53,686 bases of DNA from positions 675,597 to 729,282 of the forward strand of contig MU057984.1 of the NCBI GenBank assembly GCA_013265495.1, given 5' to 3'. The position numbers and the translations under genes were made by a program. The notes below the pieces were generated by a model. The model was not told the origin of the DNA, ran no database searches, and saw only the letters and a program-made list of their open reading frames with translations. Of the stretch, positions 1 through 53,686 are shown one piece after another (within the stretch, counting starts at the first letter, position 1; every line of letters starts with the position of its first letter). The DNA comes from Vicugna vicugna (Eukaryota).

Positions 1-2064
1 TTTTGTATAGGCTTTTAGAAACACAATGTAATACAGACTAAAGTCAGAGCTGGCCTTACAAATTATTAAAGGAGTTCATCAATTCTGTGTCAAAATAGAA
101 CTCCTCCCAATAGAAACCCTTATTAAAATGTATTTCCCCAACCATCCGGTCAAATGCCTGAAACCCCACCATGAAATGTGTGTTCTCATTGATTACAGCA
201 ATGCTAAAGGCGCTTTGTTGATTATAAATTTATAGTGTGAATGTTAAATATTGATGCCTAAGCAAGGGAACAGATGTTAGAGATCAATGAGGCTGTAACA
301 AATGACTCTGGCAGCTTGGGAAGCTAAGACATAGCCTGGCATCACTTTCAAGGGGACTATAACTACAGAGAGTGGGATTATCCGAGGATTCCTAACTATA
401 TAGAAGTGGCTCAGAAAGGACATAAAAAAATAAAACTAGGAGATCGCCAAGATGGCAGAGTAGATGGCTGACTAGCTCACCCTCTCCAACAAATACACCA
501 AAAACTCCATCTTCATACAGAAAAAAATGGCAAAGAATACCTACTGAACTTTGGCAGAATATCTCTTACAAAAATACAAAAAGAATCCTCACAAAAATGG
601 GTAGGAAAACAAAAATAAACAAAGAAAATTGGTGGGGTACCTGTATCATGGGGAGGGAGTGGCAAAGGAGGAAAGGTGCCCTCACTCTGGGAAGACCACT
701 ATCCAGTAAGGAGGTCAGCAGGGACAGAAAAGGATCTTCCAAGGCTGAGAGGAGAAAGCAGCAGCTGCTTGGCAGACAGAAGTGAGAGAAACCAGCCCAA
801 CTAGCCTGAGACACTAGCCAGCAGAGGCGGGCCAGGCAAGGCTGCTCAAACTCGGTCTTCTATGGATGAGCCCGGGGAGAGGACTGGTGCCAATTGCATA
901 GAGGCAGCCTCAGGCAACTGGAGAGTGGTGCAGGCTGAGGCTGGGAGAGGGTACAAATCAGCCTGGGTCCCTCCATAGATAGCACCACTGCTGGTACATT
1001 AGGAAGGAGGGGTGCAATGAAGCCTGGCCATAGCAGCCAGCTCCACTAACCCATAAGGCATTGTTCAGCACCATTATTAGGGAGCATTCTCTTGAGAAGA
1101 GAGGCAGGGTTCGAGACACAGCCATTTTCTCAACTTGCTCTGGAGGGGCATGATCGCTGGTTTGTGGCTGGCAGAGGTGGGACCGAAACCTGAATCCATA
1201 CCTAGGGGTCCAGCAACTTTGCAGGCAGGACTAAGATTTGATTCTAGTCCCAAGTAGCAAGGTGGATTTGCATCACTGATGCCTTTATGGACTTGGGCTT
1301 CTGAGACAAACGAGTGGAGTTCTGGTGCATGGCAGGGAGTTTTGGAATTAACAACAGGCCTGCGTACCACACACAGATACAGGCCTGAGGTCTAGGCTGA
1401 CCCTATGGCGCACAGTGGATCCAGGTGTGTGACTGCATGAGCGAACCCTATGGTGGGTCCTAGTGCCTTATGATGGCAGATCTGCACTGGTGGCTTTGTG
1501 GGTACAGAACCTGGGGGACACCAGAGCCACCTGCCAACATTCCTATGGCTGAGGTGGGGACAAGGGCAGCCTCAAAAATTGTGCTTGGTAAGCCGACGCA
1601 ACAAGTGACAGAAAACACGACAGAGGACACTGTCTGGTGGACATCTCCTGCTGAGGAATACTCAGCAGCTCCCCTTTCAGCTAAAGAGCTCCAATCCCGC
1701 CTACCACACACTACAGCTCAGAAATGGGTCTGGAAGCCTCTATTCCAACAAGAGGGGAGCATACCAAGGCCCTGACAGGGTTGTGACAACCACAGAGCAA
1801 AGAGGAGGCCTCACTCAACAACCACGGCAGGTTCTGGTCACTATAGTACCAACCAAACCACCAATCAAGGGTTAACAGCCAACAAACATGGAAGAAAGGT
1901 GTGCCAAACATCCATACTAAAAACAGCCCTCATGACAAAATTATTAGACATATGCAGTCTACACAAGGATGCTCCGACTTTTAAAAAAAACAACAGCAGC
2001 CCTTTAGAACCACAGTAGACAAATTTTACTTCTAACTTCATAGAGTCAGAGAAACATAAGTAAC

Positions 2065-2934
2065 ATGAAGAAGCAGAGGAATCACTCCCAATTAAAAGAA
2101 CAAGAGAAGTCCCTTGAAAGAATGAACAATGAAATAGACCTTGACAGTCTAGCAGATCCTGACTTCAAAAACGTGATAAAAGCACTAAAAGAAATAAGAG
2201 ACTATCAACACAATTGCAGAATACTATAAAAAGGAAACAGAAACCATAAAGAGAAGCCAATTAAAATCAGAAAACTGAATTACTCAGATAAAAGCCAAGC
2301 TAAAGGCAGTCAACTGTAGACTAAATAATGCAGAAGAATGAATAAGTGATTTAGAAAACAGGATAATATAAACCACACAATCAGAACTACAGATGGAAAA
2401 GCAAATGAAAACCAATGAAAGTAAAATAAGGGACCTAATAATACAAATGGAGCCAATTTATGCATAATAGGGGTCCCAGAAGAATAGGAAAGACAAAAGG
2501 GGATCGAAAAGGTATTTGAAGAAATCGTGACTGAAAAACTTCCCAAACCTAAAGAAGGAAACATATCCAAGTACAGGAAGCACAGAGGTTCCCAAAGTTA
2601 ACCCAAACAAACCTACAAGACATATTAAAATTAAGATGCAAAGTTACAGATAAAGAAAAATTCTAAAGGCAGCAAGAGAAAAACAAAGAGTTAGTTACAA
2701 GGGAACCCCCATAAGGCTTTCAGCTGATTTCTCTACACAAACATTGCTGGCCAGATGGGAGTGGCAAGATATAGTCAAAGTCCTGAATGAGTAAAATCTG
2801 CAACGTAAGATGCTCTACCCAACAAGATTATCATTTAGAAGAGAAGGAGAGCTAAAGAATTTCACAAACAAAAACCAAAAGAATTCAGCAATACCAAACC
2901 TATCCTAAAAAAAATATTGAAAGGTCTTCTTTAA
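2065..2934 (+). pseudogene. L1 ORF1p (RNA-binding chaperone), disrupted
   Basis: ATG at 2065 reads MKKQRNHSQLKEQEKSLERMNNEID..., internal YKGTPIRLSADFS, ends ...ILKGLL* at 2934. Internal stops and frameshifts. Confidence 0.92.
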
Positions 2935-3344
2935 TAGAAAAGAAGCAGGAAGCTATACAAAAGAGAAAACCATAATTGGAAATGTGATAACTACAAAGAG
3001 CTGCAAAAAAAAAAAAAAAAAAAAAACCATGAAGATGTAAAAGAGGACATCAAAATCATGAAATGTGGGAGAAGGGAACAAGAAAATGTAGATTTTTCTT
3101 TTCATTTTTCATAGGATGTGTTTGAGCCTATATGACTATTAGTCTAAAGCAAACAGATACAGTAATGAGTTAACATACTTGAAAAACAGGGTAACCACAA
3201 ATCAAAAGTATACAAAACAGTCACAAAAAACCAAAAATAAACAAAGCTAATTCAAAAGAAAATTACCAAAGTACAAAAGAAAAACAAATAAAAAAGGAAG
3301 GAACAAAGAAGAAACACCAAATCAACCATAAAAGAAAGTTTAAA

Positions 3345-6300
3345 ATGGCAATAAACACACATCTATCAATAATCACCATCAATGTCAATGCACTAAATGC
3401 TCCAATCAAAAGACATAGAGTGGCAGACTGGATAATAAAACAAGAGCATACAATATGTTGCCTACAATAGACCCATTTTAGGGTGAAGGACACACACAGA
3501 TTCAAAGTGAGAGGATGAAAAAAGATATTTCATGCAAATGGAAATGACAAGAAAATGGAAGTAGCAATACATACCTCAAACAAAATAGACTTTAAAAGGG
3601 AGAAATTGATGGGTACACAATAATAGTAGGAGACTTTAACACCCCACTAACATCTTTGGACAGATCTTCCAGACACAAAATCAACAAGGCAACAGAGATA
3701 CTAAATTACACAATAGAACAATTGGACTTGGTTGATATTTTTAGGATATTACATCCCTCCAAAACAGAATATATATTCTTCTCAAGTGCACATGGAACAT
3801 ACTCTACGACAGACGACATAAGAAACTGCAACAAATTTAAGAGGATAGAAACTTTTTCAAGCATCTTTTCTGACCACAATGGCATGAAATTAGAAATCAA
3901 CCACAGAAAAACAAACAAGAAAAAAACAACTGCATGGAGATTAAAGAACATGCTACTAAAAAGCCAATGGGTCAACGATGAAATCAAAGAAGAAATTAAA
4001 AAATAACTTTGAGACAAACAACTATGAAAACACAACCACACAAAATCTATCAGATGCAGCAAAAGTAGTCCTAAAAGGGAAGTTCATAGTGATACAGTCC
4101 TTCCTCAAAAAACAAGAACAATCTCAAATAAACAACCTAACCTATCACATAAAAGAATTAGATAAAGAAGAGCAAACAAAACCTACAGTCATCAGAAGGA
4201 AATAAATAGTAAAGATCAGGGAGGAAATAAATAAAACAGACATTAAAAAAACAACAGAGAAAATCAATCAAACCATGAGCTGTTTTTTTTGAAAGAGGAA
4301 ACAAAATTGACAAATCTCTGGCCAGGCCCACCAAGAAGAAGAGAGAGGACACAAGTAAACAAAATAAGAAAGGAAACAGAGAAGTTACAACCAACACCAC
4401 AAAAATACACAAAATCATAAGAGAATACTATGAACAACTATGTGGCAATAAACTGGACAACTTCGAAGAAACAGACAAGCTTCTAGAAACATACATTCCA
4501 TTAAAACTGAATCAAGTAGATCACCTGAACAGACTGATCACCAGAAATGAAATAGAATCAGCAATAAAAAACCTCCCTGCAAACAAAAGTCTAGGATGAG
4601 ATGGCTTCACTGGGGGATTCTAACAAACATACAAAGAACTCATAACGATCCTTCTCAAACTCTTTCAAAAGATTGAAGAGGAGGGAATACTCCCAAACTC
4701 ATTCTATGAAGCCACCATCATCCTGATACCAAAACCAAAGACACTGCCAAAAAAGAAAACTATAGGTCAATATCGCTGATGAACACAGATGCAAAAATAC
4801 GCAATACAATATGAGCAAATGGACTCCAACAATACATAAAAAAGATAATACACTATGATGAAGTTGCATTCATCCCAGGGACACAAGGATGGTTCAACAT
4901 ATGCAAATCAATCAGTGGTATACCATATCAACAAAAGAAAGGACAAAACTCACACAATCATCTCAATAGATGTACAATAAACATTTGATAAAATTCAACA
5001 CCCAATTTATGATAAAAACTCTTACCAAAGTGGGTACAGAGGAAACATGTCTCAACATAATAGAAGTTATTTATGACAAACCTACAGCCAGCATAATACT
5101 CAACAGTGGAAAGTTGAAAGCCTTCTCACTAAAATCTGGAACAAGACAATGATGCCCACTCTCACTACTTCTATTCAACATAGTATTGCGAGTCCTAGCC
5201 ATAGCAATCAGGTAAGAAAAAGAAATAAAAGGGATCCAAATTGGAAGAGAAGAGGTAAAACTCACTATATGCGGATGACTTGATACTATATAGAGAAAAC
5301 CCTAAAGGCTCCATACAAAAACTACTAGAGCTGATAAAAGAATTCAGCAAGGTAGCAGGATACAAGATTAACATAAAGAAACCAGTGACATTTCTTCACA
5401 CCAAAAATGAGATATCAGAAAAGGAAAGCAAAGAAACAACCTTTTTTAAAATCACATCCTAATAATAAAATACTTACGAATAAATCTGACCAAGGAGGTG
5501 AAAGACTTACAACATGGAGAAATACAAAACACTGATTAAGGAAATTAAAGATGATATAAATAAATGGAAAGATAGCCCATGCTCTTAGACTGGATGAATC
5601 AATATTGTTAAAATGGTCATACTACCTAAAGCAATCTACAGATTTAATGTGATCCCTATGAAACTACCTATGACATTTTTCACAGAAGTAAAACAAATAA
5701 TTCTAAAATTTATATGGAATTACAAAAGCCCAAGAATTGCTAAAGCAATACTGAAGAAAAAGAACAAAGCTGAAGGAATAACCCTCCCAGACTTCAGACA
5801 ATATTACAGAGCTACAGCAGTAATCAAAACAGCATGTTATTGGCACAAAAACAGACGTATGGATCAATGGAATAGAATAGAGAGCTCAGACATAAACCCA
5901 CAGATTTACAGTCAATTAATCTTTGACAAAGGAGGCAAGAATATACAATGGAGAAAAGACAGTCTCCTCAGCAAGTAGTGGTTGGAAAATTGGATAGCAG
6001 CATGGAAATCAATGAAAGTAGAATACTCCCTCATACCACACACCAAAATAAACTCAAAATGGCTTAAAGACTTAAATGTAAGAAAAGACACTAAACCTCC
6101 TAGAAGAAAACATAGGCAGAACATTTTCTGACATAAATCTTAGCAATGTTCTCCTAGGGCAGTCTACCCAGGCAATAGAAATAAAACCAAAAATAAATCA
6201 ATGGAATCTAATTAAACTTAGAAGCTTTGCACAGCAAAGATAATCATAAGCAAAACAAAAAGACAACCTATAAAATGGGAGAAAGTTTTTGCAAATAATG

Positions 6301-6975
6301 CAACTGACAAGGGCTTAATTTCCAGAATATATAAACAGCTCATACAACTTAATAAGAAAAGAACAAACAACCCAATCCAAAAAAGGGCAGAAGACCTAAA
6401 CAAGCAATTCTCCAGTGAAAACGTACAAATGGTCAATAGGCACGTTAAAAATTGCTCAATATAGCTAATTATCAGAGAAATGCAAATGGAAATTACAATG
6501 AGGTATCATCTCATACCAGTCAGAATGGCCAACATTAAAAAAAATTCCACAAGTGATAAATACTGGAGAGGGTGTGGAGAAAAGGGAACCCTCCTACACT
6601 GTTGGTGGGATCGTAGTTTGGTGCAGTCATTATGGAAAACAGTATGGAGATTCCTCAAAAGACTAAAAACAGACTTATCATATGATCCAGCAATCCCACT
6701 CCTGGGCATGTATCTGGAGGGAACTCTAAATCAAAAAGATACATGCACCCCAATGTACACAGCAGCACTATTTACAATAGCCAAAATGGGGAAACAACCT
6801 AAATGTCCATTGACAGATGACTGGATAAAGAAGTTGTAGTGTATTTATACAATGGAATACTACTCGGCCATAAAGAATAAAATAATGCCATTTGCAGCAC
6901 CATAGATAGTCATTCAAAGTGAAGTAAGTCAGAAAGAGAAAGACAAATACCATATCACTCATATGTGGAATCTAA
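3345..6975 (+). pseudogene. L1 ORF2p (endonuclease/reverse transcriptase), disrupted
   Basis: MAINTHLSIITINVNALNAPIKR start; EN motifs GDFN and SDH; RT core YADD at 5268-5279; C-terminal HCWW. ORF-track pieces 3656-4006, 5613-5978 and 6480-6839 are all ORF2. Confidence 0.96.
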
Positions 6976-8484
6976 AAACAAAGAAACAAAGACACAAATG
7001 AACTTATTTAGAAAACAGAAACAGACTTACAGACATGAAAAACAAACTTATGGTTACTGGAGGGAAAACAGGTAAGAAGGGATGAACTGGGAGCTTGAAA
7101 TTTGCAGATACTAAGTACTATATATAAAATAGATAAACAACAAAGTCCTACTGTATTGCACAGGGAACTATATTCAATATCTTATAGTAACCTATAATGA
7201 AAAAGGATATGAAAATTAATTTATGTGTGTATATGTATGACTGAAACATTATGCTATACATCAGAAAATGACACGCTGTAAACTGAATATATATCTATTT
7301 TAAAAAATGTCTTAAAATGCTTTTCTCTTATAGAGTGGGTAAGCAGGGCTAGCAGAAACTTTTGATGGGAAAATGGGTGAATGAGTAGGGGTGAGCAGAC
7401 AGCATGATGAGGGCTGTCTATTTTTCACTGTGGTCAGCTAGTTCTCAGGATGAGATGTTAAGGGGGGATGTTCTGCATTTTAATGATTAATTAAACCTGA
7501 GGGCAAGCCAAAGTTCAGGAACCTGTAGGGCAGAGAAAATCCTGACTAAAGGTTGGTTAAGGTAAGATAGAGGGCATGTAATGGGCAATAGTGAACATAT
7601 GGTCACAACTTTACCATTTAATACTTAATTCCTTAGTAGTTAATAATCCAGCAAATAGAACATGGGATAGAATTCTAGATCATACAGTAATATATAGGTT
7701 TTGAGAATAAAGTGGTTTCCTAATCATTTGAGAAATGGAAAGTTTTGCTAAATAAATATATTACATACCAAATTATATCAATCTTAAGACTGAAAATTAA
7801 AGTTTTAAAACAGTTAAAAAGTATCATAATTAATACTTTTTAAAATTGGTAATATGTTTCTCTATTAGGTGCATGCTGTTATAATAAAGTTAAAAGGATG
7901 CCTTCCAAAATCCAATCATATACCAGAAAAGTTTGCTATGAGGATGGTTAGATGACTATATAAAGACTAGTCCCATCCTTCATCATTAGAAATGAAATAT
8001 AATGTAGATATGTACTCTACCTTACTCTGAAACACTGATGCAGTTAAGTAGACTTAAAGAATTTATTGGAAGGAAGATGGAAGGCGAGGGGATCATACTT
8101 GTTCTTTGCACAATGTATATCAATTCTGCAATATACAACACAACTAGGTAGTATTTTTTAAAGTTCAAAAAAATTGTGATAAATCATAAAACAAAACTAT
8201 GTTTCCATATTAAAGGCAGAACTAAATAGTTGCTGACAATGACTCAGTGTACAACAGTAACATCCATGTACTGTGCAGCACAGGCTCTGAACGGATGGAG
8301 AAAGGTAAGGCATGAATACATATAGCCTTACCATAATGTGGAGGAAACTTTGCATACAACCAGAACATGTGCATGGATTCAAAAGGTCCCAGGATGGCAC
8401 CAACAACAATTGAATCTTTACAGATATATATAATCTTAAAAAGAATGCAAGCTTAAAATTAATGAACAATTAAGAGAGCAAGCA

Positions 8485-8511
8485 ACACACACACACACAC
8501 ACACACACACA
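8485..8511. repeat. (AC)n microsatellite
   Basis: Direct reading, about 13 AC units. Confidence 0.95.
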
Positions 8512-8744
8512 ACTGTTTTTCCTCATTCTGTTACTTATTATTAGAAGGTAGTGATGTTATTTTAGGGTGTGTCTGATTCCTCAGAGGACTAGACCTTAAA
8601 CTGTGGGCTTCCTAAATGGGTATGTGTGGATATGAAAAATCTTTAAGAAGAAACAAAAAGCTAGAAGTCAGTGAGCTAAATGAGAGTGAAGAAATAAAAC
8701 TGGGGACAATGTAAGGGCTGTAACATCACGGAGAGAAGAATTAA

Positions 8745-8900
8745 TGGAAGTGGACAGGCCTGGCTTCAACTCTGGCACTGCCCTTTACTAGCTTCTTAAT
8801 CTCAGGCAAATGTACTTAATTTGTGGGTTCCAATTTTGTCCCCTGTAAACTAGAGTAAGTAACAGCTTCATTTGTAGGAACCCAGAAGTTAAATGAGATT
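8745..8900 (+). mobile_element. MIR SINE relic
   Basis: GACAGGCCTGGCTTCAACTCTGGCACTGCC...GGCAAATGTACTTAAT...CTGTAAAC...TTAAATGAGAT resembles the MIR core. Confidence 0.7.
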
Positions 8901-8905
8901 TAGAG

Positions 8906-10378
8906 TATATAGATTCTACATACCCAATTCCAATGCGTGGAGTAGGGTTTTCCCCACACACACCACCAAGTAAATACTCTGGACACCCAGCTGGGTATCC
9001 TAAAATTTAACTCAATTCTGACACCACCTACCAGGAGATAGTATCAGATTCTGCAGGTTAAGGACTCAAATCTACAAGATTCCCCCCAACACATACATAC
9101 TGCAGATGCCAGTCGAAAACCCAAGTTATTACCTGTGCCTCTAACTTACCGGCTGTAAACTAGAGGTTGACACAAATCCCTCCGAGGTCTGATTAATTTG
9201 CTTGAGTGGCTCACAGATCTGAGAGAAACATTTTACTTACTAGATTACGGGTTTATTATAAAAAGATACAACTCAGGAACAGCCAGATGAAAGAGGTACC
9301 TAGGGCAAAATATGGGAAAATTGTTTGGAGCTTCCATGCTGTCTCCAGGAGCTCCTTTCTTCCCAAGTCTCCAAGTGTTCACCAACCTGGAAGCTCTGTG
9401 AACCTTGCCCTTTTGTGTTTTTATGGAGGCTTCATTACAGAGGCATGACTGATTAAGTCATTGGCCATTGGCGATTGATTCAACCTCCAGCCCCTCTCCC
9501 ATCCAGGAAGTCAGAAAGTGTGACTATAAGTCTCATGCCTCTATTCATGATTGGTACACCTGGCAACCAGCCCCCAACTTTAGGTGCTTTCCAAAAGTCA
9601 CCTCATTAACGAAACGGCAAAAGGGGTTTGCTATTGATAGGGTTCTGCTATTGATAGTGTTCAGAGCAGGTCATCACAAAATATGCCACTTTGGCATATT
9701 GATTATTTTGAACTAAAGTTACTTCAGAAACAGCCAGTGCAAGAAGGACACTCTGATCCTCTTCTGTCCTACTGAAAGCAGGAAATAAATTCCCCATGTG
9801 AAGGATATCTTCCCCTGGTGGTAAAAGGAATCCTTACCAACAGAGATAGGGAATTCAGGACCCTAAAGGCTGAATAAACGAATTTTGGTTACTTTTTCAT
9901 TAATTTGCTACCCCCAGCCCAAACCCCTTTGTCAATTATTTGCAAAAAATTGTTCCTTTGTTCAAAAGATATAAAAGCTGCCTGCTTCAGTCACTTCTTT
10001 GAGCTTTTATTTCTATGAGCTCCTGTACAAACAAAATTAAGCTTTTTTTTTTTCCTGTTAATCTGTCTTATGCCAATTTAATTATTAGGCTAGTCAAAGA
10101 ACCTAGAAGGGAAAAAGGGAAAAGTTTTCCTCCCCTACATTATGAATAACATCTCACCTTTATGGCTCTCAACCAATTTCAGGAACTGAGAACAAGTGAC
10201 CAAATATTATAACAAAAGATACTCCCACTGCACTTATCACTCATGGAATTCTAAGGGCTTGGGGATATTTGGTCTTCATCCACAGTTCCTGGCTCACAGC
10301 TCCCCAAACCCTTAGAATTCCTTGAGAGATAAGAGCACTGGGACCAAATGTCTATTTCTTATAAAATATAATATTGCG
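8906..10378 (-). mobile_element. MER21-like solo LTR (copy 1), interrupted by a MER34-like LTR and carrying an internal fold-back inversion
   Basis: Colinear with the copy at 20210-21398 (CAGCTGGGT..., TTAATTTGCT.GAGTGGCT, CCTGGCAACCAGC, CACCTTTATGGCTCT). The right end resembles the reverse complement of the MER21 start. Confidence 0.8.
9635..10139 (+). mobile_element. MER34-like (ERV1) solo LTR nested in the MER21-like LTR
   Basis: TGATAG.GTTCAGAGC...CAAAATATGCCACTTTGGCATATTGATTATTTTGAACT start, TATAAAA near 9970, ends AACCTAGAAGGG...CCTCCCCTACA. Flanks CTAT/TTAT. Host sequence is uninterrupted in copy 2. Confidence 0.85.
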
Positions 10379-10384
10379 GAGAGA

Positions 10385-10800
10385 GATAGGGACAGTCAAA
10401 AGAGATAGCAAATAATCACAATGAATGAACCTTATTTAGATGCTAATTGTAACAAAGTTACTTAAAATGAAATGGCAGCAACAATACAAACACAATTATG
10501 AGACAATTAGGGAAATATGAACACTGTCTGCATGCTGATGATATTACAGAATAATTTTTTAAATATTTGTAATAGTACTGGCATCATAGCTGTGTCAATA
10601 AAAGAAAGCCTGTTTGTTTTAGAAACACTGAACTGCTTAAGGATAAAATGGTGTGATGATTAGAATTTGCTTCAAAATAATCATGAAAAATGTTTGGCCA
10701 TGCACTGGAAGCTGAGCAAAGGATACAGGAGAGGTTTGTTGTTATTTTATCTTTACAACTGTATGTATTTTATATTTTCCATAATACATTTTTTTAAAAC
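10385..10800 (+). mobile_element. Ancient L1M (L1MC/ME-like) 3'UTR fragment
   Basis: GAGACAATTAGGGAAATATGAACACTG...GAATTTGCTTCAAAATAATC...TTTTCCATAATA motifs. Confidence 0.65.
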
Positions 10801-10929
10801 CCTTGTATCTTAAAAAGTAGAATGATAGTAAGGATGTGATGAGGACTACATTAGGAACCTAACCCTTTTCCCGCACTTACCAGGCATTAAAGGGACCCAT
10901 TTGAATGGAGTGGGGCCACTCTCTGAGAG

Positions 10930-11020
10930 CAGGGCCTCCCAAACTTTCATAGGCATACATATCACCTGGGGATCTTGTGAAATGCAGATTCTGACACAAA
11001 AGGTCTAAAAGGGGCTAAAA
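10930..11020. mobile_element. MER5-like hAT-Charlie fragment
   Basis: ATCACCTGGGGATCTTGTGAAATGCAGATTCTGA. Confidence 0.65.
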
Positions 11021-12274
11021 CTAGAGAAGACCAATGAAAACAAAGGTTGAACAATTTAGATTTGGGCCTATAGGGGAGAATCTTATAACTATGTGGGTTT
11101 GTGACAGGCATGCAAATAACTACCAGAAAGCCAAAAAAGTATCAAATCCAGCTTTTGAAGCATTTAAGGAGGGCTTTTAACTTATGTGATGTGGTCCACA
11201 ATCTTAAAACACTATTAAGTGCATGCTTGAGAGATTATTCCACAAATATCTTTAAGTATGCAATCTATTTTAAAATATTCCAAAATAGTATAAATATCTT
11301 AGATAAGAAGTGAAATGGTGGAAATTGAAAATTAAATAGGAAAATAATGTAAAAATAAATAATTTGTTTGCAAGGTTACATTCCTAGCTTCACTATCTTC
11401 TTGTTAAATTGATATTTGTTTACAATATAATTCACTGAGTTGTGTGCTTCCATAGGATAAAGTTTCCGAGAATTTCATCAATTAAGATACACAATTGTCT
11501 TCAGCTTGGTTACTTCAGGAAATAAATAATATTTTTATATAATTTGCATATAGAATATTTCCTAAGCAGCCATGTATTTTGCAGTGAAGAAAAAAACATT
11601 TTAAAAGTATAAATATAGCTGAGTGATCAGTGCTAATAATGGAAAATTTTCAATAATAATTAGAGAACAAAAGCATCAGCTCAACAAAGTAGATGCTTGA
11701 GAAAACAAGAAATTGCTCTTTTAGTTTTATTTGAATTGTTATGGTATCCTAATTTTAATTTAAAATTCAGTTGTTTTTTTCCCCTGAAATATAGTAGTCA
11801 TAAGCAATTACACTTCATGATTATAAAATTATAATTTTCAGTGTTTTTGTGTGTGGCTGAAGGAAACCTGAACTGGAGTTTGGCTACCTCATGTAAATGA
11901 GTATCAAACCATGACTGTCTATATAAAAGGAGTAAACTCTTATTTGCCAAAATATCGCTCTCTGACATAAATTACAAACTGTTTCCCGGCCATTGATTAG
12001 CCAATTTTTATGAAGGTATCAATAAATTAGTCTCCATTCAATTCTATGTCTTACACAGATGGTGTATTTACCATTTCTCTAACACTTCATCTAAATTGTT
12101 CATTTTGAATATGTTCTCTTATTTACTATATAACAACACATAAAATAAATGAAAATAATTCCTGTTTTGCTTATGTCAGATAAGTTATTCAGGCAACTAT
12201 AATCTGTAGTCTGATTTAATTATTTTCCTCCACTTTTATTTAAATAAAATCAGACTAAGAGACTGCAAATGTAG

Positions 12275-12558
12275 TAAAGGACAGTTGTAAATTATAAGAT
12301 TAATAAATTCTGAGGGTGTAATGTACAGCATAGTGACTATAGTTAAAAATACTGTATTATTTGAAAGTTGCTAAGAGAGTAAATCTTACAAGTTTTCAAC
12401 ACACACACAATCTGTCACTATGTGAGGTAATAGACATGTAAACTAACCTTACTATGATAATAATTTTGCAATATGTACATATATCAAATCATCATATTGT
12501 ATACCTTAAACATACTCAAAGGTAGATGTCAATTATATCTCAACAAAGCTGGAAAAAA
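12275..12558 (+). mobile_element. L1 3' end (L1MA9-like)
   Basis: AATGTACAGCATAGTGACTATAGTTAA...GAAAGTTGCTAAGAGAGTAAATCTTA...CAATTATATCTCAACAAAGCTGGAAAAAA. Confidence 0.85.
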
Positions 12559-13445
12559 GTTCCTTATTTTATAAGTCTAGAGGTTATGGCCAGAAAAATG
12601 AAATTCTCTGAAATATAGCAGGTACCTGTCACTGTGAGCTGTCCTTACAGTCACTTGTACAAGTTCCTCCCTGCTCTTGATTTCATATTTTCATTCTACA
12701 TGACTACTATATAAGAAACACTCAGAAAATATTTTGTTCATTCTGTGTCTCTAGGTAATTGCATTCCTCAAATAGCACAGTTGCATGCAACTTTGCAAGA
12801 AGGCCAACTATTAATGACCCAGAAAGGAAAGACACAAAAGTGAATTGGCAGGAAAGGTCTAATCCTAGCTCTGTGACTAATTATCTAGGTAACCTTGAAC
12901 ATGTCATGGATGCCTTCTAGATACAAATAACCTCAATCTTATAAAAAGATACCGATCTAGATAGATATCCATATTGTCTTATAAATCTTAAGTTCTAATT
13001 CTCTTACTTTGAGAGCCTAGATCCTATCAGGTTTTATAATTAGTTTGAATTACATGGGCAAATTATGAGTTAGAAGGCTAGATAGGAAAATGAGAACTAA
13101 ACTGAAATTATAAAATGTTAAACCGCATACCCTAGAAAGAGGCTATTAATCATTCAAGATGACTACTTGACTTGAAAAATTATATAATAATATGACCAGG
13201 GCAGAATAACTGCTGTTATTTTGAAAAGGATAATTTTAATTAAATAATTAATAATAATTAAGCCAGAGAGATGTGTGGAAAAACTCAGTGATGATGAAAG
13301 ACTTAAAGAAAAATTGGTAAGCCTGAAGTGAAAAATTCAGTCATTTGAACACAATTTTATCTGTATGCCTCAGAGATTATTTCGATAGATATAACTTGAG
13401 AAAATAATATATACTTAAATGGAATAATATACAAATGGATTTCTT

Positions 13446-13751
13446 TTTTTAATTAAACAAATCTTTATTGAAGTACGGTTGATTTACAATGCTGTATTAT
13501 TTTCTGGTGTATCATATATTGATTCCATTATATATACCTTTTCATATTCTTTATCATTATACATTATTACTAGATACTGAATATAGTTTCCTGTGCTAAA
13601 CAGTAAGACCTTGTTGTTTATCTATTTTATATATACTAATTAGTACCTGCAAATCTCAGACTCCTAATTTATCCTTCCCTGATCCCTTATTCCCCTGGTA
13701 ACTTTAAGTTTGTTTTCTATGTTTGTGAGTCTGTTTCTGTTTTGTAAGTTC
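13446..13751 (-). mobile_element. 5'-truncated L1 3'UTR with perfect 15-bp TSD
   Basis: TSD ACAAATGGATTTCTT at 13431-13445 and 13752-13766. T-tract at left. Target reads TT/AAGA on the minus strand. Confidence 0.93.
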
Positions 13752-14013
13752 ACAAATGGATTTCTTAATAAAAAAATGTAGTATGCTGTATCACATTATC
13801 TCAGCAAATACCATGAATCTGTGCCTAGATTCCAGAAGCCATTGTGACAATGAAATTAATACTTATCGTCCCCACTATTGTCACATTTCTTGGTTAAAAA
13901 AGTTTCTATTAAAAAATTTGCCACCAATTTGCTCTGCAAGTAAATTAAAATTTGCTTTCTTTTGACTATGACTATCAACCAAATCATCATTAAGATTAAT
14001 CTTTACATCCAGA

Positions 14014-15588
14014 AAGAAATTGAAGATGACACAGATGGAAAGATATGATGTGTTCTTGGATTGGAAGAATTAATATTGTTAAAATGACTGTACTACACAA
14101 GGCAATCTACAGATTCAATGCAATTTCTATCAAAATAGCAATGGCATTTTTAACATAACTAGAATAACTTTAAAATTTGTATGAACACACAAAAGACTAG
14201 AATAATCTTAAGAAAGAAGAACAGAACTCGAGGAATCACATTCCCTGACCCCATACTACACTACAAAGCTACAGTAATCAAAACAGTGTGGTACTGGCAC
14301 AAAAACAGACACATATATCAACAAACAGGACAGAGAGCCCAGAAATAAATCCACACACTTATGGTCAATTCATCTGTGACAGAGGAGGCAAGAATATACG
14401 ATGGAGAAAAGACAGTCTCTTCAATAAGTGGTGCTGGAAAAGCTGGATTGCTGTTTGTAAAAGAACAAAATTAGAACATTTTCTAACATCATATACAAAA
14501 ATAAACTCAAAATGGATTAAATACCTAAATATAAGACTGGATACTCTAAAATTCCTAGAGGAAAACACAGGCAGAACACTCCTTGACATTAATCAGCAAT
14601 ATTTTTTGGATCCATCTCCTAAAGCAAAGGAAATAAAAGCCAAAATAAACAAATGGGACATAATTAAACTTAAAAGCTTTACAAAGCAAAGGAAACCATG
14701 GACAAAATACACAGACAACCTCCTGAATGGGAGAAAATATTTGCAAATGATATGACCAATAAGGGATTAATATCCAACATATATAAATAGCTCATACAGC
14801 TCAACATTAAAAAAACAAACAACCTGATTAAAAAATGGGCAGAAGAATTGAAGACACGTATTTCTGAAGAGGGAATGCAGATGGCCAACAGGCACATGAA
14901 AAGATGCTCAACACTGCCCATCATTAGGGAACTGTAAATCAAAATCACAAGGAGATATCACCACACACCTGTCAGAATGGCTATTATCAAAAAGAATACA
15001 AATAACAAATGTTGGTGAGGATGTGGAGGAAAAGTGAACTCTCACGCACAGTTGGTGGGAATGTAAATTAGTGCAGCTACTATGGAAAACAATATGGAGG
15101 TTTCTCAGAAAACTAAAAACAGAACTACCATATGGCCCAGCAATTCTGCTCCTGGGTATATATTTGACAAAACAAAAACTAATTTGAAAAGATGGACTTG
15201 GAGAGCATTGTGTTAAGTGAAATAAGCCAGACAGAGAAAGAAATATACTATATAATATCACTTATATGTGAACTCTAAAAAATACAACACACTCGTGGAT
15301 ATAATGAAAAAGCAGGAGATTCACAGATATATAGAATACAAACTAGTAATTACCAGTAGAGACAGGAAAAGGGGAGGGGCAATATGGGGGTAGGAGATTA
15401 AGAGGTACAAACTGTTATGTATAAAATAAGCTACAAGGATATACTGCACAACATGGGAATACAGCCAATATTTTATAATAACTATAAATGAAGTATAACC
15501 TTTAAAAATTGTGAATCACTATATTATATACTTGTAATATATAATATTGTACATCAACTATACTTGAATTTAAAAAAAAGTTTAAAAA
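14014..15588 (+). mobile_element. 5'-truncated L1 (ORF2 3' part + 3'UTR + A tail) with 22-bp TSD
   Basis: ORF 14288-14755 is the ORF2 C-terminal part (DSLFNKWCW). Flanks AAGATTAATCTTTACATCCAGA (13992-14013) and AAGATTAACCTTTACATCCAGA (15589-15610). Confidence 0.95.
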
Positions 15589-16771
15589 AAGATTAACCTT
15601 TACATCCAGATTCGTGTTTACAGTCCTTTGTTCCCCTGTCCTTCTTCCTATTCCTTCCTCCAAGTACAATATTGTCACCTCTTTTTACACTATTGCTTCT
15701 CACATCTTTCTTTCTGTTTCTACTGCTAGTAATCTAATTGTGGCCCCTGGATATCCCTTGCCAGAATCACAGAAGGAAAACCAAAGGGCAGTAGAGATAT
15801 ATTGCCAGAACTTCTTAGCCAGTATGCCTGACTCTGATTTCTACCTCCAAACTTTTAATATACTCCCAACATTGACTCCAGAGACCCTTTCTAACACACA
15901 GATGAAATCGGACTGTGCCTGTAATCAATACTTTCTACTGAGTTCCTGGTTTCAGTAAAACAAAGCCTGTTATTTGACTTAAATTTTACTGGTCTCCTCA
16001 ATTTCATTTTGTCTTACTGATGCAACAATTTATTGACACTTCTGACAAACCATTCTTAGAACTTGCCACTCAAGTGTTCATTAAATGTCGTGCGTAGTTG
16101 CTTCCCCAAGCATTTTTGTCCCTTGCCACCTCATTGTTTTATTGACAAATTTCTACTAATCTTCCTTGATCAAACTCATCTGTTAATCAGTTATTCCCAT
16201 CTCTAACCATCATATAGAAATGCATTCATTTCTCTATTCCAGAAATTGTCAGTCTGGCTGACTGTATTACAGAAATTATTAACCATGTTCTGGGATACCA
16301 TGAACACTAGCAAGGATTATGCCTTACAAGGGGCATCTTGTTGAGGGCAAGGTTGTCCCAGTACAAGGCTCCATTCACTGAAAACAGACGTGCATCTTTC
16401 TTATTCTTGTAAATTTGATGTATGCTCAGCAAGCTTTTCTCATCCAGCTGGAGGGAGCACCTACTCCATAGAGCATCTCTATACAAATCTGTCTTCTCCA
16501 CTTGATTTTGACAATCTTGAGTGTAGAGTTCATGCTCTTTCTCATTCATCTACTTTCCTCATTTAATTAATTAAATTGTGTTGGGAGGAGTGAACACAAA
16601 GATAAATTAAACTTATTGAGAATTCAGCTTGAAATGGCAAACTTAAAATTTTGCAATAGTATTTCCCCACATTCTATGGTTTCATTTAAGAGTAAGTGGG
16701 CCCATAAAATTAACACTGATGTGTGAAAATAGAAATTACTGTTCTTTCATCTAGTATAAGGTATATGAGGT

Positions 16772-17237
16772 ATAGCCGTTATGGAAAACAGTATGGAGTT
16801 TCCTCAAAAAAATTAGAAACAGAACTAACACTGATCCTGCAATCTCACTTCTGGGTATATATCTAAAAGAACTGAAATCAAGATCTCAAAGAGATACCTG
16901 TACTCTCATGTTTATTGGAGCACTAGTCACAATAGCAAAGATGTGGGAAGAAGGTTAATGTCCATTGATGGATAAATGGATAAAGAAAATTTGTATATTC
17001 ATACAATGGAATATTATTCCTTAAATAAGATAGAAACATTTAAAATAAGAATTAAATCTTTAAAAAAAGAAGGAGATGCAAGGATATGTGACAACATGGA
17101 TGAACCTTGAGGATACTGTGGTAAGTAAAAGAAGCCAGTCAAAAAGACAAATATTATGAGATGATTCCACTTACAGAAAATCTCTAAGATATTCAAAATC
17201 TTGGAAGCAAAGACTAGAATTGTTTCTAACCAAGATT
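16772..17237 (+). mobile_element. Old L1 (L1MA/MB-like) ORF2-end/3'UTR fragment
   Basis: ATGGAAAACAGTATGGAGTTTCCTCAAAAAA...GATCCTGCAATCTCACTTCTGGGTATATATC...ACAACATGGATGAACCTTGAGGA. Confidence 0.88.
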
Positions 17238-17715
17238 TGTAGATAGAAAAGGACAGAAAATGCTTGGAAGAGAAATCTACCAGGAGGAAAGGGGAGTCTA
17301 GTTTTACCTCAAAAATAAGCCCAAGGTTTGAAGGACAGGTTGTCTAGGCCACAGCAAGTGGCCAAACTGGAATTGTTCCTTAACCCAGCGCAAGCTCAAG
17401 GACCTCTTTCCTCCCATCATAGAGATAATAATTGATGCCCGTACTCGATCCCCCTACCTTCCCCATACAAATAATTCCAGCAATGTCAGGTAGTTTCCTT
17501 CTTGGGAATCCAGGACTACACAGGACAGGTGTTCACATGGGCACCACCATGAAGACAGAGTCACAGGGTTGTATCAGTACATGGCTTTGTGCTGTGCAGT
17601 GTTGGTGTGCTCTGTGTGAGGGTCTGTCAACCCCTCCTCCTAGAAAGTACATTTCCTCAGGGACTGGAGCATGATTTTGCTCCAGGTTTCTCCATTCAAT
17701 CTGCCCCTGTCCACA
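17238..17715. mobile_element. Candidate unclassified solo LTR (~480 bp)
   Basis: GC-richer block bounded by TGTAGATAG...CTGTCCACA (imperfect inverted termini, TG...CA) that abruptly ends the L1. No convincing TSD. Confidence 0.4.
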
Positions 17716-18719
17716 CATGAGCAGAAATTTCTTTGGATTTCTTGTATTTGAGAGTATGAATTTTCAGGGCTTTTGTACATCTTCCCCTAATTGTAGAATT
17801 TCTATGAATCTCTGTGGAAGTTTTGTAAAACCATTTCTATTTTCAAAGTACTTTTACATAAATTATTTCATTTTTATTCAAAAGTTCAAGTATAAGATCT
17901 AAAATGAAACAAATGGCCTTCCCTTGATAGCAATGTTAAGTAGAAATGTTTCTGAAGTACATACATAAAGCCATCAAGTAGAGGGCTACTTTATAGGTCA
18001 TTCCACATGTGGTTCTTAATAGCAAAGATGTTATTGAACATTTTAATTAGGCTAAGAGTCAACTAGATGGGTTTAGACATTGATTTGATTACATATTTAA
18101 GTGCATTACTGCATTTTTCAATATACTTACCAATATAATTGAGTACATAAATTAGTAGATACATTTCCCACATAAGTATTTGTCATTCAATATGATCTAT
18201 TAGATTAAGAGCAATATTTCTTATTTAATAGCAATATAATTTCATGATTATTGCTTTTTCCTAATTTTTTTTATACCAAGACAAAGTATGTGTGATCAAG
18301 CCATGTTTTAATAAATTGAGATACCAAATTAATTATATTTTGACTTATGTAAAATTATGGAGTAAAATATTAATATTCCAGTTCTAATTCAAAGAATAAA
18401 ATTGACTTCTTACTATGCTATCATAAATTAATATTAGCATTTTTCTAAGGTTATATTGTGAATTCACACAGCAAAGGGTTTCAGAGCATTTGATTAAACC
18501 ACTGATCACACTGTAGTTTATTTTTTCCACAAAGCTTTACATAGGAGAATTCAGTTAAATCAAATGTTACTTTTCAAGAAGATAAAGATTTACTATTACC
18601 ATAAAACATCATTATATGTGTAATTTTACATGCACAGTTAAACTTCATTTTACATATTTAATATTCTGTATTATTTTTCATGTATAAATGATCCTATACA
18701 TACTAGGTAAGTCTGACTG

Positions 18720-18875
18720 ATCCTTTGATTGAAAATGTATGAGATCTTAAGCAGATGACTCAGTCAAGTCTTGTTTGGACTCTTAATCCAAGGAAACAGT
18801 GAGATAATAAAGATGTATTGTTTTAAGCTGCTAAATTTGTGTTACTTTGTTACACAGGTATAAATAACTAAAACA
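18720..18875 (+). mobile_element. MLT1 (MaLR) LTR 3' fragment
   Basis: GTGAGATAATAAAGATGTATTGTTTTAAGCTGCTAAATTTGTG...TTGTTACACAG...ATAACTAAAACA. Confidence 0.75.
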
Positions 18876-18939
18876 GAAAAGACCAAAGTAAGATCAGGCA
18901 TGCTGCCACTCTGCTCTCATGTGACTTTTTATCCAGTCA

Positions 18940-19085
18940 TTTAGAATTTACTCACAACTTAGTATAACTCTTTGCTTATCTGCCTTCCTGACTAGTCTAT
19001 ATGCAAACGAGAGATTGTTATCTATAATTCTAGAGCCTCAAAGAGTGCCTGACACATAGTAAACACTCAAACAATGTTTGTTTTC
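18940..19085 (+). mobile_element. L2 3' end relic
   Basis: AGAGTGCCTGACACATAGTAAACACTCAAACAATGTTTG. Confidence 0.7.
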
Positions 19086-20209
19086 AGATACGAGCCAACC
19101 TCTATAATGGGATAAATTAGGATTCTTAATGAGACCATTGTGACAGTGAAATGATGGGAATTGCTAGGAAAACTGTTTACAAAAAGGAAACGATTTGGTT
19201 CTTTCAAGAATGGTTAAATGACTATGCTATCTTTGAATTTTGAGCTCTTCAGGCTGAAAAAAAAATTAATATGCTATACATGACTTCAAAACAATAAGAA
19301 TAAACATATAATCACAATAGAAAATTAGCATCCCTAATTTATAGTCAAGTTTCCAATACTCCTCTGGGATGAGAATAGTAGAGGTCAAAAAAAAAAAAAA
19401 AGAAAAAAGAAAAAATATATATTCACAATAAACTATGTACAACTGCATGGGACAACAAAATAATTTTTCAAAAGACATAGAAAGATAGAGATAACAGAGA
19501 GAAGAGAGACAATAAATCATTTAATACCTACCAACCTACATTTCACCTCAACAGAATTGGGTTCAGTATTATTTAGGTTCACACAATGATGACAGCAAGC
19601 AGGGATGGTATATTTTGAGGACACATTTAATACTCATTGCTAACTGATACACTATCACCTTTCCAAAAAAGAGTATCATATACAAAGGCCTTAAAAAACT
19701 AGTAAATTGTTCTTTTCAAATCAAAAGGCATTTCTGTCATCTGTACATAGAAAATGAATGAATTTCACATACTGAAATTCTTAATTGTTATTAAAAACTG
19801 TGGATGCTGATTATATATTAAAAGAAACATTTTTACTTCGTAGATATTAGGCCAAGTAGAAATAAGTATGTTAAAATAATTTCCTCTGAGATGCATTATA
19901 TTGTAGATATAAAAATGTCGATAAGTTTCTAGCAGGAAATAAATTTAAAAATATAGAAAGTGTAGGGTCTCAACTAATTTTGTATATTAGCTGAAAACTT
20001 TTAGTGATATTTTGAGTAGACTGATATTGAAATGATATGTTATAAAAATGCTCAAGGATGTGGCACCTCAGGTAAAAAAAAGTATCAAGTACTGTTTTTG
20101 GAAATATCCAAAACATTTGGGGCTCTAGAGAAAACTAGAATATTTTCAGTTGTAGAAACTAGAGAAATTTCAGGTGTAAAGCAATCCTGGTACCTGAAAT
20201 TAATACACA

Positions 20210-21398
20210 TGTGAGGATTCTGGTCACCCAATTTCCAATCTATGGGGGATGTTTCCCCACACCAATAATTCTCAAGACACCAGCTGGGTGTCTTATAATT
20301 TAATTTATAATTATAATTTATAATTTAATCCATTTCTGACTCTATCTACCCAGAAACAGCATCAGATCCCACATGTTAAGGGCTCAGTCCCACAAGACTG
20401 CCCTCCATTTCAGATGCCAATTGCAAGGTCAGGTTGTTACCTATGCTTCTGACCCACCAGTTGTAAACTGGAGGTCCCCATGATCTTTTCCATGATTAAT
20501 TTGCTAGAGTGGCTTAAGAACTCAGGAAACCATGGTTACCAGGGGGGAAGGGGATGGGAAGGGATAAACTGGGAGTTCAAGATTTGCAGATACTGACTAA
20601 TATGTATAAAATAGATTAACAAGTTTATACTGTATAGCACAGGGAACTATATTCAATATCTTGTAGCTTACGGGGTGAAAGAGAATATGAAAATGAATAT
20701 ATGTATATTCATGTATGACTGAAGCAATGTACTGCACACCAGAAATTGACACAACATTGAAAAAAAAGTGGAAAAAAAAAAAGAACTCAGAAAACCTGTT
20801 TGCTCACTAGATTCCCAATTTATTACAAAGTATAGTAAAGAATACAAATCAACAGCCAGATGAAGGTCCTGAATAAAGGACCTTCTGTCCTAATGGAGTG
20901 TGAGACCTGGAATGGTGACACATGGAAACATTCTGGTACCCTAATGTAGAAGCTCTCTTAGCCCCTTCCTTTTGGGTTTTTACAGAGGCTTTATTACTTA
21001 GGCACGACTGATTAAATCATTAGCCATTGCTGACTGGTTTAATCTTCAGCTCTTCTCCGGTCTCTGGAGGTCAGGGGGTAGGAATAAAAATTCCAGTCTT
21101 CCACTCACATGGTAGGTTCCCCCTGGCAACCAGCTCCCATCCTTAGTTGCTTTCCAAAAGTCATCTCATTGACATAAACCCAGTTGTGGTTTAAAGGGGC
21201 TTGTTGTGAATAACAAGATACCCATTTCACCTTTATGGCTCTGAAGAATTTTCAGGAACTGAGGACAAGAGACCAAATATTTTAACAAAAGATATTCCCA
21301 TTCCTTATTGTTCAGGAAATTCCAAAAATCTGGGGAGCTGAGAGCCAGGAACCCTGACAAAGACCAAATAGATTTTCCTTATAAATCACAATATCACA
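20210..21398 (-). mobile_element. MER21-like solo LTR (copy 2), interrupted by an L1 3' end
   Basis: TGTGAGGATTC...AGACCAAATA...ATAAATCACAATATCACA (reverse complement TGTGATATTGTGATTTAT, MER21-type start). Homologous to 8906-10378. Confidence 0.85.
20532..20780 (+). mobile_element. Short L1 3'UTR insertion with 16-bp TSD
   Basis: TSD AAGAACTCAGGAAACC (20516-20531) and AAGAACTCAGAAAACC (20781-20796). TT/AAGA target, A tail. Sequence matches the 3'UTR at 7050-7280. Confidence 0.93.
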
Positions 21399-21872
21399 GC
21401 ATATTCTATCATTGGTTTTTTCCTCACAGCAAATGCAGTTCACGGGGTTTGTGTAGATTTATGAAGATCGCCACCTTGTCTTCATCATATTCATACAAGA
21501 AACCATCTTATTCCACTGAGAATCTAGGCTAATTTGGAAGCTCTTTTAACTACTGAGATGTCCCCATTTCTACTATGCAAATTGCTCTCAGCCCCCTTGG
21601 ATATGTATTTACTATCCAGAAGGTTTCACTTTTTGTTGCAACCTCTGTGATGATATTTTCTGTAATTGAGACTTCCTTTTATTATTCCTTCATTTTTCCT
21701 CTTTTATACAACAAATAATTCTGCCTTACTTAAGCCATAACATTTCTATTATTTATGACAAGCCTTCCATATACGTTGCTCTACATGTGTGAAAATTTGC
21801 TCAACAAAGAGAGACACTGACAAAAACTTTAGGGTTACAAGTAATCCATCCTTTCTGAGACTCCTTACTCAC

Positions 21873-22173
21873 TTTTTTCTTCCAGTTTTATTGATATAAT
21901 TGACATACAACACTGTAAAAGTTTAAGGTGTGCTGCATGATGTGACTTACATATATCATGAAATGATTATCACAATAAGTTTAGTAAACATTCATCATCT
22001 CATAGATACAAAATTAAAGAAACCAAAAAATATTTTTCCCTGTGATGAGAACTCCTAGGATTTACTCTCTTAACTTTCACATATAATATTGCTATTTATG
22101 AAATATGTTACTTATATTTATCATGTTTTACTTTATATCCCTAATACTTATTTATCTTATAACTGGAAGTTTG
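21873..22173 (-). mobile_element. L1 3' end, antisense
   Basis: TTTTTTCTTCCAGTTTTATTGATATAATTGACATACAACACTG...TTTATCTTATAACTGGAAGTTTG. Confidence 0.85.
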
Positions 22174-22674
22174 GAGGGTAAACAACATGTTACTAAAGAA
22201 TCAGTGTATCACTGAGGAAATAAAAGAAGAAATCAGAACATATCTGGAGACAAAGGAAAACTAAAATATAATGATCCAAAATCTATGGGACACAATAAAA
22301 GCAATTCTAAGACAAAAGTTCTTAGTGATACAACCCTATAGCAGGAAAAAAGAAAAAACTCAAATAAACAACCTAATTTTATACCTAAGTGAACCAGAAA
22401 AAGATGAACAGACAAAACCCAAAGTTAGTAGAAGGAGAGAAATCATAAAGATCAGAGCAGAAATAAATGAAATAGAGACTAAAAAAAAAATAGAAAGATT
22501 AATGAAAGTAAGAGCTGGTTCTTTGAAAAGATAAACAAAATTAATAACCTTTTAGCAGGCTCTCAAGAAAAAAAGAGAAGGCTCACAAAAATAAAATCAG
22601 AAATTAAAAAGGAGAAGTTACAACCAACAAAGGATCATAAGAGATTACTATGAACAATAATATATCAATGAAAC

Positions 22675-23068
22675 TGTAATTCAGGCAGTAAAACTGTAGC
22701 TAGGGACTCTCAGCTCTCTGTCTTTGTTCCTTGTTTCTTGTTTTTCAGGACTAGCTAACCAGAGATTTATGATTAGATAATGTTCCAACTGCAAGCAAGG
22801 CTTGATGGCTACTTCGGACCCTGTGATTGAGATAATCATCTCTGAAAAAAGAAGATTACTCTCTTCCTATCACTTAGCCCTTTCCTCTTTCCCTATATAA
22901 TCTCCAAACAAAACCTGACAAGTTGGGAGTTGGTTCCTTGGGACACAAGTCCACCTTCTCTTCAGGATTGCAAGCTTCCTCAATAAAACTATCCTTCCCT
23001 TTGTCCAACACTTGTCTCTCAGTATTGAATTTTTGAACAACAATCAGCCAAAACTCAGTGTGGTAACA
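22675..23068 (+). mobile_element. ERV1-type solo LTR (394 bp)
   Basis: TGTAAT...GTAACA termini, perfect 4-bp TSD AAAC (22671-22674 and 23069-23072), TATATAA near 22894, AATAAA at 22982. Confidence 0.92.
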
Positions 23069-23290
23069 AAACAGACAATCTAGAAGAAATGGACCAATTC
23101 CTAGAAAAGTACAATCTCCCAAGACTGAACCAGAAAAAAACCCAGAAAATACAGACCAATTATCAGTAGTAAAACTGAATCAGTAATAAAAAAGAAAAAT
23201 TCCCAACAAAGAAAAGTCCAGGAACAGCTGGCTTCACAGGTAAATTCTACCAAACATTTAGAGAAGAGTTAATACCTATCCTTCTCAAAC

Positions 23291-23927
23291 TGAGGCAGGA
23301 AGGAATGGGGCAGGAGACAGCCATTAAAGGAATGACACAGCAATTATCACTAAGATGATGAAAGATTCAACTCCCAGTAGATCCTGAGGCTCAAGATGGC
23401 AGGAGACTCCACCTCCAGTGGACCCTGAGTTTCATTATACACATTGTAATGTATTTGCATGGTGAATGACACACCTACAGGTGCCATGACAGTTCCAAAG
23501 CTAAACGTGAAAGGTCAAAGAGAGGGTGGTGGCCGAATTGGTGGGAATCCCCATCCTTATCCAAAATAATTGGAGTAATCCTCTCACTTCTTAGCATATA
23601 AAAACTAGCAACATGGCATCTCGTGGCCTCTCTTTCTCTCTCCCCTTCCGAGATGGCCTGCACTCTATCTATGGAGTGTGTATCTACTTTTGCTTTAAAG
23701 TAGACACCCAACCCTGTACCTCTTGGCCTTGCCTTCTGAGATGGCCTGCACTCTGTCTATGGGGTGTATCTCTCTGAATAAATCTACTCTTACTCAACCA
23801 CGGCTCACTCTTGAATTCTTTCCTGAGCAAAGCCAAGGACCCTCACTTGGAGGGGGCGTATCCCAGGGACTCAACTGAGACCTGGGACATGGCCATTCTC
23901 TCATGCCCCTCACTTTTTCCTGTATCA
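23291..23927 (+). mobile_element. MER41-like ERV1 solo LTR (637 bp)
   Basis: TGAGGCAGGA...CCTGTATCA, perfect TSD AAAC (23287-23290 and 23928-23931), TATAAAA near 23598, AATAAA near 23777, U5 motif CTCTTGAATTCTTTCCTGAGCAAAGCCAAGGACCC. Confidence 0.88.
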
Positions 23928-24158
23928 AAACTATGCAATCAATGCTTTTTAAATTTATTCTTGCATTTTGCACTTAATGCAAATGGCCTAAATGTTAACC
24001 TTCAAATACGTTTTCGTTGAACTACAAAGAAAGTTAATGAAGCAGTAATTTGCTACTACTGAAAGACTGAATACTGTATTTCCCAGACTCTCATTTTGTA
24101 GCTTTTTGCACAAAGTTAAAGTGTCCTAAACAGTATGTGCACAATTGCCTGACCACTG

Positions 24159-24731
24159 TGAGGGGAGCAAAATTTGTCACCCCAAAATATGCCTCTTTGA
24201 CATGAGAATTATTTTAGGCTGATTTAAAAATAAAAGCAGACATGAGAGAAGCTCTGAAAACACAAGTAGAAGTTATACTTTAGGAAGAGATATTTACATT
24301 TATAAGAAAAATTTCTATTTTGTCTCCATTTGTAAGGGTCTCCCTTGCTGTACCAGGAAGAGGGGGAATGACTCAATTTTTGCAAACTGTTATCTATGCA
24401 GAAGGTGTGGGCTTAAATCTGCTTAACAACCTTACACATGTTCACTGTGTTTTCCTGGCAACCTCTCATAACTGATCTCCTCCCTATCCCCAACATCTTT
24501 TGTCTTAAGCTGGAAATAAAATTTAAGGTGGTATCTTTGGCCATTTCAGAGTTACTCAATTTTCCTGCATTCTCTCTCATATATACAGTATATTATAGTT
24601 TAATACAATGGATATGCATGTACATTATTAAACTTTTGTTTGTTTTTCTCCTGTTAATCTGTCTTTTTAATACATGGGTGTCTCAGACAAGAACCTAAAA
24701 GGATAGAGAGAAAATAATTTTTCATCCTCCA
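24159..24731 (+). mobile_element. MER34-like solo LTR
   Basis: TGAGGGGAGCAAAATTTGTCACCCCAAAATATGCCTCTTTGACAT... to ...CTGTTAATCTGTCT...GAACCTAAAAGG...TCCTCCA. Flanks ACTG/AGTG. Confidence 0.85.
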
Positions 24732-25484
24732 AGTGTGAAGGCTCTATGTGAAATTTACTTTGATGTAAACATACAGGTGAACTCTTTATATATACAATCT
24801 TTTTATAAATATTCTCTGTTACTTTATTTCTCTACAATAATACGTTGCTCATAAATTGTAGAAATCTGAATTGAAACAGACCTCACAGGATATTGCTACA
24901 AGGCAGCTACTTAAAAATGATTTCAGAGAAATTTTGCATTAAAAAAAAAATGTGTGTGTGGGGGGGGGGGTAAACCAACTGTAAATAATAAGGAAGCCAT
25001 TCTGTTGGAAAGCCCAGGTATCATAAGACACATAAATGAAGTCTGAGTGCTTTATTAACATTGTCAGAACTCTATGAATGAATTTAAGGAGCAGAGTTGT
25101 ACATATACAGATTTTAAAATTATTTTCTAATTTAGTAGCAAAAATAAAAATACCAGTTTTCTCACTTTTATTTTTAACTAAGTTAAAATGTGTGGGAATC
25201 TCTATAGTTATAATGTATTTCACTTTATTTGGGCCTCTGAGTTATAACTCTCTTTGGGCTGTCACATCCAGTCCACAGTTAGAATGATCTAAAATATTCT
25301 GTATACTTACTGTATTTTGAATCCTCTGCTCTTTACTTTGGCTTAATGCAATGATTTATTAAGCTGTTCCTTTGAGGAACATCAAATTCATTGGGGCTCA
25401 CTCCTTTGCTTTTCTGTAAAATTTCTGCAGATTTATGTTAACTCAGATGTGTTTATTTTATTGTGTAACCAAAATTTTAAATCA

Positions 25485-26440
25485 AAACAATTTGAGTATA
25501 TTTCCTTGAGTTTTAAGAATTCTTTGTATATTTTTAATAAGTCTTTTATCAGATAAGTCTTTTGCAAATATTTTCTCCCAGTCTGTGGCTTATCTTCTAA
25601 TTTTCTTGACAGCGTTTTTTCAGACAGCAGAAGTTTTTAGTTTTAATCAAGTCCAACTTATCATTTATTTCTTTCATGTATCAATCATTGGCTGTTGGAT
25701 CTAAATTTTATTGCCATACCTAAGATCATCTCAGCTTCCTCTTATATTATCATCTAGGGGTTTTATAGTTTTTTGTTTTACATTTATCCATTTTGCATAA
25801 ATTTTTGTGAAGGGTATAATGTCATGCCTAGATTAATTTTTTTGTGTGGATGTCCAGTTTTCCCAGAACCATTTGTTGAAAAGACTACCCCTGCTCCATT
25901 GTATAGCCTATGCTTCTTTGTTAAAGATAAACTGACTATATTATATGTGCCTATGTCTGGGCTTTCTATTCTGTTCCTTTGATCTATTTGACTGTTCTTT
26001 CATAAAATACCATACTGTCTTGATTACTGTACCTACACAGTAATTTCTTAAAGTCAGGTTGTGTCAGTGCTCTAATTTGGTTCTTTACTTTCAATATTTT
26101 GTTGGCTATTCTGGATCTTTTGTCTCTCCATATAAACTTTAGAATCAGTTTGTCGATAACTGCAAAATAGTTTGCTGGGATTTTTACTGGGAATGCATTG
26201 CGGCTAAAGATCAAGTTAGGAAGAACTGACATGATGACAATATTGAGTCTTTCTATCCATGAACATGGAGAATCTCTCCACTTATTTAGTTCTTTGATCT
26301 CTCATCAGAGTTTTGTAGTTTTCCTCATACAAATTTTGTACTTTTTTGTTAGATATATACCTAAGTATTTCATTTTGGGGGGTGCTATTGTAAATGACAC
26401 TGGATTTTTAATTTCAAATTCCACTTGTTCATTGCTAGTT
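25485..26440 (-). mobile_element. Old L1 ORF2 fragment, antisense
   Basis: ORF 25984-26232 (MSVLPNLI...IDKLILKFIW...RIANKILK) is ORF2 C-terminal homology. Confidence 0.9.
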
Positions 26441-26651
26441 CATGCTTTCTTTAAGAGCAAAAAAATTCATGGAAATGTTTTGACTCACCATAGAAGGTAT
26501 GGATACACAAAATGCATGCAGAAAAAAGCATAAAAAGAAATAAACATTTATGTAGGTTCTACTACACAGTATATGCTAATCACTGGGGGGTGTTAAAGGT
26601 AAATAGATATTCTCACTTTGCCCTTAAAGATTTATTTGTCTAATTTTGTCT

Positions 26652-27137
26652 CTGTCACTTAGGATTTCTCAGCCATAAAAGCAGAACTCATGATCACAAG
26701 TGGTTTAAAAATAAAGAAATTCAGTAATCTGTATTACATGAAAGCAGGTGGTAGAAGTAATCAGATGGGTAGTTATTCAATTTATCATAAAAAGTATAAG
26801 GGATTCATTTTTGCTCAGCTATTCCCAGCCTGCTGGCTTAAAATATGTGCATTAATAAATACAAAAAAATCTAGCAAAGTTCTTAAATAAACCTTCATTC
26901 AGCTATTCCTAGTAGAAGACAAATAGTATCTTTCCTTGTGCTTCTCTTTTTCCAGAAGGCAAACCTTTCCCAGTAGCCACACAGGAGAGTTCCCCTTGCA
27001 TCTCATTATCCAGGATTGTATACCATGTCTGTAGAAAAAAGTCTTTGACAAAAGGAATGGTACACCCACAAAAAGTGGATTAGTTAAGAAGAAAGGAGAA
27101 ACGGCTGTTAAGGAGGCAATCAACAAAGTCCTCTCCA
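26652..27137 (-). mobile_element. Degenerate MLT1-like (MaLR) LTR
   Basis: AAGTGGTTTAAAAATAAAGAAATT..., AAACCTTTCCCAG...TCCCCTTGCATCTCATT..., GGCAATCAACA motifs. Confidence 0.5.
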
Positions 27138-27214
27138 GGATTATAGTATATCAATGGGGACTGCTAGTTAAGTCAGTGTCTAGTGTGAAAGGTGGTGATA
27201 TCATGAAATCATAG

Positions 27215-27395
27215 CATACTAAATCTACCATGAAGCTCATGACCATCTGATCATCTCCCTTTTTCTAGCTACTGATAAGGAAGCTGAGACCTAGAGAATC
27301 CAAATAAGTACCATCCAACCAGGGTCACAGTACTGTGTAATATGACTTACACCTAGTTTACCAAATTTTGACTCCATCATCCTTTCTATTATGAC
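27215..27395 (-). mobile_element. MIR relic
   Basis: GATAAGGAAGCTGAGACCTAGAGA...AGGGTCACAG. Confidence 0.6.
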
Positions 27396-29149
27396 AGGTT
27401 TTTTTCTTTTGCCTCCTTTATTGGTTTAATTATCTTTCTTTCACTAGTCTAGTAGTAAAACATTATCTTCAGAAGAAAAAGAAATCAATGAACAACTGAA
27501 GTTCTTTTTGAATAAATAGAGACAGATTCTTTTACATTTTGAAAGATATTTCACATGTGAATCCTGTTTAGGAGAAACTTGGTTTAACATTTTTTAAATG
27601 GAGTGACAAAAATGTAATTTCCTTTGCTTTTTTCATTGAAATGTATCATTAAGAAAGTTATGAGTGTTTTCTCATTTTAGAGTTTTATCTGGTTACTCAC
27701 TGTATTGTCTTAATTATCAAGTGTATTTTGCCTTTGAGAAAGACATGTTTTTTCATTTACTAAATTACTGCCTGCTCATACTGTTACATATCTTTTCAAA
27801 GATTAGTTTTTGAAATAAATTTTTATAGTTATCTATTTTAAGTCATGTATACAAAACAAGGTTCAGAAGAATTTTATTAACCCCAGACTTGAAACCAAAG
27901 TGTTCTGCTACTAGTTTTCCCCATTTCCCCAGCAAACACATTTCCTATCACCCTGAACAGCCCTCTTTGGATCAAACCTATATGCTGGTTCATCATGCAG
28001 GGACAAGCAGGGACATATTTTTCATTTTGAAATTTACATTCTTAGGCTACAATAATGAACTTCATAATCACATTCTTTGATTTTGTTCATCTCTGAAATC
28101 ATTTCCCTATGTCTGTTGTCTAATATTGTCTCTATTGAAAAAATGTGGGACCACAAAATACTGACCAGAAACTTCGTGGTCCTGGTGTATTTCTTAGTTT
28201 TCCTCAAATCAAAAGGAATTTTCTACTTTGCTTAGGCAGGCCAGCTACCTTATTTTTTATCTTATCTTATCTTATTTCTAGCAATCTCTTCCCCAGGCAC
28301 TTTTACTGGTAAACAGTTCTGCCTAATGGGGAGGAGGGCGGGGAGAAAGGAAAAGAAGAAAAGTGAAATCACAAACTCTTCCTTTCTTCTCTAGGAGAGA
28401 AGTTTATGAGAAAGTGTGAACTAATGGATTATCGGAGAGAATAGTGTTATTCTCCAGTAACTGCTACCAAATATCACCATCAAGTGCATTCCTCTCATAT
28501 GGCACTTCAAGTCTCCTCTAACATTTTACCATTTGCATTCCCAGGCCAGGCCTAGATCATTTTCAGTTGCTAACTTGACTATGTGCTTTTAAGTCATAGC
28601 AAATCTTCATTTCATGAAGTGCAGAGAGAGGACAGCTCACTCAGTGTCCATGCTTGTCTTTTAAGCCTCACCTCTCAGCAACCTCAGTGCTCCTTTGCTA
28701 TGAATAATCCTCTTCCTTAGCTCCACCCTCTTCTAGGAGATGTTAGGCACTACATAAACTGATAGAACCCTTCCTTTTTCTATCTTGGTTATATTTTGGG
28801 CTTTAGCTTACATTTTGGCTATATTTCTTGGCCCTGTTGTTTGTTATTCCTCTACACTTTGGGATTTTATCTCAAATTTATCCCTACCCTATCTTTAACT
28901 TTTTAAAATATAATTATCATTTCTGCCTTATTTCAATGTGTCTTTCCTCAGAAAAGTACTTTCCCCAACCATTTCTGTTTGATTTACCTGGATTGTTGCT
29001 CATTAGTTATTACTTGTTCACACACCTAGTCCCTCACTCGGGCACCCAGCCCTCCACAATGAGTCCCTGACACTCCTTTGTTTTCTCACCCACTACTCGT
29101 CCCCTCTTACCTTATGCATGATTCAAGCTGGACTTTCCCTTCTTTCCCA

Positions 29150-29500
29150 AGCAAACTTTGTGCTTACCTATATCCTGCCTTAAAGTGTCTTACACAGCTT
29201 ACACAGTTTTATATCCCTTTTTATGTTATGTTACACAGCTTTTCCTTTCTGTTAGAATTCATCATTTTCCTTGCCCCAAACATAACCTATTCAAAATCCT
29301 AGCATTCTGCAAGGTTCAATTCAAATGCAATCTCTTCCAATGGGCTTTTCCTTGCAAATTTCTTGCCATCCTTTCTTCAATGCACAGTAGTTTGTGTACT
29401 TGCCATTTGTATTTTATTCCTTTATATGATTCTGTAAGATAGTGACAGTCTTGGTCACTCTAGCTGTTTCTAGAATCTAGTATTCTTCTGAGTTCTGCCT
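29150..29500 (+). mobile_element. L2 relic
   Basis: TCCTAGCATTCTGCAAGGTTCAATTCAAATGCAATCTCTTCCA resembles the L2 3' region. Confidence 0.5.
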
Positions 29501-32038
29501 AGCTATTATAGAGTCTTTGAGGTTGTGAGGTCACTTGTCTACTTAGAATACAACTAATTTATCTTTTAGTAATTCTAATTAATCTCTTAACACAAAGGGC
29601 AGTATCTTCTGATTTATTTCAATCTGCAGTTTGATGTTTCTACAGGTCAGTGCTAGTGAAAGTAACTTTAAAAGAAATAGTGCAATGATTGCACTACATG
29701 TTTTAACTCATTTTATACATTTTAACTAATCTGTACATCCTCTAAATTTATATTTCTCTTTTATAAAAATGGGCCACTGACATTTGTAATCTAAATCCAA
29801 TCTCAATGCTCATGCTTTCGGTTTACGTGTGTGAATTGCTACTAATGTTTCTCTCCAAGAATGTGACATTCTTTCCTTGTATGCTATGTGACAGTGTGCT
29901 GAGACAGGAATGGGTACCTCTGCGACCAAAATACTTGTGAGTTAAATAAGCACCTAAGTTGGGTTTTAGACATTTCCTTCATGAGCTCAAATTAACAATT
30001 ATTAATATGATACAGTTTTATTAAAATTGAATGATTTAGCAAATATGCTTCTTCTAAACCCAGAATTTGTAAGAGGGAAGGAAACATTTACACTTATTTA
30101 TAATAACCACTAACAATGAATCACAGTCCTTTGTTATTCATGAAATTAATGGAGTTTGGTGACATGGGAAATGAGAATTAAGTACTCATGAAGGTCCAGT
30201 CCCTCCAGGCTTCTTGAGATCTATTTTGTGTCTGAAAAGATTGACACTTTTAAGGGGAATCTAGTGATCCAAGTGTGTTCAGCTTTTCTTTAGCTATTTA
30301 TACATTAAATGGATTTTTTTTTCAAATGAGGATATAGAAAGGGATGTGATAACAATACTCCTGACCAGGGTCACCTAATTCCCACTAAAGGAACATGCTG
30401 GAACTACTAAAAGTGTAATTATATATTTATCTACTCGGAGAAGAAATTGAAAATAAAATTTCTGAGCCTGGTATATGGATAACATTTCTATATAATTATG
30501 TCAGTGCTTGCAAGTGTTGTATTTGGTGGAAAAATATTTTGTCAGGGTACACTGAACTCATTTCTTTTCCTAATTATTTGTTACATATTAGCACTTAAGA
30601 AATGTTTTCTAGCATACAATTTTAAATTATTTATATTTCTCTAAGACCATTTCTTCTACTAGTCTTTATAAAATCTTCAACCAGATTTTTTTCTTAGCAC
30701 ATTATGGGATGATATCATCTTATTTTGTATAATAAGTATTTTACCACTTTGATCTGATTCATGTTAATTTCTTTTCTTCAGGCTGTTCTATGTGTTCTTG
30801 GTCATTTTTTATTAGGATAAAATAATTTTCCTCTTATGTAGAAAGGTTATTCATATTGGTCTTTCCAAAATATGTTTCAGCGAACTTTAAGTTGTAATTA
30901 AAATTGTCTTGAGGGGGAAAAAAAAAACTGTGTAGGCTGAGACAGGGTATGAGTAATGCTTGATAAGAATTCAGTTATAAATTAGAAGAAGACCAAATTC
31001 TTGTCTAGGCTCAGATTAGAGAAAGAAAAGCATCTCCCTTCCCATTTTCTGCTAAGAAATACTGAGATGTGTTCTCCCGTACTTGATTTTCTTTTTTTGT
31101 TTTTGTCAGAAGAGATATAAAGCTTCGAAGAAAATTTCTTCAGCAGTATTTACTAAGATAATTTCCTAACTGCAATGACATTCAAGGACTGAGGATGCTA
31201 ACAGGCTTAGAGTTGTAATTACACTGCAGCGACTTTTGACTTCAAGTTTCAGAAGCACAAGAATTTATGCTAGCTAATATTTAAACATAAATTTTAATTA
31301 TGATGTAAAAATCAAATTAAAGCATATTTGACTGGAAACATACTTTCTTAATTTTAGCCCTTTACTAGAAATAATGTATAGACCTAAAGAACATAGATAC
31401 AATTAAACAGACAATAATCTTCACAAATGTAAGATTCTTTTAAGGAAGAAAAGAATAAATGCAATAGAAAACATGAATTACTTTGTTACTAAATTTGTTA
31501 TCAAATTTCACTTTAGAAAATCACTAATATGGAACTGTTGAGACTCTGGGACAGTTTACCCCTGTGATCCAATACCATGAGATGGCAATGCCTAAGACAC
31601 AAAATATCACTCTTACTAACACTTTCAAATCCCTTAAATAGATAAAAAGAAATCTCAAGAAATAGCTATTATAATTGATGGAACAGTTTGAGGACAGATG
31701 AGCACAACACCTTTTTTCACACACACAATGAGACAGAGTGGCTTCCCTAAGGTCTTAGGAATGGTTATGGACTATCAAACAGCAGTAGTTCATATTGCGT
31801 CTAGTATGATTTCCAAAGCTTCTTCAAAATAGAAATTTGCAACCTAAATAACATTGCAGATAAATCGCTGAGGTTCAAAATTATCCAGTCTCTTAATGAA
31901 CAACAGACAAAAAATAATTAATTAATTGAAAGGGAAAAAACCTGCTAGGGTAGACTTGTCCCATTTTCACTGATACGTACAAGTAGGTGAGCAGACTAAG
32001 AGGCCCAAATCCTCAAAAAAACAAAGGTAGAAATTTTA

Positions 32039-32121
32039 TTTTATTTTCCCCTTACGGGAGGCACTGGGGACCTTGCGCATGCCAAGGATGTGCTCTACCA
32101 CTGAGCTATAAATAACCCCCC
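32039..32121 (-). mobile_element. tRNA-derived SINE (camelid Vic-1-like) with B-box deletion
   Basis: Minus strand reads GGGGG...TATAGCTCAGTGGTAGAGCACATCCTTGGCATGCGCAAGGTCCCCAGTGCCTCC plus an A-rich tail. A box present. Flanked by AAATTTTA repeats (32031-32038 and 32125-32132). Confidence 0.85.
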
Positions 32122-33041
32122 AAAAAATTTTAGTAACACACTTTTTTTGGTAGTTGCCATAGTTCCTGTGAAACTGTAAGTAGTTAATTTCCTTTTTCTA
32201 CACATGCTGGCTACATTGTCTATGTTTCACTCTTAGGATATATTCAGTTAATGTTTGCTGAATGAATCAACCAATTAATCGAAGTACTAGGTCACATTCC
32301 CTGATTCAAAATGTAGAGCCCTACCTCTGCCTCCATTGAAGAAACTGAAAGTGCTATAGCTGCTCATCTAACTTGAAGAGTTCCCACGTGAAACTTTCAC
32401 TCTGAATGTCATAATGGACATCTCACCTCCAAGCCCTAAACCCTTCGTCTTAGAGGTGGAAGTGTGCACAAAAGGATGATAAATTATGCTTTCAGCATTG
32501 CACTACATACACCCCTGTTACCCTGCTCAGTTGAAGAACATAGGCCATCTTAAAGGGTTCTGCATTCAACCTGCAAATGGCTGTATCTTGAGCCAACTTT
32601 CTACTCCAGGCAGTAACTGGTGTCAGTGTAGGCCAGCAATCAGAGCCACACAATACCTGTTCTCTAGTGTGCCACATGCTCAGAAACCATGGAAAGAGGT
32701 CTGAGCTAAAGACAACATCTAGACTGACTCAGAACACATGTCATCCACACCCAGTCTTTTATCTGTTGAGTTACTGTGGTAATTAGCACTCATATATTCC
32801 CTCCTCTTATTTCCAAGTAGAAAAACAAGACATATCTGAAGCCACAACTGACTTACACTACTCGTGGGACTCCTGGCCTGTCTTATCTGTCATCACTCAC
32901 CAGTATAAACTATTATATAGCTCAACCCCAGGGGAGGAGTACCACTGTCCACAAGGGAAGAAATACTCATCTCTAGGAGGCAAAAAAACCTCCCAACAAC
33001 AGCTGAAACATCCATGGGCAGATAAATGGATACAGAATGTG

Positions 33042-33471
33042 TGTCACCAGCAAAGCCCACTGGGGTCCCTGAGAAAAGTAAGATGAAATCTAGGTTAAGG
33101 TCTAACCTCTTCTTCCATGCTTAGTCTAGTTTTCCTTGCCTATATAGGGCTATGTGCAGAGGTCTTGCTTCTAATGTCAGATTAGAGTTCTCAGTGCAGA
33201 ACTTTGTACCCAATACACCAACTGGCATGCCATGTACGGAAGTACTGTACACAACACCTCAATTCAAGATGGCAATAGATACGATGTGTAGAGATACTGC
33301 ACCCAGCATTTCAATCTGAAGCGCATCTAAACTTGAAGGAGTCTGCCCTTCCTTCTGTAGAGGAGAACCCTATACAGCAGCCCTGCCGATGGCCTTTTGG
33401 GTCATCCTATTGGCATGAGTGACACTGGGCACAAGGATCCTTATTGGGGCCGACTCAAAGGGTCGGTAACA
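33042..33471 (+). repeat. 5' LTR of the ERV (decayed, R region deleted)
   Basis: TGTCACC...GGTAACA. Shares blocks GCAAAGCCCA, GTCTAACC, GTCTAGTTT, CAAGATGGC, CCCTATA.AGCAGCCC and GACAC...AAGGA.CC with 36560-37071. Confidence 0.88.
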
Positions 33472-33476
33472 AATTT

Positions 33477-33494
33477 TGGCAACCAACATGGGAT
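33477..33494 (+). other. Degenerate primer-binding site (tRNA-Arg or tRNA-Lys type)
   Basis: TGGCAACCAACATGGGAT 5 nt after the LTR end. By eye 14/18 to an Arg-type PBS (TGGCGACCCAGATGGGAC) and 13/18 to Lys-CUU (TGGCGCCCAACGTGGGGC), both recalled from memory. Confidence 0.7.
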
Positions 33495-34867
33495 ATACTG
33501 AGGCCTTTCACCGATAGCTATCCACAAGGCTCTAGGTGTGCTTTCGTTTGAGCAGGAGGAAGGCCGAGGCTTTGGGAGGTTTGCTTGAGGATGACTGACT
33601 TTGATCTTGAGTACACTCTGACCAGGTAAAGCAGCAGCAATCTTTGGCTGAATTCAGAGCAACTCTGTCCAACAACCCAATATCCAGTTGTGGTGTGCAC
33701 ACAGTGTAGCCCCAGATTAATCTGGACTATGCCTCTTTGAAGGGATCATACTGTGGCATTTGGGGGATCGGAGAATGAAACTCACATGTGTCTGCCCACT
33801 GCCTCTGACTGGCCTTCCTGGGGTACCAGATACCTGGGGACAATGAGGCACTAAGGACTTAAAGACCTGTTAATGAGAGGGAGCCACAGCAATCTTGCTT
33901 GCTGACTCTCCAGTAGTGTTGTCCTCCTGACTCCTGTACAAGGCTACAGCAGCCACACAAGGGCTTTTTGCCCTCTTCACTGACCTCTAGGCATCAACAG
34001 TAGGATTCCCCATAGTCACTATCAGTTTGGTAGAGGAAAGTGGCCAGCCTTGTGAGCCAAGAGGTGAGCCCAGGGAAAGCCCCAGGTAATAAGGACCACC
34101 TGACAAAATAGGATGACGATGCTTGATCTGTTAAGGAGGCACTGAGGATGCCTGAATCTGAAAGGGTCCCAAGGTAGGTACACGACTGGTGACCTGTTCT
34201 CTTCCATTCAGGACTAGTTTCTCTGAAGTGGAATTGGCAGATGTGAGACCCACTGGAAAGACCAGGAACCCCATTATCAGGAAGCCTTGTGAACTGCTGG
34301 CAAGAACAGGAAACACACTGCTTGACCTCTCCTCTCCCCCTGCTTGTGAGGTGAAACTTGGGTGATTCTTCATTGACTGAGGTTCCATGGGTGCTCCTCC
34401 TAGTATCAGCACAGAATGCCAGCTGCCACAGTGATCTGGTGAGTACCTCGTGCTTTTAGAGCTCACCCAGCGGGAAGTTCAAAAACTCCTCCTTTTGGCC
34501 AAAAGGGGGAAAAAGGAGACCCCTGTCTCAGACAGCTGTGCCACTCCCTAATGGACCAAATTGGTCAGAAACTAACATGGCTAAGCTACTCTGGCTTAGA
34601 GGCAGTTCTGTTCAACCTCTTGTGGGATATTCTGACTGAGGAAGGACTAGTTCAAGCACAGGCCTTTATGAATTCAAAGAAAACCCCCAACTGTATCAGA
34701 GCCAACATCTCTTTTGCTCTCTTGAGAAATTCATTAACAATTTGGTGCTGGTTCTAAACTTCCCGAACCAGAAATCCTTTTTGGATCAAATCTTGAGGCA
34801 TACCAACAAATCACTCCAACTGCACCCTTGGTATTTGGAAACAACTCCAAAACAGAATATCTAAACT

Positions 34868-35822
34868 ATGGAAAACGAAACATCCAACATAACGGTAGCC
34901 TATTAGGGTGCATCCTGCAGAACTGGAAGTTTTTCGGGTATCACACTTAACCCAGAAACTTTAATTTCCCGATGTAATATGGCCTGGCTCCAATACTGGC
35001 TGAGAGATTGGGCAAGTTGACCTGTCAATGGGTCTATGAATTATCTGCCAAGGTCCAATAACCGGACAGGAAGAGTACTCCTTTTGACGCAGGTCCTCAA
35101 TGGAGGAGGAGGACCTATCCAGGTATACACCACATTTACCACCTCTGATATGTGTAACTGGAAAAGTCACAGTAAGGGGTTGAAGATTCAGAGGGGTTCC
35201 TGAATCTGATGAGAGGAATCTTTCAGACCCGTGACCCCACCTGGCTGACATCCAGAGCCTCCTCAATCTGCTCCTGACAGAGGAAGAAAGGCCACAATCT
35301 TTTCAAAAGTTCTAGAGGAAGCAAAGAGAACAGAAACAATGCAGGTCATGCTATTTTCAGAACGGGGAGCCAAATGGTCACAGATAACAAATCCAACCAA
35401 AAACACTGAGACCGTGGAGAAGAGGGTGGAAGACAGAGGCTGATCCATTACAAAAATATGATCCTCGACGAAATCCACACTGCAGGACAGAAATCCGGGA
35501 ATTGGAACATGGTAAAGGAAATCAATCAGGAGCCAACAGAAAACACGTCAGCATCCCTAAAGCCTCAGGGAATGCCCCTGAATGTATACTACCACTATCC
35601 CTGAGTCATTGGAAGGGGATGCAATCCTGAGGCTGTATTTCATTTCCCAAAGTGCCCCCGACATTAGGCGTAAACTTCAGAAACTGGAAATAGACTCAGA
35701 CACCCCCACCTCTAGCCTGGTTGAGGTTGCCTACCAGGTATTCAGTAACTTAGATATAGAGGAAGAAAAGTCAGAGGATAAAAAGGCCTGGAGGCAAGCC
35801 CACCTACTGGCTCTTGCCGTCC
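34868..35822 (+). pseudogene. gag: ERV gag remnant (matrix + capsid), frameshifted, nucleocapsid missing
   Basis: MA-like LLGCILQNWK...CNMAWLQY...PVNGSMNY; CA-like DPTW/DIQSLLNLLLTEEE; MHR-like VKEINQEPTEN; ORF 35582-35875 YFISQSAPDIRRKLQKLE, the class I gag QSAPDI motif. Confidence 0.9.
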
Positions 35823-36416
35823 AATGTCAACTGGTCGGCACGAGAATCTGGACTCACCGCCCACGGAGACTCTAGATTCCGCTGCAGGGGATTACCCAGG
35901 GGTACACCACAAGTGAGTAACAACCCAAGACAATGCGCCGCCTCTGACTACTCTTGGGAGCCTCTCTCCAACCTAAACTCCTTTTCCGAAAAATGGTAAA
36001 AGATAAGTAACCCGATATGCTTTGCCAGTAGAGACTCTAGGATCTTTGAGCTGACCGGGGAGGGGGTCGGCGCGCTGGCCCATATATCCTGTTGCTTCCA
36101 CGTCAGTGCAAGTGGCCTGACTGGAGAAAGTGCAGGCAGGCTACCAGAAAAAGCCACTTGGCAAACAGAAGGCAGCCAGCCTAATCTGGCCGAACAAACG
36201 TGGAGGCGGGTAACACAAGCCCTTCGCAGCGTCACTTGGTTTCTGCCTTTCCTGTGCCCCTTAATAGCTGTTGTTCTCTTGCTGATATTTCCACCGTGTA
36301 TCTTAAACTGTCTGGTGTCCTTTGTCTCTAAAGCGTTAGAACCCATAAAACTTCAAATGGGGATCGTTCCGCGACACGAACAGTCAGGGCCAAGGCCTAG
36401 CGACAATCAAACATAA
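35814..36416 (+). pseudogene. env: ERV env remnant (SU C-terminus + TM subunit)
   Basis: LPSNVNWS (SU-end-like); GALAHISCCF, a CX6CC motif with the first Cys changed to Gly; membrane anchor WFLPFLCPLIAVVLLLIFPPCILNCLVSFVS followed by IKLQM; stop at 36414-36416. Confidence 0.9.
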
Positions 36417-36542
36417 GTAAAGGCAGCTGGGAGAAGTTCGGCTCCTCTACACGGGGTTATGTCGACGCCCAATCTCGGCAGGAAATGGTTAAAGAAGACG
36501 GACCTTCACCGCTCAGCGCCCCTCAAGAATCAGGAGCAGGAC

Positions 36543-36558
36543 AAAAGCAGAGGAGGGG
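36543..36558 (+). other. Polypurine tract
   Basis: AAAAGCAGAGGAGGGG immediately before the 3' LTR. Confidence 0.8.
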
Positions 36559-36559
36559 C

Positions 36560-37071
36560 TCTTCGCAGGCAAAGCCCATTAACGATTCCCAGGAAATAAG
36601 AGAACCTGAGTAAGAGAATAAAGTCTAACCTTTTTTCCCTTTGTACTTCGTCTAGTTTCACTTGCTCAGAGGGTGCCACGGGCACATGACTTGCTCCTGA
36701 CATTGCAGCCCGGTGACCGTGTGGAGAAACTGCAAATGACACCACCAATCAAGATGGCGGCGGTGAGGCGGCGGCGGCTGCAGCGGGCCCCGTGCAGAGG
36801 CACCGCGAGATCTGCAGCGTGAGCAGCACAGCTGTGCCTGTGGACGAGAACCCTGCCCCCTCCCCCGCTGATGAGATCCCTATAAAGCAGCCCCGCCCAC
36901 GGCCTGGCCTGTCTGGAGAGCACGGACTCTAGATCACAGCTCCGAGCTCTCCACCCTTTGATCGAAGAATAAAGCTGTCTTTTGTTTCTGAACTGAAGTC
37001 GGTCTCCTTCTCTTGGCACAAGCGACACCGAGCAGAAGGACCCTGGTTGGCGCCCAAAAGGTCTGTAACCT
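36560..37071 (+). promoter_or_regulatory. 3' LTR, CpG-rich, with intact promoter and poly(A) elements
   Basis: CCAAT at 36745, YY1 CAAGATGGCGGC at 36750-36761, TATAAA at 36881, CCCCGCCC at 36891, AATAAA at 36968. About 27 CpG in about 510 bp (hand count). Promoter activity itself is inferred. Confidence 0.8.
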
Positions 37072-39995
37072 ATGTGGTATTTACACACAATAGAATACTG
37101 TTGAACTTTAAAAAAAAAAAAATTCTGCCCTGTGCCACAACATGGATGAGCATCATGGACATTACGGTAAGTGAAATAAGACAGTTACAGAAGGACAAAT
37201 ATTGCATGATTCCACTTGTATGAAGTATTTAAAAGTCAAATTCACAGAATTAAAGAGGGAAATGGTGGCTGCCAGGATCTGAGGGGAAGAGGAAATGAGG
37301 AGTTCCTAATCAACGGACATAAAAGTTTCAGTTAAACAAGATGATAAGATCTAGAGATCTGCTGTACAACACTGTACTTGTAGTAAAAAATAATGTACAC
37401 TTTAAAATGTTTTCAGTGGTTAGATCTCATACAAGTGCTATTGCTACACACACACACACAACCAGTTTCTTATGTTATACACATTAGGGATATACAGGTA
37501 TAGATATAGATGCCTGATTAATTACAAATACAAAATCATGTTCATTCATTAACAGAATCAATTTTAAGGATATCAATTTGGGAGAGATTATATTGACCAA
37601 GAGTTTAGTTGTTAGTACAGTACTGTGTATCAGTGATAAGATAAAGTATGTTTTTATCCTTCCCACCTAGACTTTTGCAGTACACTATCTGTGGGGAAAT
37701 GGGAATTATATAAATTAAAATCAGTGTAATATTTACAATGAAAAGCTCTGCATATATTTTAAGTTTATACTTTCTAATTTAACACACTCCTTTTTGTGTT
37801 TATCAGATATTTTGATTTATGTTTGTTATTTGGGAAGTTATAAAATGCAAAACCCCACAATGGAAAGAAATCACTGTGAGTGTCAAAACCCCTTCCAAAC
37901 TGCTGAGGATTTAAGTAAGTTGTCTCGGTATAAATTCACTGCAATTAGCATTCTTCAATCTTAAGAGGAAAATGTAATTTTCTTCATGTCTTGAACATGA
38001 ACCATTTTGAAAAAAATTTATATATATTTACAGCTCTGTAAACTTAAAAGTATCATCAGATAAAACGAATAAATAATCATGGTAAATCAATTTTCTTTGA
38101 AATGTTTGATCTTTAAAATCTAAGACTTCCAAATTTCTAAATCTTGTCTTTCTGTGTATTGAGATTCTGTGTTCTTTCAATATTTAAAATTTTATAGTTA
38201 ATAGCCTTTTTCCTTCTAATTTTATTTCGTCTGCTAAATATCAAAACTGAAATATTGATTTAAACAGAAAATGAACTTTTATTTTGGGTATCATGATTAA
38301 TTAGTACTGCACATTCAATGTACGTATGTCTGTCTTGAGACTAACAACAAAATAGACTTGAGATGAAAAACAATAAAAATGCTTGACTATTATTTATGGA
38401 TACAATGTAAAAAATAACTTCTCTATTCTTAATTAATTTGTTAAATTTCTTACAATTTTACATGTTGAGAGAGAAGATGGATTATAAGTTAAAATATCAA
38501 ATGATATCTGAAGTAATATTAGTACTATGAACTCTTTCCCTCATCTTCAGAAAGCAGGTCCTCAAATCTATGCTTGGGACCTGGAAGTTATACATACACA
38601 CAGACACATGTATATAATATTTAGTATTTGATATTTTCCAGTTCTTTAAATCACTGTTACCAAAATCAATCATTGTTCACAAAGCAAAAACTCTTTTGTT
38701 GAAATGGGTCTTGGTGAATTTATGGTTCCTCATTTGAGGGAGACCTGTAATTTTATTAAAAGTTTATATTGGAGTGAAAAGGCCAGGAAGATGTCAGAAT
38801 AAATGGCATTAACCCAGTATTAAAATTTGCCCTTAAATGAACCAAATGTCCGGCTACACTTTTTTCGAAAAAACAAAACAACAGACTCAAAATTCTTAGT
38901 TTTCCATTCTAGGGTTAAAACTGAAAGGCAGGCTCAAAGCTCTGGAAATTGGGAGATTGTTATAATCATATATTTCTCAAAAATAGTAATATTTTATTTT
39001 GTCTTTACAGTTTAGCTCAGACTGAATTTAAATGCTTACTTCTTGTGGTGGGTTAGTGGTTTGGCAGAGGCCAAGATTAATTAGGAGATATCAACTCTGT
39101 TCTCCCTTATATGAATATGATCCATAAACTTTGGCAATGGGAATGTAAACTAAAAACTTTATTAAAATTTGTAAAATCAGTATATTGTGATAATGTGTTA
39201 CTTTTATAATTTAAAAAGAACAAAATAGATTAAGAAACAATTTTGAATGCCAATTAGTTAATATATAGATTATCCTTAATCTGTAACCAATATCACAATA
39301 AATAACCTACTTTTTAACATTGCATTCAAAAATGATAGGAATTTGTTTATCATTAATAATCTCATATTGAAAATATATGAAAGTAAGATTAAAAATGTCC
39401 ATATATCATCCCTATAATCGTATGCAGCAGATGATCAGATTAGATCACTTGATTAATTTCAAACATTACTATAATAAATAAGGGAATCTAGGCCAGACTT
39501 AGCAGAGCCAGAATTAGCTGGCCAGTTTGCTGATTCCCAAGGCTCTCTGTCTAGAGGTGTCCAGATCTGTGGTCCTCATATTCTTCTTTTCTAGGAAGTC
39601 AATGTTACCAGAATTGTTGGATGCTCTCTTGCTAATCAAAGCCAGCAGCTGTCTTCCATGGTTTAGGAGAGAAAGTCTTAATGTTTGGAATTTTTTCTTA
39701 TTTTATCTTTTTCTGTAATATATATATATATTTCTAAAAGTGTGACTTGTTCTGGAAATTGTATGGTTACGAGATCAGCATTTTCCTTCCACCTCCCACA
39801 TGTTGTGGTATTCTTTCACATTTTCTCTCTCTTCTTCCTTGCCTGTTGCTTTTTGGGAGCGTTCCTTCATGTGGTTGTACCTCTCGGGTTCCTAGTTATT
39901 TTGTCCTGTGAACTCATGTGAAGATAGGTAAGGGTGATTAGCCATCTTGTCTGATCTGTTGTACTGGAGAAGGGCCTAAGGCCCAGCCTGGTCTG

Positions 39996-40449
39996 TGTCA
40001 GTCCCAGTGAATTTAAGGGATTAAAATCAAAAACAAATAAAGACCAACCTTGAAAATTTTCTGATCAGACAAAACTAGTTTAGTTATACTAACAAAGTTT
40101 ATTTTAGCTTATTTTGCAAGGCTAACTTGACCTGGATCGTTTCTCATTTATGCCTCTGGAAATCATAACCAAACTTAAACCATTTCCCAAGGTTGATATG
40201 AGGTAACAATTAACTGATTCCTATCATTTAAGAAAATGCTATTATAACCAATCACTGTGAGAATAAGCAGTCACTGTGTCCTTACTATATAAGCTTGCTT
40301 TATATCAATATGCCCTTGAGCCTCATTCTATGTTTTGGTTTGAGTGTTCCTGGTTCGCAGTCTTTTTGGTGTGTGCAACAATAAACTTGTACTAATTATG
40401 ACTTCAGTGATTCATTGGTTTTACTTCTGTTATTTCTGAACTTTTGATA
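39996..40449 (+). mobile_element. ERV-type solo LTR
   Basis: TGTCA...TGATA termini, CCAAT near 40249, TATATAA near 40286, AATAAA near 40380, T-rich U5. TSD not recognisable. Confidence 0.6.
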
Positions 40450-41335
40450 AAGGAAAGGGAAGAGGTCATGTACCAGGGTGCAAAGCATGACATGACATGA
40501 ACTGCTGTTGGTCACTCTCGTCTGCTGCCCACTTACCTTTGTCCAGAGCTTTTCTTCAAATCTTTAGTGATGACCAGAAGTTCTAGGCCCTAAAGTCACA
40601 GTCCACCAGCCCTGGGGACCTGGAAGGAGTGGGTGAGGACTGATTATCTGAGGATCCACCTGTCCCTTTCTGCATCACCTGCTCACTCCAACTTGTGGAC
40701 TCAGGCATCCAGAGGTCTAGCCTGTTGATGCTTTTTTCTGTAATGGACAGAGGTTGGTGGTTGTGCCTACACAACTTAGGGGAGAGGCAAAGAACAGAAC
40801 TTCACATGATTCTCCAGCCTCTCCTCATCATGGCCTCCTCCTTGCCACCTGCAGCCTCTCACCTGACCCTCCATCTCCAAACAATCCCAAACAACCTTCC
40901 CTCACTCTGGGTTCACTGTGATTGTTAAATTCCTGAAATAGATGTTTCCTCTCACTTCATAGTTTTTCCACAATTGATATCAGCTAAGAGAGTTAGCAGA
41001 ACACTTGCTTACAAACTGTTACGACTCAAGAAAACTTAGTTTACTAACATTTGCTGAAGTCCTTGGTATTGCATAAAATTATGTACTTGATTGAACTTAA
41101 GTATCTGGAGTTCATGTATTTCCAAAGAAACCATGGATTTTATATGCTTAGCCAACTGAACATGTGTGAAAGCCTGAAGTTTGCTTGGTGCAACTTAAGG
41201 AAATAAACGGTACACTGAGAGTTCCTTCTCTAACCTACACATAATATTCAGCATTAAGTCTGTTTGTTATTTAAGTCAAGGGGCTGACATTGAGTTCTAG
41301 CAACTGTTGAATCTACTACTTAATATAAGATGAAA

Positions 41336-41449
41336 ACAGAATTAGGGATAGACTGGGATTTCAAAATTGTAGAATAGATAAACAAGATTACACTGTATAG
41401 CACAGGGAAATATACACAAAATGTTATGATAAATCACAGAGAAAAAAAA
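41336..41449 (+). mobile_element. Short L1 3'UTR fragment (young camelid-type)
   Basis: AGGGATAGACTGGGATTTCAAAATTGTAGAATAGATAAACAAGATTACACTGTATAGCACAGGGAAATATACACAA. Confidence 0.8.
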
Positions 41450-41979
41450 TAATAATGTTGGAAAAAGGGCACTTGAGAAAATTTAGAAAATAAATCTGGT
41501 AACCAAACTTTTATGACTTCATAATCATCTGTCCTGTTTTGCTAATTCTCTACTAGTAGTGTTAAAAGGAAAATTCCCCACCTACAGTAGCATTTATCCA
41601 GGTGGTCTAGAACTGAACATTGTGCTTCATCACAAATGTTCTAACCAGCTGAAGCTGAAAAAATACCATTATCTTTGAATGACTCACTGGACCTAACTGA
41701 AGGGTCTTTTCTGTCCAACAAATAGTGGGGTTTAATTTTTACTCAATATATACGGACCTATGGACAATCTAAGTCCTCTCTAAAGTGCTAGTTTGCAATC
41801 CTTACTTAGCATAATCACTAAGTAACTTCCTTTCTAGAGAAAGACCCCCAAATCACCTTCACCGCCACCAATACTTCATTAATTTACTTACTGGGAAGTA
41901 TTACGACTTTGTCATAAGTTATTTCACTTTATCTCTGAGAATCTTGGTTTATAATGTTTAACAAATGTTTAGATTTTAG

Positions 41980-43035
41980 AACCTTGCTTCTCAAAGTGTG
42001 GTCCATGGACCACAAGCATTGATCTCACCTGGGGACATGACAGAATTCCCAGACCCTTCCCCCAAGAACTACTGAATCAGAACATCTCCAGGGGATACTT
42101 GTGCAGAATAAAATCAGAGAAGGGCAGGTCTAGGACAGGATTTATCAGTGGTGAATTTGTGGATAAGTATCTGGGGAGCTTGCTTTAAATGCAGGGCCCT
42201 GGGGCCCATGTCAGATTCACCTGATTGGAATCCTACAGGTAAAACCTTGGGAATCTGAATTTTTTTTAATTTGCATTCCTTTTATTGTAGTATATAGTCA
42301 GTTTACAATGTTGTGTCAATTTTTGGTGTACAGCATAATGTTTCAGCCATATAGATACATATATATATTCATTTTCATACTCTTTTTCATTACAGGTTAC
42401 TATAAGATATTGAATATAGTTCCCTGTGCTACACAGAAGAAACTCGCTATTTATCTATTTTATATATTGTACTTAGTATCTGCAAATCTCGGACTCCCAA
42501 TTTATCCTTTCCCACCCCCTTTCCCCAAATGATAACCATAAGTTTGTTTTCTATGTCTATGAGTCTATTTCTGTTTTTTAAATAAGTTCATTTGTGGTTT
42601 GTTTTTTTTAGATTTCACATATAAGCTATATCATATGGTATTTTTCTTTCTCTTTCTGGCTTACTTCACTTAGAATAATAATCTCCAGGTCAATCCATGT
42701 TGCTGCAAATGGCATAGTTTTATTATTTTTATGGCTGAGTAGTATTCCATTGTATAAATATACCACAACTTCTTTATCCAGTCATCTGTTGATGGACATT
42801 TAGGTTGCTTCCATGTCTTGGCTATTGTAAACAGTGCTGCTGGGAACATAGGGGTGCATGTGTCTTTTTGAATTAAGGTTCCCTCTGGATATGCCCAGGA
42901 GTAGGATTGCTGGATCATATGGTAAGTCTACTTTTAGTTTCTTAAGGAACCTCCATACTGTCCTCATAATGGGCTAAATTTTAAACAAGTACCCCAGGTA
43001 ATTATTATGTTCACTGAGATATGAGAACCACTGCT
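41980..43035. mobile_element. Two adjacent MER5-like hAT elements (about 41980-42133 and 42136-43035), the second interrupted by an L1
   Basis: CTTCTCAAAGTGTGGTCC...ACTGAATCAGAA; second ...GGGAATCTGAATTTT [L1] TTTTAAACAAGTACCCCAGGTAATT...GAGAACCACTG. Confidence 0.75.
42264..42973 (-). mobile_element. 5'-truncated L1, antisense, with ~9-bp TSD
   Basis: ORF 42670-42918 (KDTCTPMF...[25 protein letters not shown]). TSD CTGAATTTT (42255-42263) and CTAAATTTT (42974-42982). Confidence 0.93.
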
Positions 43036-44234
43036 TTAGAAATTGCAGTCATTAAGTAGTTTTTTATTTTTAAGTCAGGCAGTTTGTATCTCAGTTTTAC
43101 AATTAATTTTTCTATCTATTTTAAGGAAAATGTGTTTATTGTAATTAAGCAGGGACTTATCAAACAGAAGGAACTGTTTTATCTCAAAGTAGTACATGTA
43201 CAGTGTATAACGATCAAATATTTATTATATTGGCTTAATCTTCTCATCTGTATGTCAAAATGTCTTACCCTTGTGGCTGTGGAATAGTCACAATAGATTA
43301 TCACCAAAATAAATTGCCCTAACGATTCATTTTAGATTCATAGAAGTATTGAGAAGAATTGGGGACTTTTTTTTCCTGCCTCATACTTTATAAAATTTAA
43401 ATGAGAATTCAGTGCCTCATTTTAAATTTAAATTACTCTCTCGAGAGGAACACTTCCTTATATATTTGCCTAAGTTTAACTTTACAGTGATACAGGTACA
43501 CCTGAAAGCCTGTCATGTGTCTTGCATAATTCATAGATAGCCTTTTACTATGATTAATTTTATATATTGAACATTAGCTGGTATACACTATTGGTACATC
43601 TTAAAAGTCAAATAGGAAAGCATTAGAAATACCTGGTTAAAACAAAAGGAGAGACTCTAATACTAGTTTTCGAGTGTCAGGATACACAAAAATACTGCAG
43701 TTGTGTATGTACAAGTGTGCATGCACATGTGTGTTTTAAGAAGTATAAAAAAATCTTTGATAAATCTTATTACTGACTTGTTTTTTGATTCCATTTTTCT
43801 ACATTCAGAAGTCGTCATATTTATTCTAAATGCTAGTACAGCTGTTAAAGAAGAATACTCATTATAAACTGTTGATATGAGTAATTCAATATTTAAATGC
43901 TTTGGCATAAAGATGATAAAACATAAGATACGTAGCATAGCACCATGTCTATATGTTATTGCTTCTCCCTCCTCCTATTTTTTTTTTCTTTTCCTTGAAT
44001 ATTGGTTTGAGGAATAGTGAAGTGATTATGAAAAACTTGGCTGGGAGAAGCAACTTTCTCCACTTATCCTGTGAGGAGTGACTGTCAGAGGCATAGAAGT
44101 AACATTTTGCACCCTAAGCACAGGGACACTTGTCTTTTGGAACCCAGTTTCAAGTAGATTATGGATTTTCCCCAAACCTCCTCTTTAGGCTGGCTCATTT
44201 TTTTCCCTCAATTTTCTCTGATAAGGCTATTCTA

Positions 44235-44375
44235 GGATATTTATTTTTAAAAAATTTCTAGGCCCCGTTCTACACCAATTGAATCAGACTTTCCAGAAGA
44301 GGGACCTGGGAATCTATGCTTTCTCTTCTTCTAAGATATATGTTTTGAGTGGTCGAATGAGAAGACTTAGACTTC
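44235..44375. mobile_element. MER5-like fragment
   Basis: TTTCTAGGCCCC...CCAATTGAATCAGACTTTCCAG...GGGACCTGGGAATCTATG. Confidence 0.55.
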
Positions 44376-45456
44376 TTAAACTGTAATTTATTCTGATTAG
44401 AGTTATTTTTCATGAATGGTGGGGAGCAAAGAGAAGAAATTTTTTGTGCTCTTGTGGATTTCCACAAAGTAGAATTCTAAAAAATTCTTGTTTCATTTAT
44501 TTCAGCATTATTCTGATGGAATCCTCAACATTTGTATGTTTAGTATAATAATTCATTAAATATGGCCAATTAGTTAACTGCATGAACCACTGGTAAATAT
44601 CTATATTTTATAACCTCTTAATAATCAGAAGAAATTCAGTATAATTTGCACTGAATAAATTTACTATAAATTTATTCCAAATGTTTGTATTATTCACATT
44701 TTTATTCAAATATATTTCCTTATGCGTTACTAGCTTCATGTGCATGGTAAATGAAAATACGCACTTGACACCATTAATATTTAAACTTCTCCCACCTAAT
44801 TTGTCAAGTCAGTATCTGTAGATTAGAGTCTGAACTCAGGATATAGAAGCAGAGTTTCTAAAATTTAGATTGCTTTATAATTCTAATATCTTTTAAAATA
44901 CAGAAAACTATCCACAGTAAAACAGAATAAAAAGTAGTGATATGACAATTAAAGAATATCATGGCAAAAGAAAATAATGCAGATTTCTATTTACAAAATG
45001 GGTTTATATATTGACCTTTCCCTCTATGGTGTTAGTTTACAGTACACCTTTGTTTGTCTCTGAGTGATCCTCTTAGGTGTAAAAAGGGCTCAGCAGGTAA
45101 AAATTGGGGCAATTTTGATAACATGGGTTGTCCCAATATTAAAGTCATCTGAAATCATTACAATGCTTGGGCCAATCTTGCTAAGATTGAAATAAATGTA
45201 TTTTTATTTCCAAAAGTGAATTGTACTCAAGCCAATATTTTTAAGAAAGCATAAAGATTATATATGTTATGTTTGATTTTCCTCTTGGTTCTGTGAGAGA
45301 AGTCGTTAAAAGAAGATGCCATGTGTTCTCACTGTATTTGTTTTATTAATGGTCATGTTATTTTTAACTTGGGTATTCAAAGCCTTGCTTTCTCACTTGG
45401 CTTTAGTAATCAATACAATATGAAGTAATGAGTTGAACTTTAACACCATACCACAC

Positions 45457-45982
45457 TGCCAGGGAGGATAAAATTTCCCCCTCTATTTCTCTTGAGTTAT
45501 TGTGAATAAAGTTATTATTAGTCCAGTCAAAAGACAGACTTACAGGAGAAAAAAGTAACAAATTTTAATTGGCGTGCATGAAGTCTCATAGAAATAGGAC
45601 CTAAGGGGATCTAAGAAGTGGCCAAAGTATGCAACTTTTATAACCTTTTTAGACAAAGAAACAATAAATTTGTGAGGAACTGGCAGGACAAAGAAACCCA
45701 AAGACTTTGGGTGCTTAATTAGTGAAGAATCTAAGCAAAGTTTGGGCTTGGGGTAGTCAATTAAAGAAGCAATAAGGTTTGTTTATACAGGCTTCTTGGC
45801 CCGAGTTCCCCATCTCTGGTGATGAGGGTGTCCTTCTACCTGGAGATGCAGGGAGGGCACCTTTCACATGGGAGATTCATATCTTGCTTTCAGGGAGACA
45901 GAGAGGAGGGTCAAAGTGTTCCTCTTATATTGGCCATTTCCTAAGTAACTTTAATTCAGAATGATCAATATGCCACCAAGGC
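45457..45982 (-). mobile_element. MER34-related solo LTR, antisense, 5'-truncated
   Basis: AAGACAGACTTACAGGAGAAAAA and TGATCAATATGCCA mirror the + strand LTRs at 9635 and 24159. The terminal ~35 bp of the 5' end is missing. Confidence 0.8.
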
Positions 45983-47179
45983 AACACCATACCATAATAG
46001 ATTTTAGGTATCTTATGTTAATGTAACTGTAGATATCAAATATTATTATTGCCAAACACTAGTAAACAGTTCTTCTAGAAATCTAACTTTTTAGTCCCTT
46101 GCATCTTCTTGATTAAATGGTTGCTTTGTCATGTAGATTTCATCTGCGTTGTTTCAAAAGATTTTCTTTACTTTTTATTTTGAATAATTTATTATCTCAC
46201 TCATTAAACTAGAGTCAAACTTCAAAGCAACGCTATAGGTATCTGTGAGCACAAGTAACAAAAAAATTGACTCAGTTTAATGAACAGCAAAATTGAGTCG
46301 GCTTTCACAATTTGCAATGCAATATAAGAATTCTATCTCATAGATTGTAACTTTTTTTCTTTATATAATGTTCTGGAATGGGTTTGACTAGCTCCACAGT
46401 TCCAAAGTTATTGAAACCAAAGACTCTAAAGTTACAGGTAGAGGTAGTTTTCTTGTTATAACATATTTGCCAAGGCAAAACCAAAATGGAATTCACAATA
46501 TCAAAACATTGATAATTTAATTTTGGCAGGAAAGGAAACCTTAGAAGTATTTATCTAATATAATTACCAACTCAGCTTAAAGTACAGCGTAAGAAGTGTG
46601 TCTACCATGGTCTCAAGATTTATTATTCTTTCTCATATAGTCTCGTCTATTTACATTCATAATACTGAATTGTCTCAGTTCTTCTCTCAACTATCCCTTC
46701 AATAACAGAAACATAAAGTTGCTGAAACACTGAGTGAGGGCGTTGTGATCTAACAGAAGTCTGGGAGAACGCGATCTGACACAGAGGAATCAGTCTCCTG
46801 CAGACTAACCCCCAAAGAATAACTCAGAGCCATTAGTTTAAAGGATTGAGGATTTACCGCCACATACCTCTATGAAGACTGTCTTCCAGATCAAAGGCAA
46901 GGGTGGGACTTATAAACGTAAAAGCCAAAAGATTTCTCAAGGAAAAGGCACCGGCCAATATATACAAAACCTTGATTTGTCATTCAGCAACTGGCACAGA
47001 CTGCTGAGCCCCAAGTCCATACGATGACTTGAGATAGAGTAGTCACAAATTCACTAAAAAGGCTGATTTTTTTGAAATGCTGAAGAGTTCCTTCTTTTTT
47101 CTGGGGTCCTGTTTGATTTATGGCACGCACCAAGGCTCTGGGTCATGAAACAGGAAAATACCTACGCACTCATTCAAGG

Positions 47180-47425
47180 TTCAGTGAAAATTTCCAGAAC
47201 TGCAACCATCAAATCCATTTTCTAGGCAGTAGAAAAATAGGAAGGGCAGGCGTAAGTGTATGCCTTCTCCCTTTTGGAAAACTTCCCAGAAATACAACAC
47301 AGCATATTTGCTTGTTGCCCATAGGCTAAATCTTGATCAGATGACTGAATCTATGTTCACATGCCTAAACAAAATTCAAAGTTTTGTCAGTGAGGAGGAA
47401 AGGTAAAATAGTTAGGGAGGTAATA
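47180..47425 (-). mobile_element. MLT1-like relic
   Basis: AAACTTCCCAGAAATACAACACAGCATATTTGCTTG...CCATAGGC...AAAATTCAAAGTTTTGTCAGTGAGGAGGAA. Confidence 0.55.
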
Positions 47426-48585
47426 CAAAAAGAATTTTTATCCCAAACATCACAAAGTTATCTAATATTTCATCAATCCAGTTACACAGACAGAATGAGA
47501 GCTTTTATTTAAATATTGCTTAATAAAAATAACACTTAATAATGCTACAAGTCACATTTTTCTCAAAGCTCTCATTATTATTTGTTTTTGAAGAGAATTC
47601 CAGGCAAAAATGAAATATAAGAATGCACATTTAAAATGTAACTAGAATGGGAGAGCTGCATGGTACATCTACAGTTAACTTTCTTATATAATCTAAAATG
47701 TAATAACATTACACTGTCTCAATAAAACCCCAAGTCTGGTCTCCAGTTTAACCAGCAAGGTAACACTGGGAAACAAGAAAAGGTTAGAAAAATTCCCTAT
47801 AAACTGACTGGATTGTCTTACTGCTTTGAAAAAAAAAATCACAATTCTTTTCCTTTTAGGCAGATGGTAATACTGCACTTCCTCACCAATACTGAAATTA
47901 TGTATGAACATATAATTTATTTGGCCCAAGACACGTGAGAAGTGCTGTATGTTATTTTCCAAGTTTAAGTGCCACTGGGCAATTTTTCAGATTCCTTTCT
48001 CCTGCTGTAATGATTTTTGAAGCACATGCAAAAATTGAGCCTCCCTTAGCTTAGGTCTCTAATTGTAACTTCTCCATCTATAATGGACATGTAGTAGGAA
48101 TACAAAATCAACTATTATGCAAATCTACTGATTTTGGAGGCTGTTTGTTACTGCAACGTGATATGTCTCAAAAGAATATATTTTCTCTTCTCAAATGAGC
48201 CTAATGGTATTGAAATTATCTCTCAGGTGTTGTTAAAAATATAATAGAAGCCATTATTTAAAAAATTTAAAAGTATCTAAAACCTGTTTTTTACAAGCAA
48301 TAGGTAAATATGAAAAAAACTCAGTGGCATGGGAGGTAGATTTTATATTCACTACACATTTTACTTTAGGAGAATATGAAGTATTAGCACAAGCAAGAAC
48401 AGTTAACAAATTCTTATTCTAATTAATCCCCAAAGAATTGGCTGCCGAAGATCAGTATAAAACACTGGTTTTACCCACATTTTAAAATTGATCGATGGAT
48501 CAGCTCTGCTAAGAAACAAATCCTTTGAAAATTATTTTCTACCCCGATATGATTTGCTGTTCTTACCAGCAATATTGAGTTGGGT

Positions 48586-48850
48586 ACTCATTCAACAGAT
48601 ACATACTAGATGGCACTCCAAGCACTCTTTTTAGTACTAGAAAAATGTAATGATTATTCAGTCAGATCTGGTCCTCAAGTAGTCCAACATAAAGTAGAAA
48701 AAATTGCACAAATGTTCACAGTTGTACAAGGCAGGATGCATTTGGTATTACATGTTATATGAAAAAAATGCTCTATGAGTTGATAGAAAAAATCACTGTT
48801 CTGATATTATAGAGAACTTCATGGAAGAGGAGAGGACATTTAAGGAGAAT
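48586..48850 (-). mobile_element. L2 3' end relic, antisense
   Basis: ACTCATTCAACAGATACAT... start and GAACTTCATGGAAGAGGAGAGGACATTTAAG. Confidence 0.55.
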
Positions 48851-49454
48851 TATGACATACTAAGCCTTTCTGACACAATTTCTGTTGCTTTTATTTATCA
48901 TACACAAATTGCGCTCTGAGAAATGAATAAGATCCTGATGGTCAGAGTCTAGAGAAGTAGAAGCAGTTCCCTACAAGGAAGGGGGGCATTGAAAGAGGGG
49001 ATGATAGAAGCATGGAGGACAGTCAATGGCAAGCAGATGTGTAGGCACGTATGGATCACAGGATGGGCATAGGAGAGCATGAAGGAGGGTTGAAAAGGTA
49101 CTAAATTATTTATCATCCTGCATTGCAATTATTTCTTGCAGGCCTGCATTTTATGGCAGAAAGTATGGTACATGAGCTTGGGGGCTTCATTATGCAGGCT
49201 TGCAGCCCAGAGTAGCTTGATTCAGAACATTCAGCCAAGTGAAAGAAGGCCCTCATGGACATATTTTTGTGCATCCTGATCCTTACTAAAAGCTCACCAA
49301 AAGCTGGATTCTTGAAAGCCACAATTTTAAAATACTTTATTCTACTGTACTGAATTAGCAGTTTGAGTTAGGCAAGTCTCTAAGTTAACCAGAGCAAATT
49401 GCAGGCAGGTGTATACACTAAGTAGTAAGCTGCCTTGCTCCTCTTGCTCTAGAT

Positions 49455-49909
49455 CACAGTTTCTTTCTTTCTTTCTTTTTTTTAATGCCATCAGCCTCTT
49501 TGGTAGTTTGATGAAGCCAATGTTTCTTCACAGAACAGGATGTTTAAAATACAGAAAAGAAAATGCAAGGATTATAGAAGAAACTAATAATCCAATAGAT
49601 TATCAAAAAGTAAAAATTTTTATATTGAAATGTAGACTTCTTCATTAACACAACGCAAATCAGATCTAATGGTGGATCTAATACTGTCATACTTTCAAAG
49701 CAGTGATGAATATAAATAAGACTTCAATATATCTTCAACAACTGAAATGTGATATAAACATTTATTTGTGATTCTTTGGTGACTAAGTTATAGGTACAAC
49801 TAATATTACTGTTATTTGAGAATGCTATAATACATTTAAAAGTCAGTGAAAATAAAGATGCAATTTTACATAGCCACTCTGTTCTTGGACCCCAGGTAAG
49901 AGCCTCTTG
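49455..49909. mobile_element. hAT-Charlie non-autonomous DNA transposon (MER119-like)
   Basis: GCCTCTTTGGTAGTTTGATGAAGCCAATG...GGACCCCAGGTAAGAGCCTCTTG. 8-bp TSD-like CTCTAGAT (49447-49454) and CTTAAGAT (49910-49917). Confidence 0.7.
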
Positions 49910-50550
49910 CTTAAGATAGTCCTCAATTTCCCAGAGGCAATGCAGAACAAAATGTAGCAAACATCCCATTTTTATTGCCCTCTAGATGGCCACTTGTCCC
50001 TTTTTTGAACTTCTGGACACATAAAGAGTGGGATGAATCTAAAACTTGATCTTATGTCACTACTCATAGTGTTTTCTGTTCCATCTTCAGGGAACACATG
50101 ATACTGGTTTTGTAAACAAGGTAGGTTGATTACTGACGCTGTAGATTCAGGAAGATTAATCAGGTAAAATCGGAATTTTCCCAAGACAAATTATTTTATC
50201 AAATTTTATTCTGGCATCTCTAAAGTAATGCTAATGATTATAATTAGCCTTATAAACAAGTAAATACAAATCCTTAGGTTCTCAAAGATTTTCTAATCTG
50301 TTTTTGCTATGAATAGTACAGCTAACTCTGTTTCCTAGGTTTGAGAGACTCCTTTGGGGATGAAGCAATTTTTGGATTTTTTTTTTTTTTCAGAAAACCA
50401 CTTTCATTAGCCCCTTGCCATCAAAATAGGTAAGGAAAAGTAATGGAGATAAAGCTGAAATTAGTCAGTTTTTCTACTCACTGTGATTAAAAAAAAAAAA
50501 AGACTGAAGGAATGAAGATTACAAGTGTTGAACAAACTGAGGTTTGGAGA

Positions 50551-50810
50551 TGTTATTAGTTTCCTGTGGCTACTTAACAAATTATCTCAAGCAGGGATTG
50601 CTGGCTAGACACTCCCACATGGTCTCTCAATGTAGCCCAGGCTATTTCTCAGGATGGCAATTTGCTTCTAAAGTCAAGTGAGCCAAAAAGAGGATTAGGC
50701 AGAAGTTTTATGAAATTTCCTGACCTAGTATCAGAAATTACATTGCTTCAGTTCTGCTGCATTCTAGCACACTATTTGTTAGGATGAAGTCACTAAAGCT
50801 GGCCCAGCAT
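50551..50810 (-). mobile_element. MLT1-like LTR fragment with internal deletion
   Basis: TGTTATTAGTTTCCTGTGGCTACTTAACAAATTATCTCAA...TGACCTAGTATCAGAAATTACA...AAGTCACTAAAGCTGGCCCAG. Confidence 0.65.
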
Positions 50811-51720
50811 ATCACCGTATTGAAGGCAGTATCAAACCACCCCAAAATAGTTCTTTATCTCCAGTTCAAAGTTTCCATTACACCTTGTATTGTGAACTAC
50901 TAGAATCCACTAAAAAACTGAAGACTCATGGCTGACTCCTTTGCTCTGTGTACACCAGCTACATTTGAACCATAGTCAAGGCCCCTCTATAATGAAATTC
51001 TTTAATGGAGGATAGCTATTTTGCATTTTTTCAGGGTTGAGCTGGTGTCACCCATATTTTCATTAACAAATGTACAGATCATCTAATGTTGTGTACTAAT
51101 GTTTGAACATTTTTATTGATCCCTAAATGTTTATTACTAATTGAAACAGCTGCTTTATTTAAACAGCATTTACAAAATCATATTTGGAAAGCTCTGTGTC
51201 ATGTTTTGGCAGAAGTTAAGCCCAATTTGATGAGAGTTCATCTGCTCCATACATACTCTACACCTGGGAGTGAAAGGGACTTCAAGCCTGGAGCTCCACT
51301 TTCTTCCCTGTGACATCCACATAAGCCCCAGTGGTGACAGCAACAATGAGGTGAGAACACAATCTTGGCCTGTACTTTCGGCATGGGCTGACACTTTGGT
51401 GGAGTAACCAGTACAGGTGAATTGAAGACGGCAGGTCCTGGGAAGTGTGGGATTATACTGTGTGACCAATAGTAGCCCCTATTACAAGCTACTCTAGAAG
51501 CCTGCAGGTGAAAGTCATGATTCAGACAATACGTCTGTATTTCCATGTCCAGGAGTCACAAGAGTCAAAAAGTCAGCAGTCTAGCCCTGATTGTCCCTAC
51601 TTGTTTTGGTTATGCTTACAAGAGCTAACAACCGAGATGAAAGTGACATAGATACCACTGACTGAAAAGTTCAGTCTTCCCCATTCTTCATCCCAACTTC
51701 AATTTCTGACTGATCTCCCC

Positions 51721-52218
51721 TTCCTTTTTATTTTTCCAGCTTTACTGAGGTATTATTGACAAATATATTTAAGTTAGAGATGTACACTGTGATGATTAGT
51801 TACATGTATATACTGCAAAATAACACTAAAATAAGGTCAGCTAACATCTCCATCTTGTCACATAATTACCAATTTGTGTGTGTGTGTGTGTGGTAACATT
51901 TAAGATCTACTCTCTAACAATATTCAAGCATATAGTGCAGCACTTAACTATACTGACCATGCTGTGCACTGGAGCCCCAGATCTTATTCAGGGAGTTTGT
52001 ACCCTTTGACTAACATCTCATTTCCCCCACCCCCAGCTCCTGGCAACCACTACTCTACTCTTTATTTCTATGAGTTCAGCTATTTTAGATTCCACATATT
52101 AAGTGAGGAAAGACACTGTCTTTCTCCATCTGACTTATTTCATATTTTGTATTCAAGGTCCATTCATGCTGTTGCAAAAGGCAGGATTTCCTTCTTTCTC
52201 GTGGCTGAATACTATTCC

Positions 52219-52255
<37 letters not shown>

Positions 52256-52880
52256 ATATATACCACATCTTTATCCACTCATGCATTGATGGGCATTTAG
52301 GCAATTTCCCCATTTTGAGTCTTGTAAATAATGCTTCAATAAACATTGAGGTGCAGATAATTCTCTTTGAGATAGTGTTTTCATTTCCCTCAGATATATA
52401 CCCAGAAGTGGGATTGCTTGATCATATAGCAGTTCTCTTTTTAGTTTTTGACTAATAAGCATATTTTTCCATAGTGAATATACTAATTTACATTCTTACC
52501 AACATTGCACAAGGATTCCTTTTTAGCTACATCCTCACCAACACTTGTTACCTCTTGTCTTTATAATAATAACCATTCTAACAGGTGTGAGATGATATCT
52601 CACTGTGGTTTTTATTTGCATTTCCCTGATTATTAGGGATGTTAAGTACCTTTTCCTATACTTCTTGACTATAGATATGTCTTTGGGAAAATGTCTATTA
52701 AGCTCTCTACCCATTTTTAAATCAGAATGTTTCTTGCTATTGATTATATGAGTTATTTAAATATTATGTGCATTAACTCCTCACAGACATACATTTTGAA
52801 AATATTTTCTCCCATTCCATAGATTGCCTTTCGTTTTGTTGATTGTTTCCTTTGTTTTGCAGAATCTTTTCAGTTTGAAC
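51721..52880 (-). mobile_element. L1 (L1MA9-like) 3' part, antisense, containing (TG)n tracts at ~51876-51892 and ~52222-52253
   Basis: TTTTTCCAGCTTTACTGAGGTA...; ORF 52271-52462 (LKRELLYDQAIPLLGIY). Confidence 0.92.
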
Positions 52881-53203
52881 ACAATCTTTATCAAAGAGGA
52901 CATATGGATACCAGAAAAGCAGATAAAAATACATTAAACATCATTATCCTTTAAGGAAATGTAAATTTAAACCCTATGAGACATGACTATACATCTATTA
53001 GAATGGCTTTAAAAAAAAAATAGTAAAACTATCACGTCCAGGTGAGAATGTGAAACAACTAGATCTCTTATACATTGATTGTGGGAATGGAAAATGAGCC
53101 CCACTCTCTGGAAAACCACTCGGAAGTTTCTAATAAAGCTAACATATACTTATGTTTAAACAGGTCCCTGGTGCATATTTTTGTAGAGAAATGAAAACTT
53201 ATG

Positions 53204-53239
<36 letters not shown>

Positions 53240-53490
53240 GTATCTCAATGTATTAAGAAGCTTTATTTATAATAGCCAAAAACTGGAAGCAAATCATATG
53301 TCCTTCAGTGAGGAAAGGCTAAAAGACTATGATCCATTCAATAGAATACTTCACTGCACTTAAAAAAAAATAGACAACTATACATGTTACAACCTGGATC
53401 AATCTCAAGGTCATAATGCTGAGTGAAAATAGCCAATGTTAAAGCTCAACCTTACTTACTTTATAATTCCATTTATATAAAATTATTTAA
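52881..53490 (+). mobile_element. Older L1M (MC/MD-like) ORF2-end fragment with (AC)n at ~53207-53235
   Basis: CAAAGAGGACATATGGAT...ACATCTATTAGAATGGCT...ATAATAGCCAAAAACTGGAAGC...ATAATGCTGAGTGAAAATAGCCAA. Confidence 0.85.
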
Positions 53491-53639
53491 GGCCAAATTA
53501 TATAGTTATATATGTTACTGTGTTTGCCAGCATCTTTCAATCCTAATTTTTAATTTTAATTTCTTGGAAAAGCTGATTAGTTCTTTTGAGACATGAGCAT
53601 GCTGCAATTATTTAGATCTTACTTATGACTTCTACAACT

Positions 53640-53686
53640 TTTACTTCTGCTGAAGATGGAGTAACTGGGACTGGATTTACCCACCC
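53640..53686 (+). mobile_element. Probable 5' end of an ancient L1M, running off the window
   Basis: ACTTCTGCTGAAGATGGAGTAACTGGGACTGGATTTACCC. Confidence 0.5.

Follow-up and report, generated by a model that had tools for sequence, protein, structure and literature searches.

The window, by which we mean the whole 53.7-kb stretch of DNA analysed here, is AT-rich, L1-rich DNA at the end of a scaffold. It contains a provirus inserted within an L1. Alignment of the flanks to other L1 copies supports a single insertion with the L1 continuous across it and a target-site duplication of 4-5 bp: the two flank alignments overlap by 4 and 5 bp in two of the four reference copies and by 9 bp in a third, and lie 27 bp apart in the fourth. 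ATGTG is indeed present on both sides, and the first-pass annotation, which had proposed one insertion in an L1 with a target-site duplication, is borne out. The features are the following.

33037-33041, + strand: target-site duplication, left copy ATGTG, closing the left L1 flank (read directly)
33042-33471, + strand: 5′ LTR of clade B, CpG-poor (6 CpG), with the clade-B characters common to LTR copies L052-L067
33472-34700, + strand: primer-binding region and leader, CpG o/e 0.07-0.28; leaders of other copies are 70-75% identical
34700-35875, + strand: gag remnant, broken across several frames, 72-81% identical to the gag of other copies
35083-37436, + strand: tract 100% identical to C1182:627663-630016, a twin that lies on the same scaffold, 83,016 bp upstream
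35751-37100, no strand: CpG-island-like domain (500-bp windows, o/e 0.57-0.72)
36000-36416, + strand: C-terminal remnant of the env transmembrane subunit, 138 codons open (Pfam TLV_coat)
36543-36559, + strand: purine-rich tract at the polypurine-tract position, abutting the 3′ LTR (read directly)
36560-37070, + strand: 3′ LTR of clade A, CpG-rich (27 CpG, o/e 0.67), with CCAAT, a YY1-like site, TATA, a GC box and AATAAA
37072-37076, + strand: target-site duplication, right copy ATGTG (read directly; L1 alignment)
37077-37445, + strand: 3′ end of the host L1, split by the provirus and terminating in a (CA)n run (sequence and L1 alignment)

Pfam matches support a deleted gamma-type (gammaretrovirus-like, class I) element. 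The env remnant matches TLV_coat at 36087-36326 with 34.5 bits against a cut-off of 22.5, the C-terminal Gag_p30 match at 35582-35743 (26.4 bits, E 6e-6) falls 1 bit below its cut-off of 27.4, and pol, together with most of env, is deleted between 35875 and 36000. The region 35810-36559 had initially been read as env and 3′ untranslated sequence; its first part, 35810-36000, is the end of gag, and the env remnant follows. A TGG-led stretch, read directly, follows the 5′ LTR and may represent the primer-binding site. The two LTRs are direct and bounded by the short duplication, as in any provirus, but they are only 62-70% identical to each other. The 5′ LTR is without about 90 bp of R, the poly(A) signal included. 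The 3′ LTR features CCAAT at 36745, AAGATGGCGGC at 36751, TATAAA at 36881, a GC box at 36891 and AATAAA at 36968; among these promoter and poly(A) motifs, the 5′ LTR has CCAAT alone (33210). The earlier statement that only the 3′ LTR keeps such motifs thus holds for TATA, the GC box, YY1 and AATAAA, but not for CCAAT. No Rfam family reached the gathering score in 32500-38000, and none of the 16 long ORFs elsewhere in the window matched a Pfam family.

The distribution of CpG along the provirus is uneven, and the hand counts of the first-pass annotation (6, 27, 35 and 9) proved exact on recount. There are 6 CpG in the 427 bp of the 5′ LTR counted (33046-33472; o/e 0.26) and 9 per 1400 bp of leader (33473-34872; o/e 0.11), against 35 per 750 bp at 35810-36559 (o/e 0.67) and 27 in the 512 bp of the 3′ LTR counted (36560-37071; o/e 0.67). 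As a whole, 35810-37071 contains 62 CpG in 1262 bp at an o/e of 0.67 and a G+C content of 0.54, values that make it a CpG island under the definition of Gardiner-Garden and Frommer, which PMC12582260 gives as a minimum of 200 bp, G+C above 0.5 and an o/e of 0.6 or more. Windows of 1262 bp taken every 50 bp across the 53.7 kb have a median of 5 CpG, and those starting outside 34500-37200 have at most 17; elsewhere in the window no 500-bp segment exceeds an o/e of 0.44. At 30 ancestral CpG sites of the LTR, this provirus retains 1 of 24 in its 5′ LTR and 10 of 25 in its 3′ LTR, which is the footprint to be expected if the 3′ end were less methylated in the germline.

Is this provirus special in that respect? 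A comparison with other copies of the family suggests the opposite. Counts range over 2-17 CpG in ten other 5′ LTRs (o/e 0.07-0.51, median 0.22) and over 10-37 in 18 other 3′ LTRs (o/e 0.35-0.96, median 0.71), with at least 20 CpG in 16 of the 18 (Mann-Whitney p 3.4e-5). In all seven other LTR pairs the 5′ LTR is the poorer one (2-14 vs 25-37 CpG). Two of these pairs served as a prospective test: the 3′ LTRs were already known to be CpG-rich when their 5′ partners were retrieved, and the latter turned out to have 7 and 3 CpG. Through gag matches two further 5′ LTRs were reached, with 8 and 11 CpG; in three partial ones the o/e is 0.16-0.28. Putative solo LTRs, a status that means simply that no leader or env lies within 1.5 kb, are mostly CpG-rich. 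Median retention at the 30 ancestral-CpG-like columns is 0.04 for 5′ LTRs, 0.39 for 3′ LTRs and 0.32 for putative solo LTRs, while non-CpG divergence from the column majority is similar in the three classes (0.18, 0.16 and 0.14); the effect is therefore CpG-specific. Three other proviruses show the same rise: starting at 0.05-0.3, CpG o/e reaches 0.57-0.87 in the final 0.4-1.7 kb of internal sequence together with the 3′ LTR. One 3′ LTR, that of the neighbouring provirus, is CpG-poor (10 CpG). About 60% of ancestral CpG sites have been lost even in 3′ LTRs, so any protection is partial.

The number of copies compared is small and their choice partly biased: CpG-rich queries found 15 of the 18 3′ LTRs, and the other three, reached by walking along a provirus, have 27, 37 and 21 CpG. 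Eight clade-B LTRs without a position assignment (4-43 CpG) were excluded from the comparison. The matches listed comprise 40 env-end and 38 leader matches, from which two more 5′ LTRs entered the comparison. APOBEC-type editing was considered as the cause and rejected. In retroviral replication one cDNA template gives both LTRs, and the decay products TG and CA are balanced (127:99 in 5′ LTRs, p 0.07; 112:119 in 3′ LTRs). A strand bias of CpG decay, which could have given a clue to the direction of transcription, was likewise not significant in the sampled LTRs.

These observations bear directly on the proposal of the first-pass annotation, namely that this single 3′ LTR became a host promoter by exaptation and has for that reason stayed unmethylated at this locus. 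The set of promoter motifs in the 3′ LTR fits the proposal. So does the finding that 0.41-0.42 of sampled 31-letter words from 34500-37600 occur in contigs of two RNA-seq runs, both from one study and labelled as reproductive-system samples, a share that any part, strand or copy could account for. However, such reasoning needs a special locus, and this locus is not special: preservation does not exceed that of sister copies, o/e being 0.67 against the median of 0.71 and retention 0.40 against 0.39 for the 18 other 3′ LTRs. Among 3′ LTRs it is thus a typical one. CpG poverty extends to all 10 other 5′ LTRs, and the three other proviruses have a CpG domain of the same shape. Neither the ORFs elsewhere in the window, with no Pfam match among 16, nor the AT-rich, L1-rich surroundings at a scaffold end favour a host gene to be served. 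Locus-specific exaptation is thus not supported, and we regard it as highly improbable.

A second assumption, that the two LTRs diverged from one identical pair, did not survive phylogenetic analysis. In the LTR tree the 5′ LTR falls in clade B and the 3′ LTR in clade A, with a split support of 100/99, and sisterhood of the two is rejected by the AU test (p 6e-64, dlnL 91.9; groups named after the tree was seen), whereas it is not rejected for two control LTR pairs (p 0.20 and 0.45). Among the 136 differences between the LTRs, 15 are CG in the 3′ LTR against TG or CA in the 5′ LTR and at least 27 are clade-diagnostic. The contrast between the two LTRs is mainly one of CpG decay (1/24 vs 10/25 retained); direct CG versus TG/CA differences are a small part of the total. 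The provirus is a mosaic, with LTRs of different lineages inside one intact target-site duplication, and we infer that ectopic gene conversion is the simplest route to it. Of the six typed proviruses, two combine a 5′ LTR of clade B with a 3′ LTR of clade A, and none shows the reverse. Among the best 40 candidates scored, no donor of the clade-A LTR was found, the best other copy being 70% identical.

The 3′ part also has an identical counterpart upstream. Over 2354 bp there are no differences between the twin tracts, which span the end of gag, the env remnant, the 3′ LTR and 360 bp of L1 flank. Outside the tract the two loci are 73% identical to the left and unrelated to the right, so that homology extends to the left only; the ends are razor-sharp, and the right one is at a microsatellite. 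The scaffold has an N run at 621400-621434. It appears that the 3′ 2.35 kb, together with L1 flank, was very recently copied onto a second provirus upstream, or that an assembly error mimics such copying. The combination of LTR, target-site duplication and L1 on both sides can be native only to the copy in the window. An old segmental duplication of the whole locus was rejected, because the left halves, at 73% identity, resemble each other no more than they do other members of the family, and nothing at the upstream locus corresponds to the left L1 flank. A young multicopy source for the 3′ half was rejected as well: besides the twin, the best of the 40 candidates scored is 70% identical in the LTR and 81% in the internal part. 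Thus, of the alternatives that the first-pass annotation had itself raised, a converted or recombinant piece was found, with a perfect twin, but not a young multicopy subfamily.

Could the asymmetry and the twin both be artefacts, the former of copy picking and the latter of a short-read scaffold in which a repeat was collapsed or misplaced? The genome searches scored the best 40 candidates each and thereby favoured query-like copies, and the N run and the sharp, difference-free tract are what a misassembly might produce. Yet five 5′ LTRs found with the CpG-rich 3′ LTR as query are still poor (4, 8, 7, 5 and 14 CpG), and the three 3′ LTRs reached by walking are rich. Moreover, 14 DNA runs from five studies under two organism labels, some of them possibly from the source sample, hold 0.93-0.95 of the words of 34500-37600, and the arrangement of LTR, duplication and two-sided L1 belongs to this locus alone. 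We consider an artefactual origin very unlikely.

Recombination deserves more weight, although it too is an unlikely explanation. If 3′ ends were recombination-hot, repeated GC-biased ectopic conversion among 3′ and solo LTRs might renew their CpGs while methylation was equal at both ends. The one-directional B/A mosaics are consistent with this, as is the identical 2.35-kb tract, which is centred on the CpG domain and resembles a fresh conversion. The S>W and W>S changes also agree, being balanced in 3′ LTRs (460:478) and unbalanced in 5′ LTRs (333:181). On the other hand, 3′ LTRs sit on long terminal branches (0.20-0.45 changes per column), so that apart from the one tract they have not been homogenised recently. 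The number of W>S changes per LTR differs little (about 25 vs 20), whereas CpG retention differs tenfold, and copies that are just 65-80% alike make a poor conversion substrate.

We therefore favour position-dependent germline methylation of the whole ERV family, combined with local mosaic and duplicate events, as the explanation of the CpG asymmetry. Judging from the mutational footprint, we assign it a probability of about 60%. The element is a deleted gammaretrovirus-like provirus of an old, star-like family, in which CpG richness is the normal state for 3′ LTRs, the last 0.4-1.7 kb of internal sequence and most putative solo LTRs, and in which 5′ LTRs and leaders have lost nearly all ancestral CpGs. 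The 5′ LTR and leader, and the body as well, would have been methylated and decayed by deamination, and the CpG-dense 3′ LTR region would have been largely, though not fully, unmethylated, much like an orphan CpG island. Such a difference would have to act on every provirus of the family across tens of millions of years. At this locus, two events are superimposed on it: the clade-B 5′/clade-A 3′ mosaic, most simply produced by ectopic gene conversion, and the very recent copying of the 3′ 2.35 kb with its L1 flank upstream, unless the latter is an assembly error. A bolder formulation, which we put forward tentatively and at somewhat short of even odds, is that the methylation would be intrinsic to the provirus, so that the 3′ LTR with the last kilobase, and most solo LTRs, may have acted over tens of millions of years as CpG islands in their own right, while identical sequence at the 5′ position would have been methylated to extinction. 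Either silencing might target the leader or primer-binding region, or the 3′ LTR might be the dominant (perhaps antisense) promoter, with run-through methylating everything behind it.

LTR pairs serve as molecular clocks and natural controls because they are identical at the start. If position alone sets the CpG fate of an LTR in this family, divergence dating of such elements would be biased, a CpG-rich LTR by itself would be no evidence of exaptation, and the germline would, on an evolutionary time scale, handle one end of a provirus differently from the other. The question why the 5′ LTR alone is methylated in HTLV-1 would then become testable in ordinary genomes. Copies are more than 20% diverged and hence uniquely mappable, which makes 5′, 3′, solo and truncated copies comparable in public methylomes. 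The locus itself emerges as an ordinary member of its class with a mosaic history and a suspiciously perfect duplicate. In the open-access literature searched we did not find a family-wide 5′-poor/3′-rich CpG pattern in ERVs described, which is weak evidence that it is unpublished.

Several known systems share individual aspects of this pattern. According to PMC12582260, LTRs are depleted from CpG islands, making up 1.3% of island DNA in human, and young LTRs satisfy the island criteria trivially; unlike these, the family described here is old and still satisfies them. LTR-initiated transcription units and LTR-derived host promoters have been described (PMC6102241), and a CpG-rich LTR with a full promoter kit could likewise start germ-cell transcripts, but CpG retention in our case is not locus-specific. 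Non-allelic gene conversion among LTRs and mosaic HERVs have also been described (PMC4921805 and PMC4724089). As in those, the LTRs of one provirus do not group together although its flanks are intact, and a tract is identical between two loci. For a simple conversion it is unusual that the recent tract includes 360 bp of non-homologous flank and stops at a microsatellite.

A further parallel is the mouse solo IAP LTR Iap5-1, which has lost the methylation of the full-length allele; an LTR freed from the proviral interior there loses both DNA methylation and H3K9me3 (PMC8084528). Release of this kind would explain CpG retention in most of our putative solo LTRs. Iap5-1 is one young locus with measured methylation and does not speak to the 3′ LTRs that full-length elements carry; in the present family, 3′ LTRs still joined to the interior keep their CpGs as well. 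Another parallel is HTLV-1, in whose proviruses methylation falls on the 5′ LTR and seldom on the 3′ LTR (PMC4926191). In both systems, LTRs identical at integration would acquire opposite methylation by position, with the 3′ end open. In our case this is read from family CpG retention (0.04 in 5′ vs 0.39 in 3′ LTRs), a proxy for methylation. The HTLV-1 pattern is somatic, belongs to a deltaretrovirus in infected T cells and is tied to antisense HBZ transcription and a CTCF site. Ours is a footprint of germline mutation, and the family is endogenous and gamma-like. In the window there is no match to a CTCF-like core with up to one mismatch, although a weak or different site may be present. Whether silencing is aimed at the leader or 3′ transcription dominates, the unexplained asymmetry of HTLV-1 would have in this family its endogenous counterpart in the germline.

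The stretch of the window at 35810-37071 (1262 bp) holds 62 CpG (o/e 0.67, G+C 0.54) and is by far its most CpG-rich part: windows of 1262 bp across the whole window have a median of 5 CpG, with a maximum of 17 for starts outside 34500-37200. On recount, the hand counts of the first-pass annotation proved exact throughout, and the CpG observation is confirmed. The window forms the final 53.7 kb of a 729-kb scaffold in a 2.03-Gb assembly, is devoid of N and ends where the scaffold ends. The element is a gamma-type provirus with deletions.

Parts of the provirus, in order along the window
33042-33471: 5' LTR
between the 5' LTR and the gag remnant: leader
gag remnant: broken across several frames (Gag_p30, 26.4 bits, slightly under the cut-off)
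between the gag and env remnants: deleted stretch, skipping pol and most of env
env C-terminal remnant: open (TLV_coat, 34.5 bits)
between the env remnant and the 3' LTR: purine tract
36560-37070: 3' LTR

The view that this is a single insertion into an L1 is sound, because ATGTG is present at either end and the flanks align to neighbouring L1 positions. Compared with other L1 copies, these positions are adjacent, overlapping by 4-5 bp in two of four references; of the remaining references, one gives a 9-bp overlap and one a 27-bp gap.

The two LTRs had further been taken for a once identical pair, but the data contradict this. BLAST aligned just 36 bp between them, and genome searches, one with each LTR, recovered two sets of copies; in an alignment, long blocks of non-CpG characters match the 5' LTR to set B and the 3' LTR to set A. 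Maximum-likelihood trees of 28 and 35 LTRs support the A/B split (100/99), with the window LTRs on opposite sides. Since clades A and B each include CpG-rich and CpG-poor members as well as 5' and 3' LTRs, we rejected the possibility that the split is an artefact of decay. Constraining the window LTRs as sisters cost 91.9 log-likelihood units (AU p 6e-64, groups chosen after tree inspection), and the same constraint was not rejected for two control pairs (p 0.20 and 0.45). Over 363 aligned columns the window LTRs show 136 differences (27 clade-diagnostic, 33 private to the 3' LTR, 27 private to the 5' LTR and 49 unresolved); with all classes pooled, only 15 of them pair CG in the 3' LTR with TG or CA in the 5' LTR, and 1 has the opposite direction. 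In retroviral replication a single template yields both LTRs, so that a provirus whose 5' LTR is of clade B and 3' LTR of clade A (B-A) within one duplication needs an exchange after integration, most simply ectopic gene conversion.

A second B-A provirus lies at C4104:17245750-17251900 (loci L053 and L074; AU p 8e-6); none of the six typed proviruses is A-B. In 11 copies, homology to the env end sets in at window position 36271, give or take a few bases, and it extends back to 35915-36120 in 6 copies, the latter including both clade-B LTR pairs, the B-A provirus on C4104 and one copy with a clade-B 3' LTR. These starts imply that a 290-bp module preceding the 3' LTR is common to the copies, with env sequence of two or more types farther upstream. 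Within the window 3' LTR, the YY1-like site is followed by a GGC-rich run (36750-36795) that contributes several non-ancestral CpGs; it is absent or shorter in most other copies, and one, L004, has a similar run.

The CpG asymmetry itself is shared by the family. In five control proviruses the 5' LTRs have 5, 2, 4, 4 and 14 CpG, and the 3' LTRs 25, 25, 25, 27 and 37. All LTRs with flanks to hand, a few dozen copies rather than a genome-wide set, were classed as 5' (leader follows), 3' (env end precedes) or candidate solo (neither within 1.5 kb).

CpG content of LTRs by position, window left out
5' LTRs (n=10): 2-17 CpG, median o/e 0.22
3' LTRs (n=18, 15 of them found with CpG-rich queries): 10-37 CpG, median o/e 0.71
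candidate solo LTRs (n=16): 5-34 CpG, median o/e 0.60

The 5' and 3' classes differ at p 3.4e-5 (Mann-Whitney), and the 5' LTR is the poorer in 7 of 7 pairs outside the window. These counts leave out the partial LTR L027, the C3378 3' LTR with its 330-bp insertion, re-fetched duplicates of the same copy and eight clade-B LTRs of undeterminable position (4-43 CpG). In a prospective test, the 5' LTRs paired with two CpG-rich 3' LTRs were retrieved later and proved to have 7 and 3 CpG. Two further 5' LTRs, at loci picked by gag, contain 8 and 11 CpG, and o/e is 0.16-0.28 in three partial ones. As checks on the sampling bias introduced by CpG-rich queries, five 5' LTRs recovered with the same CpG-rich LTR query were nevertheless CpG-poor, and three 3' LTRs found by walking along the provirus were CpG-rich (27, 37 and 21). 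The richest copy seen is L067 (C12391:1625600-1626220), a clade-B LTR of undeterminable position with 43 CpG in 531 bp and G+C 0.64.

In the body of three other proviruses CpG o/e is 0.05-0.3; it reaches 0.57-0.87 across the final 0.4-1.7 kb and the 3' LTR, and falls again in the flank. The window profile has a like shape. At the env end, o/e is 0.05-0.68 in ten other copies versus 0.67-0.77 for the matching window parts, so the window ranks among the well-preserved copies for env and at the median for the LTR. Because the asymmetry holds family-wide, it marks out nothing special about the window locus, and the proposal that its 3' LTR was exapted as a host promoter loses its basis.

Ancestral-like CpG sites were defined by CG in at least 4 copies and CG, TG or CA in at least 75% of copies. 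At the 30 alignment sites that qualify, the median fraction retained is 0.04 for 5' LTRs, 0.39 for 3' LTRs and 0.32 for candidate solo LTRs, with TG and CA decay products balanced. Divergence from the column majority over 423 non-CpG columns is similar in the three classes: 0.18 (a figure raised by clade-B sequences), 0.16 and 0.14, respectively. The 5' LTRs have 333 S>W to 181 W>S changes and the 3' LTRs 460 to 478, a pattern to which CpG decay at sites not flagged as such probably contributes. All classes have long end branches (median of 0.23 changes per column), and identity within concordant LTR pairs is 72-76%; at a mammalian rate of about 2e-9 substitutions per site per year, this implies an age of tens of millions of years.

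The window also has a perfect twin. Window 35083-37436, which takes in the end of gag, the remnant of env, the entire 3' LTR and 360 bp of L1 flank, matches C1182:627663-630016 without a single difference; this second copy sits on the same scaffold, 83,016 bp upstream. Of the 39 positions adjoining the tract on the left, 13 differ, and farther out on that side identity between the loci is 73%, no higher than among unrelated members of the family; to the right, identity ends at a microsatellite, beyond which the sequences are unrelated. At the upstream locus the 5' LTR is a separate one, truncated and CpG-poor, and the window's left L1 flank has no counterpart there. The upstream provirus carries 312 bp of gag missing from the window (window 34980-35082 versus C1182:627240-627662); the missing stretch includes a proline-rich, PPPY-like part, and short similar words flank the deletion. 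Since only the window insertion site accommodates the LTR, target-site duplication and L1 flank together, the tract is native to the window; the upstream copy would stem from a conversion or duplication that was one-sided and very recent, or else be an assembly artefact. A 35-N gap (C1182:621400-621434) lies 6 kb ahead of the twin.

Between twin and window, 3-6 kb past the twin, is a third family provirus (C1182:632862-633208 and 635583-636285; L035 and L015). Window 35533-35879 and the gag piece of this third provirus are 90% identical, far beyond the 72-81% usual in the family, which may record an older exchange inside the same 100-kb neighbourhood. The 3' LTR of this provirus is the sole clearly CpG-poor one seen (10 CpG, o/e 0.35). 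One study contributed two RNA-seq runs that contain about 41% of the words sampled from window 34500-37600, a hint of transcription, in a sample of reproductive tissue, from part of the tract in either copy.

GC-biased conversion at 3' ends prone to recombination stays in play as a rival or contributing process: it would link the B-A mosaics with the fresh 2.35-kb tract, but leaves the tenfold CpG-specific difference unexplained. Apart from its mosaic LTRs and perfect twin, the window locus is ordinary for its family, and it is the family-wide, position-dependent CpG footprint that merits follow-up. The initial interpretation is thus partly supported: relatively low germline methylation of the 3' end fits that footprint, while divergence of an identical pair and locus-specific exaptation are not supported. 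The most economical explanation of the CpG-specific loss is a protected LTR combined with a methylated 5' LTR, leader and body. A CpG-dense LTR would be protected by default, resembling an orphan CpG island, and methylation would fall on the 5' LTR, leader and body, either brought by silencing targeted to the leader or primer-binding region, or carried along by transcription from the 3' LTR across the body.

A precedent for silencing directed at the leader or at the primer-binding region is a mouse IAP solo LTR that is reported to have lost methylation (PMC8084528). The closest parallel to the proposed methylation asymmetry is an unexplained rule of HTLV-1, by which methylation marks the 5' LTR and seldom the 3' LTR (PMC4926191).
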